DNA of 64,000 bases, from assembly GCA_031366005.1 (NCBI GenBank), contig JANLZB010000068.1, positions 20,311 to 84,310 of the forward strand, read 5' to 3'. Numbering within the stretch: position 1 is the first letter of the stretch; every line of letters starts with the position of its first letter. Source of the stretch: Bacteroidota bacterium. GTDB lineage: Bacteria; Bacteroidota; Bacteroidia; AKYH767-A; OLB10. Shown here one piece after another: positions 1 through 64,000 of the stretch. The position numbers and the translations under genes are program-made. The notes below the pieces were generated by a model. That model was not told the DNA's origin and did no database searches. It saw nothing but the letters and a program-made list of their open reading frames with translations.

Positions 1-930
1 TTTCAAAGTTTACAGGAAGCGGGAAGACCCGATGCTATGGATATCCGCAGGGCACGATTAAATTTCCGTGGAAACGTAACTCCTACATGGGAATACCGTT
101 TACAGGTGGATATGGCTGGAACTCCAAAAGTATTGGATGCGATTGCAACATTCAAACCTTACGACTTCTTCAAAATTCAGGCAGGAGAGTTTAAGGTTCC
201 TTTATCAATGGAAAACAATACACCTTCTGATCTGATGGATGTAATAGAGCGTGCTCAAGTTGTGGAAGCTCTGGTTGCCAGAAACAAGGATGTGCTTGGC
301 AATAATAACGGCCGCGATATTGGTGTGATGGCTTTCGGAAGTCTTTTAAAAATAAAGGACCATGCAATTATTGATTATTATTTAGGAGGATTCCAGGGAG
401 CGGGGATTAATGTATCAGACAATAATGAGGCTAAAGATTTTGGTGCACGATTAATATTGCACCCCATAAAAGGACTTGATATCGGTGCTGCATATTATGA
501 CGGTTTTAGTAAAATCGGAACTATACCGGTCGGTTTTATTGTTGCAAGAGATAACATCAGGACTCGAATTGCAGGAGAATTAAGCTATGTTTATAAATTT
601 ATTTCTGTCAAAGGCGAGTATATACATGGGGAAGATGGGGATTATGTTAAAGGAAAAACAGAATATTCATACATTCACACAAAAAGAGAAGGATGGTATG
701 CACAAATTGCAGCTTATGTAATTCCAAAGAAAATTCAAGTGGTTGGCAGATGGGATTCATACGATCCGGATATACACAAACCTGCTAACGCAACGCTCAA
801 TATACTTGGTGGTGTAAATTATTATTTCAATGACTGGGCAAAGCTGCAGGTGAACTATACCAGTCGAAATGAATCAGGAAAAACAATTAATAATGATATC
901 ATCGGGGTTCAGTTACAAGTAGGTTTCTAA
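1..930 (+). CDS. Phosphate-selective porin (OprO/OprP-like), 5'-truncated by the window edge
   Basis: Frame is open from the window start; beta-barrel pattern (IRRARLNFRG, C-terminal LQVGF); lies directly upstream of pstS. Confidence 0.8.
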   Translation, partial: FQSLQEAGRPDAMDIRRARLNFRGNVTPTWEYRLQVDMAGTPKVLDAIATFKPYDFFKIQAGEFKVPLSMENNTPSDLMDVIERAQVVEALVARNKDVLGNNNGRDIGVMAFGSLLKIKDHAIIDYYLGGFQGAGINVSDNNEAKDFGARLILHPIKGLDIGAAYYDGFSKIGTIPVGFIVARDNIRTRIAGELSYVYKFISVKGEYIHGEDGDYVKGKTEYSYIHTKREGWYAQIAAYVIPKKIQVVGRWDSYDPDIHKPANATLNILGGVNYYFNDWAKLQVNYTSRNESGKTINNDIIGVQLQVGF

Positions 931-968
931 TAAACAATTAAAATAATTCTAAAATCAAAACTTATATC

Positions 969-1916
969 ATGAAAAATAAAATAACAACACTTATCTCAAT
1001 CATAATTCTTCTTTCATCGGCAGGAAATAATATTAACGCACAAACAGGATTAAAAGGAAACATCACTATCTCCGGAGCCTTTGCGCTTTACCCTCTCACA
1101 GTAAAATGGGCGGAGGAGTTTAAGAAGCTCAATCCCGGAGTTAAGATTGATATTTCAGCAGGGGGTGCAGGTAAGGGAATGACAGATGCATTAACAGGAG
1201 CAGCAGATATTGGAATGATATCACGCGATATTAATCCTGAAGAAACCAAAAAAGGTGCATATCCTGTTGCTGTTTCTAAAGATGCGGTAGTACCAACAAT
1301 AAGTGCATTAAACCCCGCATTAAATGATCTTTTAAAAAAAGGAATAAAACGCGATGGATTAATTAATTTATGGGCTACAGGCCGCGCAAAAACATGGGGT
1401 AATGCTACAGGAATTAAGTCAGGAGCACCAGTACATGTTTACACTCGTTCTGATGCATCAGGTGCAGGAGAAACATGGGCCAAATATCTTGGTAAAAAGC
1501 AGGAAGATTTATTAGGGGTTGGCGTGTTTGGTGATCCCGGTGTTGCTACTGCAGTTAAAAAAGATCCTATTGGAATTGGCTATAATAACATCGTTTATGT
1601 GTATGATGCCAAAACAAATCGCCAGACCAATGGTGTGCGTGTGTTGCCTTTGGATTTGAATAACAATGGTACTATTGATCCGAACGAAAATTTTTATGAT
1701 ACAATAGATGATCTGATCAATGCCATTTCTACAGGTAAATATCCTTCTCCTCCGGCCCGTGATTTATATTTTGTAACAAAGGGAAAAACAGCTAATCCTA
1801 TTGTGAAAGCTTTCTTAAAGTTTTGTCTCAGTGAAGGTCAGCAATATATTCACGAAGCAGGATATATAAATTTATCAAAAGCCCGTGTTGAAACAGAGTT
1901 AAATAAAGTAAAATAA
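969..1916 (+). CDS. pstS: Phosphate ABC transporter substrate-binding protein
   Basis: Signal peptide; SAGGAGKG, RSDASG and IGIGY motifs of the PBP family; operon context. Confidence 0.9.
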   Translation: MKNKITTLISIIILLSSAGNNINAQTGLKGNITISGAFALYPLTVKWAEEFKKLNPGVKIDISAGGAGKGMTDALTGAADIGMISRDINPEETKKGAYPVAVSKDAVVPTISALNPALNDLLKKGIKRDGLINLWATGRAKTWGNATGIKSGAPVHVYTRSDASGAGETWAKYLGKKQEDLLGVGVFGDPGVATAVKKDPIGIGYNNIVYVYDAKTNRQTNGVRVLPLDLNNNGTIDPNENFYDTIDDLINAISTGKYPSPPARDLYFVTKGKTANPIVKAFLKFCLSEGQQYIHEAGYINLSKARVETELNKVK

Positions 1917-1946
1917 ACATAGCCGGATATTTTTAATTTTAGCCCG

Positions 1947-2843
1947 GTGAATTCTACAAGAACTATTGTTGACAAACTAACTGCACGGACAATGCATAGT
2001 TTAACTATCATGTCAGTGTTTTTAATGGTATTAATTGGTGTAGGTTTATTTATCAAAGCCTTACCCATTTTGCGTGAACATTCAATTATTGAAATGCTTA
2101 ATTCGGAAAGCTGGCGGCCATTTAAAAAAGAATTTGGCTTTTACCCTTTCATCATGGGAACTTTTTGGGTAACCGCCATTGCGCTTATTATTTCATTTCC
2201 ATTATGTCTGCTAACCGGAATTTATCTTTCAGAATATGCTCCGCAAAGTGTAAAACGCATCATTAATCCCGTTGTAGATGTATTGGCAGGAGTACCACCG
2301 GTTGTATTTGGTGTGTGGGGCGTTTTAACAGTTGTACCAATTATTTCAGAAAATATTGCGCCTCATTTTGTAGAATATTCAACGGGTTATAGTGTTTTAG
2401 CCGGGGGAATTGTTTTGGCAATTATGATATTTCCGCTTATCCTGAGCATACTTGGAGAAGTATTCAGCGCAATATCGCACGAACTTCGTGATGCATCCGC
2501 ATCATTAGGAGCCACAAAATGGCAAACCACAAAATTTGTTGTAGTGCGTAAAGCCGTTCCGGGAATTATCGCAGCAATGGTATTAGCTATCTCAAGAGCA
2601 TTAGGAGAAACAATTGCCGTGCTTATGGTATGCGGTAACATCTCCCAGATTCCTCATTCAATATTTGATTCCTGCTATCCATTACCTGCATTGATTGCCA
2701 ATAATTACGGAGAGATGATGAGTATTCCATTGTACGATTCAGCGCTTATGCTGGCAGCATTAATCTTATTTGTAATAATTATTTTCTTTAATATTATTTC
2801 AAGATTCACACTTAAAAGATTGGAGAAAAGATTTAAAATATGA
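1947..2843 (+). CDS. pstC: Phosphate ABC transporter permease PstC
   Basis: LAGVPPVVFG, SLGATKWQT (EAA-loop region) and SRALGETIAV motifs; GTG start. Confidence 0.93.
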   Translation: MNSTRTIVDKLTARTMHSLTIMSVFLMVLIGVGLFIKALPILREHSIIEMLNSESWRPFKKEFGFYPFIMGTFWVTAIALIISFPLCLLTGIYLSEYAPQSVKRIINPVVDVLAGVPPVVFGVWGVLTVVPIISENIAPHFVEYSTGYSVLAGGIVLAIMIFPLILSILGEVFSAISHELRDASASLGATKWQTTKFVVVRKAVPGIIAAMVLAISRALGETIAVLMVCGNISQIPHSIFDSCYPLPALIANNYGEMMSIPLYDSALMLAALILFVIIIFFNIISRFTLKRLEKRFKI

Positions 2844-3679
2844 ACAGGATAGAAGAATTAATTTTCAAGTTTTTAATGAAGGTTTCGGCTTTCATCATTG
2901 TATTCAGCTTACTCGCCATACTCTATACAATTGTAAGTAAAGGTTTTCCTTCCATGAGCTGGGATATGGTAAGCAAAATTCCCGAAGGAGGATTTTATAT
3001 TGGTAAAGGAGGTGGTATCTTAAATGCAATAATAGGTTCTATGTACGTGGCAGGTGGAGCAACAATACTTGCATTGATTATAAGTATTCCAATTGTACTT
3101 TACATCAATGTTTATTTACCTAAAGATTCCAAACTTGTTAATCTTGTTCGTTCCTCCTTCGACATTATGTTTGGAGTTCCTTCCATTGTTTATGGTGCAT
3201 TTGGTTTCACATTAATGGTAATGTTGGGATTAAAGACATCAGTACTTGCAGGAATTATTACTGTTGCTTTTTTAGTGGTACCAATTATGGTGCGCACAAT
3301 GGATGAAGTAATGCGGCTTGTTCCAAAAGAACTAAATGACGCAGTCTATTCACTCGGTGCAACACGCTGGGAAACTTCATTGGTTATATTAAGACAGGTT
3401 GCCCCTGGCATATTAACTGCGATCTTACTTTCCTTCGGGAGAGGAATTGGTGATGCAGCTTGTGTGTTATTCACTACCGGTTACACGGATAGTATTCCTA
3501 CTTCATTAAGCCAGCCTGCAGCCACATTACCGCTTGCTATTTTCTTTCAGTTAAGTAGTCCGATTGAAGAAGTTCAGGGAAGAGCGTATGCTGCAGCACT
3601 TATCTTAACCATTATTGTCTTGCTTATAAGTATGACATCAAGATTTATTTCCAACAAATTATCAAAGCATAAGATTTAA
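2840..3679 (+). CDS. pstA: Phosphate ABC transporter permease PstA
   Basis: GVPSIVYGAFG, SLGATRWET and GRGIGDAA motifs; 4-bp overlap with pstC. Confidence 0.93.
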   Translation: MNRIEELIFKFLMKVSAFIIVFSLLAILYTIVSKGFPSMSWDMVSKIPEGGFYIGKGGGILNAIIGSMYVAGGATILALIISIPIVLYINVYLPKDSKLVNLVRSSFDIMFGVPSIVYGAFGFTLMVMLGLKTSVLAGIITVAFLVVPIMVRTMDEVMRLVPKELNDAVYSLGATRWETSLVILRQVAPGILTAILLSFGRGIGDAACVLFTTGYTDSIPTSLSQPAATLPLAIFFQLSSPIEEVQGRAYAAALILTIIVLLISMTSRFISNKLSKHKI

Positions 3680-3682
3680 ATT

Positions 3683-4444
3683 ATGGCGAATCCTTCAAGT
3701 ATAAATGTTCAGAACCTCAATGTATATATTGGCGATAATCACATTCTCAAAAATATTAACGTAGAAATTCCTGAGAAAAAGATAACCTGCATAATTGGTC
3801 CCTCAGGATGTGGGAAAACTACTTTATTCAAATCATTCAACCGGTTGCTTGAGAATAATGTTAACACGCGAATAGAGGGTAAGGTTTTAGTGGACGGTCA
3901 GGATATTTATGATAAGAATGCAAATGTTACTTCTATTCGTAAAAAGATGGGTTTGCTTAACCAACGCCCTACTCCACTACCAATGTCAATTCATGCCAAT
4001 GTGGTTTACGGTTTAAAAATACATGGCATACGTGATAAAAAAGTACACGCACAAAAAGTAACACATTATTTAAAGATTGCTTCACTTTGGGATGAAGTTA
4101 AAAACCGCCTTGCTGATCCTGCTTCAGGTCTTTCAATCGGTCAGCAGCAACGGCTTTGTCTGGCAAGAGGTCTGGCAGTGGAACCTTCTATTATACTTGG
4201 TGATGAACCTACCTCAGCGCTTGATCCTATTTCAAGTAAATGGATTGAAGAAAAATTTGTTGAGCTGAAAAATGAATATACCATTATCATGGTAACACAT
4301 ATTCTCCGTCAGGCAAGACGCATTGCTGACTATGTAATTTTTATGTACATGGGTGAGATAGTGGAACATGGACCTGCAATGGAAGTGTTAGAAAATCCTA
4401 AGGAGAAGCTCACACGCGAATATGTGAAGGGTATTATCAGTTAA
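3683..4444 (+). CDS. pstB: Phosphate ABC transporter ATP-binding protein
   Basis: Walker A GPSGCGKT, signature LSIGQQQRLCLAR, DEPTSALDP. Confidence 0.95.
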   Translation: MANPSSINVQNLNVYIGDNHILKNINVEIPEKKITCIIGPSGCGKTTLFKSFNRLLENNVNTRIEGKVLVDGQDIYDKNANVTSIRKKMGLLNQRPTPLPMSIHANVVYGLKIHGIRDKKVHAQKVTHYLKIASLWDEVKNRLADPASGLSIGQQQRLCLARGLAVEPSIILGDEPTSALDPISSKWIEEKFVELKNEYTIIMVTHILRQARRIADYVIFMYMGEIVEHGPAMEVLENPKEKLTREYVKGIIS

Positions 4445-4450
4445 TTTAAT

Positions 4451-4533
4451 GTTTACGATTTACAGTTTATTTTTTACAATTTACAGTTTACAGATATAGA
4501 ATAACAAAAACCGTAAACAGTAAACTGTAAACA
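4451..4533. repeat. Inverted arrangement of 7-bp repeats (TTTACAG ... CTGTAAA)
   Basis: gtttacg/tttacag copies face ccgtaaa/cagtaaa/ctgtaaa copies; the same family occurs near 14741, 23121-23220 and 34659-34688. Confidence 0.6.
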
Positions 4534-4536
4534 AAA

Positions 4537-5037
4537 ATGCAGCAGGTAATTTTAGTAGATGAGTTTGATAATTCCATTGGAACAATGGAGAAAATGCAGG
4601 CTCATCGAGAAGGAGTTTTACACCGGGCTTTCTCAATTTTGATTTATAACGCCAAAGGAGAAATGCTTTTACAACAGCGTGCTGATGACAAGTATCATTC
4701 AGGAGGTTTGTGGACCAATGCCTGTTGCAGCCATCCAAAACCAGGAGAAGAAATTTCAGCTGCCGCACATCGAAGATTATTTGAAGAAATAAATCTTCAA
4801 TGCGATTTAGAAATTATAGGGCATTTCATTTATAAACATCAGTTTGAAAAAAATCTTTTTGAACATGAATATGATTATGTTTTAAAAGGTGTTACTGATA
4901 TGCAACCAGCATTAAATCCTGAAGAAGTAAAAGCTTTTAAATGGTTTAATAAAACCGAGCTGTTGGAAGACGTGAAAGTTAATCCTGAAAAATATACGAT
5001 TTGGTTTAAGGAAATTATAAAGCGGAACATACTTTAA
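4537..5037 (+). CDS. idi: Isopentenyl-diphosphate delta-isomerase, type 1
   Basis: HRAFS, WTNACCSHP and EHEYD motifs. Confidence 0.95.
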   Translation: MQQVILVDEFDNSIGTMEKMQAHREGVLHRAFSILIYNAKGEMLLQQRADDKYHSGGLWTNACCSHPKPGEEISAAAHRRLFEEINLQCDLEIIGHFIYKHQFEKNLFEHEYDYVLKGVTDMQPALNPEEVKAFKWFNKTELLEDVKVNPEKYTIWFKEIIKRNIL

Positions 5038-5433
5038 TTACTGGTTTTTAAATTTATATTTTTCATTTTAAAACAAAAGGCTGATCAAACTACTTAACCA
5101 TTTATTAGAGGAAGAACTTATATTGTTTACAAGATAAAAAGTTACTCCTGAATTCAAATTTTTCTACCTTTTATTTTGTAAGAAATTTCAATACTCCGCT
5201 GTAATTTTTCCTGTTCTTCTTGTGAATTCCTCCATTATAGCTTGTAAATCATTTTCTTTTTATTAATTCCTTACAGGTATTTTTTATCTATAACGGTACT
5301 TGATTAATAATCTTTCCCTCTGTACCATTCTGCAATTCATGATTTCGACAGGTAATTTCTGACATAACCAGCTCTTTTCTTACATCCAACAGTAAGTGTT
5401 AATGATTCAGAATTTGCGACCGAAAGCCGCGCG

Positions 5434-5441
5434 TAGCTTTG
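5434..5441 (+). promoter_or_regulatory. Bacteroidota -7 promoter element (TAGCTTTG)
   Basis: Matches TAnnTTTG about 70 bp upstream of the ATG at 5511. Confidence 0.5.
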
Positions 5442-5510
5442 ATTACACATAAAAGTATTCTCTCAAATAAGTGAAACTTTTATATAGAAAATACGCAAAA
5501 CAAAATCATA

Positions 5511-8500
5511 ATGAATAAGTATTTACAGTTCAAAATCATTGCCCTCAGCATAGCTGCGGTGTTTGTGTTTGCTTCTCAGAAGGCAAATGCGAGTCACGCA
5601 ATGGGCGCTGATCTTACATACCAATGTTTGGGAGGTAATACTTACAAATTACGGCTTTCATTTTACCGTGATTGTATCGGTATCAATGCTCCCTCTTCAG
5701 TGTATGTAAAAATCAATTCTGCTAGTTGTGGACAGAATTTAGGAATCACATGCAAACCCATCACGGGTACAGGACAGGAAGTAACTGCAATGTGCCCTGC
5801 AGCAAATTCAACCTGTAATGGCGGATCATTTACCGGAATACAGGAATGGATTTATGAGGGCACAGTGACACTGCCTATGCAATGCTCTGACTGGATTTTT
5901 TCTTATTCACTTTGCTGCCGCAATGCTGCAATTTCTACAATTACCAATCCTGGTTCAAGCACATTTTACATTTACGCAACGCTTAACAATACTATTTCGC
6001 CATGCAACAGTTCACCTACATTCACAAATAAACCGGTTCCTTTTTCCTGCTTAGGCCAGCAGTTTCAATTTAATCACGGTGCAGTTGATCCTGATGGTGA
6101 CTCATTGGCTTATACATTGGTTAACCCGATGCAAACAGTTTCGAATCCTGTAAATTATATCAATCCTTATTCAGCTACCGATCCTCTCAACTCGGTACCC
6201 GCATTACAATTTAACACGGCAACGGGTGACATCACTTTTAATCCGCAGCAGTTACAGGTAACTGTAATGTCCGTTTTAGTTCAGGAATTCCGCAATGGTG
6301 TTTTGATCGGTTCAGTGATACGAGATATTCAGATTACAGTAATTAATTGCACCAATGATTTACCATCCCTTTCAGGAATAAACGGGACAAATAATTTTAA
6401 TGCAACTATATGCGCGAATGTTCCTTACTGCTTCAACATATTTTCCAATGACTTAAATGCAGGACAACAATTGAATGTGACCTGGAATGCTGGAATTGAC
6501 AGTGCAACTTTTACAACTGCAGGAACCCCTCATCCGACAGGAACGTTTTGCTGGACACCTTCAGTTGCTGATATTGCCTCTTCACCTCATTGTTTTACAG
6601 CACGTGTGAATGATGACGCCTGTCCCTATCTCGGAAGCCAGACCTATTCCTATTGCTTAACAGTGACAGGACTTAATATGAATGCAGGGCCTGATCAAGC
6701 CATTGCCTGCAGTGATCTGGCAACAATAGCTGGAAATGTATCTGGTGGAAATCCGCCATATTCCTATCAATGGAGTAATGGTTATACTGGTCAGGCACAA
6801 ACCGTAGGAATAGGAACTTATATTGTAACTGCGAGTGATGGAAATTGTTCTGCAACTGATACGGTGAATGTAATCAGTGCATTCGAGCCAGCTGCCGGTT
6901 TCAACTGGACAGGAGGTTGCGCTTTTAGTCCTGTAAATTTTAATGATCAAAGCACAACACCAGCAGGAATAATTACTAACTGGTATTGGGACTTTGGTGA
7001 CTTATCAGGTTCCACACTTCAAAATCCAATACATGTGTATTCTGCTCCCGGAACTTATCAAGTTACACTTGTGGTAGTAAATAATTTAGGATGTAATGAT
7101 ACAATCGTACAACCTGTTGTGGTTTTACCAATTCCTTCTGCAAGTTTTACAACGGGTAATGCCTGTATGGGATCAACTACCTGTTTTAATAATACAAGTG
7201 TACCTTCCGGTTCATCATGGTGGTATTTTGGAAACGGTGATTCCTCTCAGTTATCCAACCCATGTACTACTTTTAACTCGGCAGGCACTTACACTGTTAC
7301 ATTAGTAAGCGGTGACACGCTTGGTTGCGTGGATACAATTTCACAGAGCGTGATTATTAATCCTTTACCCATCGCAAACTTTACAAATTCGATAGCTACT
7401 TGTCAGAATGGAAACATAACTTTTACAAGTACATCTTCAGGAAATCCAACTGGATATTGGTGGAGCTTTGGCGATGGCGATACTTCCACGCTTCAAAATC
7501 CAATTCACGATTATTCTTCCTCCGGAAATTATATAGTTACCTTGGTTGTAATAAATCAATATGGTTGCAGTGATACAATTACTCATTCCATTTCAATCAA
7601 TCCACCACCCTTTGCAAATGCAGGTCCGGATCAGGCGATTTGCCTCGGGAGCAACGTAACTTTAACAGCAACAGGCGGAGTAAGCTATCAGTGGAATCCA
7701 GGTGGAGACACAACAGGAACCATTATTGTTTCTCCTTCATCAGGTACTACTTACACAGTAATTGTAACAGATGCAAACGGGTGCTCATCCGCTGATACAA
7801 TTGCAATCAATGTGAACCCACTTCCTAATCCAACGGTAAGCCCAGATCAGTCAGTTTGCGCAGGACAAAGTGTAATACTTATTGCTGGTGGAGGAGTTAG
7901 CTATGAGTGGAATCCGACTGGTGCCACTACGTCCACAATTACTGTGACACCGGGAAGTTCAACTACTTATGCAGTAAATGTTATTGATGCCAACGGTTGC
8001 CAGGCAACTGCGTTTGTGAATATTACAATTCATCAGAATCCAACAGTAAATATGCCTACTGCAGTTTTTACCTGCACAGGTGTGAATACATTACTTGATC
8101 CGGGCAATGTGGGAACAAGTTATCAGTGGAGCAATGGATCAACTTCTCAAACAATCAGCGTAAGCCAACAGGGAATTTATACTGTTACAGTAACCAACCA
8201 ATTCGGATGCACGGCATCAGGTTCAACGCAGGTAAGCGTAGGAGGCCAGGTTGTAAATAACGCTAACACCATTTCAATATGCCAGGGGAATACAACGGTT
8301 ATAAATGCAGGTTTTGCAGGAAGCACTTATCAATGGAACAATGGTTCAACAGCACAGACAATCACAGTGAGCAATGCAGGTAATTATAACGTAACGATAA
8401 CTGATGCCAATGGTTGCAGTGGTACTGTTACAAATACGGTGATGGTAAACGTACTTCCTCTAGCTGATTTTACTCCCAACAATGTTTGCATTAATGATCC

Positions 8501-11500
8501 GATGTTATTTCATGATATCTCAACAATTAATAATGGAAGTATCACTTCATGGAACTGGAACTTTGGCGATGGCAATGTATCACAGCAACAAAACCCGCAA
8601 CATATTTATCAGTCAACAGGAACATGGACAGTATCTTTAATCGTAACAAGTAACAGCGGATGTGCTGATACCGTTACAAAAAACTTTAGTGTATATCCTT
8701 TACCAACTGTAAACTTTATAGCAGCCAATTCATGCCAGATGCAATCAGTTCAGTTTACTGATCTGTCATCAATAGCAGTAGGAAACTTAACCGGATGGAA
8801 CTGGAATTTTGGAGATGGAAATTATTCATCACAACAAAATCCTTCACATCCTTATCAAAATCCCGGAACCTATTTTGTAACCTTAAATGTAACAACTGCA
8901 GGTGGATGTTCTGACAGCCTGGTGAAACAAGTGATAGTTTATCCTAAACCAGATGCAAACTTTACAGCAACACAAATTTGCCTGAACAGTCCTACATCCT
9001 TTACAAACACTTCTTCCGTTACAGGAGGAACCATCACCAATTGGTTATGGGATTTTGGAAATGGTTTGTTATCTGCTCAACAAAACCCATCCTATACTTA
9101 CGCAGCAGCAGGCACATATAATGTTTCATTAATCATCACAACATCCAATGGATGCAGTGATACAATAATTCAACCTGTAATTGTTAAACAAACACCAAAT
9201 GCTGATGCCGGAACAAGCTATACAGTTTGCAGAAATACACCGGTAACATTAACAGGTACAGGTGGTGTAAGTTATAGCTGGACTCCCGGAGGTGCAACAA
9301 GTGCTTCTATTATTGTTACACCTGCAGTTACCACTACCTATTACGTTATAGTAACTGGCGCAAACGGGTGTACTGCTACTGATAGTGTAAAGCTTAGTTT
9401 AAAAAATCTTCCTGTTGCAGATGCAGGGCCTGATAAACAGATTTGTGTTGGTACAACAACATCATTAACTGCTGCTGGTGGAGTAAGCTATTTGTGGAAT
9501 CCAGGAGGATTAACAACATCTACAATTAATGTTAATCCGACATCAACAACACAATATATTGTAATAGTAACAGGAGCTAACGGATGTTCCAATAACGACA
9601 CAGCCATTGTCACAGTGAATCCATTACCGCTTGCAAACGCAGGACCTGATCAAACAATTTGTGAAGGATCAACTATTGCACTTACTGCAAGTGGAGGAAC
9701 TTCCTATAACTGGCAAAACACAGGCGCTACAACTGCAACTATTTATATAAACCCAACTGCACCTACAGCTTATATTGTAAATGTAATTGACAGCACTGGT
9801 TGTCAGAATAAAGACACAGTAAATATTTCACTTAATCCAACACCAGTTGTAAATCTTACTCCTTCATTTTTCTGCATAGGATTCAGCACAACATTAGATG
9901 CGGCAATCGCTGGTGCGGTATATGAATGGCAACCCAATGGAGAGACTACACAAACAATCAGTGTGTCTGCTGCAGGAACGTATACCGTTTTAGTGACGAA
10001 TAGTTTTGGCTGCCAGGGATTAGGTTCAACTAATGTGGTTGAAGGTGGCACAGGATTAAGCGGTACTCCTACTAACGTTTTAATTTGCCAGGGAAATTCT
10101 ATTACACTTGATGCAGGTAATCCAGGATTAAATTATTCCTGGTCAACAGGCGCAATCACACAAACTATTTCTGTTAACACTTCAGGAAGTTATTCCGTAA
10201 CAGTTACTGATGGTAGTGGTTGCACTGCAACTTTTATTAATAATGTAACAGTGAATCCTTTGCCGGTTGTAGGTTTTACATCCTCTAATAGTTGTCTTGG
10301 AAACATCACGCAGTTTACCAATACTTCTACAATTTCTACAGGAACAATTGCAAATTATTTCTGGACTTTTGGAAATGGTTATTCCTCTTCACTACAAAAT
10401 CCTTCGCAGCTTTATTCAACGTCAGGAGCCTATAATACAACGTTGCAGGTTACTTCCGGATTTGGGTGTGTTGCTTCTGCCACAGTACCTGTTACTGTTG
10501 CTCCATTACCCATTGCAGATTTTAGTACCACAACAGTATGTAATAATAATGCAACACAATTCACAGATCTTTCAACACTATCTTCAGGAAGTATAACAGC
10601 ATGGAACTGGAATTTCGGAAATGGAAATATTTCAAGCAATCAAAATCCTTCTTTCACTTTTGCAACTGACGGAACTTATAATGTAATGCTTGTGGTTTCA
10701 AGTGGAACGGGTTGTAATGACACCACGCTACAATCGGTAACAATTAATCCTAAACCAATAGCAGCATTTAACGGTGCTGATGTTTGTGAAGGTGACTCCA
10801 CTGTATTTATTAATCTTTCATCAATCAATAACGGAGGAATAAGTGATTATACCTGGGATTTTGGTGATCAGCAAGGGTCTTCACTTGAAAATCCAACACA
10901 CTTATATGCAACAGCAGGAATATATGCTGTAACACTGATGGTGGGATCTGATCATGGCTGTATGGATACATTAACAAAAACAATAAATGTGAATGCACGT
11001 CCGATAGCCAACTTCTCTACTCCACCGGCATGTCATACTTCAAATTCAATATTTAATGATAACTCAACAGCCAATAATGGAAATGTAAATGGATGGTATT
11101 GGTCATTTGGTGATGGCGGAAGCAGCAATCAGCACAACACAACTCATCAATATAATAACCCCGGTAGTTATACAGTAACATTAGTTGCCACATCAGACAA
11201 AGGTTGCAGTGATACACTCACAAGAAATACAATAGTAAATCCCTTGCCCGTTATAAATTTCAGCACACAGGATGTTTGCTTTGGAAGCGCCACACAATTT
11301 ACTGACGCATCAGCTATTTCAAGTGGAACACTTAATTCATGGAATTGGAATTTTGGTGATAACACCATTTCATCACAACAAAATCCAACACATCAATATC
11401 CATCTGCCGGAACTTATAACGCTCAGTTAATTGTAAGTTCTAACAACGGATGTTTAGATACGCTATCTCATAGTGTGAATGTCTTCCCATTGCCTGCAGC

Positions 11501-13271
11501 TAACTTCAGCTCCGGAAATGTTTGTTACAGCAACATCACAAGTTTCTTTGATCAGTCTCAGGTAACAGGTGGAGGCAATTTTACTTACCTCTGGGATTTC
11601 GGTGATGGAACAACTGATTCTGTCGCCAATCCGCAGCACGCATTTATTAATGCAGGAATTTATAATGTATCATTAACGGTATCTACAGCAAATGGCTGTA
11701 CTGCCACAATAATTAAAAACGTGAAAGTTTATCCATTGCCTGTTGCAAGTTTCACTGCAGGAAATGTGTGTTTAATGCATCCAACAATTTTCCTTGATGG
11801 ATCCACAGTTTCTGGAAGCACAATAACGGGGTGGAACTGGAATTTCGGAGATTCAATTGTTGTTACTTTTCAAAATCCTGTTCATCAGTATGAAAGTCCG
11901 GGTTGGTATAATGTATCCTTACAGGTAACATCTGAATTTGGTTGTCGTGCAAACACACTTGACTCCGTTCAGATTTATACTCCTCCTACTCCACAAATTG
12001 CGGCAACAACAGGTTGTCTTAATGATAATTTATTTTTTAGTGATACCAGTTCAGGCACTAATAATCAGATAACAAATTATTACTGGGAGTTTGATCATGG
12101 AATCTATACAAGCACCATTGGAAATCCTAATTATTCATTTAATACACCGGGACTTCATACCATTACTTTAACAACAACAAATAACAATGGATGCAGCTCA
12201 ACAAGAAGCATCAACATTAATGTATCTCCATTACCTGTTGCTGATTTTGAAGCAGCTCCATCATGTGCAAACAGTGCAATGCAGTTTAACAGCACTTCCA
12301 CTATTTCTTCCGGAAGCATCATTGGTTATCAATGGAATTTCGGTGATAGTGCAGCAACTGCATCCACACAACAAAATCCATCTTTCATTTATACACAGCC
12401 CGGAACTTATAATGTAACATTGATTGTAACAAGCAACGATGGTTGTCATGATACAATCATTCAACAGGTAACTGTGCATCCATTGCCGACCGCTGCATTT
12501 CATAATATTTCAGCAGCAGGCTGTGGACCGGTGATCGTGCAGTTTAATGATTCCTCATTTATACCATCAGGAAACGTGGTGTCATGGCATTGGGATTTTG
12601 GCGATGGCGGAACATCTGAATTGCAAAATCCTTCGCATGCTTACTCAATCAGCGGAAATTATTCAGTAACGCTAACCGTCACATCGGATTCAGGATGTAC
12701 GAATTCCGTTACGATGCAGAATATTGTAACGGTATATCCCAGTCCGCAGGCTGGCTTTGAACCGGATGCTTATACACACTCAATTGATGTACCGACATTC
12801 GAATTTCAAAATTTAAGTACAGGAGGTAATACTTATAACTGGACGTTTGGTGACGGAGGAAATTCAACTGCTTACGAACCCACACATTCTTATCCTGACA
12901 CCGGTTGGTATCATGTTACACTTTGGGTAACTAATTCATTTGGTTGCTGGGATAGTATTTCAAAAAATGTTTATGTAGAACCATTGTTTGAATTTTATAT
13001 ACCCAATGCATTCACGCCAAATGCTGACGGATCTAATGATGGTTTCAACGTGAAAGGGATTTATATCGTAAATGTTGATATGAATATTTACAACCGTTGG
13101 GGTGATTTGATTTATCATAGTGCTGGCAGAGATAATGCTGACTGGGATGGTTCCGTTCAAGGGCATTGCAACGGACCTGCATCGGAAGGTGTATATGTAT
13201 ATGACATCAGTGTGAAAGATGTATGGGGAAAAACACATCAGCAATATGGACATGTAAATTTGGTGAGATAG
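5511..13271 (+). CDS. Giant PKD-repeat surface protein with T9SS type-B (gliding-motility-associated) C-terminal domain
   Basis: Signal peptide; SHAMGADLTY..YRDC N-terminus; many WDFGDG...NPxH PKD repeats and AGPDQ Ig-like repeats; C-terminal IPNAFTPN..IYNRWG..WDG..GVYVY. Confidence 0.9.
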   Translation: MNKYLQFKIIALSIAAVFVFASQKANASHAMGADLTYQCLGGNTYKLRLSFYRDCIGINAPSSVYVKINSASCGQNLGITCKPITGTGQEVTAMCPAANSTCNGGSFTGIQEWIYEGTVTLPMQCSDWIFSYSLCCRNAAISTITNPGSSTFYIYATLNNTISPCNSSPTFTNKPVPFSCLGQQFQFNHGAVDPDGDSLAYTLVNPMQTVSNPVNYINPYSATDPLNSVPALQFNTATGDITFNPQQLQVTVMSVLVQEFRNGVLIGSVIRDIQITVINCTNDLPSLSGINGTNNFNATICANVPYCFNIFSNDLNAGQQLNVTWNAGIDSATFTTAGTPHPTGTFCWTPSVADIASSPHCFTARVNDDACPYLGSQTYSYCLTVTGLNMNAGPDQAIACSDLATIAGNVSGGNPPYSYQWSNGYTGQAQTVGIGTYIVTASDGNCSATDTVNVISAFEPAAGFNWTGGCAFSPVNFNDQSTTPAGIITNWYWDFGDLSGSTLQNPIHVYSAPGTYQVTLVVVNNLGCNDTIVQPVVVLPIPSASFTTGNACMGSTTCFNNTSVPSGSSWWYFGNGDSSQLSNPCTTFNSAGTYTVTLVSGDTLGCVDTISQSVIINPLPIANFTNSIATCQNGNITFTSTSSGNPTGYWWSFGDGDTSTLQNPIHDYSSSGNYIVTLVVINQYGCSDTITHSISINPPPFANAGPDQAICLGSNVTLTATGGVSYQWNPGGDTTGTIIVSPSSGTTYTVIVTDANGCSSADTIAINVNPLPNPTVSPDQSVCAGQSVILIAGGGVSYEWNPTGATTSTITVTPGSSTTYAVNVIDANGCQATAFVNITIHQNPTVNMPTAVFTCTGVNTLLDPGNVGTSYQWSNGSTSQTISVSQQGIYTVTVTNQFGCTASGSTQVSVGGQVVNNANTISICQGNTTVINAGFAGSTYQWNNGSTAQTITVSNAGNYNVTITDANGCSGTVTNTVMVNVLPLADFTPNNVCINDPMLFHDISTINNGSITSWNWNFGDGNVSQQQNPQHIYQSTGTWTVSLIVTSNSGCADTVTKNFSVYPLPTVNFIAANSCQMQSVQFTDLSSIAVGNLTGWNWNFGDGNYSSQQNPSHPYQNPGTYFVTLNVTTAGGCSDSLVKQVIVYPKPDANFTATQICLNSPTSFTNTSSVTGGTITNWLWDFGNGLLSAQQNPSYTYAAAGTYNVSLIITTSNGCSDTIIQPVIVKQTPNADAGTSYTVCRNTPVTLTGTGGVSYSWTPGGATSASIIVTPAVTTTYYVIVTGANGCTATDSVKLSLKNLPVADAGPDKQICVGTTTSLTAAGGVSYLWNPGGLTTSTINVNPTSTTQYIVIVTGANGCSNNDTAIVTVNPLPLANAGPDQTICEGSTIALTASGGTSYNWQNTGATTATIYINPTAPTAYIVNVIDSTGCQNKDTVNISLNPTPVVNLTPSFFCIGFSTTLDAAIAGAVYEWQPNGETTQTISVSAAGTYTVLVTNSFGCQGLGSTNVVEGGTGLSGTPTNVLICQGNSITLDAGNPGLNYSWSTGAITQTISVNTSGSYSVTVTDGSGCTATFINNVTVNPLPVVGFTSSNSCLGNITQFTNTSTISTGTIANYFWTFGNGYSSSLQNPSQLYSTSGAYNTTLQVTSGFGCVASATVPVTVAPLPIADFSTTTVCNNNATQFTDLSTLSSGSITAWNWNFGNGNISSNQNPSFTFATDGTYNVMLVVSSGTGCNDTTLQSVTINPKPIAAFNGADVCEGDSTVFINLSSINNGGISDYTWDFGDQQGSSLENPTHLYATAGIYAVTLMVGSDHGCMDTLTKTINVNARPIANFSTPPACHTSNSIFNDNSTANNGNVNGWYWSFGDGGSSNQHNTTHQYNNPGSYTVTLVATSDKGCSDTLTRNTIVNPLPVINFSTQDVCFGSATQFTDASAISSGTLNSWNWNFGDNTISSQQNPTHQYPSAGTYNAQLIVSSNNGCLDTLSHSVNVFPLPAANFSSGNVCYSNITSFFDQSQVTGGGNFTYLWDFGDGTTDSVANPQHAFINAGIYNVSLTVSTANGCTATIIKNVKVYPLPVASFTAGNVCLMHPTIFLDGSTVSGSTITGWNWNFGDSIVVTFQNPVHQYESPGWYNVSLQVTSEFGCRANTLDSVQIYTPPTPQIAATTGCLNDNLFFSDTSSGTNNQITNYYWEFDHGIYTSTIGNPNYSFNTPGLHTITLTTTNNNGCSSTRSININVSPLPVADFEAAPSCANSAMQFNSTSTISSGSIIGYQWNFGDSAATASTQQNPSFIYTQPGTYNVTLIVTSNDGCHDTIIQQVTVHPLPTAAFHNISAAGCGPVIVQFNDSSFIPSGNVVSWHWDFGDGGTSELQNPSHAYSISGNYSVTLTVTSDSGCTNSVTMQNIVTVYPSPQAGFEPDAYTHSIDVPTFEFQNLSTGGNTYNWTFGDGGNSTAYEPTHSYPDTGWYHVTLWVTNSFGCWDSISKNVYVEPLFEFYIPNAFTPNADGSNDGFNVKGIYIVNVDMNIYNRWGDLIYHSAGRDNADWDGSVQGHCNGPASEGVYVYDISVKDVWGKTHQQYGHVNLVR

Positions 13272-13384
13272 AATTAAGGTTTAAAATTTCAGGTCAAAAG
13301 TTTAGTCTGTTAAAATTTATTTTTCATCCTTATGACATATAATTTATTTCATATCGCATCACTTTTTTTCTTTGCAGATACATT

Positions 13385-13927
13385 ATGAAAAACCAGATTT
13401 ATTTTATTGCAATCATTCCTCCTGTAAATATTTCAGAAGAAATTAATAAGCTGCGTAAACAATTATTGCCGGATTTTAATGTTCATAATGAAGACAAAAA
13501 ATTTCCTCACATTACTCTTCAGCATACATTCCGAAGATCAACTGAGATTGAACAACTGGTTACTTATTTTTTAAATGAATTGGCTCAAGTGTTAAAACCT
13601 TTTGAAATAACTATTAACAACTTCAATCATTTCGATAACCGTACTTTGTATATCGCAGTTAACAAAAATGAACCTTTACAAAACTTATATCAACAGGTAA
13701 AAAAAATTCTTGTTGAGAAATTAAACTTTCCATCAAATCATATCAGTAACAACTTTACACCTCACATCACACTCGAAAAAAAATTAACAAAAGAGCTTTT
13801 TACGATGGGCTGGAATGCAATTGAACATTTACAATACAAAGCAACTTTTACAGTTTCCAGCTTTAGCTTAATGAAACACAATGGAATTAAATGGGAACCG
13901 CTGCATCACTTTAATTTTCAAAATTGA
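13385..13927 (+). CDS. 2H phosphoesterase (2'-5' RNA ligase family)
   Basis: Two PHITL (HxT) motifs. Confidence 0.85.
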   Translation: MKNQIYFIAIIPPVNISEEINKLRKQLLPDFNVHNEDKKFPHITLQHTFRRSTEIEQLVTYFLNELAQVLKPFEITINNFNHFDNRTLYIAVNKNEPLQNLYQQVKKILVEKLNFPSNHISNNFTPHITLEKKLTKELFTMGWNAIEHLQYKATFTVSSFSLMKHNGIKWEPLHHFNFQN

Positions 13928-13936
13928 TTTAATTTA

Positions 13937-14731
13937 TTACAATTCCTTCTGCAACATCCGCTCTAATTCTTCAGAGCTAAGATTATTGTACATCTTACCA
14001 TCAATAGCAACAGATATCTGACCGGTTTCTTCTGATACGATAATAGATATTGCATCCGTCTGCTCTGTAATACCCAAAGCAGCGCGGTGACGCATTCCAT
14101 AATTTGCAGGCAATTCAGTATTATCTGTTACAGGCAATACGCAACGTGCAGCTTTTATTTTACTGCCTTCGATAATAGCAGCGCCATCATGTAAAGGGCT
14201 GTTTTTAAAAAAAATACTTTCCAGCAAACGTTTGGAAACTTCTGCATCCACAATATCTCCCGTTGCTTCATAAAACTTGAGGTCAACGGTGCGGGCAATT
14301 ACGATGATAGCACCTGTTTTTACTTTAGCCATGCTTCCACAAGCTTTAACAAGAGGTGGAATATTTAAGTTGGAAGAAGTCTGAGCTTTCCAGTGCCATG
14401 GTAAAAGTTTTCGGGAAAAACCTGTCTTGCTCAAAAAACTATTGGTGCCGAGTAATATTAAAAATCTTCTAACTTCTTGTTGAAACACAATGATAAGAGC
14501 AAGCACACCTACACTCATAAACTGCCCGAGTATTGCACCAAGTAATTGCATGTCGAGCACTTTTACAAAAAGCCACCACAAAACATAAACAGCAATGATG
14601 CCTATAAATACATTCATAGCAGTACCACCTTTCAGCAACTCATATACTTTGTACATTAAGAATGCTACAAGCAGTATGTCGAGTATGTCAAGCAACCTGA
14701 CAGATAAAAAACCGATGTGAAATAATTCCAT
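13937..14731 (-). CDS. cdaA: Diadenylate cyclase CdaA/DacA
   Basis: Three N-terminal TM helices; SPLHDGA, GMRHRAA and VSEETG motifs. Confidence 0.93.
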   Translation of the reverse strand: MELFHIGFLSVRLLDILDILLVAFLMYKVYELLKGGTAMNVFIGIIAVYVLWWLFVKVLDMQLLGAILGQFMSVGVLALIIVFQQEVRRFLILLGTNSFLSKTGFSRKLLPWHWKAQTSSNLNIPPLVKACGSMAKVKTGAIIVIARTVDLKFYEATGDIVDAEVSKRLLESIFFKNSPLHDGAAIIEGSKIKAARCVLPVTDNTELPANYGMRHRAALGITEQTDAISIIVSEETGQISVAIDGKMYNNLSSEELERMLQKEL

Positions 14732-14803
14732 TCTTTTTTGGTTTACAGTTTAGGGTTTACAGTTTATAGTTGTTGTTTGCATTCATAATTCATAACTCAA
14801 AAT

Positions 14804-15379
14804 TTATAACTTCAACACAAATCTATACGGAAGCAAAGCATCAATACCTGCACTTTCTACGCCTATGCGAGGCCCGAACTTTATATTTTCCTGCTTCACT
14901 TCTATATTTCTGTCTTCAATCCATATTTTTTTACCCAGCAGACTTAATCCCGAATGCTGTTTATCAATTCCCAATGCCTGTGCAACTGTGCCTGGTCCGC
15001 CAGCAAGCGTTTTGTCCACCTGTAATTTATTTCTCCGGTAAAGCATATGATTAATTCCTTCCAATGGTTTTATTGCACGAATCAATATTGCATGTGGTTC
15101 GTCCTTAACATTAGTAACTACATTAAACAAATGATGCATTCCGTAGCAAATATAAACGTAAGATATTCCTCCCTCGCCATACATGTGTTCATTGCGTGCT
15201 GTTCTTTTTCCGCTGTAAGCATGTGATGCACGATCAACAAACCCATTGTATGCTTCTGTTTCTGTTATTATTCCTGAAGTTTTTTTACGGTCAAAATTAG
15301 TAACCAAAACTTTTCCTAATAACTCACGTGCTAACGCAACAACGTCAGTTCTTAAATAAAAATCTTCTGTTAATTTCAT
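14804..15379 (-). CDS. mpg: DNA-3-methyladenine glycosylase (MPG/AAG family)
   Basis: ETEAY, YVYICYGMH, GPG and GPRIG motifs. Confidence 0.93.
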   Translation of the reverse strand: MKLTEDFYLRTDVVALARELLGKVLVTNFDRKKTSGIITETEAYNGFVDRASHAYSGKRTARNEHMYGEGGISYVYICYGMHHLFNVVTNVKDEPHAILIRAIKPLEGINHMLYRRNKLQVDKTLAGGPGTVAQALGIDKQHSGLSLLGKKIWIEDRNIEVKQENIKFGPRIGVESAGIDALLPYRFVLKL

Positions 15380-15390
15380 AATTACATATC

Positions 15391-15472
15391 AACGAATTTC
15401 GAATGTTATACGAATTTACCAATCATGATTTTACACATTCGTAAATTCGTTTTTTTTATTCGTAATTCGTAG
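15391..15472. repeat. Inverted ACGAAT/ATTCGT short-repeat element
   Basis: aacgaatttcgaat..tacgaat faces attcgtaaattcgt..attcgtaattcgt; a related half-element lies near 26381-26400. Confidence 0.55.
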
Positions 15473-15478
15473 ATGACA

Positions 15479-17380
15479 TTATAGACTTAGTTTTTCATCA
15501 TCCGTATAATGCAAATCACCATTATCCAGTAACCATTGAACCACTTTTATTGCTTTGTCTTCATTGTGAACAGATAAATTTCCAATCAACTCTGAGAGAT
15601 CCATCTGCTTATTCTTAAGTGTTGAATTGATTAATTGTGTCAGTTCTTCAAATTCAAAATCATTTACTTCTAATTTATTTCGTTGACGGCAATAGTCGCA
15701 TGTACCACAACGCTGCTCTGCCTGTTCTCCAAAATATTCAAGCAACATCATGCTCCGGCAATGGTAGTTGTCAGTTGCATAGTGAATAAGCGCACCTGCT
15801 TTCTGTGCAAAACGTTTTTTTCTTTCCTGTAAATGTTCAGCGCTTATTTTTAGTTCTGATACATCTACACGTGCATGATTGAAAGTAATTCTCGGCTGAT
15901 CAGTTTGTGGAAGATAACTCAACACTTCTGCTTTATCTAAATGTTGTAATAGTTTCATCACTTGCCCTTTTTCAATATTTGATTTCACCGCTATATCCTG
16001 TTCATGAATATTTACATACTCATCAAAAATGCCACCATAGCTGCGCAAAATTGTTTTGATGAAATGATCATAAGCTGGTTGCTCTACCTGAAATTTATAG
16101 AGATCAAGATTATTTAAAATAAAACGAATACGTGAAGGAAGATAAACAGATTCCGACAAAGTGAGATAATCTTCCATCTCTAAAACTTTTAACCGCTTAA
16201 CAACATGCAACGGATGTAATTTATATTGTGCAGCAAAAGAAACCAGGTCAAACTCATAACTCTGACCTTCACCTGCATTGATAGCGACCTGCAAAAAATT
16301 AGCAAGAGACTGGTAAGTACTTTTTATGTCTTCAATTTTTGGAAACTGTTCTTCTTTGCGATGGTTAAGATCAAGTATATCGTGTTCATTATAAATCAAA
16401 ACTCCATAAGCTAATTTTTCATCACGACCTCCACGGCCTGCTTCCTGATAATAGCTTTCTAAATTATCAGGAAGATCAAGATGAATCACATTACGAACAT
16501 CTGCTTTATCAATCCCCATTCCGAATGCATTGGTAGCAACAATTACACGCAACACATTTTTTTTCCATTGATCCTGACGTTCATTCCTTACTGTATTTGG
16601 TAATCCTGCATGATAATATCCTGCTTTGATATTTTGTTTGTTCAGCCAATCAGAAATTTCCTGTGTCTTCCTTCTGTTACGCACATAAACAATACTGCTA
16701 CCTGGAACATTTCTCAAAATACGTAACATGGTGGAATGCTTGTCTTCTTCTTTAAGCACAACATAACTCAGATTTTTTCTTGCAAAACTTTTTACAAATA
16801 CTTTTTGATTTTTAAATTGAAGCTTTTCACAGATATCTTTTTTAACTTCTTTAGTTGCAGTAGCAGTTAATGCAAGCACTGGTATATTTGGAATTAACTC
16901 ACGAATAGCTGCAATACGCAAATAAGGCGGGCGAAAATCATAACCCCATTGGGAGATGCAATGTGCTTCATCAACAGCTAAAAGATTAACCGGCATTTTT
17001 GGAAAACGTGCAAGAAATAATTCTGACTCTAACCTTTCAGGCGATACATAAAGAAATTTATAATTACCGTAAATACAATTGTCTAAAATAATATCCACTT
17101 CTTTTTTACTCATGCCTGAGACAATAGATGCAGCACGGATATTTTTTGCTTTCAGTTGTTCCACCTGGTCTTTCATCAATGCAATCAATGGAGAAATCAC
17201 AATACAAATTCCATCTTTAGCAAGAGCGGGAACCTGAAAGCAAATTGATTTACCTCCACCGGTTGGCATCAACGCAAGTGTATCATTCCCATCAATAACA
17301 GATTGAATAATATCTTCCTGCAGCGGACGAAATTTTTGATGTCCCCAGTATTGATTTAGAATTTGCAGGAATGTGTTCAA
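15479..17380 (-). CDS. recQ: RecQ family ATP-dependent DNA helicase
   Basis: MPTGGGKS, DEAHCISQWGYDFRP, ATNAFGMGID, QEAGRGGRD and a Zn-binding CGTCDYC. Confidence 0.93.
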   Translation of the reverse strand: MNTFLQILNQYWGHQKFRPLQEDIIQSVIDGNDTLALMPTGGGKSICFQVPALAKDGICIVISPLIALMKDQVEQLKAKNIRAASIVSGMSKKEVDIILDNCIYGNYKFLYVSPERLESELFLARFPKMPVNLLAVDEAHCISQWGYDFRPPYLRIAAIRELIPNIPVLALTATATKEVKKDICEKLQFKNQKVFVKSFARKNLSYVVLKEEDKHSTMLRILRNVPGSSIVYVRNRRKTQEISDWLNKQNIKAGYYHAGLPNTVRNERQDQWKKNVLRVIVATNAFGMGIDKADVRNVIHLDLPDNLESYYQEAGRGGRDEKLAYGVLIYNEHDILDLNHRKEEQFPKIEDIKSTYQSLANFLQVAINAGEGQSYEFDLVSFAAQYKLHPLHVVKRLKVLEMEDYLTLSESVYLPSRIRFILNNLDLYKFQVEQPAYDHFIKTILRSYGGIFDEYVNIHEQDIAVKSNIEKGQVMKLLQHLDKAEVLSYLPQTDQPRITFNHARVDVSELKISAEHLQERKKRFAQKAGALIHYATDNYHCRSMMLLEYFGEQAEQRCGTCDYCRQRNKLEVNDFEFEELTQLINSTLKNKQMDLSELIGNLSVHNEDKAIKVVQWLLDNGDLHYTDDEKLSL

Positions 17381-17455
17381 TATTTTAGATTGTTGAATTG
17401 TTAAATTGTTATATTGTTATACAGCAATTCAGCAATAAATAATTGAGCATAGAAA

Positions 17456-18214
17456 TTATTCATTTCCACCAATAAACCCGCCCAATATTCCACCCAATCC
17501 TCTTGACTCTTCTCTGCCTCCGCCAACTCTTGAGGCAGCTACGATACGATCAGCCATTCGCGAGAATGGCACACTTTGCAGATAAACTAAACCCGGTCCG
17601 GTAATTAAAGCAAAAAACAATCCTTCTCCGCCAAAGAGAGAGTTTTTAAAACCGCCAATAAATTTTATATCATAATTTATAGTTGGTTCAAATGCAACTA
17701 AACATCCGGTATCAACTCTTAAAGTTTCACCGGCAGCCAATTGTCTTTTAATAATTGTACCACCGGCATGAATGAAAGTGTTTCCATCACCGCTTAATTC
17801 CTGCAGGATAAAACCTTCACCACCAAACAATCCGACACCCATGCGTTTTGTAAAAGCAATATTGATTTCAATGCCTTGGGCTGCACATAGAAAACCATCT
17901 TTCTGACATAAAAATTTTCCACCGAAATGCGCAGGATTAATGTTAATTATTTTTCCCGGATACGGAGCTGCAAATGCCATCTTGCGTTTTCTGTTTCCAT
18001 TATTGACAAACGTGGTGATGAAAAAACTTTCACCGGTAATCATTCGTTTAATTCCTTTAAAAATTCCTCCTCCAGTACCGGTTTGCATTTCAATACCTTC
18101 TTCCATATAAAGCATTGCACCTGCTTCTGCACGCACTGCTTCCTGAGGATCCATTTCTACTTCTACTACCTGGATATCGTCACCCAGGATTTCAAAATCA
18201 ATTTCGTGTGCCAT
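17456..18214 (-). CDS. AIM24 / TIGR00266 family protein
   Basis: AEAGAM, TGESFF, FGGEGF and VDTGCLVAF motifs. Confidence 0.88.
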   Translation of the reverse strand: MAHEIDFEILGDDIQVVEVEMDPQEAVRAEAGAMLYMEEGIEMQTGTGGGIFKGIKRMITGESFFITTFVNNGNRKRKMAFAAPYPGKIININPAHFGGKFLCQKDGFLCAAQGIEINIAFTKRMGVGLFGGEGFILQELSGDGNTFIHAGGTIIKRQLAAGETLRVDTGCLVAFEPTINYDIKFIGGFKNSLFGGEGLFFALITGPGLVYLQSVPFSRMADRIVAASRVGGGREESRGLGGILGGFIGGNE

Positions 18215-18347
18215 AGCTTAATTTGATAATTTGTTGATTTGATAATATGATAATGAAAAAAGAATATACTTAACAACTAAACAACATAACAACTTAACAA
18301 CTTAATCCCCTAACTTTACATGACAAAACTATTTAATAGCAGGCAGA

Positions 18348-18680
18348 ATGAAAAAGCAAACATTCCTTTTAATATTTTTTTCTTTTTTTATGTTGAAAGT
18401 GAATGCACAAAGTCTTAAATCAGATTCAATGTTTGTTCCTGCTGGTGTGAAGCAATATCAATTTCATCTCGATAAACCAGTAAAAACCATTGAAGATTTG
18501 CAATATGAAAAAACAGGTGAACCAATCAAAGGAAATTTATCACCTGATAAAACGAGAGTGGTGATGGACAATTATCATAAAGGATCGCGGATTAAAGCAA
18601 AAATTACTTATGAAGATGGAACGACTGAAGAGATTACACGAAGCCCTTGTGTTATTGATCCGTTGAGGTATGAGTTATAA
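18348..18680 (+). CDS. Hypothetical exported protein
   Basis: 110-aa ORF with a signal peptide (..VNAQ). Confidence 0.6.
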   Translation: MKKQTFLLIFFSFFMLKVNAQSLKSDSMFVPAGVKQYQFHLDKPVKTIEDLQYEKTGEPIKGNLSPDKTRVVMDNYHKGSRIKAKITYEDGTTEEITRSPCVIDPLRYEL

Positions 18681-18690
18681 CTGTTAAGTG

Positions 18691-18723
18691 AACCCTCCGA
18701 GGTTTTTAAAACCTCGAAGGGTT
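18691..18723. repeat. REP-like palindrome / possible bidirectional terminator
   Basis: AACCCTCCGAGGTTTTTAAAACCTCGAAGGGTT between convergent genes; related copy at 23022-23053. Confidence 0.65.
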
Positions 18724-18736
18724 GAAAAAGATCATT

Positions 18737-19357
18737 TCACAACAAACCAAGCACCTTTGAAAATAAATGAAAACTCTCCATTGCATTTTTTTGAATATGC
18801 TGAATCTGATCTAACGGAAATTTGCAGCTTAGCTTGAGAAAATCATTTTCAGATAATACTTTATTCAATAAATTATTATCATTTAAAACTTCATTCAATA
18901 AACGATAATTATTTTCTTCGTGATGATGATCCCATTGTTTATCATTTATACAGATATAAACGGGGTGATCTTTTAGGAGGTGTAAATTTTCTGTTATTGA
19001 ATCAAAATGATTTTTATAGTAGGAGCCTCCAATATGCAAAGTACAGCTGTAAAAATTTCCCCACCAGCATAAAGTACGAAATGCAAAAACATTTTCTTTT
19101 TGAAACACTCGAGGGTAATCCAGAATCTGCCATGGATAACCCAGATAATTTTCGCCTTTGCTGATTTTTCCTCTTGTTGGTGGAAGATTAAAAGCGGTGA
19201 CTACTTGCGCAATAAGCAAATCATTTTCTAATTGATGATTCAATTTTTCCAGCAGCACAATAACGGTGTTTGTAATTTTATTCTTACGTTGAAAAAAAAC
19301 GGGATTGGTAAAAATCTCCAGTTCTTCACTGTTTAATTGTGTTGTTGAGTTTTTCAT
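18737..19357 (-). CDS. Hypothetical protein
   Basis: Long ORF containing KISKGENYLGYPWQILDYPR; ATG at 19357 preferred because it avoids the divergent lptF promoter. Confidence 0.7.
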   Translation of the reverse strand: MKNSTTQLNSEELEIFTNPVFFQRKNKITNTVIVLLEKLNHQLENDLLIAQVVTAFNLPPTRGKISKGENYLGYPWQILDYPRVFQKENVFAFRTLCWWGNFYSCTLHIGGSYYKNHFDSITENLHLLKDHPVYICINDKQWDHHHEENNYRLLNEVLNDNNLLNKVLSENDFLKLSCKFPLDQIQHIQKNAMESFHLFSKVLGLL

Positions 19358-19407
19358 GTGATAGCTGTTTCCAAACTTAGAATATTTTTGCACACATTAA
19401 TTAAACA

Positions 19408-20820
19408 ATGAAGAAACTAAACAAGCTCGTACTTCAGTCTTTCATCGGACCGTTTGTAATGACTTTTTTTATTGCACAATTTGTTTTGCTCATGCAGTTT
19501 CTCTGGAAATACATTGATGATCTCATTGGTAAAGGATTGGATCCGATGGTGGTGGGAGAATTACTTTTTTATACTTCAGCAACACTGGTTCCGCTGGCAT
19601 TGCCACTCGCCATTCTCGTTTCTTCCATCATGACATTCGGGAATCTTGCAGAACATTTTGAAATCACAGCAGCAAAAGCATCCGGTGTTTCGCTGCAAAG
19701 ATTAATGCGTCCTTTATTTATTACTGCAGCTTTTATATGCTTGCTTGCATTTTATTTTTCAAATAATATACTGCCATACACCAATCTCAAAATGGGTTCA
19801 TTGTTATATGATATCCGTCAGCAAAAACCTTCATTGGCAATCCGCGAAGGAGTTTTCTATAATGGAATTGATGGATACAGTATTAAGATTGGCAAGAAAG
19901 ATCCTGATGGCAATACCCTGCACAACGTAATGATTTATGATCACAGTACAGGACAGGGAAATAAAAAAGTGATTGTTGCCGAAAGCGGAAAGATGGAAAC
20001 CAGTGGTGATCAGAAATATTTAATACTCACGCTTTTTAGAGGAAGCAGTTATGAAGAACAGAACAAACCAAAAAACAATTATGATACTCATCCGTTGATG
20101 CGTAATAATTTCAAGGAGTATGTTATTCGTTTTGATCTCTCGCAATTCAAATTAAACCGGACTAACGAAGATCTTTTTAAAGGAGGTCAGCAGATGATGA
20201 ATATCAAACAGTTGACACAATCAGTTGACAGCTTGAATAAACAATATCAAAACCGTCAGGAAGAAATCATACACAACTTTTCACCTTATTTTTTATTTCT
20301 TCGCGATTCAGCAACAACCAAAAATGGTTTTTCAAAAAAAGTTGCATCCGTTTCTTACTTCCCACAGGATAAAGCCACTGATATGATTACAATTGATAAT
20401 GCTTTGAACACTGCAAGAAGTATCAAATCATATATTTCAGGTTGTTATGAAGAGATGGATACACGCAGGTACCAGATTGCGAAATACAATGTGGAATGGC
20501 ATCGCAAACTCACATTGTCTGTTGCATGTTTTATTCTTTTTTTAATTGGCGCTCCATTGGGTGCAATCATCCGCAAAGGCGGCATGGGATTACCTTTGGT
20601 TATCAGCATTGTATTTTTTCTTTTGTATCATATCACTTCCATCACCGGTGAGAAACTGGCTAAAGAAGGAAACATTACTGCATTTAAAGGGATGTGGCTT
20701 TCAACATTTTTTCTTTTACCTGTGGGCATTTTTCTCATTTACAAAGCAACGCATGACTCCATGATTTTTGATACAGAAACCTACAAGAGTTTTTTCAAAA
20801 GAATATTAAGGAGAAAATAG
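19408..20820 (+). CDS. lptF: LptF/LptG family LPS export permease
   Basis: LWKYIDDLIGKGL, FEITAAKASGVS and GAPLGAIIRKGG motifs; 3+3 TM layout; TATTTTTG promoter element at 19383. Confidence 0.9.
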   Translation: MKKLNKLVLQSFIGPFVMTFFIAQFVLLMQFLWKYIDDLIGKGLDPMVVGELLFYTSATLVPLALPLAILVSSIMTFGNLAEHFEITAAKASGVSLQRLMRPLFITAAFICLLAFYFSNNILPYTNLKMGSLLYDIRQQKPSLAIREGVFYNGIDGYSIKIGKKDPDGNTLHNVMIYDHSTGQGNKKVIVAESGKMETSGDQKYLILTLFRGSSYEEQNKPKNNYDTHPLMRNNFKEYVIRFDLSQFKLNRTNEDLFKGGQQMMNIKQLTQSVDSLNKQYQNRQEEIIHNFSPYFLFLRDSATTKNGFSKKVASVSYFPQDKATDMITIDNALNTARSIKSYISGCYEEMDTRRYQIAKYNVEWHRKLTLSVACFILFLIGAPLGAIIRKGGMGLPLVISIVFFLLYHITSITGEKLAKEGNITAFKGMWLSTFFLLPVGIFLIYKATHDSMIFDTETYKSFFKRILRRK

Positions 20821-20840
20821 AATGACGATTAAAAATGAGA

Positions 20841-20983
20841 CGCAGATATGCAGATAAGAACAGATTATTATCAATACAGAATATTGACTGCATTAAGACT
20901 ACTATGATAATTAAATTTTTTTTTCAAAATAAAATTAAGCTTTATAATCTCTATACAATTCTGTTCCTATCTGCAAATCTGCG
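20841..20983. mobile_element. MITE-like element with 23-bp imperfect terminal inverted repeats
   Basis: CGCAGATATGCAGATAAGAACAG versus CTGTTCCTATCTGCAAATCTGCG (21/23 complementary) around an AT-rich non-coding core. Confidence 0.5.
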
Positions 20984-21061
20984 GCAATGTTTCAGATTGT
21001 ACGGTTTTGTGTGGGGGTTTGGAGGGTGCATCATTTGTTTTTTCTTTTCAAATCCATTCAT

Positions 21062-22255
21062 GTGAAAATATTACAGCTTTGTCCACGGGTACCTTTTCCT
21101 CCAGTTGATGGTGGATTGCTTGGTTTGTATAATATGGCAAAAGCACTTCATCACCAGGGAGCAAAAGTAAAGATGCTTGCTTTTAACACTTCTAAACATT
21201 TTGTCAATATCAAAGATGTACCTGATGAATTTGTAAAAACTTATCAGCTCGAAACAGTTTATCTGGATAATAATATCTCGATCTTCTCAGCACTCAAAAA
21301 TCTTTTCAGTAAACAATCATATCATATCAGCAGATTCATTTCCGAAGATTTTGCAAAAGCGTTAATTGCAATTTTAGAAAAAGAAAACTTCGACATCATA
21401 CAGCTCGACTATTTAACAATGGCAGTTTATATTGATGTAATAAGAAAACATTCAAAAGCAAAATTGATTTATCGTGCACATAATGTTGAGTACAGGATTT
21501 GGGAAAGGTTAGCAGAAAGCGAAAATAATTTTGTAAAACGATGGTATTTAAAATTACTTGCGAAACGATTGAAAAATTTTGAATTTGATGTGATTAATAA
21601 AGTTGATGCCATTGTTGCATTAACAGAAGAAGAAACAAAAATTTTCAGAGATATGGGATCAAAGGTTCCTATTTGTATAGCACCAACTTGTTTTTTTATT
21701 GAAGAATTTAAACCTGTTGAATACCCAAAAGAATTTTCATTGTTTCACATCGGTTCAATGGATTGGATGCCGAACACTACAGGATTGAAATGGTTTTTAA
21801 AAGAAGTGTGGACGAAAGTAAATGTAACGCATCCTCAAATTAAATTATATCTGGCAGGCAATAAAATGCCTAAAGAATTTCTTTCACTTAACAATGAAAA
21901 CTGCCATGTGCAAGGAAGGGTTGAAGATGCAAAACAATTTATTGCTGAACATTCGGTAATGATTGTGCCGTTGCTGGCAGGAAGTGGAATACGTGTAAAG
22001 ATTGTAGAAGGAATGGCAATGGGCAAACCCATTATCTCCACCTCACAGGGTGCCGAAGGTTTGCATTACGAAAACAGAAAAAATATTTTGATTGCAGATA
22101 CACCCGAAGAATTTTATGATGCGATTATTGAATGTTATCAATCAGTCGAGTTAAGAAAAACTTTAGGAGAGAACGCAAGACAACTTGCTTTTGAATATTA
22201 TGACATGAATAAAGTGGGAGCAAAAGTTTATTCGTTTTATCAATCGTTATACTAA
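21062..22255 (+). CDS. Glycosyltransferase family 4
   Basis: Probable GTG start (MKILQLCPRVPFPPVDGG); AHNVE and GSGIRVKIVEGMAMGKPIIST motifs. Confidence 0.9.
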   Translation: MKILQLCPRVPFPPVDGGLLGLYNMAKALHHQGAKVKMLAFNTSKHFVNIKDVPDEFVKTYQLETVYLDNNISIFSALKNLFSKQSYHISRFISEDFAKALIAILEKENFDIIQLDYLTMAVYIDVIRKHSKAKLIYRAHNVEYRIWERLAESENNFVKRWYLKLLAKRLKNFEFDVINKVDAIVALTEEETKIFRDMGSKVPICIAPTCFFIEEFKPVEYPKEFSLFHIGSMDWMPNTTGLKWFLKEVWTKVNVTHPQIKLYLAGNKMPKEFLSLNNENCHVQGRVEDAKQFIAEHSVMIVPLLAGSGIRVKIVEGMAMGKPIISTSQGAEGLHYENRKNILIADTPEEFYDAIIECYQSVELRKTLGENARQLAFEYYDMNKVGAKVYSFYQSLY

Positions 22256-22302
22256 AAAAAACATCAGAGCAGAGTGACCTTACGGGGTCACTCTTTTTCT
22301 GA
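22254..22302. terminator. Bidirectional intrinsic terminator (array unit 1)
   Basis: AGAGTGACC/GGTCACTCT stem followed by a T-run on the + strand (ends the GT4 gene) and a T8 tract on the - strand. Confidence 0.6.
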
Positions 22303-22922
22303 CCATCAACCAGAAAAGCTAACCAAAAACCATTTTTCCTTTAGATGTTATTTTATCAGATTCCGGTAGCCTTACGGGGCTACCTTTTATCTGACTTAAC
22401 CATAAACACCTAACCATTAATTTCTTTGCCTTACGGGGCATCGTATTTTGAGAATTTTAACCAGGTATCAGTTCCGGGATAACCTTACGGGGTTACCCTT
22501 CGCCTGATATCATCCTCAAACCCAACTATTTTTAATCTTAGTTTCAGTGTCCGGGTAGCCTTACCGGACTACCCTTCGACTGATTGTTAACCTTAAACCT
22601 AAATCATTCTTTTTTGAGTTTTGTTTCAGGTATCAGTGTCGGGGTAACCTTACGGGGTTACCCTTCATCTGATATCATCCCCAAATCAAACCAAATTTTT
22701 TTGGTGTTTTCAGCAATCAGGTTCCGGGTAACCTTACGGGGTTACCTTTCGCCTGATTATCCACCTAAAACCAAACCATATCTTTTGTGAGTGGTGTTTT
22801 CAGGAACCAGATTCGGGTAACCTTACGGGGTTACCCTTATTCTGATTATCAACCTAAAACCAAACCCAACATTTTAAACTTAAACTTCTTAAGAACGAAC
22901 TCAGCAGTATTTCTTTTGAGTG
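22254..22922 (-). ncRNA. Putative multi-hairpin non-coding RNA array (8 units)
   Basis: Eight CCTTACGGGG-centred hairpins with covarying stems, a TCAG/CTGA outer stem, a candidate minus-strand promoter at 22929-22936 and a T8 tract after the last hairpin; no credible ORF. Confidence 0.65.
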
Positions 22923-23021
22923 TATATACAAGTTTAACATCCTTTCTAAGCTAAAGGTTTTCGGTATTCAGTAATAAATTACAGTTGTAAGGTTTCTCTT
23001 TATTTGGATCGAATACCTACA

Positions 23022-23053
23022 ATCCCTTCAAGGGTTTAAAACCCTTGAAGGGG
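23022..23053. repeat. REP-like palindrome
   Basis: CCCTTCAAGGGTTT-AAAACCCTTGAAGGG; same family as the copy at 18691. Confidence 0.65.
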
Positions 23054-23230
23054 TGAGCATTTAATAAAAACTATCACATCACTATGTAAGAAAAATATGG
23101 ATAGTGTAGTATTAGTTATCAGTTTACGGTTTAATGCTTACCGTTGACTTGCACATTTCATTTATAGTATTTCTAAATCTGTATATAATAACTGTAAACT
23201 GTAAATAGTAAACCGTAAACCCTTTCATCC

Positions 23231-23238
23231 TAACTTTG
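23231..23238 (+). promoter_or_regulatory. -7 promoter element of ribBA (TAACTTTG)
   Basis: Exact TAnnTTTG match 16 bp before the ATG. Confidence 0.6.
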
Positions 23239-23254
23239 CCTTAATAATTTTCCA

Positions 23255-24484
23255 ATGAATAAAGAGAATAAAACCGCTTCCATAAGCACCATTGACGAAG
23301 CAATTAACGATATCCGCCAGGGCAAAATCGTAATCGTAGTGGACGATGCTGATCGTGAAAACGAAGGAGATTTTGTCACAGCATCTCAAAACGCAACTCC
23401 CGAAATAGTAAACTTTATGGCAACTCACGGACGCGGATTAATATGCGTCTCATTAACAGAAGAACGTTGCCGCGAGTTAGACCTGCAGATGATGGTAAGC
23501 ACAAACACCTCCTCTCACGAAACCGCTTTTACTGTCTCCGTTGATCTGCTTGGTCACGGATGCACCACGGGTATCTCTGCACATGATCGTTCCAAAACAA
23601 TCAATGCACTCATAGATAAAGACACACGACCATTTGATCTCGGTCGTCCCGGACATATTTTCCCGCTCAAAGCAAAAACAGGTGGCGTATTAAGAAGAAC
23701 AGGTCACACCGAAGCAAGCATGGATTTAGCACGCCTTGCAGGTTATGAGCCTTCAGGAGTTTTGGTAGAGATCATGAACAAAGATGGAAGCATGGCGCGC
23801 CTGCCTGAGTTGATGAAGCTGGCGAAGCACCACGACATGAAAATAATTTCCATTGAAGACCTTATCAAATACCGTCTCTGTAAAGAATCACTCATCCAAC
23901 GCGAAGTGCAGGTAAAAATGCCAACCAAACTAGGCGACTTCAACTTAGTTTGTTATCGCACCAAGCAAACTGGTCAGGAACATCTTGCCCTCATCAAAGG
24001 CAAATGGAATGAAGATGAGCCTGTTCTTGTCCGCGTACATTCATCCTGTTTAACAGGCGACATATTCGGTTCCTGCCGTTGCGATTGTGGACCGCAGTTG
24101 CAAAAAGCAATGGAACTCATCGAGCACGAAGGCAAAGGCGTCATCGTTTACATGAATCAGGAAGGACGGGGGATAGGACTGCTCAACAAACTTAAAGCAT
24201 ATAAACTCCAGGAGCAAGGTCGCGACACCGTAGAAGCCAATCTCGAATTAGGTTTCGATATGGACGAACGCGATTATGGAGTAGGCGCACAAATCCTCCG
24301 CGATCTCGGAGTCACCAAAATGCGTTTAATGACAAACAACCCAACCAAGCGTGCAGGCTTAATCGGTTATGGTTTACACATCGTTGAAAACGTCCCTTTA
24401 GAAATTCAATCCAACGAACACAACAAACTCTACCTGCGAACTAAGAGGGATAAGATGGGGCATAGTATCAAAGTGGAGGATTAA
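23255..24484 (+). CDS. ribBA: Bifunctional DHBP synthase / GTP cyclohydrolase II
   Basis: [35 protein letters not shown] and QEGRGIG motifs. Confidence 0.97.
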
Positions 24485-24530
24485 TTTATTCACATAAAGA
24501 TTTATATTTGTTTGAAAAACTATTATTAGA

Positions 24531-24761
24531 ATGAAAACTCTTAATTTTCAGAAAGCAATTATTGACGCATTGAAAGATTTGCCGCAGGAAAAACTTAAAG
24601 AAGTTGCCGATTTTATTTCTTCAATTCGCCAAAAGAATTTTAGCAAGAAACCAGATTCGCAAAATTCCATTTACAAATATGTTTCTGAATTAAGTGATAA
24701 TGAAACGAAACATTTGGAAGAAGAGTTTGTTGATTATAAAAAACTTTATCCGCGTGAATAA
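24531..24761 (+). CDS. Putative antitoxin (DUF2281-like)
   Basis: LPQEKLKEVADFI motif; small gene overlapping the downstream PIN gene; TATATTTG element at 24503. Confidence 0.7.
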   Translation: MKTLNFQKAIIDALKDLPQEKLKEVADFISSIRQKNFSKKPDSQNSIYKYVSELSDNETKHLEEEFVDYKKLYPRE

Positions 24762-25146
24762 ATTTGCAGCAGATACCATGGCTGTGGTGCTTTTTCTTGA
24801 GAAAAGGAAACTGCCAAATCTTGTAAAGCAAATTTTTGCGGATGCAAAAAATGGAAATGCGGAAATATACATTCCATCTATGGTTCTTGTTGAGATCGCT
24901 TATCTCAGTCAGAAAAAGAAAATTGAAACTTCGCTTGGAGAGGCAAATAAAATGATTGATTCATATAATACATTCCGGTTTATGCCAATGACCGAAGAAA
25001 TAATCAAATCTACTTTTAAAATAACTGATATAAGAGAATTGCATGACAGAATTATTGCAGGCAGCGCCAAAAATATTGATGCAGAAATTATCACCAATGA
25101 CCCTGAAATAATAAATTCAAAATTTGTAAAAACTGTTTGGAACTAA
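24754..25146 (+). CDS. vapC: PIN-domain (VapC-like) toxin
   Basis: GTG start at 24754 (MNKFAADT); conserved acidic residues in ADT, LVEI, LHDRII and ITND. Confidence 0.85.
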   Translation: MNKFAADTMAVVLFLEKRKLPNLVKQIFADAKNGNAEIYIPSMVLVEIAYLSQKKKIETSLGEANKMIDSYNTFRFMPMTEEIIKSTFKITDIRELHDRIIAGSAKNIDAEIITNDPEIINSKFVKTVWN

Positions 25147-25165
25147 CATCCCTGCAGATTTCCAA

Positions 25166-25429
25166 AATCCTGTTAATCATTTTAATCAAAGTTCAGACAA
25201 CTTTCCTTGTTTCAATCTCATAGCAGTGCAATCCATCCCAAAATACAATCGCGCACAAATTCACACAAATAAATTGTCATTCATTAGGAAACTATTTATG
25301 AGTCACCAACACAGCCTTCTCGCATCACAAGACAATCCTGTTAATCATTTAATCTTATAAATCACAGTTCAGACAACCTTCCGTGTTTAATTCTCATAGC
25401 AGTGCAATCCATCTCAAAATAAATAACGC
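25166..25429. repeat. Two imperfect ~90-bp direct repeats (25166-25252 and 25334-25429)
   Basis: Shared AATCCTGTTAATCATTT..GTTCAGACAAC..CTCATAGCAGTGCAATCCATC..CAAAATA. Confidence 0.8.
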
Positions 25430-25632
25430 CTAAAATACAGGCTTTCTGTAACGGATAAATTCCAAAGCAGCCTGTCAAAACATTTCAGATTAGATCGTAA
25501 ATAATCCTCTTAATTGGAAAGAAGATAAATTTTACATCAATGAATAAAGCTGATTATCTCAATTGATAATTATTAAATTATTACCCGGCTAAAGCAAAAT
25601 AATTATTATAAAAATGATCTATGAATTTCTGT

Positions 25633-26349
25633 TTATAAAAGCTCAAACATATCCTTTACCCCGATACTTCTTTCTGCAACATATCCTTCACCGTAGGTAA
25701 CGCCAATAATGCGTCCCATTTCCATGGCACGTCCATGCACAAATTCCATAAATTCTTTTGTTGAGATCGGTGTAACAGGTTCGCTTGAAGAGGGATCATA
25801 AAATTGAGATTTGAAACATCGTACTGCTTCCGTTTTTTTATCTATAAAAGAAGAAATATCCACCACAATATCAGGACGCATATAACGGTCCTGTATATAA
25901 TGATATACCGCACGTGGTCTCCAGGCAGTTTGTTGTTGATTATTTAATTGTGTTTCTATTTTTCTCAGCCCTGATAAAAAACAAGATTTTGAAATGAGAG
26001 CTGCTCCCATTCCATGGTCAGTATGACGGTCATTAACAGCATTACACAAAACTATTTCAGGCTGATGCAAACGGATATGCCGTATCACTTCCAATTGATG
26101 TTGTTCATCATTTGCAAAAAAGCCATCGCGAAAGCCAAGATTATTGCGGAAAGCAACACCTAATACTTTGGCGCTTTCTGCTGCCTCCCTGTCACGCATT
26201 TCTGCAGTACCTCTTGTACCCAATTCACCTCTTGTAATATCAATGATGCCAACAGTGCGACCTGCAGCGATGTGTTTGAGCAATGTGCCTCCACATCCTA
26301 ATTCAACATCATCAGGATGAGCGCCAAAAGCAAGGATATCAAGTTTCAT
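25633..26349 (-). CDS. bshB1: Bacillithiol biosynthesis deacetylase BshB1 (PIG-L family)
   Basis: AHPDDVELGCGG, TRGELGTRG and RHTDH motifs. Confidence 0.9.
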   Translation of the reverse strand: MKLDILAFGAHPDDVELGCGGTLLKHIAAGRTVGIIDITRGELGTRGTAEMRDREAAESAKVLGVAFRNNLGFRDGFFANDEQHQLEVIRHIRLHQPEIVLCNAVNDRHTDHGMGAALISKSCFLSGLRKIETQLNNQQQTAWRPRAVYHYIQDRYMRPDIVVDISSFIDKKTEAVRCFKSQFYDPSSSEPVTPISTKEFMEFVHGRAMEMGRIIGVTYGEGYVAERSIGVKDMFELL

Positions 26350-26429
26350 AGGTTACTAATTAACGATCCCGATGTGTCGGGAACGAATGTTACGAATGTA
26401 TCGCTACTGCAAAATAAATTCACAAAAGC

Positions 26430-27821
26430 TTATTTGGTTCTAACAAATTTTTGAACTGCAATAGTATTATCTCCAATTAACCGCAATGTATAGATGCCGG
26501 AATTAAGCTGCTGAATATTAATTTGTGAATTTGATAAAAAATCTTTCTGTATCAGCTGACCGTTTGCATTTAATATTTCGTATTGAGCATGATGAAATGA
26601 AACAGGTAACAGGATGTTTAATTGATCACTATTGGCTGGATTGGGATAAAGATAAATTTGAGCGGACACATCATTTTGTTTAATGGATGTGATCGTAGAA
26701 ACATCTAAAACATATAAACCATTCTGCATGTCAGAAACAATAACATTTCCACTTGGCAGCCAGGGATAAGCACCCCATGCACCGGCATCAGCAGGAGCGG
26801 GATAAGTTCCCAGTGAATCGTTTTGCCAATGCGTATCAAAATAACCGAGTCGTACAGGTGCAGATGGATTACTTATATCATACACCTGCAAACCGTCCTG
26901 GTAATAAGCAAGAAATAAATAATTGTCTTTGATGAAAGGATTATGTGGAGTGGCATCAGGATGAGATTCAAAAGATGCTACAATGGTAATATTGGAAAGA
27001 TCACTCACATCCACTGAACGCACCGGCTGGCCATCAGGTAACTCCTCGCAAAAAATAATGGTATGCCCGTCATTACTCAATGCGCTGCTGTGATTATATC
27101 CCTGATTAAAATAATTAGTGAGCGAACCAAGCAATTGAAAATGATTGGAGGAATTTAATTTAAAAACAAAGAAGCCATTATACCCTGCTGATGCATACAC
27201 TGTATCATTACGTACATACATATCATGCGCATAACTGAATATGCCCGGATAATCATCTTCAATTTTTCGCAACAAAACCGGAGAGGTAGGATTACTAATA
27301 TCGAACACCGCCATGGCAGCATATCCCACGCTTCCGCCATTTACATATCCACCATACAATTTGTTACCATCAATCCATATAGTATGCGATCTTTCAAACA
27401 AAGAATTGCTATCATAAACCACATGCACTGAATCAGGCAAGTAACTCATATCAACAATTTGTAAACTATTGGGAGCAGCATCATCACTCACGATGTAGCA
27501 ATAATTTTGATACGTTTTTATCTCATGCCATATGCAATGGTCCCTTCTTGATGGAACAAAATCACATTGAACAGGTGCGGATGGATTGGTAACATTTATA
27601 AAATATGCTCCTGCACTCGATCCTACTATTGCATATTCATTTCCTGTGGTATCAGTCCAGCCCCAGATGCCATTGTACTTAATGCCATAGGACGGTTCAG
27701 CCACTGCCGCAGGATCAAACCAATTGGAAAGCATGCTGATATTTTGTGACTGGTATGTTTGTGCTTTGGTAATATTAATACTAAACACCAGTACAAGCGC
27801 TAAAGAGTAAATTATTTTCAT
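26430..27821 (-). CDS. Choice-of-anchor B / LVIVD-repeat protein with T9SS type-A CTD
   Basis: IWGW..EYAIVG, WHEIKTY, HNPF and GAWGAYP motifs; C-terminal LYPNPA..GIYTL. Confidence 0.85.
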   Translation of the reverse strand: MKIIYSLALVLVFSINITKAQTYQSQNISMLSNWFDPAAVAEPSYGIKYNGIWGWTDTTGNEYAIVGSSAGAYFINVTNPSAPVQCDFVPSRRDHCIWHEIKTYQNYCYIVSDDAAPNSLQIVDMSYLPDSVHVVYDSNSLFERSHTIWIDGNKLYGGYVNGGSVGYAAMAVFDISNPTSPVLLRKIEDDYPGIFSYAHDMYVRNDTVYASAGYNGFFVFKLNSSNHFQLLGSLTNYFNQGYNHSSALSNDGHTIIFCEELPDGQPVRSVDVSDLSNITIVASFESHPDATPHNPFIKDNYLFLAYYQDGLQVYDISNPSAPVRLGYFDTHWQNDSLGTYPAPADAGAWGAYPWLPSGNVIVSDMQNGLYVLDVSTITSIKQNDVSAQIYLYPNPANSDQLNILLPVSFHHAQYEILNANGQLIQKDFLSNSQINIQQLNSGIYTLRLIGDNTIAVQKFVRTK

Positions 27822-27885
27822 TTGAATTTTATTTATTTCAAAGATAAAAGGAATAAAGAAATATGTTGTGATGTGGATTAAACTT

Positions 27886-28701
27886 TTACGGTTTATACAC
27901 GATTAACTCTTTTATCAGTGCAGTCATTTTCTGCTCAGCAGCATTGGCAACTTTTAAAACTTCCTCATGTGTAATGACTTCCGGATCATCAGAACCGCCC
28001 ATATCAGTGATAATAGAAATGGCAAACACAGGCAGATTCATGTGTCGTGCTACAATATTTTCAGGCACGGTGCTCATGCCTACGCAATCAGCGCCTATTG
28101 TCTTGATGTATTTATATTCTGCACGTGTTTCAAAAACAGGACCTGTAACTGCAGCATACACTCCTGTGTGACAACGGAAATCTTTTTCTTTTGCAATGGC
28201 AGTTGCTTTTGCAATCATTCCTTTATCATACGGTGCTCCCATATCAGGAAAACGCGGACCTAACTCATCAATATTTTTTCCGATAAGTGGATTATTTCCC
28301 ATAAGGTTAATATGGTCGTCAATGATCATGAGATCGCCTACTTTGAAATTCGGATTTACACCGCCACTTGCATTGCTGAGATACAAACGTTGTATGCCTA
28401 GCATTTTTAAAACACGAATGGGAAATGTAACATCCTGCATGCTGTAACCCTCGTAAAAATGAAAACGTCCCTGCATCACAATTACTTTAACTCCGTTCAG
28501 GGTTCCGAAAAGCATTTTGCTGCCATGACCGAGTACAGTACTCACCGGGAAATAAGGAATCTCATCATAAGACAGAGAATGTTCTAACTGTAACTCTTTA
28601 ACCAATCCTCCTAAACCACTGCCAAGCACAATACCCACTTCAGGTTTAAAATTAGTTCGTTGTTGAATAAAAGCAGCAGTGTCGTTAATTTTTTGTAACA
28701 T
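27886..28701 (-). CDS. punA: Purine-nucleoside phosphorylase (PNP I)
   Basis: LGSGLG, QGRFHFYEG, GPRFPDM and VGMSTVPE motifs. Confidence 0.93.
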   Translation of the reverse strand: MLQKINDTAAFIQQRTNFKPEVGIVLGSGLGGLVKELQLEHSLSYDEIPYFPVSTVLGHGSKMLFGTLNGVKVIVMQGRFHFYEGYSMQDVTFPIRVLKMLGIQRLYLSNASGGVNPNFKVGDLMIIDDHINLMGNNPLIGKNIDELGPRFPDMGAPYDKGMIAKATAIAKEKDFRCHTGVYAAVTGPVFETRAEYKYIKTIGADCVGMSTVPENIVARHMNLPVFAISIITDMGGSDDPEVITHEEVLKVANAAEQKMTALIKELIVYKP

Positions 28702-29737
28702 ATTTTATAATGTTTTGATCAAACTCATTTTGATTGTTAATGAAATAAACTTCTATGGGTAAATAATAGAATGGTAATTTATTTATGTGTGATAACAGCG
28801 CAGCGTCACTTAGGCGCATGGCATCTTTTTCTGTGGTGATAATTATTTTTTTTCCGGATGCAATAGTATTAAAATTTCGTTCTATTAATACAATATCATT
28901 TAGTGTGAAAGGATGATGGTCGGCAAAAGATAATGAAGACACATCGTTACAAACACTTTTTAAAAAATTTAATACGGGTTCAGGATTTGCAATACCTGTT
29001 ACCAATAGCACATCATATTCCTTTAAAGAATTAATTGCAATCAGGGAATGATCATTAATAGCAATAAGATTTCCATATTTCACTCCTGAAAAAAATATTT
29101 GCTGATGCGGCAGCAGATTTATTTTATCCGCATAAGTCTTTTGAACCAAGTTGTTTAAATCATCAGGACACTTAGTCACAATAATTATATCTGCACGTTT
29201 CATTCCGTTTCGCGGTTCACGCAAATTACCTGCAGGCAATAAATAAGCATTGAAATAAGGATGATGAAATTCCGTAAGTAAAATATTTATTCCACCCTTA
29301 ACATAACGGTGTTGAAATGCATCATCTAAAATAATAACTCCTGTTAGCGGATGTTGGGTTTTTATTTTTTCAATGGCTTCTACACGCTTCTCCCCTACTC
29401 CAACAATTATGGATTTTGCAAAACGGTGATAATAAAGCATAGGTTCGTCACCCACATCAACTGCAGTAACATTTTCATCAGCCATTAAAAAACCTTTTGT
29501 CTTTCTTCCATATCCGCGACTGAGTGTTGCAACTTTAAATTGCTCTTTCAGCAGATTAACGAGATAAATAACATGGGGTGTTTTGCCTGTTCCACCGGTA
29601 CTAAGGTTGCCTACTACTATTACAGGGAATGAAAATGATTTTGATGAAAGTATTCCGGCATCAAAAAGTAAATTGCGTAACCGGATTATTATTCCATACA
29701 AAAAAGAAAATGGCAGTAATAAAATCCGTGGCGACAT
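28685..29737 (-). CDS. lpxK: Tetraacyldisaccharide 4'-kinase
   Basis: VGNLSTGGTGKTP, SRGYGR, GDEP, DDAFQH and TTEKD motifs. Confidence 0.95.
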   Translation of the reverse strand: MSPRILLLPFSFLYGIIIRLRNLLFDAGILSSKSFSFPVIVVGNLSTGGTGKTPHVIYLVNLLKEQFKVATLSRGYGRKTKGFLMADENVTAVDVGDEPMLYYHRFAKSIIVGVGEKRVEAIEKIKTQHPLTGVIILDDAFQHRYVKGGINILLTEFHHPYFNAYLLPAGNLREPRNGMKRADIIIVTKCPDDLNNLVQKTYADKINLLPHQQIFFSGVKYGNLIAINDHSLIAINSLKEYDVLLVTGIANPEPVLNFLKSVCNDVSSLSFADHHPFTLNDIVLIERNFNTIASGKKIIITTEKDAMRLSDAALLSHINKLPFYYLPIEVYFINNQNEFDQNIIKYVTKN

Positions 29738-29793
29738 CGCGGCAAAAGTATCGGATGCATTTCAATTACATTTGTTGCAGTAATTAAATTGAA

Positions 29794-30888
29794 ATGCAAT
29801 TAAAACAAATCATCGAAACCATAGAGCAATTTGCTTCTCCATCCTACCAGGAAAGTTATGATAATGCAGGGCTAATTACAGGCAATGGTGAAATGGAAAT
29901 TACCGGAGCTCTTATTTGCCTTGATAGCACCGAAGCGGTTATTGATGAAGCCATCCGGAAACACTGCAACCTCATCATTGCCCATCATCCCATCGTATTC
30001 AGTGGCATCAAAAAACTGAATGGCAAAAATTATGTGGAACGAACAATTATAAAAGCAATTAAAAACGATATTGCCATTTATGCTGCTCATACTAATCTCG
30101 ACAATGTTTATAAAGGGGTGAACCATAAAATCGCTGAAAAGCTGGGCTTAACCAATCTTAAAATTCTAGCACCGGTAAATGGCAAACTCCGCAAACTGGT
30201 AACCTTTGCACCTCATAGCAATATTGATGCTGTGCGTAATGCACTTTTTGAAGCAGGTGCAGGCAGTATTGGTAATTATGATGAATGCAGTTTTAACATT
30301 GAAGGAATTGGCACTTTTCGTGGAAACGAAGCAAGCAAACCTACCGTTGGGGAGAAAGGAAAACGGCAAAACGAACCCGAAACCCGTATTGAAGTTATCT
30401 ATGAAATGATTCATGAAAAGGCCATTTTATCTGCCCTCCGTAAATCGCACGCTTACGAGGAAATTGCTTACGACATTTATCCGCTGGAAAACAATTACCA
30501 GCATATCGGTTCAGGCATGATCGGAGAATTTGCTCAACCTAAAAAGCCTGATGACTTTCTTTCGCATGTTAAATCCGCTATGAAAACGCAATGCATCCGC
30601 CATACTGCTTTACTGCCAGGTAACATTAAAACCGTAGCGGTTTGTGGTGGTTCAGGAAGCTTTTTATTGTCACAAGCCATTGTGGCAGGAGCCCAGGCAT
30701 TTATTACTGCCGATTTTAAATATCACCAGTTTTTTGACGCAGATAACCGCATTCTAATAGCTGATATCGGTCATTATGAAAGTGAGCAGTTTACTGGCGA
30801 GATATTTGAAAACCTCATAAGGCAAAAATTTAATACATTTGCCGTCCATTTGTCAGAAACGAATACAAATCCGGTCAGCTATTTTTGA
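29794..30888 (+). CDS. Nif3-like dinuclear metal centre protein
   Basis: DNAGL, HHP, HTNLD and GHYESE motifs with a PII-like insert (HAYEE). Confidence 0.92.
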   Translation: MQLKQIIETIEQFASPSYQESYDNAGLITGNGEMEITGALICLDSTEAVIDEAIRKHCNLIIAHHPIVFSGIKKLNGKNYVERTIIKAIKNDIAIYAAHTNLDNVYKGVNHKIAEKLGLTNLKILAPVNGKLRKLVTFAPHSNIDAVRNALFEAGAGSIGNYDECSFNIEGIGTFRGNEASKPTVGEKGKRQNEPETRIEVIYEMIHEKAILSALRKSHAYEEIAYDIYPLENNYQHIGSGMIGEFAQPKKPDDFLSHVKSAMKTQCIRHTALLPGNIKTVAVCGGSGSFLLSQAIVAGAQAFITADFKYHQFFDADNRILIADIGHYESEQFTGEIFENLIRQKFNTFAVHLSETNTNPVSYF

Positions 30889-30960
30889 TTGAAAATTAAA
30901 GATTGAAGATTGGTTTAAATTCATAACTCATAATTCATAACTAATAACTTTAAAAAAAAC

Positions 30961-31803
30961 ATGGCTTTAAAAAAGGCAACAAAAACGCTTAAAGAGAGAC
31001 AAAAAGAAAAGGCAGAAGCAGCTCTGAAGCCGGCTCCTAAAAAGATAAATCCTTTAGCGCGTCCTATTGTAAAAGGTGATAACACCGTGGAAGATAAACT
31101 GCGTGCATTATATCAACTACAGTTGATTGACAGTGAGGTGGACAAAATCCGCAATATACGTGGTGAGCTACCTTTAGAAGTGAGTGACCTCGAAGATGAA
31201 ATTGTAGGTCTTGAAACCCGCGTTAACAACTATTCAGAAGAAGAAAAAAAGATTGAAGAGCAGATAAGAAACCGCAAGCAGGCAATTAAAGATGCCAATG
31301 CGATGATTAAGAAATACCAGAGTCAGCAAATGGCGGTAAAAAACAACCGTGAGTATGATTCAATCAATAAAGAAATAGAGTTTCAAAATCTTGAAATACA
31401 GCTCAGCGAAAAGCGCATTAAAGAATCAACAGCAGAGCTTGCAGCCAAAAAACAAATTGTGGAAGCAGCCAAAGCAAGTCTTGAAGAGCGCAAAGCAGCT
31501 TTAAAAGATAAAAAAGAGGAGCTTGATTCTATTGTTGCAGAAACAGAGAAGGAAGAAAAAACCTTATTAAAAGAATCTGCTAAAGCAGAAAACATTATTG
31601 AAGATCGTTTGCTTACTGCCTACAAACGCATACGAACCAATATGCGCAATGGATTGGGTGTGGTGAGTATTACACGTGATGCCTGCGGAGGATGTTTTAA
31701 TAAAATTCCGCCACAGCGCCAGCTTGATATCCGTCAGCGTAAAAAAGTAATCGTGTGCGAGCACTGCGGACGAGTGCTGGTGGATGCTGCAATACTTGAT
31801 TGA
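30961..31803 (+). CDS. Coiled-coil C4-type zinc-ribbon protein
   Basis: Long coiled coil followed by CGGCF...CEHCGR; usual downstream neighbour of Nif3. Confidence 0.9.
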   Translation: MALKKATKTLKERQKEKAEAALKPAPKKINPLARPIVKGDNTVEDKLRALYQLQLIDSEVDKIRNIRGELPLEVSDLEDEIVGLETRVNNYSEEEKKIEEQIRNRKQAIKDANAMIKKYQSQQMAVKNNREYDSINKEIEFQNLEIQLSEKRIKESTAELAAKKQIVEAAKASLEERKAALKDKKEELDSIVAETEKEEKTLLKESAKAENIIEDRLLTAYKRIRTNMRNGLGVVSITRDACGGCFNKIPPQRQLDIRQRKKVIVCEHCGRVLVDAAILD

Positions 31804-31824
31804 TAGTTTAAGTAGTTATAAAGT

Positions 31825-31863
31825 AAAAATCCCTGTATGAGACTCATGCAGGGATTTTTTTTT
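31825..31863. terminator. Bidirectional intrinsic terminator
   Basis: AAAAATCCCTGTATGAG..CTCATGCAGGGATTTTTTTTT between convergent genes. Confidence 0.85.
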
Positions 31864-31877
31864 GTGGTATAAACCGT

Positions 31878-32297
31878 TTATGCAGTTACCTGCTCCAATT
31901 GCGCCTCATGTGTTATTTCGCAATTTAAAAGTTTTGAAACAGGACAAGTCATACGTGCTTCTTTTACTATTTCCTCAAATTTTTCAGGAGTTATGCCCGG
32001 TACGTTACCCTTAACGGTGAGATGAGAAGTAGTGATGGTTCCCGCTTCAATAGTAATATCACAACGGGTGTTAATATTATCAGGCGGAAACCCTGCGTTA
32101 CCTAACAAAATACTTAATTTCATGCTGAAGCAGCCAGAATGTGCTGCGGCAATCAATTCTTCGGGATTAGATTCCTTTCCATCCTCAAAACGCGAGTGAA
32201 ATGTATAAGGCAAATTGCTTATTAAATTGCTTTGAGTGGTAAGTGATCCTGTACCCTCTTTCGCGCCTTTCCAGTTAGCTGTTGCAAATCTTTTCAT
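31878..32297 (-). CDS. osmC: OsmC family peroxiredoxin
   Basis: ATG at 32297 (MKRFATANWKG); SNPEELIAAAHSGCFSM and CPVSK motifs. Confidence 0.92.
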   Translation of the reverse strand: MKRFATANWKGAKEGTGSLTTQSNLISNLPYTFHSRFEDGKESNPEELIAAAHSGCFSMKLSILLGNAGFPPDNINTRCDITIEAGTITTSHLTVKGNVPGITPEKFEEIVKEARMTCPVSKLLNCEITHEAQLEQVTA

Positions 32298-32673
32298 AAT
32301 GTTTTTAGTTTTAAAATGAGAGGGCAAAGATAGATAAGAGTTGGTGTTTGTTATCACTTCTTATTTCAAGTTAGGTTTCAGTTAAACCCTTCCGTTTATT
32401 CAGGAGATTCCTGATGGACAGGAATAAACTTGTTGAAAAAAAACCAACAAGGTTCGCGCAAAAGAACCCCAACAAGAGTGAATAATAAAGTAGTCCAGAA
32501 ATGAAAAACTCTGCGAAAACTAAAAAAACAAATAAGTGTCGATCTCCAACCTTAGTTTATTCACTCATATAATTTATTAAGCTTTCTTACGGTAAAATCT
32601 TGTGTATTCACCATAATAATTAAACCTACCCTTTACTTCCTCATATTTTAGCAATTCAAAAAACGAATTATAC

Positions 32674-34596
32674 ATGAAACTTCTATGTGTGACCTCTGAG
32701 AGGAAAATTGTCATTCTGTCTATATTTTTTACATTATGGAGTATTTTTAATTTGAAAGCGCAAACCTTTCCTACGGATTTCAGTCAGCAGTTGGTGGCAA
32801 ATGGCTTTGCAAAACCAACGGTGTTTGCCTTTGCACCTGACGGACGTTTATTTGTTGCAGAACAGACCGGCAGGGTGCGAATTATCAAGAATGGCAACCT
32901 GCTTACGCGTCAATTTATGAAGGTTATTGTAAATTCTAATGGCGAACGCGGCTTGCTTGGCATGGCCTTCGACCCTAACTTCAGCACTAATCATTATTTA
33001 TATGTCTATTACACCAGGCAAAACAAAGTCAACAACAGAATCAGCCGCTTTACTGCCAGTGGAGATACGGTAGTTCCTGGCAGTGAGACAGTTGTTCTGG
33101 ATTTGGATTCTATACACAATGTTAATGATAATGCGGGCATTCTTCAATTTGGATTAGATGGAAAACTATATGTTAGTGTCGGAGAAAATGCAAACCCACC
33201 TAATGCTCAAAACCTCGACACTTATCACGGTAAAATTTTGCGTATTAATTCAGATGGAAGTGTTCCTGCAGGCAATCCATTTACCACTGGGAGCCCTCAG
33301 CGCCAGCGTGTATGGGCATATGGAGTAAGAAACCCTTACACAATTGCTGTTCAACCCGTTACCGGGCGAATTTTTATGAATGATGTGGGCACTTCATATT
33401 GGGAAGAGGTGAATGAATGCACCACCGGGGGAAATAATTATGGCTTCCCTTACGTGCAAGGAATGAGTGGAAATCCGGCTTACACAGATCCAATCTATAC
33501 TTATGCACATGGCTCTGCCATTGGAGAGGGATGCGCCATCACAGGTGGAACTTTCTTTAGTCCTACTTCGACCAATTATCCGAGCACTTATATTGGAAAT
33601 TATTTTTTTCTCGATTTCTGTGGAGGTTGGATAGATATGCTCACCTTAAACGGAACAACCGTTACTCGATCTAACTTTGCATCGGGTATTACAGGTCTAA
33701 TGCTTGGAATGGCTGTAGGACCAGATGGAAATATTTACTACATGTCGAGAACAGATGGTGCTGTATACAAAATTATTTACGGTCCTCCGACCCTTACAAC
33801 AATATTGAATCCTGAGGCTGATGCTTACGTTCGCGGTGGCACATATGCAAATACTAATTATGGCGCGACAACCAACCTTTTAACACAGACTAATGCTGGT
33901 GCAGGATCGAACTATGAAACCTTTATACGATATGATCTCACATCATTCATTGGAACAGTTTCTTCTGCCAAATTGAGAATGTATGGAGGGTTAAATAACA
34001 CCACCATTCCAAGTTTGAATGTAGAAGCTCATCATTGCACTGATACAACATGGCAGGAAAACGCTGTCACTTATAATACCCGGCCTGCAGCGGATTCCAC
34101 CGTTCTGGCTACAACCCCTATTTCCGGAACTGTGAAGGGATACTATGAATGGGACATCACTTCGAAGATCAATGCCCTGAAAAATGCTGGTGCCACAGCC
34201 GTTACAATCAAATTAAACAACACATCCGCCAGCGGAACCCTCGCAGTGTTCAGTTCAAGGCAGGCAACCAGCAATAAACCACAGTTAGTAATTGCATATA
34301 CATCGCCACGAATGATGGCTAACACCCAACGAGATGAAAACATTGTTCCGGACTTTGATATTTTCCCCAATCCTGCTGGCAATTTCTTCAATATCACTTT
34401 AAAGAACGTGGAGGGTGATGCATTCGTGGATATTTATGATATCAAAGGGCAGTTAGTAATGAAAAAGACAATCGAAAACAGTAACCACGAGCGCATAGAT
34501 GCTGAGAGGCTGGAGAACGGAGTATATCTTATTAAAGTTTCTGACGAATATGGAGTTATGACTAAGAAAGTTATTCTCAATAAGAGAAGAGAATAA
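32674..34596 (+). CDS. PQQ-dependent glucose/sorbosone dehydrogenase-like propeller + DNRLRE/CBM96-like domain + T9SS CTD
   Basis: GERGLLGMAFDP, FGLDGKLYVSVG, GKILRI and YGVRNP motifs; ADAYVRGG..NYG..WQENAVTYN..PQL domain; FPNPA CTD. Confidence 0.85.
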   Translation: MKLLCVTSERKIVILSIFFTLWSIFNLKAQTFPTDFSQQLVANGFAKPTVFAFAPDGRLFVAEQTGRVRIIKNGNLLTRQFMKVIVNSNGERGLLGMAFDPNFSTNHYLYVYYTRQNKVNNRISRFTASGDTVVPGSETVVLDLDSIHNVNDNAGILQFGLDGKLYVSVGENANPPNAQNLDTYHGKILRINSDGSVPAGNPFTTGSPQRQRVWAYGVRNPYTIAVQPVTGRIFMNDVGTSYWEEVNECTTGGNNYGFPYVQGMSGNPAYTDPIYTYAHGSAIGEGCAITGGTFFSPTSTNYPSTYIGNYFFLDFCGGWIDMLTLNGTTVTRSNFASGITGLMLGMAVGPDGNIYYMSRTDGAVYKIIYGPPTLTTILNPEADAYVRGGTYANTNYGATTNLLTQTNAGAGSNYETFIRYDLTSFIGTVSSAKLRMYGGLNNTTIPSLNVEAHHCTDTTWQENAVTYNTRPAADSTVLATTPISGTVKGYYEWDITSKINALKNAGATAVTIKLNNTSASGTLAVFSSRQATSNKPQLVIAYTSPRMMANTQRDENIVPDFDIFPNPAGNFFNITLKNVEGDAFVDIYDIKGQLVMKKTIENSNHERIDAERLENGVYLIKVSDEYGVMTKKVILNKRRE

Positions 34597-34693
34597 ATGA
34601 ACTGTTTATTTTCCGGTTGGTGTTCTTTTTTTCCATCAACCTGTACTATGTCGTAGCAACTGTAAACTGTAAACCGTAAACTGTAAACTTTTT

Positions 34694-35353
34694 TTAATTC
34701 TTCTGAAAAAACACTGAAGCATCCACCAGTTTATTTTCCACCACGGCAAAAACCTGGTCACCATCCTCGGGTTCTATTACATATCCGCCTGTGAAATAAC
34801 CAAAGCTTGGAAGCACGGCCTGTTGCTTTCCGAAATAAAAACAAGGAAACTTAAAATGCTGGTTTGCCTTGCCTGTTAATTTTATTACGGGATGTATATG
34901 TCCTGCAATGTTGTAGTTCAATCCATCATAGTTAGTTTTTGGATGGTGAGTGAAACTAAAGGGATTAAATCTAAATTCTTTTTTATGAATAGAAAGCGGC
35001 AATGAAGAATAGCACTCATCATTAAACTGATCATGATTTCCAAGTACAATATGCATTTCCACCGAATGGTATTTTTTTCTCCATGCACAGAAATGCTCCC
35101 ATTCACTATTCATGGAGCTATGGAAAAGATCTCCTGTAAAAATAATGATGTGCGCATTGTTTGTTAAAATCAATTCATCCAGCCGTTTGAAATTATTTTT
35201 GATTGCCTGCAACGGAAGCGGAATTCCTTCCTTGCGGAAATGCGAAATTTTACCGAGATGGAGATCGCTGATTAAAAGCGCTTTTTCTTCCTGCCAGAAA
35301 ACAGCTTTTTGCGGAAGCAGCGTAAAGTGATTATTTCTGATTACAATTTGCAT
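34694..35353 (-). CDS. pdeM: Ligase-associated DNA damage response metallophosphoesterase PdeM
   Basis: SDLHLGK, GDLFH, GNHD, GHIHP and PSFGYFTGG motifs; adjacent to the Lhr-like helicase. Confidence 0.88.
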   Translation of the reverse strand: MQIVIRNNHFTLLPQKAVFWQEEKALLISDLHLGKISHFRKEGIPLPLQAIKNNFKRLDELILTNNAHIIIFTGDLFHSSMNSEWEHFCAWRKKYHSVEMHIVLGNHDQFNDECYSSLPLSIHKKEFRFNPFSFTHHPKTNYDGLNYNIAGHIHPVIKLTGKANQHFKFPCFYFGKQQAVLPSFGYFTGGYVIEPEDGDQVFAVVENKLVDASVFFQKN

Positions 35354-35550
35354 TGATTTATTAAATATCAAAAATATTGCATGACCCAAATTTAACTTTA
35401 GTAGAAAAGATCGCTCTCCCATCAAAACCTTATTACCTTATTGATAGAAAATAAGTGAATAAAGTCGGGGTTAAGTTACAGACTTATTCTACTAAGGTTT
35501 AATTTTTTCAAATTAATATTCTGTTTCTGCAACACATAAATACTGAGAGC

Positions 35551-38076
35551 CTATTTGTCTATTTGCTTAATAAGTTTCTGAATGCGATCCTCTATTTTTT
35601 CAGAAGTTAACTGCTCGCGGAAACGGTCCACTAAAATAGGAAATGCAAACGGAGTGGGACGCTCAGGATACTTAATAATTATTTGTTGTTGAGCAATACG
35701 TTGCAATGCTTTTCGCATGCGATGTTCCTCCAGCTGCTGATCAAGAGACTCCTGATATGCTTGTCTTATTAATAAATTATTTGGCTCATGCTCGCGAATG
35801 ACTTCAAACAATAATGATGAAGAAGCCTGGATATGTTTTGTCTTCATTGATTTTCCCGGGTAACCGGTAAAAATCAATCCTGCAATAGAGGCAATCTCAC
35901 GAAATTTTCTCTTCGCCATTTCAATTGAATTCACACTGTGCTGAATGTCATCCAGCAAATTCTCAGTAGTAAATAAATTATGTTCTTCTAATACATCACT
36001 GAGATTAATATAAGTATCACTCAATAATTCAAACCCATAATCACTCATTGCAATTGAAAAACTTATCGGTGTTATTTTACTTATCCGGTAAGCAATAACA
36101 GCGGAAAGCCCTTCGTGCACAAGCCGTCCTTCAAAAGGGAAAATAAAAATATGATGGCCTTCTTTTGTTTCGCATTGTTCAATCAACAATTGATGATGCG
36201 TAGGAATTGCTGAGTGATCATGTTGCAATTGTAATAATGGTTGAAGTTTTTTTATCTCCGGCTCTGTGGCATTGGGATTTAAAATACCATCTAACCGTTC
36301 GCGGATAAATTCGGAAAGTTGTGATGATAAAGCAATCCTGCTGCCTTGCCAGCTTGGTACGGTTCCTTTCGTTTTGGATGATTTGCGTACCTGGGCAATC
36401 ATTTCACGCACACGAATAAATTCAAGATTCATTCCACCAAAAGAAAACACATCACCTGGTTTTAATCTCGAGATAAATGATTCTTCAATGGTTCCAATGT
36501 ATTTTCCACTGAGAAATTTCACGCTGATGGCTGCATCAGATACTATGGTTCCCATGCTTAAACGATGGCGCATTGCAATACGTTTGTCTTTCACTATAAA
36601 AAGATTTCCATCTCTCTCCACTTTTCTAAATTCATCATAAGCAATTAATGTTGCTCCACCGGTAGTGATAAAACCTAACAACCACTCCCATTCGTTCCTC
36701 GTTATATACTGATAAGCAAAAGTGGATTTGATTTCATTAAATAACTTCTCTTCTTCAAATCCATCACCCACTGCCAGTGTTACCATGTATTGAGCAAGCA
36801 CATCATAAGCATTAACAACAGGCAAGCGATCTTCAATAATATTTCTCTCCACTCCCACGCGTAAGGAAACTGCTTCAATTAATTCAAGTGCATGTGTGGG
36901 TACAAAATATATTTTACTGGTTTCACCCGGGCGATGACCGCTTCTTCCTGCACGTTGTAAGAAGCGCGAAACACTTTTCGGACTTCCCACCTGTATTACA
37001 GTTTCAACCGGACGAAAATCCACTCCGAGATCAAGGCTTGAAGTACAAACAACAAGTTTAAGTTTTTCATTATGCAAAGCATCTTCTACCCAGTTACGTA
37101 TTTCCCGATCAAGCGAACCGTGATGGATTGCCATTTGACCTGCTAGTTCTGGATATTTTTCTAAAATAAAACGATACCATATCTCAGTTTGTGATCGCAC
37201 ATTGATAAATAACAGTGTTGATTTACTATTGAGAACAATGGGCATTATTTTATCTAACAGATTTGTTCCGAGATAACCAGCCCAGGGCAAGCTTTCTATT
37301 TTATCAGGAAGAACTGATTCAACAATTATTTTCTTTTTTAATGTGGAGGTAATAATGATACTCTTATCCGCCTTATCCCCTTGCCCCTCTCCACAGGACA
37401 GGGGAGCGTTTTCCGAAAGTTGAATTTCTGATAATAATTTTCTTTTAAAATTTACTCCTAACAAAACATTTTTTGCTTGTTCAAGATTTCCGATGGTTGC
37501 TGATATGCCCCATGTTAAAACATCAGGTTGAATATTTCTTAAACGCGCCAATGCAAGCTCCGTTTGCACACCGCGTTTAGTGCTTAGCAGTTCATGCCAT
37601 TCATCCACAACTATTAATTTAAGATGTCTGAAAACTTCTGCATTATCCTTTGTTGCAAAAAGCAAATGAAGACTTTCAGGAGTGATAAGCAGCACCTGTG
37701 GCATTGCTTTTTTCTGTGCAGTTTTATCCTTCGCACTCATGTCGCCAGTTCGAACTCCCACCTGCCAGGGAATTTCCATTTCATCACAGGCAAGCTGTAG
37801 ATTACGTTGAATATCTTTGGTGAGCGCACGCAATGGTGTTATCCAAACAACGTATAATTGTGAAGCTCTCTTTTTCTTGTAATCCTTATTATTATTAATA
37901 TAATCAACCAAAACAGGTATAAACATTGCATACGTTTTACCTGAACCGGTTGGTGCATTCAGCAATCCACTTTTGCCTTCAACAAATGCAATCAAAGTTT
38001 GTTTTTGAAAGTCAGCGAGCTTCCACTTTTTTTGCTGAAGCCATTTTTGTATTACTTTTTGACCTGGAGAATCCAT
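35551..38076 (-). CDS. Ligase-associated DEXH-box (Lhr-like) helicase
   Basis: APTGSGKT, DEWHEL..KRG, SAT, TSSLDLGVDF and QRAGRSGH motifs. Confidence 0.93.
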   Translation of the reverse strand: MDSPGQKVIQKWLQQKKWKLADFQKQTLIAFVEGKSGLLNAPTGSGKTYAMFIPVLVDYINNNKDYKKKRASQLYVVWITPLRALTKDIQRNLQLACDEMEIPWQVGVRTGDMSAKDKTAQKKAMPQVLLITPESLHLLFATKDNAEVFRHLKLIVVDEWHELLSTKRGVQTELALARLRNIQPDVLTWGISATIGNLEQAKNVLLGVNFKRKLLSEIQLSENAPLSCGEGQGDKADKSIIITSTLKKKIIVESVLPDKIESLPWAGYLGTNLLDKIMPIVLNSKSTLLFINVRSQTEIWYRFILEKYPELAGQMAIHHGSLDREIRNWVEDALHNEKLKLVVCTSSLDLGVDFRPVETVIQVGSPKSVSRFLQRAGRSGHRPGETSKIYFVPTHALELIEAVSLRVGVERNIIEDRLPVVNAYDVLAQYMVTLAVGDGFEEEKLFNEIKSTFAYQYITRNEWEWLLGFITTGGATLIAYDEFRKVERDGNLFIVKDKRIAMRHRLSMGTIVSDAAISVKFLSGKYIGTIEESFISRLKPGDVFSFGGMNLEFIRVREMIAQVRKSSKTKGTVPSWQGSRIALSSQLSEFIRERLDGILNPNATEPEIKKLQPLLQLQHDHSAIPTHHQLLIEQCETKEGHHIFIFPFEGRLVHEGLSAVIAYRISKITPISFSIAMSDYGFELLSDTYINLSDVLEEHNLFTTENLLDDIQHSVNSIEMAKRKFREIASIAGLIFTGYPGKSMKTKHIQASSSLLFEVIREHEPNNLLIRQAYQESLDQQLEEHRMRKALQRIAQQQIIIKYPERPTPFAFPILVDRFREQLTSEKIEDRIQKLIKQIDK

Positions 38077-38367
38077 TATGTTATTAAATTAGAAAAACTG
38101 AGATTCAGAACAAAAAGTATCACTTGTATTCACACTGAAAATTAAGAAGCAAAATTAATAATATGACTCTCTTTAATGACGTGCTAACCAGCTTTGAATT
38201 CACATGAACAAAAATAATTATAACTGTACTCCTCACGTAAATAAAATGACGGAACAAAATATTAATTTAAAGTTTATATCTTTTAAAATTAGTCATTTTA
38301 ATTTCTGAACATGTAATTTAGCATCAGGTTAATTGAATTATTAATTAGTTTCGAAAAAAAGCTGGTT

Positions 38368-39405
38368 ATGAAGAATAAGCTTACCGCGATGCACCTGACC
38401 CACAAAAAAAATATTATTTACTTAATACTTTTTCTTTTATTATCAGTGATGATAAAATGCAAACCCTCACTAACTGAGGATGAAACAATACAAATTGCAA
38501 TAAATGATTCGCTGATGCATAAAAGGATTGCAGATTTATTTGACCGTTCACTGGAATGGGTTGCCCCGGATACTTCTACTTTATCTTTAAATGATTCAGG
38601 CAGAATAATACTTTATGGCCGCGATTTAATTGCAAACACTGCATTGTATTTAGGTCCTTATGGTAAAATATCTCAATCAAGTAATGGAATGAATTGTCAG
38701 AATTGTCATCTTGATGCAGGGACAAAACTCTATGCAAATAGTTTCAGTGCTGTTGCAGCTAACTATCCTAAATGGAGGCCACGTTCCGGTGCGCTTGAAT
38801 CAGTTGAGAAAAGAATAAATGATTGCATGGAACGCAGCATGAATGGAAAACAATTAGATAGCCTGAGCAATGAGATGCGTGCCATGGTAGCATATATAAA
38901 ATGGGTTGGAAAAGATGTAAAAAAAGATGTAACACCTAAAGGTGCTTCTGTTGTGGATCTTCCGTTTCTTAACCGTACAGCCGATACCGCAGCTGGAAGA
39001 ATTGGATACATTAAACATTGTATTACTTGTCATGGTATTGATGGTCAAGGCAAGTTGAATGATGATAAAAAAACATATCTATATCCTCCTTTATGGGGAC
39101 CGCATAGTTACAATGTAAGCGCAGGTTTATATCGGTTATCAAGGTTTGGCAGTTTTATAAAATCGAATATGCCTTACCTGACAAGCAGTAACGACAAGCC
39201 TACATTAACTGATGAGGAAGCATGGGATATTGCAGCATTTGTTAACAGCATGCCTCGCCCAGAAAAAAAATTTAAAGAAGATTATCCTGACATAACTAAA
39301 AAACCATTTGATCATCCTTTCGGCCCTTATGCTGATAATTATCCTGAATATCAACATAAGTACGGACCGTTTACAGAAATGCCTTCTGCTAAAAAGAAAA
39401 AGTAA
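38368..39405 (+). CDS. Diheme c-type cytochrome, thiosulfate dehydrogenase TsdA-like
   Basis: CQNCH and CITCH heme sites; RINDCMERSMNG motif; PPLWG..SYN; lipoprotein-like N-terminus. Confidence 0.75.
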   Translation: MKNKLTAMHLTHKKNIIYLILFLLLSVMIKCKPSLTEDETIQIAINDSLMHKRIADLFDRSLEWVAPDTSTLSLNDSGRIILYGRDLIANTALYLGPYGKISQSSNGMNCQNCHLDAGTKLYANSFSAVAANYPKWRPRSGALESVEKRINDCMERSMNGKQLDSLSNEMRAMVAYIKWVGKDVKKDVTPKGASVVDLPFLNRTADTAAGRIGYIKHCITCHGIDGQGKLNDDKKTYLYPPLWGPHSYNVSAGLYRLSRFGSFIKSNMPYLTSSNDKPTLTDEEAWDIAAFVNSMPRPEKKFKEDYPDITKKPFDHPFGPYADNYPEYQHKYGPFTEMPSAKKKK

Positions 39406-39517
39406 AATTTGATTCATATTAAAAATATTAAAACAAATATTACTTTTGATCATCGTTCTGTTCTGCATGTTGCTTAATTCATTTATTTAATATAAATCAT
39501 TAAAAACCACAACTCAC

Positions 39518-40243
39518 ATGAAAGAAAAAAAAGTATCACATCACACTGACCGCAGAGGATTTCTAGGAACCCTTGCAACAGGTGCTGCAGCACTGGGATT
39601 AACCACTCTGGCAGCACCATTGAAACTAAACGCTGAACCTGCTTCGCCTACTGAACCTGTTAACGAAGCAGACGCATGGTTTAACAAAGTAAAAGGTAAA
39701 CACAAAATTGTGTATGATGCTACCGAACCACATGAGGTTTTCCCTTTTGCATGGGCACGTGTATTCCTGATGACCAATGCTGCTACCGGTACACCTGAAA
39801 GCGATTGTGGCGTGGTAGTGATACTTCGTCATGCCGCTATAGGTTATGCCTTTGAAGACAGGTTGTGGGAAAAATACAAGTTTGCAGACATGTTTAAAGC
39901 GCGCGAAATCGGACCCGGTTTCCAGGCTGCAGATGCTTCAACAGCTTTGGACAAGCGGAACCCATTCTGGAAACCCAAACCAGGAGATTTTAAAGTTCCC
40001 GGCATAGGAAATGTTGCTATCGGAATTAATGAATTGCAGGAAAGTGGTGTGATGTTTTGCGTTTGCAATGCAGCCATGACAGTTTATACTTCTGTGGCGG
40101 CCATGCAGATGAATCTGAAAGCAGAAGATGTAATGGCTGACTGGAAAAAAGGATTGTTACCCGGAATACAAATTGTACCTTCCGGTGTGTGGGCAGTAGG
40201 TCGTGCACAGGAGCATGGATGCGCTTATTGCTTTGCAGGATAA
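39518..40243 (+). CDS. Tat-exported DsrE-like protein
   Basis: DRRGFL twin-arginine signal; FCVCNAA and VPSGVWAV..AQEHG resemble the DsrE/F fold. Confidence 0.65.
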   Translation: MKEKKVSHHTDRRGFLGTLATGAAALGLTTLAAPLKLNAEPASPTEPVNEADAWFNKVKGKHKIVYDATEPHEVFPFAWARVFLMTNAATGTPESDCGVVVILRHAAIGYAFEDRLWEKYKFADMFKAREIGPGFQAADASTALDKRNPFWKPKPGDFKVPGIGNVAIGINELQESGVMFCVCNAAMTVYTSVAAMQMNLKAEDVMADWKKGLLPGIQIVPSGVWAVGRAQEHGCAYCFAG

Positions 40244-40260
40244 AAATTTTTTGAATAATA

Positions 40261-40291
40261 AGGCAGGTGAAATTTAAGCCTGCCTTTTTTT
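40261..40291 (+). terminator. Intrinsic terminator
   Basis: AGGCAGG/CCTGCCT stem followed by a T-run. Confidence 0.75.
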
Positions 40292-40304
40292 AAAAAAATA
40301 ATTT

Positions 40305-40958
40305 TTATACAATATTTTTTTTAATCGCCTTTGCTACAGCTTCTGATTTAGAATGCACCTGCAATTTGTTGTAAATATTTTTGATATGACCATTCACTGT
40401 ATCAATGCTGATAAAACAAGTATCGGCAACCATTTTGTAACTCATGCCATCCACAAGGTGTTTTAAAACTTCCTGTTCGCGATTGGTTAAATCATATTCT
40501 TCTCTGACAGCTGTTGTTGAATTGCCTTTAAACATTTTTAAAACCTTGGACGCAATGCTGGGTGTTATGGGTGCACCTCCTTCGTAAATATCACGAATAG
40601 AAGTAATGATTTGTGCAGGTGGTGTGTTCTTTAAGATATAACCTTCTGCACCATTACAGATAGAATCAAAAATTTTATCGTTGTCTTCAAAAATAGTTTG
40701 CATCAGCACTTTTACTTCAGGGAATTTTCCTTTCAGCAACTTCACTGCTTCAATTCCATTCATTCCGGGCATTTCAATATCCATCAATATTACATCCGGA
40801 TTTGTAGCATCAATCTGCATAAGCAATTGGTTGCAATTTGCAAATGCACCACAACAGGTAAAACCATTGCTTCCATTTATCAATTGCTGTAATCCCTGGC
40901 GCAGGTTTCTGTTATCTTCAAAAATCACAACGCGAATATCTCCTGACATGTTATTCAT
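40305..40958 (-). CDS. NarL/LuxR family response regulator
   Basis: REC domain (FEDN, MDIEMP, GYILK) plus LuxR HTH (LTNREQEVL..HIKNIYNKLQV). Confidence 0.93.
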   Translation of the reverse strand: MNNMSGDIRVVIFEDNRNLRQGLQQLINGSNGFTCCGAFANCNQLLMQIDATNPDVILMDIEMPGMNGIEAVKLLKGKFPEVKVLMQTIFEDNDKIFDSICNGAEGYILKNTPPAQIITSIRDIYEGGAPITPSIASKVLKMFKGNSTTAVREEYDLTNREQEVLKHLVDGMSYKMVADTCFISIDTVNGHIKNIYNKLQVHSKSEAVAKAIKKNIV

Positions 40959-41011
40959 TTAAATGGTGGCCCTTTTATCCCTGTGTAAAAATCTATTTGT
41001 TTTCATCAATT

Positions 41012-41037
41012 ATCAATAACATAAATAAGGGGGTTTT
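41012..41037 (-). promoter_or_regulatory. Conserved promoter motif, copy upstream of the response regulator
   Basis: AAAACCCCCTTATTTATGTTATTGAT on the minus strand. Confidence 0.6.
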
Positions 41038-41062
41038 GTTTTAGAAAAATTAACGATTACTA

Positions 41063-44000
41063 TCATGATGTTTTAAATTTTAACTCAATTTTAGTTCCTT
41101 CATTTAAGCTTGAAGTGATTTCTATTGTTGCATTCATTTCTTTCGCTCTTTGCTTCATGCTTATCAGTCCGTTTCCATTATATTCATTATTTACATCAAA
41201 CCCTTTTCCGTTGTCTTTAATACTAAGAGCAACATTCGTATGATTTTTTTCAAGGTAGATCTCTGCTTTGGTTGCCGCTGAATATTTCACAAGGTTATTC
41301 AATGCTTCTTTAAAGATGAGATAAAAATTTCTTCGATCTTCAATCGAAAGCTTTTGATCGTTTAAGGATTCATCCACTTTAAAAATATGCTGAATATTTT
41401 TTGCATGAAGCAGATTGTAAGATAATGAACGCATCCGTAAAATTATTTTTTCAAAGCTGTCGTTATCTGAATTGATCGCCCATACAATATCACTCATGGA
41501 GTCAATTACCTTTCGGGAACTTTCACCGATCATTTCCAAAGCGTTTAGCTGTTGAACAGTTTGTTGCTTTGCAATTTCACTGTAAATAGAAATGCTGTTC
41601 AACGTACTTCCTATGTCATCGTGCAGGTCATGTGCTATTTTATTACGGATACTTTGCACTCGCAGTATTTGATTTAAACGATAACGATACACTCCATATA
41701 CTGATGCGGCAACTGCTGCTGCTGCTAAAATGCGAAACCACCATGTTTTCCACCAAGGAGCACGAATGGTAAATGTGTAATGAATTTCATTGCTCCAATA
41801 ACCTTCGCTGTTCATGGCTTTTACTTTAAAAGTGTAAGTGCCATTTGGAATGTTGCCGTAAGGTGCTTCATTACGATCAGTTATTGCGTTCCAGTTATCT
41901 TCTAATCCATCTAACTTATATTGATACCTGATTTTATAAGGACTTCTTGTTGCAATGCCAATGTATTTAAATGTAAGATAGTTGTTATTGTAAGCTAGGC
42001 TTAAATTTTGGGGAACACTATACCATTTTGATAAACCGTTAAATTTAAAATCACTTACGTTGACTCCATTGCCAAGTGTGAAGGATGTATCATTATTTAA
42101 TGCGAGATCAATCCAGTTAACATTTTCATTAAACAATGCGATGCTGCTGAGTTGAATATTAGGTGAAATCGTATCCGGAACTTCTCCTTCCGGATGATAG
42201 CAGATTAAGCGATCACCGGTACCAATCCAAATCTGATTTCTGCTATCCTGAAATATAGAACCGGTGTATGCATTTACTCCAAGAAAGCCATCGCCAAACA
42301 TGTAATTCTTAAATAATATCTGATTGCTTTTTGATGTTGAAGATTTTTGATTTTCCAATGATCGGTTTAACATTCTGTTAAGTCCGTTGCGCGTGCTGAT
42401 CCATATACTTCCTTTTTTATCTTCAATAACTCCCATAATAATTTCATTGCTTAATCCTTGAGGAGTGGAATAGTGTGTAAAATTTTTGCCGTCATATTGT
42501 TTACTCCACCGCCAATGGTTCCAATCCAGATAGCACCATTTCTATCCTGGAAAATATTCATCGCCTGGTTACTACTCATTCCAGCTGATGTAGTAAACTG
42601 AATAAAATTTTTTCCATCATACTCAACAAGTCCGCCACCGTAAGTTGCAAACCAAATATTTTTATCACGATCCTGAAGAATGCAAATCACCATGGCATTA
42701 CCCAATCCCTGCAAAGAACTGTAATGTGTAAAAATTTTTCCGTCAAACTTAAAAGCACCATCACCGAAAGTTCCGAACCATAAATTGTTTTGATCATCTT
42801 CAATGATGCTCCATACTTCATTATCAGTAAATCCTTGTGTTAATGCATAATTGGTAAAATATTTTCCATCAAACATACTAACACCTTTACCTGTTCCAAA
42901 CCAAAAATTTCCTTTGTGATCAATTAATTCATCAAAAACATTTTCATTAGCCAATCCCTGCGCAGTTGAATAATTGGTAAATGTATTTCCATCATATTTA
43001 CTCACTCCACCACCCCATGTTGCAAACCATAAATTGTGTTCTTTGTCTTCTAAAGTTTTTTTTACTTCGTTATAACATAAACCCTGTTCAGTTGTCATCA
43101 GTGTAAATGAGCGTCCATCGTACCTGGACATTCCGCCACCATTGGATCCAACCCAAATGATTCCTGCCTTGTCTTCAAGCATACTGGTTACTTTATTATT
43201 ACTCAATCCGCGCTCTGCTGTAAAATGTGTAAATGATTTACCATCATACTTTACCACACCACCTCCGAAAGTGCCAAACCAGATATTGCTATTTCTATCT
43301 TGTATGATGCTGTAAACAATATTACTTGTTAATCCCTGTTGCGCATTATAATTTATAAAGCTACTACCATCATATTTACTTACTCCATTACGTGTTCCAA
43401 ACCATAATTTTTTTTCTTTATCAAATAAAATGCTTGTAACACTGTCGTTAATCAATCCTTGACTGGTGGAATAATTAAAAAATGACTTACCATTGAATTT
43501 ACATACACCGCTACCGAAAGTTCCAAACCATAAATTTCCCTTATCATCTTCAGCAATAGAACCAATCATGTTACTGCTCAATCCCTGGTCAGTTGTAAAG
43601 TGAGTAAAATGTTTTCCATCAAATTTGCTAACACCATTATTGGTACCAAACCACAAATTACCTTTTTTATCTTCCAGCATACACCATACAACTGTTTTAT
43701 TTAAACCATAGGCTGCATCATAATGTGTAAAGGTTATTCCATCATATTTATTAATGCCTGTTCCATAAGTTCCCAGCCAGATATTTCCTTTTTTATCTTC
43801 TAACATGCACCATACACCATCATTGCTTAATCCTTGTGCAGTGGTATAGTTGGTAAAAAATTTTCCGTCATATTTGCTTATGCCTCCGCTATATGTACCC
43901 AACCAGATATTGCCGAGATGATCCTGCATCATGCACCGCACCAATGGTTGTTTTAATCCCTGCAAAATTTTAAATGAGCTGAAATTATCAGGATTAACAT

Positions 44001-44385
44001 CTTTAATGGTTGCAATTTTTGCACTGATAACTTCCGGGATTCCGGCTACATGTTTTTCAGTTATAGCAATTGTTATAACCGGTGGAATGAGTTTCTTACC
44101 TGATTTATTTTCAACGATATCATTTACTATCACGATAGAAGGAGTAGCGGCAACAATCACATTTGATTTAACAAGTTTAATTTCCGGTTTTCCTGCAGGA
44201 ACGATTTTTACATTTCTTACAACTTCGACCAATGGGGCTGCACGCTTTTCAGGAAACACTACATGACCAATAGCCTTAACAACTTTTGGAGTGGCAGGAT
44301 CATATTCACTCTGCTGCTGATTCCTTTTACATGAAGTTATTAAAAAACTCATCAAAATAATAATGAAGAATATTGTTTTTCTCAT
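41063..44385 (-). pseudogene. Two-component-regulator propeller sensor histidine kinase (propeller repeats, Y_Y_Y, TM, HisKA_3, HATPase), split by a 1-nt deletion at ~42497
   Basis: Repeats of EDKKGNIWFGT..GVSKYDG; IAHDLHDDIG; DNGKGF; adding one base restores GGVNKYDGKNFTHYSTPQGLSNE across the two ORFs. May be a sequencing error. Confidence 0.85.
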
Positions 44386-44540
44386 ATTGAGAATGGAGGA
44401 TAAAACATTAATGGGCTTGCGGTATGAAGGTGTTTATCAGGAAATGAAAGTACACAATAAATGCAACGGCTTTTAAAACATTAACTAATGACTGATGGTT
44501 CCCACATATTTACGTAGGTAAAATAATATTTGATTTTTTC

Positions 44541-44564
44541 AATCCACCTGTTTAAGCTATTGAC
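44541..44564 (+). promoter_or_regulatory. Conserved promoter motif, copy upstream of the 44662 gene
   Basis: AATCCACCTGTTTAAGCTATTGAC. Confidence 0.7.
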
Positions 44565-44661
44565 CACACTTAATCCAAATAGCATTTTTGCCCACGTTAA
44601 TTAACAATCAAAAAAATATAATCAAAAATCAAATTTTAAATCAAAATCAAAAATCAAAAAA

Positions 44662-46272
44662 ATGAAAACTAAAATGACATTTAAAATAATAGTGCTTGGA
44701 GCATTATTATTAACGGGCAATCAATTTGCAAGTGCCCAATCTTTCGACATTAATGGTAATACGAATCTTACAAATACCAGCCACATTGGTGGTAATGCAG
44801 GCATTAACTTTCCATTGCGACTATGGACTTATGGCGCTGAGAGAGTTCATATTAATGCTAACACCGCAGGCAAAGTTGGATATGTAGGAATAGGAACAAC
44901 AGCTCCATCAACAAGGTTGCATGTTAATGGAGTTATTACTGCTACTGGGGGAACTTCGGCAAACTGGAATACGGCTTATAGCTGGGGAAACCATGCGACA
45001 CAGGGTTATTTACTATCTGAAAGTGATCCAAAAGTAGGCACTAACACTACAAGTCAAGTTCCACGATGGAACGGAAGTGCACTGGTAAGTGGAGTAATTA
45101 CTGATGACGCAAGTAGAATTGGTGTCAACACTAATTTTTTGCAATCGAGTTTAAATGTTGCTATTGGTACCGGCACCACAGGTTGTGCGGAGTTCAGAGG
45201 TACAACACATACATCTCACTTTGCTTTGGGCGGTCTCTATAATGAAAATACATTTATTAGAGGTGGACGTGATAGCTCCAATGTTATTATCGCAGATGTT
45301 GGAGTTCAAAAAGTTGGAATTGGAACTACAAGTCCCGCTTATAAACTTGATGTGATTGGCAATGCAAGGTTTACGAAAGGAGTGACAGGAAATCAATCAG
45401 TTCCATTTATTGCTGCTGTTTATGGAAATAGTTCAGCTACTGATCACGATTACGGAGTGTATGGAGTAGATAATACATCAACTGGAATTGCAATATATGG
45501 GTACGCTCCCGGTGGTGGACTTGCCGGTTATTTTGGTGGAAATGTTTCTTATTCCGGTACTCTTACTGGTCCATCAGACATTAAATTAAAAAAGAATATT
45601 TCTGATTTGAATGGATCATTGAATAAGCTGATGCAATTAAAAATGAAATCTTATAATTTCAGGAATGATGAATACGAGTCACTTAATCTGGCCAGCGGCC
45701 TTCACTATGGAGTCATATCTCAGGACTTGCAAAAAGTGTTTCCTGAATTAGTAAAACAGGAAAGCAATCATCCAATAATAAATCCTTTAACCGGAAAAGT
45801 TGGTGAAACAGTTGAATACCTTGGAGTGAATTACATGGAATTGATACCTATTACCATTGCTGCTCTACAAGAATTGAATATCAAAAATGATGAATTAAAC
45901 ACAGCCAATGCTGAATTGAAATCGCAAATAAACCTTATGAATGAATGCGTTCAATCACTCTGTGCAAAACAGGACCGGTCATATTTAAAATCAGCAGCAA
46001 CTGAAGAGAACCAGGTGCTGTTATTCCAAAATCAACCTAATCCCTTTAATCAATCAACAGTAATTCGTTATAAGTTATCAGGTGATTTTAATGGCGGGAA
46101 AATCATTATCCGTGATCTGAATGGCAGTTTAGTTAAACAATTATCAATTACACAACCAGGCAAAGGACAAGTAATCATCAATGCAAATGAACTTTCAGCA
46201 GGTACATATACTTATACCCTTGAAATTGCAGGAGAAAGTGTTGATACAAAATTGATGGTAGTTAGTAAATGA
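44662..46272 (+). CDS. Secreted tail-fibre-like protein with peptidase S74 intramolecular chaperone domain and T9SS CTD
   Basis: Signal peptide; VGIGTTAP/VGIGTTSP repeats; SDIKLKKNI..YGVISQDLQKVFPELV..VNYMELIP; coiled coil; QNQPNPF CTD. Confidence 0.8.
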   Translation: MKTKMTFKIIVLGALLLTGNQFASAQSFDINGNTNLTNTSHIGGNAGINFPLRLWTYGAERVHINANTAGKVGYVGIGTTAPSTRLHVNGVITATGGTSANWNTAYSWGNHATQGYLLSESDPKVGTNTTSQVPRWNGSALVSGVITDDASRIGVNTNFLQSSLNVAIGTGTTGCAEFRGTTHTSHFALGGLYNENTFIRGGRDSSNVIIADVGVQKVGIGTTSPAYKLDVIGNARFTKGVTGNQSVPFIAAVYGNSSATDHDYGVYGVDNTSTGIAIYGYAPGGGLAGYFGGNVSYSGTLTGPSDIKLKKNISDLNGSLNKLMQLKMKSYNFRNDEYESLNLASGLHYGVISQDLQKVFPELVKQESNHPIINPLTGKVGETVEYLGVNYMELIPITIAALQELNIKNDELNTANAELKSQINLMNECVQSLCAKQDRSYLKSAATEENQVLLFQNQPNPFNQSTVIRYKLSGDFNGGKIIIRDLNGSLVKQLSITQPGKGQVIINANELSAGTYTYTLEIAGESVDTKLMVVSK

Positions 46273-46290
46273 AAATTTATTTTAAATTTT

Positions 46291-46326
46291 ATCAAACAGG
46301 TGGGTTTATGCTCACCTGTTGATTTT
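46291..46326 (+). terminator. Intrinsic terminator
   Basis: AACAGGTGGG/CTCACCTGTT hairpin after the stop codon. Confidence 0.6.
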
Positions 46327-46367
46327 GCAACTTAAACCAGTTACATAGGTTCACTTTAAATACTGAT

Positions 46368-46390
46368 AATCCAGCTGTTTAAGCTATTGA
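46368..46390 (+). promoter_or_regulatory. Conserved promoter motif, copy upstream of the haloperoxidase gene
   Basis: AATCCAGCTGTTTAAGCTATTGA, plus a downstream CGTTAATTAACAATCAAA shared with the 44541 copy. Confidence 0.7.
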
Positions 46391-46469
46391 TATGCACATG
46401 CTTTAAAAAAATCTTTATGCTCGTTAATTAACAATCAAATCTCAATTTAAAAAACAAAAAAAAACAAAA

Positions 46470-47822
46470 ATGAAAAAACAAGTAATCATAATGATTATGT
46501 TCACAGTAACACTCATTGCCATCCACACGGGATGTAAAAAAGAAGACAATACTGTAAATGATAGTAATACAACAGCAGATAATTCTGCGGAAAGGCATGG
46601 ACAGTTGACACACAGATATAGCGCTGATGTTGCCAATGCCTGGATGAAAATGCAGTTACAAATAATGAAAACAGCAACAGGAATTCCCAATGTTGCATTT
46701 TCCAGGCCGTTTGCTTATAGTGCAATCACATTGTATGAATCAGTTCTTCCAGGCATGCCATCATACATAACACTTTCAGGACAGTTGAATGCAATGCCAT
46801 CCATGCCTGGTACCATTTGCAATCTGGAGTATCGCTGGGATTGCAGTGCTAATGCAGCAATGGCATCCATTCTGAAAAAAATGTATCCCACAACAAGTGC
46901 TGCCAATGTTTTCTCTATTGACTCATTGGAAACTGTACTTAATACACAATGCAGCACTGGACAAGATCCTGTTGCTGTTACACGTTCTGTTACATTTGGA
47001 AGAGATGTTGCTCAGCTGGTATATAATTGGGCATTGACGGACGGATCACAAAACATAAATCCTGTTTACATTGCTCCAACTGGTTCCGGCTTATGGGAAT
47101 CTACTCCTCCTGCGTTTGCTTCTGCAAGCGTTCCTTATTGGGGTGCAAACAGGTTGATGGTATCTGGAAGTGGAAGTGGTGCTTTACCTCCTCCTCCTAC
47201 TCCCTATTCAACCACTCCTGGTTCCCCATTTTATAATATGGTGAAACAGGTTTATGATGCTTCGCAGACTTTAACAATTGCTCAAACTAACCAGGCGCTT
47301 TATTGGAAAGACGTACCAGGGGTTACCACACCTGGTCATTATATCAGCATTGCAGAACAAGCTGTTGAACAACGTAATTCAGCATTGGATAAAGCAGCAG
47401 TTGTGTATGCCCTTGCAGGTATTGTTGATTATGATGCATGCATAATTTGCTGGCAGCATAAATATCTGTACAACCTGGTTCGTCCAATAACTTATATCCG
47501 AAACGTAATGGGTTATACTACCTGGAATTCTCTACTCACTACTCCTGCACATCCAGAATACTCATCAGGTCATGCGTTTTTATCAGCAGCAAATGCAAGA
47601 GCACTTGAAAGCGCTTATGGAAATCATTTTGCTTTTACTGATCATACTTATGACTACCTGGGAATGCCATCACGAAGTTTCACATCATTTAAAGCATGTG
47701 GTGAAGATGCAGGTAATTCAAGATTGTATGCAGGTATTCACTACCAGCCAACCATTGATCTTGGCTTGGTAAATGGAAGAACAGTGGCGCAGAATATTAT
47801 AAATACTATTCACTTTAAATAA
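46470..47822 (+). CDS. Vanadium-dependent haloperoxidase / PAP2 superfamily lipoprotein
   Basis: Lipobox (TGC); KYLYNLVRP, HPEYSSGH and SRLYAGIH motifs. Confidence 0.85.
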   Translation: MKKQVIIMIMFTVTLIAIHTGCKKEDNTVNDSNTTADNSAERHGQLTHRYSADVANAWMKMQLQIMKTATGIPNVAFSRPFAYSAITLYESVLPGMPSYITLSGQLNAMPSMPGTICNLEYRWDCSANAAMASILKKMYPTTSAANVFSIDSLETVLNTQCSTGQDPVAVTRSVTFGRDVAQLVYNWALTDGSQNINPVYIAPTGSGLWESTPPAFASASVPYWGANRLMVSGSGSGALPPPPTPYSTTPGSPFYNMVKQVYDASQTLTIAQTNQALYWKDVPGVTTPGHYISIAEQAVEQRNSALDKAAVVYALAGIVDYDACIICWQHKYLYNLVRPITYIRNVMGYTTWNSLLTTPAHPEYSSGHAFLSAANARALESAYGNHFAFTDHTYDYLGMPSRSFTSFKACGEDAGNSRLYAGIHYQPTIDLGLVNGRTVAQNIINTIHFK

Positions 47823-47849
47823 TAAAATTACCATAACCATTTTTTCACT

Positions 47850-47883
47850 TTGCCAGAGTCTAAAAGCTCTGGCAATTTTTTTT
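47850..47883 (+). terminator. Intrinsic terminator
   Basis: TTGCCAGAG/CTCTGGCAA stem followed by T7. Confidence 0.85.
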
Positions 47884-47944
47884 GAATAATTTCTTCTTAA
47901 TGATTATAACCTGTTCAGGTGGTTAAATCAAAAATTATTTCAAT

Positions 47945-47970
47945 AAAACCAACCTGTTTATGTTATTGAC
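47945..47970 (+). promoter_or_regulatory. Conserved promoter motif, copy upstream of the 48035 gene
   Basis: AAAACCAACCTGTTTATGTTATTGAC. Confidence 0.7.
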
Positions 47971-48034
47971 GCGCCTGAATATTCGTTGAACCTTTGTCCA
48001 CGAAAATTATTCTCAATTTAAAATCTCAAACCAA

Positions 48035-50620
48035 ATGAAAACACACTTATTTAAATCGCTGCTCATCTGTTTCATTAGTATAATTTTTTTTATCCATGCC
48101 AATGCACAGATTGTTTACACTGATGTAAATCCGGATTTAACAACAAGTTCTTACAATTTAGATTTAAATCATGACGGAACCACAGATTTTGTAATTGCCC
48201 AAACTACATCGGTTGTAACCGGAAGTATTCACTGCTCAGGAACAAGAATTAACCGGTATCTGCAAATTATTGCATCAGCCGGTAATCAGGTGCTCAACCA
48301 AACAATGAACCTGAACACTGTAATTGATCAGGGATCAGGTACATGGTATAGTTCAAAATCACTTACATCTTCAACTAATAGTTGTCATTGTAATTCTTGT
48401 TTTGGATGCCCACTTTGTATCTGGAATTGGCTGCTGGTAAACAGTACTGTTGTCACAAGCAAATACTTCGGGTTAAAACTTGTTGTAGGATCACAAACCT
48501 ATTACGGATGGCTTCATGCAAATGCAACCTCATCACCGATGAACTGCACCATCATGGATTATGGATATAACAGTGTGCCTGACGAACGTATTCTTAGCGG
48601 ACAAACTACTGCAGACGATTATATTTTTGTTTCACCGATGACAAACGTTCTTTGCTCAGGAAGTAATGTGAGTATACCTTATACTATTGTCGGAAACTTT
48701 AATGCCTCCAATGTTATTACTGCTCAACTGTCAGATGCAGCAGGTGATTTTACAAGCGCTGTTAATGTGGGCAGCACCATCAGTAATGTATCCGGAACTA
48801 TCAATGCAACAATACCTGTTTCAACTTTGGCAGGAACAACTTATCGTATCCGCGTTACAACATCTAATCCTGTAAGATTATCTTCAAACATTACCACTAC
48901 ATCCAACAACGGAATAAATCTAATTGTAAACACTTCTGTACCTGCGTCTGTTATTACAACAAGTGGCTCTACTAATATTTGCAATGGAAATGTAGCACTT
49001 AGTACTGCCACCGCAAGCGGCAATTCATATCAATGGAAACTTAACGGGAATATTATCCCTAATGCAATATATTATTATTATTCTGCAAATGCAGCAGGAG
49101 ATTACAGTTGCTTAAAAACAAACGGATGTGGAAGTGCTCCCTCCAATATCATAACTTTAGTTGCAACTCCGGTTGCTGCAGTGATAACTGCAAGCGGATC
49201 AACAAACCTTTGCAACGGAAATGTAGCATTGACCACAATTTCTACGAGCGGTACAACATATCAATGGCAATTGAATAACAACAATATTTTGAATGCAATT
49301 TCAAATAATTATACAGCCACTACTGCAGGTGATTATACCTGTATAAAAACAAATGGGTGTGGAAATGTAACCTCCAATATTATCACAATCACATCATCTG
49401 CAGTTGCAGCTGTGATTACAGCATCCGGTGCAACCACAACTTGCGGAACGAATGTATTTCTTTCTACAACAACCGGAACAGGCAATTCCTATCAGTGGCA
49501 ACTGAACGGAGTAAATATTTCGGGTGCAACAAATTATTATTACAATGCACCATTAACGGGGAGTTATTCTTGTATTAAAACCAATGGATGTGGAAGTATT
49601 ACATCCAATGTAATTTCAGTAATTGTCAATCCTCTTCCCGGTACGGTAACCGTTTCTCCATCCGGTGCAATTAATTTTTGCCAGGGTGACAGTGTAGTTT
49701 TGACTTCCAGCAATCCTGGTGGAATTACTTATACATGGAAAGTTGACGGCATCTTAATTAACGGAGCTACCTCTCCGGTTTACACCACTCATGCGGGAGG
49801 AAACTATACCGCAATTATAACCAACAGCTTTGGATGCAGCAGAACCTCCAACACCGTGTCATTAACAATGAGTACAGGAATTCCTGCTGGTGTAATTACT
49901 TTAAGTGGAGTTGCAACGTTTTGCATAAATTCTTCGGCAGGAATACTTTTAGCAGCTTACCACACAGGTGAAACGTATCAATGGAAAAAGAACGGAGTAA
50001 ACATATCGGGAGAAACTTATTCAGATTTTTATCCTAATGCTACCGGAAATTATTCATGCTTCATAATAAATGCATGTGGCAGTATTCTCTCAAATGTGAT
50101 CCACATTACTATTCTGTCAGCTCCATCTGCAACAATTACAGCGCAAGGCAGCACTACTTTTTGCACAGGTGACAGTGTGCTGCTCAAGGCAAATTCAAAC
50201 ACTGCATACACTTATCATTGGGTTCGTAACAGTGTTAACATTTCGGGAGCTACATCTGTAAGTTATTATGCAAAAACAGCCGGATCTTATAAATGTAAAG
50301 TTATCAATACATGTGGGAGTAAAACTTCTGCTGCAATCAATACAACTGTTCCTTGCAGAACAACAAATGATATTGTTGATGCCTTAGAACAACTTTCAAT
50401 TTATCCTAATCCCACAACCAATTCTGTGATCATAAAATTTCCTTTGGATAAAGCGGGAGAACTTTCAATAGTTAATTTTTCCGGACAAATAATTTATACA
50501 GAAAAGGTAATCACATCACAAACTGAAATTGATGTAAGCAAATTTTCAGAGGGAATTTATGTGGTTAAATGGAACAGTGGTGAGAATAATAAAACAAAAA
50601 CATTCTCAATAATAAGGTAA
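48035..50620 (+). CDS. T9SS type-A secreted protein with Ig-like repeats
   Basis: Signal peptide; QIVYTDVNPD N-terminal domain; repeated YQWxLNG..GDYSC..TNGCG; IYPNPT CTD. Confidence 0.85.
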   Translation: MKTHLFKSLLICFISIIFFIHANAQIVYTDVNPDLTTSSYNLDLNHDGTTDFVIAQTTSVVTGSIHCSGTRINRYLQIIASAGNQVLNQTMNLNTVIDQGSGTWYSSKSLTSSTNSCHCNSCFGCPLCIWNWLLVNSTVVTSKYFGLKLVVGSQTYYGWLHANATSSPMNCTIMDYGYNSVPDERILSGQTTADDYIFVSPMTNVLCSGSNVSIPYTIVGNFNASNVITAQLSDAAGDFTSAVNVGSTISNVSGTINATIPVSTLAGTTYRIRVTTSNPVRLSSNITTTSNNGINLIVNTSVPASVITTSGSTNICNGNVALSTATASGNSYQWKLNGNIIPNAIYYYYSANAAGDYSCLKTNGCGSAPSNIITLVATPVAAVITASGSTNLCNGNVALTTISTSGTTYQWQLNNNNILNAISNNYTATTAGDYTCIKTNGCGNVTSNIITITSSAVAAVITASGATTTCGTNVFLSTTTGTGNSYQWQLNGVNISGATNYYYNAPLTGSYSCIKTNGCGSITSNVISVIVNPLPGTVTVSPSGAINFCQGDSVVLTSSNPGGITYTWKVDGILINGATSPVYTTHAGGNYTAIITNSFGCSRTSNTVSLTMSTGIPAGVITLSGVATFCINSSAGILLAAYHTGETYQWKKNGVNISGETYSDFYPNATGNYSCFIINACGSILSNVIHITILSAPSATITAQGSTTFCTGDSVLLKANSNTAYTYHWVRNSVNISGATSVSYYAKTAGSYKCKVINTCGSKTSAAINTTVPCRTTNDIVDALEQLSIYPNPTTNSVIIKFPLDKAGELSIVNFSGQIIYTEKVITSQTEIDVSKFSEGIYVVKWNSGENNKTKTFSIIR

Positions 50621-50809
50621 CATCATTGAGATCAACGCTGAAAACTCGACATTTCTGTTCAGCGTTGATTATTGATTGATCTGACGCTTCAGTTCCTATT
50701 TGTCAATAATAAATATTAAAAAATTTCTATGAATTTTATTAACCTATATTTGATACAAGAAATTTTTTCAATATCACCACCTTTTTTATAATCACTTAAA
50801 TAACATAAC

Positions 50810-51925
50810 ATGAATAAGCAACTCTCCAAAAAAATTTTAGTTACTCTGTTTACCGGAATAATTGCCGTTCACAATGTGCATTCACAGGGCTGCATCATGG
50901 TTCGGAATATTTCAGGGTTTGGTCAGTACACACAAAACTGTAATGCATTTACCACCTCTAACTGGCAGGTAAATATTGTGGGACGTTATTTTAAGGCTTG
51001 GCGTGATTTTATTGGTACGCAGGATCAGAAAACACCAAAGCAGGATCAGTCCATCATCACTTCTTATTCAACTGATTTTACATTAAGCAGATTATTTAAT
51101 AAAGGATGGTCAGCTGATTTTAGTTTTCCGGTCGCATCTAATTCGAGGTCTGCAACAAAGGAACATGGAGGAGGACTTTCTAAAGTTCCGGGGAACGGTA
51201 CTCCGAGGTTCACCACAAATACTTTTGGTTTGGGCGACATCCGGTTTACTGTTTACAAATGGTTATTGAAACCAACCGTTTCACAAAAAATAAATGTGCA
51301 GCTGGGATTAGGAATAAAATTGCCCACAGGAGATTATAAATACCAGGATTATTTTCATAAAACGGACAGCACAAAAATATTAGCTCCTGTAAATGGTTCA
51401 ATTCAATTGGGCGATGGAGGCACCGGTATCATTACACAGGTAAATGCATTTTTTATCTTTAATAAATCCATCAGCTTGTATGAGAACTTTTATTACCTCA
51501 TTAATCCGCGTGATCAAAATGGAGTGTCAACTACTACAGGTGGAATACCCACTGCTACACAAATAAAAACGGGAAATGATGTTTACAGTGTACCCGATGT
51601 TTACTCTGTACGCGGAGGTATTACCTTTACCGTTAAAAATCTTGCACTTTCAGCAGGCTTACGCGATGAAGGTGTTCCGGTTCGTGACCTTACAGGAGGC
51701 AATTACGGCTTACGCAGACCAGGGCACAACCTGTCAGCAGAGCCGGGAATTTTATACACTATAAAAAACACATCTATCTATGGGTACATGCCTTTTATCA
51801 TTGCGCGAAAAATAAAACAGAGTTTACCTGATGCAGAAACTTCGGTTATCACTCATAAGGAAACTATCGGCACAGGCGGTTCGGGAAATTACAGTTTGTT
51901 TTTGGGAGTATTATTTAAACTTTAA
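50810..51925 (+). CDS. Putative outer-membrane beta-barrel / transporter
   Basis: Signal peptide followed by QGC; GLGDI, GLGIKLPTG and SIQLGDGG motifs; aromatic C-terminal strand. Confidence 0.65.
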   Translation: MNKQLSKKILVTLFTGIIAVHNVHSQGCIMVRNISGFGQYTQNCNAFTTSNWQVNIVGRYFKAWRDFIGTQDQKTPKQDQSIITSYSTDFTLSRLFNKGWSADFSFPVASNSRSATKEHGGGLSKVPGNGTPRFTTNTFGLGDIRFTVYKWLLKPTVSQKINVQLGLGIKLPTGDYKYQDYFHKTDSTKILAPVNGSIQLGDGGTGIITQVNAFFIFNKSISLYENFYYLINPRDQNGVSTTTGGIPTATQIKTGNDVYSVPDVYSVRGGITFTVKNLALSAGLRDEGVPVRDLTGGNYGLRRPGHNLSAEPGILYTIKNTSIYGYMPFIIARKIKQSLPDAETSVITHKETIGTGGSGNYSLFLGVLFKL

Positions 51926-52035
51926 AAATTGCTTAAAATAAACAGAGCGTAGTTGGAATATCATATTACCATAAACCAACTCATCTGTTTATTTAAGACC
52001 TTTGTATGGAAGTAATACTCCATAAAACAAATCAG

Positions 52036-53088
52036 ATGAAAAATATTTTATTAATAATCTTCATTCTTATTGTAGTTACAAATTTTTGTGTAGCACAAAT
52101 CACCATCACCAATGCCAACATGCCTTCAAACAGCGACACTATCAGGTATTCCAACACTTCTCCGGCTGGAATAAATTATGATACAACAGGCGCAAATTTA
52201 ACCTGGGATTTTTCCGCAGTTACTCCCATTAACCAGGGTTTATATGAATACAAACCATCCTTGCTGATTAATCCTGTTTATATTTTCTTTGGTTTAAATT
52301 CCTATGGTTTGAAAATACTTGACAGTTTAAATCTGGGACTTTTCTCTATCAGTAATGTGTATGATTTTTATCGAAACACTTCTGCATCATTTCGTGCTGT
52401 AGGCAGAGGATTGGAATTTGGTGGTGTCCCTATACCCTCCAATTATACTGATGACGATGAAATTTATCAGTTCCCTTTGCAGTATAACGATTTTGACAGT
52501 TCTACTTATGCTGTATCGTTTACACTCTCGAATATTTTAAACATGGATGCAAGCGGATACAGGATTAACGAAGTGGAAGGATATGGATCAGTAATAACAC
52601 CTTATGGAACTTTCAGTTGCTTAAAAGTTAAAACTACTTTGGTTGAAACGGATCTCATTACGATTAATGCTATTCCGCTTCCACCTATAACGCGCACAAC
52701 AAGACAATACAAATGGTTGACCACTTCAGAAAAAATTCCTGTGTTTGAAGTGGCAGGAACTGTGTTTGCAGGCAATTTTATTCCTACTTACGCACGTTAT
52801 CGCGACAATTACAATATACCCGTTGGTTTTAATGAGTTTTCAGATCAAAAGCATATTATCATCTATCCAAATCCTGCATCGCAAAATATTTCTTTATCGG
52901 GTTTGCAGTTTATTGCAGATGATGAAATAGTTATTACAGATGTGACAGGTAAAAAGTTTTATCAAACTACAGTTTTAAAATCTGCAACAATTTTTTCTAT
53001 TGCAACAGGAGACTTTCCAAAGGGAATTTATTTTTTAACCTTGCGGAAATCTGGCAGCTTTTATTCTGATACGTTTATCAAAGAGTAA
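52036..53088 (+). CDS. T9SS type-A secreted protein
   Basis: Signal peptide; GANLTWDFS, EGYGSVITPYGTF; IYPNPA CTD. Confidence 0.8.
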   Translation: MKNILLIIFILIVVTNFCVAQITITNANMPSNSDTIRYSNTSPAGINYDTTGANLTWDFSAVTPINQGLYEYKPSLLINPVYIFFGLNSYGLKILDSLNLGLFSISNVYDFYRNTSASFRAVGRGLEFGGVPIPSNYTDDDEIYQFPLQYNDFDSSTYAVSFTLSNILNMDASGYRINEVEGYGSVITPYGTFSCLKVKTTLVETDLITINAIPLPPITRTTRQYKWLTTSEKIPVFEVAGTVFAGNFIPTYARYRDNYNIPVGFNEFSDQKHIIIYPNPASQNISLSGLQFIADDEIVITDVTGKKFYQTTVLKSATIFSIATGDFPKGIYFLTLRKSGSFYSDTFIKE

Positions 53089-53107
53089 GTAACAGGAAGA
53101 ATATATT

Positions 53108-53557
53108 TCAACTAATTTCTTCAATCATATAACGTACATTATTAATTATTGCAGTATCATTTGTTTTTAAACCCATCAGTTGTTTACCCAATGGTGATTG
53201 CGGAGAAAGTACAATTACAGGAATCTCATTTACATTTATTCTGCCAATCGGAATACTCAAATACAAATAACCTTTATCAGTTTTTACAAGACTTCCTAAT
53301 GTTACATGATCACTTTTAATTGCGCTATCTATTCGCACAAGTATTTCTCTTTGCGCCAATACTTCCTGTAATTGCCTGCTGATTTTTTCATGTTCTATTT
53401 GCATCATCGCTCTTGCCGTTTCATGCTTATCACCCGCTGAACTTTTTGAATCATTGCCTGCATCCTTAGTCAAATCATTCAATGCTGCTTCATGAGTAAG
53501 GATTCTCTTTTCAAGCAAATTCAAGCAGGCAGAATAGAGATTATTTTTCAGAGACAT
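53108..53557 (-). CDS. GreA/GreB-like protein
   Basis: N-terminal coiled coil with KSSAGDKHETARAM; C-terminal LSPQSPLGKQLMG. Confidence 0.7.
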   Translation of the reverse strand: MSLKNNLYSACLNLLEKRILTHEAALNDLTKDAGNDSKSSAGDKHETARAMMQIEHEKISRQLQEVLAQREILVRIDSAIKSDHVTLGSLVKTDKGYLYLSIPIGRINVNEIPVIVLSPQSPLGKQLMGLKTNDTAIINNVRYMIEEIS

Positions 53558-53776
53558 AAATAATGAGTGTATCGGTAAAATTAATTTATTGCTGTCTCCT
53601 GTAATAGTAAAAAACCATTAGTTTATAATTTAATATAAAATAGAATTTCCAATTATTTTGAGAAATAATGGTTAAAGTGGATTGAAAAAAAATCTTAACA
53701 AACTTTTGGAATTTAACAAAAAAAATTATTTTTACTTTTTAAAATCAAAATCAATCACAATTAAAAACCTTACTGT

Positions 53777-54736
53777 ATGAAAAAGTTCTTCAAGATTCTT
53801 TTAGGGATTATTGGTATAATTCTTTTGCTGGCAATTGCAGGGTTTGCATTTATTGAAATAAGAGGCATACCAACGTATGAGCCTGGTAAAATTGATTACA
53901 AAGTGGAAGTTACACCGGAAAGAGTTGAGCGAGGGAAGAAACTCGCATTGCTGCTCTGTGCAAATTGTCATAAGGATGCTGCAACAGGTAAACTTACAGG
54001 TGAGCAGATGCTTGATGCTCCGCCAGAATTCGGAAAAATTTATTCACAGAATATTACACAGGATAAAACTTACGGCATCGGCAGCTGGACTGACGGTGAA
54101 TTGCTTTATCTGCTTCGCACTGGTGTTAAACGTGATGGAAAGTATGCACCTCCTTATATGGCAAAGCTGCCTCACATGGCTGATGAAGATATTAACTCAG
54201 TGATTGCTTTTCTTCGCTCTGATGATCCGATGGTTGCTGCTTCTCCAACTCCTGATTATCCTTGCGAACCTTCTTTCCTGACAAAGTTTCTATCAACCGT
54301 TGCTTTTAAGCCATTGAAGATGCCTGATCACAAAATTGAAATGCCTGATACAAATAATCCTGTAGCGTTTGGTAAATACCTTGTCTTTAACCTCGAGTGC
54401 TGGACATGCCACTCTGCTGATTTCAAAAAACTGAATGCAGAAGAACCTGATAAAACGCCAGGCTTTATGGGTGGTGGTAATAAACCATTGACCAAACAAG
54501 GCGAAGTGATGCTTACACAAAACCTTACACCTGATAACGAAACAGGTATTGGTGAATGGACAGTAGAGCGCTTTACCAATGCACTCAAATATGGAACAAT
54601 GGTTGATCAGCCTGCGTTGCGTTATCCTATGGTGCCCTATGTGCAACTAACGGATGCTGAAGCAAAAGCAATTTATGAGTATCTGCGCACCATCCCTCCA
54701 ATTAAAAACAAAGTTCCGCGTTCAGGAATTAATTAA
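53777..54736 (+). CDS. Membrane-anchored diheme c-type cytochrome
   Basis: CANCH and CWTCH; repeated NIT/NLT..GIGxWT motifs; N-terminal TM. Confidence 0.88.
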   Translation: MKKFFKILLGIIGIILLLAIAGFAFIEIRGIPTYEPGKIDYKVEVTPERVERGKKLALLLCANCHKDAATGKLTGEQMLDAPPEFGKIYSQNITQDKTYGIGSWTDGELLYLLRTGVKRDGKYAPPYMAKLPHMADEDINSVIAFLRSDDPMVAASPTPDYPCEPSFLTKFLSTVAFKPLKMPDHKIEMPDTNNPVAFGKYLVFNLECWTCHSADFKKLNAEEPDKTPGFMGGGNKPLTKQGEVMLTQNLTPDNETGIGEWTVERFTNALKYGTMVDQPALRYPMVPYVQLTDAEAKAIYEYLRTIPPIKNKVPRSGIN

Positions 54737-54768
54737 ATAGTTAATGAATGAAAGATGATAATTTGCGG

Positions 54769-57700
54769 TTACCTGAGCAAAGTAATCCTTCCCTTGTAAG
54801 AATGTTTTTTATTATTTACGTCTTTTGTTTTCAATACATAAACATATAAACCTTCCGGTGAAGCAGCACCTGTATTAAAGTATTTGCCATTCCATACTTC
54901 ATAGGGCTGAGTAGATTTAAAAACAATTTGTCCTTTTCTGTTAAATATATCTATCTCATACTCATTCAGTCCTACACCCTGAACATAAAACACATCATTT
55001 CGTCCGTCATTGTTAGGAGTGAATGCACTGGGAATATAAAAAGTATAAAATGTATTTATCTCCACCGTCTGGAAAGATGAATCCTTGCAGCCATTTTGAG
55101 TAGTCACCACCATCGTTACAAGATAAACTCCTGTATCAGCATATATGTGGCTCATTACACATTCAGTACCTGTGGTTCCATCCCCAAAATCATAATAACA
55201 GGCAACATTCGGTTCATCATAAGAAAAAAGAATATCAGGATGAAGGTCATCCGTTACCGGAGGAACTGCCTGGAAGGTTGGATCAGGAACAGGGTAAACA
55301 TTAACTGGCGCAGGAAGCGTATCTGTTGTTGAACAATTGTCAATACTTGTGTAGGTAAGCGTTGGATTAAAAATCCCTGATTGCTGGTATGTATAAGGCG
55401 GGTTTGGATCTGTTGAAGTATCACCATTACCAAAATTCCAGATAAAGGAAGTACCGCCTGACGGAGTTGAGTTCTCCGTAAACTGAACTGTGAGCGGAGG
55501 ACATCCTGTATTTACATCAGTAAAAAAATCAACAACGGGGCTTGGATTGATTTGCATATCATCCTGGTAAACATTGGCAGGACATCCCGGGCTTTGCGTA
55601 GTGAGTGTGACAGTGTGTTGACCTGCTGTATTAAAATGAATAGCTGTTGGAGATGCTGCATTGCTTGTAAGCGGAGTGGCATTAGGACCAAAATCCCATA
55701 AATAAGTAGTACCGGATATTGCAGGATTAGCAGATGAAAAATTAACACTGCTTTCGTTCTGACATTGTGCAGCAGGAGGAGTAAAGAAAGCATTCTCACG
55801 CGGATGAATAGTAACTCTTACGGTATCCATGGCCGTACAGAATCCCTGCGTAACAGTTACATAATAGGTGGCTATTGAATCTGCAGTAGTAGTGTTGGGT
55901 AAAAGCACTGTTGGGTTTGCAATATTGTTAACAATTATCCCTGCGGATGGCGACCAGTTGTAAGTATTTCCTGCCACAGGATTGCTGCCAATCATTACTG
56001 AAACATTAGCGCAGGTTGAAGTATCTGGTCCTGCAGAAGCAGATGCAGGCGTACCCACAAAAACAGTATCAGTATGCGTAGGTGATATACACAAACTATC
56101 TATCACTTGTAGCGTAACGAGGTATTGTCCTATTGATGAATAGCTGACTTCATAAGGACCTCTTAAAGCTGTATTGGCCGGATTGCTTACACCTCCGCCA
56201 AAGTTCCAGTTGAAAGAAGCTGCGGAGCCACCGCTTCCGTTGTAAACTATGTTGGCAGAATCAGCACCGCATAATTGTTTTGGAGAAATAGTAAAAGTAT
56301 CTGTTGGAACAGAATAAATGTGTAAACTATCATAAGCAAAGGATGACGTGCAACCATTACCGGTAATAGTCACACCGATAATCACATCACCTGCATTACT
56401 CCAGCTCACAGGGTAAGGCCCACCTCCGTTAGGGGCAGGAGGTACAGCAGTGCCACCATCAAAAATCCAGGTATAAACTCCGCCTGTGCCTAAAGTCTGC
56501 GTAGCTTCTGTATTTACAATTTCATTGTCACAGGCTCGCGTAAGATTAGTTACAAATGCAACAGCAGGAGATTGTATGATGTATAACGAATCGTAAGTAG
56601 TATTGCTCAGGCATCCGTTATCGCTTACTATAAGACTGATTCCATCCTTGCCAGGCCCCGGAGTATTCCATACAATGCTGAATGATTGGGGAGTAACATT
56701 CATTGTATCACCATAACCATAGGTCCATGAATACAAACCAGCGCCCCCGGCAGTTCCGCTGTAAATTACGTTAACAGTATCTCCCGTACAAATAGAATCA
56801 TTAGGCAGGTTAAAAGAAAAATCTGATGTGGGCGGATCTAAAACATAAACCGTATCGCGTGTAGTATCAGAAGTACATCCGCCTTCAGTAATATATAAGC
56901 TCACCGGCTGCGGACCGCTGGCGCTCCATATCACATCCCACACCGGACCGGGGCCTTGCGAAAAAATAGTTCCGTTAGGTCCAAAATCCCATACACAATT
57001 TACCAGTGGTGATGATCCGGTGTAGGTAAATGTACTTATATTAAGCCCTGCACTGTTATAGCAAATGCTATCATCATCCACAGTAAAAGTAGAAACAGGG
57101 CTGGGATTAACATTGAGCTGCTGCGTAGTAAAATTGCTGCACCCTGAAGCAACGTTCGATAATGATAACGTTACAATATAAGAACCCGGGTAATAAGTAT
57201 GTGGCGGTGGTGGGTAACCTGAGTAATTAGGTGAAGCATCACCAAAGTTCCAGGTATAAACGCTGCCGGCAATGGCGCTGCTCGTATTGGTAAAAACCGG
57301 TATAATTGAATCACAGCCAAAAGATGGATTAACAGTAAAGTGAGCAGTGGGCGACATTTGAAAAGTACCACCCCAGTTTACATCAAATCCGGTTCCGCTT
57401 CCTGTAATATCATCAATCATTATTGCATATTTATTTCCCGCAATCAAATTAGCCGGAGGGCAAAATGAATTAATTGCACAGTTAACCACCGTTGGAGATA
57501 ACCCAAACTGTTGTCCTGCTATAGGTGTACCATTGCAAGCCACCGGAACAGTAGCTATCGTTGGGCATCCGCTGGTGATATCATACAACGCCCACCTGAA
57601 AGAACCCGTACTGGGCGTTGCAACCCATTCCATAGTGCCGGGTATTGATCCTACAGTAAATTGATACCATCCGGGGTTTACTGGAGCACTGCCAAAGCAT

Positions 57701-58281
57701 GGAGGCTGTGGTGCTACTCCACCTGGTGCAATGGCAGGGCAGGTAAAATTTGTTTTATCACATAATTTCACCGCATTGCCGCAAGATAAACCGGGTGCCA
57801 CAGCACCGGCTGAAGAATTTACACACACCGTAAAATCTCCATCCAACTGTATAGACGTCACGCTGAAATAAACCTGTGCTCCAAGTGTGGTATTAAATGC
57901 TGCACTCGCAGTTCCACCAGAAGTTAGAGAAGTAAAACAAGTCAGATAAGTACTTGAGCAATTTCCATTCATTACCGTTAACGAAACCTGTTGTGCACCG
58001 CCTATGACTGCCGGTGAAATAGTGATGGTGTTTAAAGTACCTGTTGCAACATAAGTAAACCACACATTATGTCCACCGGGTGGCACCGCTACATTATCGC
58101 AGCTGTTAGGAGTTCCGTCTTGCGATGCAAAATTGTTGGAGCTGTTAATACACGTATCCCCATCAGAAGGCAGCGGTATAAAAAAAGCATTTGAACAATC
58201 ATCATTAGAAGGAGATTGGGCAAAAAGAGCGGATTTTATTGTGCAAAACAGAAAAGTTATTAATAGTATTTTTTTAATCAT
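54769..58281 (-). CDS. PKD-domain surface protein with T9SS type-B CTD
   Basis: PSNDDCSNA N-terminal domain; WNFGD repeats; IPSAFTPNNDGRND..IFNRKG..WNG. Confidence 0.88.
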   Translation of the reverse strand: MIKKILLITFLFCTIKSALFAQSPSNDDCSNAFFIPLPSDGDTCINSSNNFASQDGTPNSCDNVAVPPGGHNVWFTYVATGTLNTITISPAVIGGAQQVSLTVMNGNCSSTYLTCFTSLTSGGTASAAFNTTLGAQVYFSVTSIQLDGDFTVCVNSSAGAVAPGLSCGNAVKLCDKTNFTCPAIAPGGVAPQPPCFGSAPVNPGWYQFTVGSIPGTMEWVATPSTGSFRWALYDITSGCPTIATVPVACNGTPIAGQQFGLSPTVVNCAINSFCPPANLIAGNKYAIMIDDITGSGTGFDVNWGGTFQMSPTAHFTVNPSFGCDSIIPVFTNTSSAIAGSVYTWNFGDASPNYSGYPPPPHTYYPGSYIVTLSLSNVASGCSNFTTQQLNVNPSPVSTFTVDDDSICYNSAGLNISTFTYTGSSPLVNCVWDFGPNGTIFSQGPGPVWDVIWSASGPQPVSLYITEGGCTSDTTRDTVYVLDPPTSDFSFNLPNDSICTGDTVNVIYSGTAGGAGLYSWTYGYGDTMNVTPQSFSIVWNTPGPGKDGISLIVSDNGCLSNTTYDSLYIIQSPAVAFVTNLTRACDNEIVNTEATQTLGTGGVYTWIFDGGTAVPPAPNGGGPYPVSWSNAGDVIIGVTITGNGCTSSFAYDSLHIYSVPTDTFTISPKQLCGADSANIVYNGSGGSAASFNWNFGGGVSNPANTALRGPYEVSYSSIGQYLVTLQVIDSLCISPTHTDTVFVGTPASASAGPDTSTCANVSVMIGSNPVAGNTYNWSPSAGIIVNNIANPTVLLPNTTTADSIATYYVTVTQGFCTAMDTVRVTIHPRENAFFTPPAAQCQNESSVNFSSANPAISGTTYLWDFGPNATPLTSNAASPTAIHFNTAGQHTVTLTTQSPGCPANVYQDDMQINPSPVVDFFTDVNTGCPPLTVQFTENSTPSGGTSFIWNFGNGDTSTDPNPPYTYQQSGIFNPTLTYTSIDNCSTTDTLPAPVNVYPVPDPTFQAVPPVTDDLHPDILFSYDEPNVACYYDFGDGTTGTECVMSHIYADTGVYLVTMVVTTQNGCKDSSFQTVEINTFYTFYIPSAFTPNNDGRNDVFYVQGVGLNEYEIDIFNRKGQIVFKSTQPYEVWNGKYFNTGAASPEGLYVYVLKTKDVNNKKHSYKGRITLLR

Positions 58282-58363
58282 GTTTAATTTAAGCCAAATG
58301 AATTTGCGATCCGGGTAAAATGTTTTCAGTTACATTTGTTACCGAACAAATCTACTATAATTT

Positions 58364-59734
58364 ATGCAAACTATTAAGGAGTACGTTACTATTAACAAAG
58401 ACCGTTTTGTTAACGAATTATTCGACCTTTTAAAAATTCCATCCGTTAGTGCTGATTCAAAGCACAAGCAGGATATGCTGCGTGCTGCCGAGTATATCAA
58501 GTCAGCTTTTGAAAAAGCAGGTGCTGATAAAGTAGAGATTTGTGATACTGGTGGCCACCCCATAGTGTATGGTGAAAAAATAATTGACCCAAAACTGAAA
58601 ACAGTGTTGGTTTACGGCCATTATGATGTGCAGCCACCTGATCCATTAAACCTGTGGACTTCTCCACCCTTCGAGCCTGTTATTAAAGATGAAAAAATTT
58701 ATGCACGTGGTTCCTGTGATGATAAAGGGCAGGTCTATATGCACATTAAGGCATTTGAGCTGATGATGAAAAATAACCTGCTCACCTGCAATGTCAAGTT
58801 TATGATTGAGGGAGAGGAAGAAGTGGGTTCGTCCAACCTGGGCACATGGATCAGCAACAATAAAGAAAGACTCAAAGCCGATGTAATTTTAATTTCTGAC
58901 ACTGCCATCATTGCAAACGATACACCCTCTATTGATGTGGGCTTGCGCGGACTCAGCTATATCGAAGTAGAAATCACAGGTCCTGATCACGATTTGCACA
59001 GCGGTGTATATGGTGGCGCAGTGGCTAACCCCATTCAGATACTTTGCGAAATGATTGCCAAGGTGAAAGACAAAGACAATCACATCACCATCCCCGGTTT
59101 TTATGATGATGTAGTTACGCTTAGCGCTGACGAGCGTGCTGAACTCAACAAAGCGCCTTTTAATATAGATGACTATAAAAAAGAATTGGGTATTGAGGAT
59201 GTATATGGCGAAACCGGCTATACCGTTTTAGAGCGCACCGGCATCCGTCCTACCTTTGAAGCCAACGGCATTTGGGGTGGTTACACTGGCGAAGGAGCAA
59301 AAACTGTTCTACCTTCCAAGGCAAGTGCGAAGCTCAGCATGCGGCTGGTGCCTAATCAGCAATCAGATAAGATAACTGAACTTTTTACCAAATACTTCAC
59401 CTCTATTGCCCCCAAGTCAGTTAAAGTAAAAGTTACTCCCCATCATGGTGGCGAGCCTGTGGTTACACCTACTGACTCAGTTGCTTTTAAAGCAGCCAGC
59501 AAAGCAATGGAAGAAACCTTTGGCAAAAAGCCAATCCCTACCAGGGGTGGTGGAAGTATTCCCATAGTGGCGTTATTCGAAAAAGAACTGGGACTGAAAT
59601 CCGTTTTAATGGGTTTTGGATTAGACAGTGACCTTATCCATTCTCCTAACGAACATTTCGGCATCTTCAATTTCCTCAAAGGCATCGAAACCATTCCCCT
59701 GTTCTTTAAATACTATGCAGAGATGAGTAAGTAG
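58364..59734 (+). CDS. M20 family dipeptidase
   Basis: YGHYDVQP, ARGSCDDKGQ, EGEEEVGS, DLHSG and HSPNE motifs; TACATTTG element at 58331. Confidence 0.93.
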   Translation: MQTIKEYVTINKDRFVNELFDLLKIPSVSADSKHKQDMLRAAEYIKSAFEKAGADKVEICDTGGHPIVYGEKIIDPKLKTVLVYGHYDVQPPDPLNLWTSPPFEPVIKDEKIYARGSCDDKGQVYMHIKAFELMMKNNLLTCNVKFMIEGEEEVGSSNLGTWISNNKERLKADVILISDTAIIANDTPSIDVGLRGLSYIEVEITGPDHDLHSGVYGGAVANPIQILCEMIAKVKDKDNHITIPGFYDDVVTLSADERAELNKAPFNIDDYKKELGIEDVYGETGYTVLERTGIRPTFEANGIWGGYTGEGAKTVLPSKASAKLSMRLVPNQQSDKITELFTKYFTSIAPKSVKVKVTPHHGGEPVVTPTDSVAFKAASKAMEETFGKKPIPTRGGGSIPIVALFEKELGLKSVLMGFGLDSDLIHSPNEHFGIFNFLKGIETIPLFFKYYAEMSK

Positions 59735-59801
59735 CCACATGTAAACAATGCTCTTCTAAAGCCGGTAATTAATCCCCGTATTCCATTCTTTAATTCGCTT
59801 A

Positions 59802-60053
59802 CAGCATGCATAAGTATTCCGTTGCCGTGAATTAATAATCCTCAGGCGTGCATTAAAGTGCTGCAGCCATGCATCATCCTTCCGTAGCCGTGCAACAACA
59901 TTCGACAGGCGTGCATAATAATTCCGATGCCGTGCATTAATATTCGACTGCCGGGCATCAGTGTTCGACAGCCATCTAACCACATTCCGCAGCTGTACAT
60001 TATAATTCCATAGTAGTGCATCATCATTCCACAGCCGTGCATTAATAATCGTT
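59802..60053. repeat. Degenerate tandem repeat, 12 x 21 bp
   Basis: Consensus approximately AGCCGTGCATyAnnATTCCrc with exact 21-bp phase. Confidence 0.85.
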
Positions 60054-60257
60054 TGCTGTCTCCGGCTTGCAAATTAGCTATAACCCTCACTGTCACTCAC
60101 AAGGAGCATATTTATGAGTCCGCATCCCAGCCTCATAGTACCCACCCCTCCATTTAACAGTCCCTCATGATGGCAAAGAATCTAACCAACATTCCCATGT
60201 TCACATTTCCACTATTTTAGCCTCTACTTCTATTCCGTAAATCCTTTCTTTGTTCCA

Positions 60258-63200
60258 ATGTCAAAGCAACTCATTTCACAGTATTACAATAAAGTTGATA
60301 AGCTCATTCAGTTTGGAGGCAGTGGTAAAGAAACTTCCGTGCGTAATGAGTTTTACAATCTCCTTTCTCATTATGGAGAAAAGAAAAACTTAGTGCTCGT
60401 TGCAGAATTGGCAGTACGCGGTACAAAAGGAAAAGATGTAACGCCTGACGGAACGTTGAAAAATATCCTTCGCCTTGATTATGGCTATTGGGAAAGCAAA
60501 GATGAAGCCCTTAACCTTGATGAAGAGATTGACAAGAAAATAAGAAAAGGTTATCCGCTCAACAATATTCTATTTGAGGATAGTAAGAATGCAATTCTAT
60601 TCCAGGGTGGACAGGAAGAGATGCGGATTGATATGCGAAAGCCAGATGAACTTGATCGCATACTCACTGCCTTTATCAATTTTGAAAAACCTGAGATTCG
60701 CAAGTTCAATGATGCGCTGGATCAATTTCAAAAAGATATTCCGACCATTCTTAAAACACTTCGCGAAAGAATTGATGAGGACGGAAAGAAGAATAAAAAC
60801 TTTCTTGCGGTAAGCGAAACGTTTCTCGAACTCTGCAAAGCGGAGATCAATCCTGACATCACAATGGCTGATGTGCGCGAGATGATGATACAGCATATTC
60901 TCACCAGCGACATCTTCAATAAAATTTTTGACGACCCGGAGTTTCACAGGCACAACAACATTGCAAGCGAGCTCGTAAGACTGATTGGCACATTGTTCAG
61001 TTACAGCGAACGCAAAAACCTGTTGGGAAGTATTGAGCATTATTACGATGCCATCAATGCTGCTGCGGCAGGTATTGTTGACCACCACGAACGGCAAAAG
61101 TTTTTAAAAGCGCTCTACGAAAATTTTTACAAAGCATACAACCCCAAAGCAGCCGACCGTCTCGGTGTGGTTTACACGCCCAACGAGATTGTGGATTTTA
61201 TGATTGACAGCACCAATTACCTGCTCGAAAAACATTTTAAGCGCGTGCTCTGGGATAAGAATGTGGAGATACTTGACCCTGCTACCGGCACAGGCACTTT
61301 CATCTGCAACATGATTGACAAATGCCCGCCACAGTATTTGGCGCACAAATACAAAAACGAACTGCACGCCAATGATGTAGCTATATTGCCTTACTACATT
61401 GCAAACCTCAACATTGAATTTATCTTTAAGCAGAAGATGGGTTATTTTGAACAGTTCGAGAATATTTGTTTTGTTGACACTTTGGATAATACTGATGCCT
61501 TGCATTACAGTCGGAAACAGCATGATTTATTTGGATTAAGCAGCGAAAACACAGCACGGATAAGAAGACAAAACAGAAAAAAAATCTCTGTCATAATAGG
61601 TAATCCACCTTACAATGCCAATCAACAAAATGAAAATGATAACAATAAAAAAAGGGATTACCTAGAACTCGATGAAAAAATTAGGGATACATATGTAAAA
61701 TATAGTACTTCTCAAAAAACAAAAGTGTATGATATGTATGCTCGTTTTTTCCGATGGGCGAGTGATAGAATTTTTAAGGATGGAGTTGTTTGTTTTATTA
61801 CAAACAATTCTTTTTTGAATGCAAGGGATTTGATGGTTTCAGGAAAAGTATTCAGGAAGAATTCGATTTTGCTTATGTAGTTGATTTGGACGGGGATGTC
61901 CGTTCAAATCCAGCACAAGCGAAAGGAAATGTGTTCGGAATTATGGTTGGAGTATCAATTACGTTTCTTATTAAATTAGATAAGCCGAATAAAAAAAGTT
62001 GTCAGATTAAATATTTTAAACCTGATTTTCTGTTAGCTAAAGAAAAAATAGAATTCCTAACCAACTTTACTGACAATGGAAAATTTGACGTTATTGAATT
62101 TGTAAACATTTCACCAAATAAAAATAATGATTGGCTGAATATTGCTGATAATGATTTTGACGAGCTTATTCCATTGCTTAATAAAAAATCAAAAAAGAAA
62201 GTATTTGAAATATATTCAAATGGCATCTCCACAAATCGCGATGAGTGGGTTTATGATTTTAATAAAGACAACTTAGAAAAAAAATCCAATTTTTTTATAA
62301 ACGAATATAATAGTGAGTTAGACAGATGGATTGAATACAAGAATAAAAATAAATACACTGATATTAAAGCTGAGTCAAATCCAGTTGTAGATGCCTTTCT
62401 TCATTTGAGAAATCAAATTAAATGGAGTAAGATGATTAAAAGAGATAAATTTAGAAAAGAGAAGAAAGGGAAATTTGATTCCAATGATATACGATTATCT
62501 AATTATCGCCCATTTTCTAAACAATACATATATTTTGGATATATACCTATCGATTTAAGAGCTTTGTTTGACTTAATTTTTCCTATTGGAAAAGAAAATA
62601 ATCTGGTCATCGCTGTAAATCATACATCAAGTAAAGATTTTAATGTTTTGGCTTCAGATAAAATATTTGATCTTCATTATAATGGAGATACAAGCTGTTT
62701 ACCACTTTACTCCTACACCGAAAAAGGTGAGCGCATAGAAAACATAACCGATTGGGGTCATGAACAATTTGTCACTCATTACAAAGACAAGAAGATAAAG
62801 AAAGAAGACATCTTTCATTACACCTATGCAGTGCTTCACAATCCTGCCTACCGCAAAAAATATGAATTGAATTTAAAGCGGGAGTTTCCACGCATCCCTT
62901 TTTATGATGACTTTTTTAAATGGGTCAATTGGGGTAAACAGTTAATAGATTTGCACATCAACTACGAAAATGCAAAACCCTATGCGCTAAAAGAAAACAC
63001 TTACAAAGTAAAAGCAGAAGCAAAACGGCAGAAAGAAATTTTTACCGAAGCCAAAGAACCTCAACCTATGTTTGGCAAGCAAGCAAAAATAAAAGTGAAA
63101 CTGAAAGCCGATAAAGAAGCAGGTATCATAGAAATTGATGAGCTCACCTTTTTATCAGGCGTTCCCAAAGAAGCCTATGAATACAAACTCGGCAACCGCT

Positions 63201-63388
63201 CCGCCATCGAATGGGTGTTAGATCAGTACAAGGAAAAGAAACCAAGCGATCCTACTATAGCAGAAAAATTTAATACTTATCGCTTTGCTGATTATAAGGA
63301 GCAAGTGATTGAGTTGCTGAAGAAGGTTTGTACTGTGAGTGTGGCGACAGTGGGGATTGTTAAAGAGATGGAAGGTCCTAGTAAATAA
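60258..63388 (+). pseudogene. Type IIG / ISP-like (helicase-less) restriction-modification enzyme, frameshifted at ~61825
   Basis: PDG..ESK nuclease motif, GVVYTP, ILDPATGTGTF, GNPPY and an ISP-type C-terminus (YRPF, LKREFPRIP, YKLGNRSAIEW); adding one G restores NARGFDGFRK. May be a sequencing error. Confidence 0.85.
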
Positions 63389-63398
63389 AAGTAAGTTT

Positions 63399-64000
63399 AT
63401 GATTACTCCTCGACCTACAGAATTTTATGATCTTAGTAATTGGGTTGTGCAATCTTGGCTTGTTCCCACAATAGGTTCACGCAATAAAAGTTTTGTTGAA
63501 GACCCAACTTCCCGTTCATTATATTTTTTTAAAGAATCTAAGCAGACTTACCCTTCAGAGTTCTGGTCAGAAATTATTGCGAGTAAAGTGGGATATGTTT
63601 TAGGTTTCGATTTGTTAGATTATAACATTGCAGTATTAAATAACAGGCCTGGCTGCATTTCAAAGAAAATGCACGATGATGGATTTTTTCAGGATCTTAT
63701 TCATGGTGTAAATATTTTAAAAGAAAAAGTTCCGGGATTTATAATTTCTACGCGACCGGTTATATCGATCCAGGAAATAATTAAAGCGTTTGAGGGAGAT
63801 AAGCAGTTAAAAAATTTTGTAACACCAATGATTGAAACAATAATTTTTGATGCAATAATTGGGAATACTGATCGTCATACAGAGAACTGGGGAATTATAA
63901 GGGCATTTGATTTTGATAAGTTTATAATAGAAACAATGCCAAACACAAAATGGTATCAAAAAGTTATTCTGCGTGTTGTCAGATCAATTGTAGCAAGGTT
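63399..64000 (+). CDS. HipA/CtkA-like kinase, 3'-truncated by the window edge (absent from the ORF track)
   Basis: My translation gives MITPRPTEFYD..GSRNK..YFFKES..EFWSEIIASKVG..FDAIIGNTDRHTENWG, matching the HipA-family kinase motifs. Confidence 0.85.
   Translation, partial: MITPRPTEFYDLSNWVVQSWLVPTIGSRNKSFVEDPTSRSLYFFKESKQTYPSEFWSEIIASKVGYVLGFDLLDYNIAVLNNRPGCISKKMHDDGFFQDLIHGVNILKEKVPGFIISTRPVISIQEIIKAFEGDKQLKNFVTPMIETIIFDAIIGNTDRHTENWGIIRAFDFDKFIIETMPNTKWYQKVILRVVRSIVAR

What the first reader, a model, noticed from the sequence alone, without database searches (positions are those of the whole stretch)
22254..22936. Array of eight covarying hairpins: candidate undescribed multi-unit ncRNA
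Seen in sequence: the intergenic region between the GT4 gene and ribBA has eight hairpins with cores at 22278, 22370, 22429 (truncated), 22483, 22559, 22648, 22732 and 22821, mostly 76-92 bp apart. The loop CCTTACGGGG (minus strand CCCCGUAAGG) is identical in seven units and is CCTTACCGGA in unit 5. Stems change by compensatory substitution (GTGACC/GGTCAC, GTAGCC/GGCTAC, GTAACC/GGTTAC). Complete units add an internal loop that is purine-rich on the minus strand (GAA opposite GGA/GAA) and an outer UCAG/CUGA stem. Two mismatches (unit 5 inner stem, unit 8 outer stem) are C-A on plus but U-G wobbles on minus. A TAAACTTG -7-like element at 22936-22929 and a T8 tract after unit 1 bracket a minus-strand transcript of about 660 nt. 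Inference: selection acts on RNA structure rather than on a DNA repeat or a peptide. It could be a protein-titrating sponge RNA (CsrB-like logic) or a precursor processed into ~85-nt RNAs. It is not a canonical CRISPR array, and no effector gene is adjacent.
Basis: partly seen in the sequence, partly recalled or inferred. Interest (0 to 1): 0.88.

Follow-up and report, generated by a model that had tools for sequence, protein, structure and literature searches.

The report
Modular hairpin RNA gene, uncultured Bacteroidia
The eight hairpins are real and most likely belong to one undescribed non-coding RNA, read from the minus strand and built of repeated modules, that is conserved at a single locus in an uncultured family of Bacteroidia; what it does is still unknown.

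Summary
Window 22254-22936 holds seven full units and one truncated unit. Each is a hairpin with the tip CCTTACGGGG (minus strand CCCCGUAAGG), a covarying inner stem, a fixed UCAG/CUGA base and a conserved flank.

It is not a REP element: the genome has the tip only in this array plus one other site. It is not CRISPR and matches no Rfam 15 family.

A covariance model finds the unit at one locus per genome in 67 of 83 genomes of the family, and in 1 of 2 genomes of a sister family. The locus always lies between a glycosyltransferase gene and ribBA. Most genomes have two or three units, so this eight-hairpin array is a lineage-specific expansion.

Four lines of evidence point to a minus-strand RNA of about 670 nt:
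- Wobble pairs are strand-biased: 42 A·C against 11 G·U when read on the plus strand.
- A two-box promoter-like element, AAC-N16/17-CGTT(T/A)AA, lies to the right of the array.
- A covarying 5' hairpin follows that element.
- A terminator closes the left end.

ribBA has its own promoter next to its start codon.

Function was not settled. My preferred reading is that the modules bind a sequence-specific factor many times over. The main rival is a multi-seed or processed small RNA. No RNA-seq data were available.

The parts
22254..22927 (-). Predicted whole transcript, about 670 nt. The 5' end is inferred from the promoter-like boxes and the 3' end from the terminator.
   Evidence: Inference. 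No RNA data were available.
22953..22961 (-). -35-like box. It reads AAAACCTTT on minus, with the AAC core at 22957-22959. The family consensus is (g)cGAACCTTA.
   Evidence: 33 of 44 unique loci have AA(C) 16-18 nt upstream of (C/T)GTT(A/T/C)A, and 28 of them have AAC. The spacer is constant in length and variable in sequence.
22932..22939 (-). -10-like box. It reads TGTTAAAC on minus; the family consensus is CGTTTAAA.
   Evidence: A passage in PMC9723704 describes a CGT box at -10 as an ECF hallmark in a flavobacterium.
22899..22921 (-). 5' hairpin (ACUCA...UGAGU) just after the predicted start.
   Evidence: Hairpins of different sequence sit at the same place in other genera, as read from the rows.
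22889..22898 (-). Conserved single-stranded UCGUUCUUAA (plus strand TTAAGAACGA).
   Evidence: Alignment and sequences.
22798..22882 (-). Unit 8, module type C. The hairpin is 22806-22846 and the GU-rich flank (minus) lies to its right.
   Evidence: Covariance model hit of 90.4 bits.
22708..22793 (-). Unit 7, type C.
   Evidence: 94.1 bits.
22624..22708 (-). Unit 6, type C.
   Evidence: 92.8 bits (G000:C57:42934-43018).
22535..22620 (-). Unit 5, type C, with tip variant UCCGGUAAGG on minus.
   Evidence: 86 bits; variant.
22459..22539 (-). Unit 4, type C.
   Evidence: 77.2 bits (G000:C57:42769-42849).
22427..22440 (-). Unit 3: a short hairpin carrying only the conserved tip (UGCCCCGUAAGGCA). It is conserved next to the type B module in other genera.
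   Evidence: L010, L012, L015, L017.
22347..22431 (-). Unit 2, module type B.
   Evidence: 76.7 bits; flank shared with other genera.
22255..22340 (-). Unit 1, module type A (flank ...CCAGAAAAGCTAACCAAAAACC on plus).
   Evidence: 78.3 bits; flank shared with L010, L012, L053, L055 and L067.
22254..22302 (-). Terminator: the unit 1 hairpin (22263-22302) followed on minus by G and U8 (22261-22254). The U-run overlaps the TAA stop (22253-22255) of the convergent glycosyltransferase gene.
   Evidence: The leftmost hairpin has a run of 5 or more A on its left in 17 of 44 loci, against 9 of 103 for other hairpins. Canonical terminators lie further left in others and in L118.

Best explanation
This is a gene for a non-coding RNA of about 670 nt read from the minus strand. 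In most relatives the RNA is about 300-450 nt.

Transcription would start about 10 nt downstream of a conserved two-box promoter-like element, AAC-N16/17-CGTT(T/A)AA. That element has the architecture of an alternative, ECF-type sigma promoter, not of the housekeeping TAnnTTTG box. Transcription would end at a hairpin plus U-run beside the stop codon of the convergent glycosyltransferase gene.

The RNA is modular. After a 5' hairpin and a conserved UCGUUCUU come repeated modules. Each module is a conserved GU-rich single-stranded stretch (consensus ..uuuggUu.G.U..uUuaGGUUGAu..) followed by a two-part hairpin of about 42 nt. The hairpin base (UCAG/CUGA) and tip (CC-CCGUAA-GG) are fixed in sequence. 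The stem between them changes freely by compensatory substitution. A purine-rich internal loop separates the two stems.

Shown: the structure, its conservation, its strand bias, the single locus and the copy-number changes.

Inferred: that the RNA acts through many equivalent binding sites. Each module would be one binding site for a sequence-specific factor, most likely a protein or nuclease that reads the fixed tip and the fixed base at a set distance. The RNA would then titrate, scaffold or be cut by that factor when the alternative sigma factor is active. Module number (1 to 8) would set its capacity.

My odds: about 0.85 that this is a minus-strand non-coding RNA gene. The confidence given for this explanation (0.45) is for the multivalent-binding mechanism.
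For: RNA-level selection: in 89 distinct units from many genera, 7 of 8 inner-stem pairs change on both sides and 95.9% of cells are paired. 0 of 500 shuffles reach the covariation score.

Fixed tip: 83 of 89 units have CCCCGUAAGG on minus. The variants keep U·G or U-A at the closing pair and GUAA or GUGA in the loop.

Fixed base: CG 88 of 88, AU 87 of 87 and GC 84 of 87.

Strand:
- Read on plus, the helices hold 42 A·C against 11 G·U. That gives 92.7% standard pairs on plus and 95.5% on minus. An ungapped count on 126 hairpins gives 28 against 8.
- The two-box element with constant spacing lies on minus in 33 of 44 unique loci.
- In the complete genome G095 the left neighbour is itself a minus-strand gene, and the array's left end is a canonical terminator.
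- The leftmost hairpins carry the U-run on minus.

Independent gene: ribBA has an exact TAnnTTTG box 10-60 nt before its start in 44 of 46 rows.

One locus, vertical descent: all model hits in a genome lie together. The unit is found in 67 of 83 family genomes and 1 of 2 in a sister family, with the same flanking genes.

Copy number changes independently. Searches show:
- own genus: 5-7 units
- G053: 6 units
- G081: 4 model hits and 7 tips
- G029: 5 near-identical units
Against: No transcription data: no listed run is RNA.

The promoter-like motif is unique to this locus. Each of five relatives has one exact match at the array; the three further matches, in two of them, lie inside coding sequence. 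The own genome gives the same picture. So no regulon or autoregulated sigma operon supports the ECF reading (one search was inconclusive).

The box also resembles a housekeeping -7 box with 1-2 mismatches.

No partner is known. CsrA and Hfq are not found in this genome. RRM-1 proteins occur in only 17 of 83 family genomes and in none of the 35 genomes of genera g7, g22 and g11 that mostly carry the RNA.

Thermodynamics does not separate the strands. Hairpins average -20.0 kcal/mol on plus and -20.5 on minus. The whole region has z = -8.5 on plus and -4.9 on minus.

Some features also suit the plus strand: U-runs after several hairpins, and a UACG-type tip if the U·G pair closes.

The family counts include related genomes that are not independent, and one unpublished genome (G058).
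Confidence: 0.45

Rival explanations
1. It is a multi-seed base-pairing small RNA, or a precursor cut into RNAs of about 85 nt. Each module would be a GU-rich 5' seed followed by a protective 3' hairpin, and would pair with A/C-rich mRNA sites. This is the architecture described for GibS/FopS in Bacteroides.
For: The GU-rich stretches are conserved in sequence and predicted to be unpaired.

The same genome has at least 4 copies of a ~55-nt element made of a related GU-rich stretch plus a terminator. Three of the four sit behind an exact TAnnTTTG box, so they look like small RNA genes of the seed-plus-terminator type.

Passages of PMC11697453 describe FopS as a single-stranded 5' seed plus terminator hairpin that targets SusC-like mRNAs.
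Against: 8-mers complementary to the conserved stretch are not enriched in -60..+12 windows of 2790 crude gene starts; 106 to 179 of 167 to 200 permuted words score as high. 14-mers with up to 2 mismatches hit at background level. The one perfect 12-nt site before a start codon belongs to a gene with no homologue in 82 relatives. A simple seed model does not explain the fixed loop and fixed base of the hairpin. My gene starts were crude, so the test is weak.
Confidence: 0.3
2. It is a plus-strand element: the 3' UTR of the glycosyltransferase operon, or tandem guide RNAs (hairpin scaffold with a conserved guide at the 3' end) for a nuclease-dead Cas12f/sigma-E system encoded elsewhere.
For: Flanking genes are on plus. 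The units are about 85 nt, tandem and similar. Passages of PMC13472631 describe 85-105-nt guide RNAs, sometimes tandem, with a stem-loop and a conserved guide at the 3' end. Several hairpins are followed by U-runs on plus.
Against: The wobble bias runs the other way. In G095 there is no upstream plus-strand gene, and a terminator would stand at the start of such a transcript. There is no exact TAnnTTTG on plus upstream of the array, except in 1 of 46 rows. No Cas12f1-like TNB domain is found in the genome, and no rpoE-cas12f genes are adjacent. The paper's guide models are in figures and supplements that I could not see.
Confidence: 0.05
3. It is a DNA-level repeat: binding sites for a DNA-binding protein, a recombination or REP-like element, or replication slippage with no RNA function.
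For: It is tandem and variable in copy number. Both strands can form the hairpin.
Against: The genome has 8 tip matches, 7 of them here. The locus is inherited in one syntenic place across 20 or more genera. Stems covary while keeping their pairing. The mismatches are strand-biased toward G·U on one strand, which double-stranded DNA recognition does not predict.
Confidence: 0.05
4. It is a regulator of the neighbouring ribBA gene, such as a riboflavin-responsive leader or a divergent antisense regulator, standing in for the missing FMN riboswitch.
For: ribBA lies 270-550 nt to the right in every locus that reaches that far. No FMN riboswitch is found in this genome.
Against: ribBA has its own proximal TAnnTTTG promoter, and the RNA is read away from it. 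The FMN riboswitch is missing from 145 of 146 genomes of the whole order, including families without this RNA, so its absence is not linked to the array. Variable module number does not suit an aptamer.
Confidence: 0.05

Closest known systems
CsrB/RsmZ-type protein-sponge RNAs
   Same: One transcript displays many copies of a short hairpin-borne motif. Copy number varies between lineages. A dedicated regulated promoter and a terminal terminator frame it.
   Different: The loop motif is CCGUAA, not GGA. CsrA is not found in this genome. Each module also has a fixed stem base and a conserved GU-rich flank. The partner is unknown.
GibS/FopS small RNAs of Bacteroides (PMC11697453, passages read)
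   Same: Same phylum. They lack Hfq and CsrA. They have a G/U-rich single-stranded stretch followed by a hairpin.
   Different: FopS are separate genes of one module each, ending in a plain terminator, and are bound by the RRM-1 protein RbpB. Here the modules are chained in one transcript, the hairpin has a fixed tip and base, RRM-1 proteins do not co-occur, and no Rfam family matches at E up to 10.
Sigma-E-dependent small RNAs of enterobacteria (MicA, RybB, MicL; recalled)
   Same: A non-coding RNA behind an ECF-type promoter would tie its expression to an envelope or stress signal.
   Different: Those are single-seed, Hfq-dependent RNAs. The ECF assignment here rests only on box architecture.
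Tandem guide RNAs of dCas12f/sigma-E systems (PMC13472631, results and legends read)
   Same: Bacteroidota. Units of about 85-105 nt that can be tandem and near-identical. Stem-loop plus a conserved single-stranded part.
   Different: The guide is 3' of the scaffold, which would need the plus strand here. The guides lie next to rpoE-dcas12f, and neither that gene pair nor a Cas12f TNB domain is found.
CRISPR arrays and REP/BIME elements
   Same: Regularly spaced hairpin-forming repeats.
   Different: The 'spacers' are conserved within the array and between genera. The repeats diverge by compensatory change instead of being identical. There are no cas genes nearby. The element sits at one locus and is not dispersed.

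Membership tests
Any Rfam 15 family | Covariance-model match at or near the gathering score | tested here: not met
   One search scanned 20000-26000 on both strands at E up to 10. It gave 11 weak matches, none at its gathering score and none fitting the units.
REP/BIME | Many copies dispersed through the intergenic regions of the genome | tested here: not met
   8 tip matches in 3.68 Mb, 7 of them in this array; all model hits in a genome lie at one locus.
CRISPR array | Near-identical repeats separated by unique spacers | tested here: not met
   the inter-hairpin segments are conserved between units and genera, and the hairpin stems differ between units.
CRISPR array | Associated cas genes | tested here: not met
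   the neighbours are LptF/G, a glycosyltransferase, RibBA, a PIN-domain protein and a PIG-L protein; no Cas12f1-like TNB domain in the genome. Other cas families were not searched.
CsrB/RsmZ sponge | GGA motifs in hairpin loops | tested here: not met
   the loop is CCGUAA in 87 of 89 units.
CsrB/RsmZ sponge | CsrA/RsmA present in the genome | tested here: not met
   no PF02599 match in a genome that is 99.3% complete.
FMN riboswitch | Match to RF00050 upstream of a riboflavin gene | tested here: not met
   no match in the window region or anywhere in the genome.
dCas12f guide RNA array | Encoded beside rpoE-dcas12f, or dCas12f present elsewhere in the genome | tested here: not met
   However, dCas12f is C-terminally truncated according to the paper, so a missing TNB domain is not proof of absence.
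dCas12f guide RNA array | Match to the published scaffold covariance model | not testable with these tools
   The model and its sequences are in figures and supplements that I could not see.
FopS/GibS | Match to the Rfam model said to have been deposited by the authors | tested here: not met
   no such match; the deposit is stated in the paper.
ECF-sigma-dependent promoter | AAC at -35 and CGT at -10, 16-17 nt apart | tested here: met
   28 of 44 unique loci have AAC, with spacing 16 in 23, 17 in 9 and 18 in 1. The window itself has TGT in place of CGT.
ECF-sigma-dependent promoter | The same motif upstream of the cognate sigma/anti-sigma operon or other regulon members | tested here: not met
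   no convincing second site.

The most novel reading that the evidence does not exclude
The RNA is the titrating or scaffolding half of a post-transcriptional system not yet described in Bacteroidota, a phylum without CsrA or Hfq. An unknown protein or nuclease would read a CCGUAA hexaloop and a UCAG/CUGA stem base at a fixed distance. Under an alternative sigma factor it would be sequestered, or loaded with GU-rich guides, by a chain of 1 to 8 modules. The same GU words occur in the 3' UTRs of several mRNAs, including a sigma-70 paralogue, and in a multicopy ~50-nt small RNA. This would make the hairpin RNA the hub of a shared GU-motif network.
Probability: 0.25. Interest if true: 0.85.

Novelty: new variant of a known kind. 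Interest (0 to 1): 0.6.

Why it matters
Bacteroidota lack the RNA chaperones that organise small-RNA regulation in model bacteria, and few of their regulatory RNAs are understood. This is a strongly covarying RNA with a fixed locus, a dedicated non-housekeeping promoter, modular build and repeated independent copy-number expansions. It occurs in a family known only from metagenomes of sludge, groundwater and freshwater.

It offers a ready covariance model for annotating these genomes. It also gives a sharply defined RNA bait, with a fixed loop and a fixed base, for finding a new RNA-binding protein or processing enzyme.

If the function turns out to be an ordinary stress small RNA, the value is mostly annotation.

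Tried and rejected
RNA evidence: the look-up of sequencing runs listed 6 runs, all DNA and none on record as RNA. Read laying was therefore not used. No RNA holder was listed.

Rejected readings:
- REP.
- Rfam membership.
- FMN riboswitch or ribBA leader.
- CsrA or Hfq partner.
- RRM-1 partner: found in 17 of 83 genomes, present in genera g6 and g8 that lack the RNA and absent from g7, g22 and g11 that have it.
- dCas12f guide array.

ECF regulon:
- Regex scans of the own genome gave 14 loose hits. The two best lie inside paralogous coding sequence.
- The exact motif in five relatives gave one hit at the array in each, plus three more in two of the genomes, all inside coding sequence.
- The regions upstream of 14 sigma-70 r4_2 genes showed no clear copy.

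Target search: 14-mers with up to 2 mismatches hit at background. There is no enrichment at crude gene starts. One lipoprotein 5' UTR site is not conserved.

Folding energies do not separate the strands.

6S RNA: no 6S-Flavo hit, though the controls for that search did not ring either. A weak RF00013 candidate lies elsewhere, so this RNA is not needed as a 6S stand-in.

Sigma-70 paralogue 3' UTR: GU words are found in 9 of 30 rows, and single 7-mers are not enriched in 3' UTRs. This is a lead only.

Literature: three searches for a described equivalent found none. Supplements were not consulted and may hold guide-RNA or small-RNA lists that bear on this.
Full report
**1. What is in the sequence**

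Between the stop of a glycosyltransferase gene (ORF 20987-22255, plus strand; GT1/GT4 Pfam domains) and ribBA (23255-24484, plus strand; DHBP synthase and GTP cyclohydrolase II) lies a tandem array.

- There are seven full units and one short hairpin.
- All carry the tip CCTTACGGGG. Unit 5 has CCTTACCGGA.
- The 10-mer occurs 7 times in the window against 0.04 expected by chance.
- In the whole 3.68-Mb assembly it occurs 8 times: 7 in this array and one in a terminator-like hairpin on another contig.
- The element is therefore not dispersed like a REP.
- Rfam 15, scanned on both strands at E up to 10, gives nothing that fits.

**2. The unit**

Read on the plus strand, each full unit is:
- (A/G)TCAG
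- 3-5 nt
- an inner stem of 8-10 bp
- the tip
- the complementary stem
- 4-6 nt
- CTGA(C/T)
- a C/A-rich stretch of about 25 nt

**3. Relatives**

- A blastn search of the array hit 24 of 41 related genomes.
- A covariance model built from the seven window units (R1) hit 61 of 83 genomes of the family and 20 of 23 genera. All hits in a genome lay side by side at one place.
- A second model built from 150 hits (R2) found the unit in 67 of 83 family genomes, counting this one. In the other families of the order it hit 1 of 54, 0 of 1, 0 of 4, 0 of 2 and 1 of 2 genomes.
- These tallies include one unpublished genome, G058. Related genomes are not independent samples.
- All named records that hold the unit are metagenome-assembled Bacteroidia from sludge, groundwater, freshwater and similar sources.
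- The locus is syntenic. ribBA lies to the right, on the same strand as in the window, in 15 of 19 first loci and in every later locus that reaches that far. A glycosyltransferase lies to the left in most.
- G029 is the carrier in the sister family. It has LptG, the glycosyltransferase, a degenerate first hairpin, five near-identical model-hit units 86-87 bp apart, and ribBA further on.

**4. Covariation**

On the model alignment of 89 distinct units:
- 92.7% of cells form standard pairs.
- 7 of the 8 inner-stem pairs show changes on both sides, in 137 cells.
- 0 of 500 shuffles reach the covariation score.
- Sliding the partner by one to three columns lowers pairing to 21-50%.

By contrast, three pairs at the base never or almost never vary: CG 88 of 88, AU 87 of 87 and GC 84 of 87. 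The tip is CCTTACGGGG in 83 of 89 units. The hairpin is thus fixed in sequence at both ends and free in between.

**5. Module types**

Reading the alignment, the flanks fall into three kinds:
- A type A flank ending the array on the left (window unit 1).
- A type B flank that is followed by the short tip-only hairpin (units 2 and 3).
- A type C flank (units 4-8).

Most genomes give two or three model hits. The eight-hairpin array of this genome is therefore an amplification of the type C module.

Other amplifications:

| Genome | Units |
|---|---|
| Own genus | 5-7 hits |
| G053 | 6 hits |
| G081 | 4 hits, 7 tips |
| G029 | 5 near-identical units |

**6. Which strand**

Five lines agree on the minus strand.

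(a) Non-Watson-Crick cells are biased. Read on plus, there are 42 A·C against 11 G·U, so pairing is 92.7% on plus and 95.5% on minus. At least one A·C occurs in 29 of 46 locus ids and at least one G·U in 9. An independent ungapped count on 126 hairpins gives 28 against 8. The tip variants tell the same story. On minus, the closing pair goes from C-G through U·G to U-A, and the loop keeps GUAA or GUGA.

(b) About 100-150 nt to the right of the last unit lies a conserved element. Read on minus it is (g)cGAACCTTA, then 12-13 variable bases, then CGTTTAAA. A form of it is present in 33 of 44 unique loci, 28 of them with AAC. AAC-to-CGT spacing is 16 in 23 loci, 17 in 9 and 18 in 1. Constant spacing with a free spacer is what a two-box promoter looks like. 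It is not what a hairpin looks like.
- AAC at -35 and CGT at -10 are the marks of ECF sigma promoters (recalled).
- A passage of PMC9723704 uses the CGT box in this way for a flavobacterium.
- In the window the boxes read AAAACCTTT (22961-22953) and TGTTAAAC (22939-22932).
It can also be read as a housekeeping -7 box with one mismatch, so the sigma factor is not settled.

(c) Just downstream on minus there is a hairpin whose sequence differs between genera (read from the rows). A conserved UCGUUCUU follows it.

(d) The left end carries a terminator for minus. In the window this is the unit 1 hairpin followed by G and U8. The leftmost hairpin has a run of 5 or more A on its plus-strand left side in 17 of 44 loci, against 9 of 103 other hairpins. 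In six of ten loci that I looked at without such a run, a canonical GC hairpin with a U-run follows further on.

(e) In the complete genome G095 the left neighbour is itself a minus-strand lipoprotein gene, and a canonical terminator stands at the array's left end. That is sensible only for a minus-strand RNA.

Against this:
- Folding energies do not separate the strands.
- Several hairpins also have U-runs on plus.
- No RNA data exist.

I put the minus strand at about 0.85.

**7. Not a ribBA leader**

- An exact TAnnTTTG box stands 10-60 nt before the ribBA start in 44 of 46 rows. In the window it is at 23231-23238.
- The FMN riboswitch is missing from this genome. It is also missing from 145 of 146 genomes of the order, whether or not they have the RNA.
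- The link to ribBA therefore looks like inherited gene order.

**8. Function**

The genome has no CsrA and no Hfq.

It has one RRM-1 protein. RRM-1 is the family of RbpB, which binds GU-rich small RNAs in Bacteroides (PMC11697453; passages read). But RRM-1 proteins occur in only 17 of 83 family genomes. They are absent from all 35 genomes of genera g7, g22 and g11, which mostly carry the RNA, and present in g6 and g8, which do not. RRM-1 is therefore not the general partner.

Tests for base-pairing targets were negative but crude.

Two leads came out of the target search:
- Related GU words (AGGUUGGUUAGG and similar) stand between the stop codon and the terminator of several genes. One of these is a 287-aa sigma-70 paralogue, and the words recur in its orthologues in some other genera.
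- At least four copies of a ~55-nt element consist of such a GU stretch plus a terminator. Three of them sit behind an exact housekeeping promoter box. They look like a multicopy small-RNA family, and they have no Rfam match.

GU-rich single-stranded stretches next to hairpins are therefore a recurring theme in this organism.

The family has 2-6 copies of the sigma-70 paralogue per genome. The five genomes of g6 and g8, which lack the hairpin RNA, have one copy. This involves few and related genomes, so it is a lead only.

**9. Judgement**

The fixed tip and fixed base on a freely covarying stem, the chaining of modules and the repeated copy-number changes fit multivalent binding of a sequence-specific factor best. 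That factor could be titrated, scaffolded or act as a processing enzyme. The GU stretch may be part of that site or may be a pairing seed. A multi-seed or processed small RNA is nearly as likely.

The tandem guide RNAs of dCas12f/sigma-E systems (PMC13472631; results and legends read) look similar in size and arrangement. They would need the plus strand and a Cas12f-like gene, and neither is supported.

**10. Novelty**

- No Rfam family matches.
- Three literature searches found no description.
- The carriers are uncultured.
- This is a new RNA family of a known general kind, a modular regulatory RNA, with an unusual build.

Noticed in passing
G000 contigs C9:~40940-41000, C10:~14960-15020 (reverse), C24:~134385-134450, C40:~29360-29420 (loci L156-L159): At least four copies of a ~55-nt element: a GU-rich stretch (AGGTTAGGTTGGTTAGG) followed by a GC hairpin and a T-run. 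Three of them have an exact TAnnTTTG box 5-7 nt upstream. They look like a multicopy ~50-nt small RNA of the 5'-seed-plus-terminator type. There is no Rfam match at E up to 1.
   Followed up: partly
G000 C24:55004-55030 (locus L123/L125), C32:27645, C33:45395, C54:28056: The words AGGTTG(A/G)TTAGG stand between the stop codon and the terminator of several genes, including a 287-aa sigma-70 paralogue. Similar words follow its orthologues in some other genera (9 of 30 rows).
   Followed up: partly
family-wide: Genomes of this family carry 2-6 paralogues (65-83% identity) of a 287-aa sigma-70 protein. The five genomes of genera g6 and g8, which lack the hairpin RNA, have one.
   Followed up: no
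window 22979-22992: The inverted repeat TTACA-N3-TGTAA(G) lies between the RNA's promoter-like boxes and ribBA and is conserved in many genera. Further TGTAAG copies lie closer to ribBA. It may be a transcription-factor site.
   Followed up: no
window 23174-23220; also 4443-4493, 14740-14771, 34658-34689: Short tandem runs of a 7-mer (AACTGTA, or GTTTACA on the other strand) recur in intergenic regions. One run lies just upstream of the ribBA promoter box.
   Followed up: no
window 23024-23052: A perfect 14-nt inverted repeat with a 1-nt gap (CCCTTCAAGGGTTT/AAACCCTTGAAGGG) between the RNA gene and ribBA.
   Followed up: no
order-wide: The FMN riboswitch (RF00050) was found in 1 of 146 genomes of the order, so riboflavin genes here are regulated some other way.
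   Followed up: partly
G000:C49:125231-125405 (-), locus L155: A weak full-length match to 6S RNA (RF00013, 28.5 bits, below the cut-off). It is a possible divergent 6S RNA.
   Followed up: no
window 24694-25146: A PIN-domain ORF of 150 aa lies downstream of ribBA, preceded by a 76-aa ORF (24531-24761). This may be a toxin-antitoxin pair.
   Followed up: no
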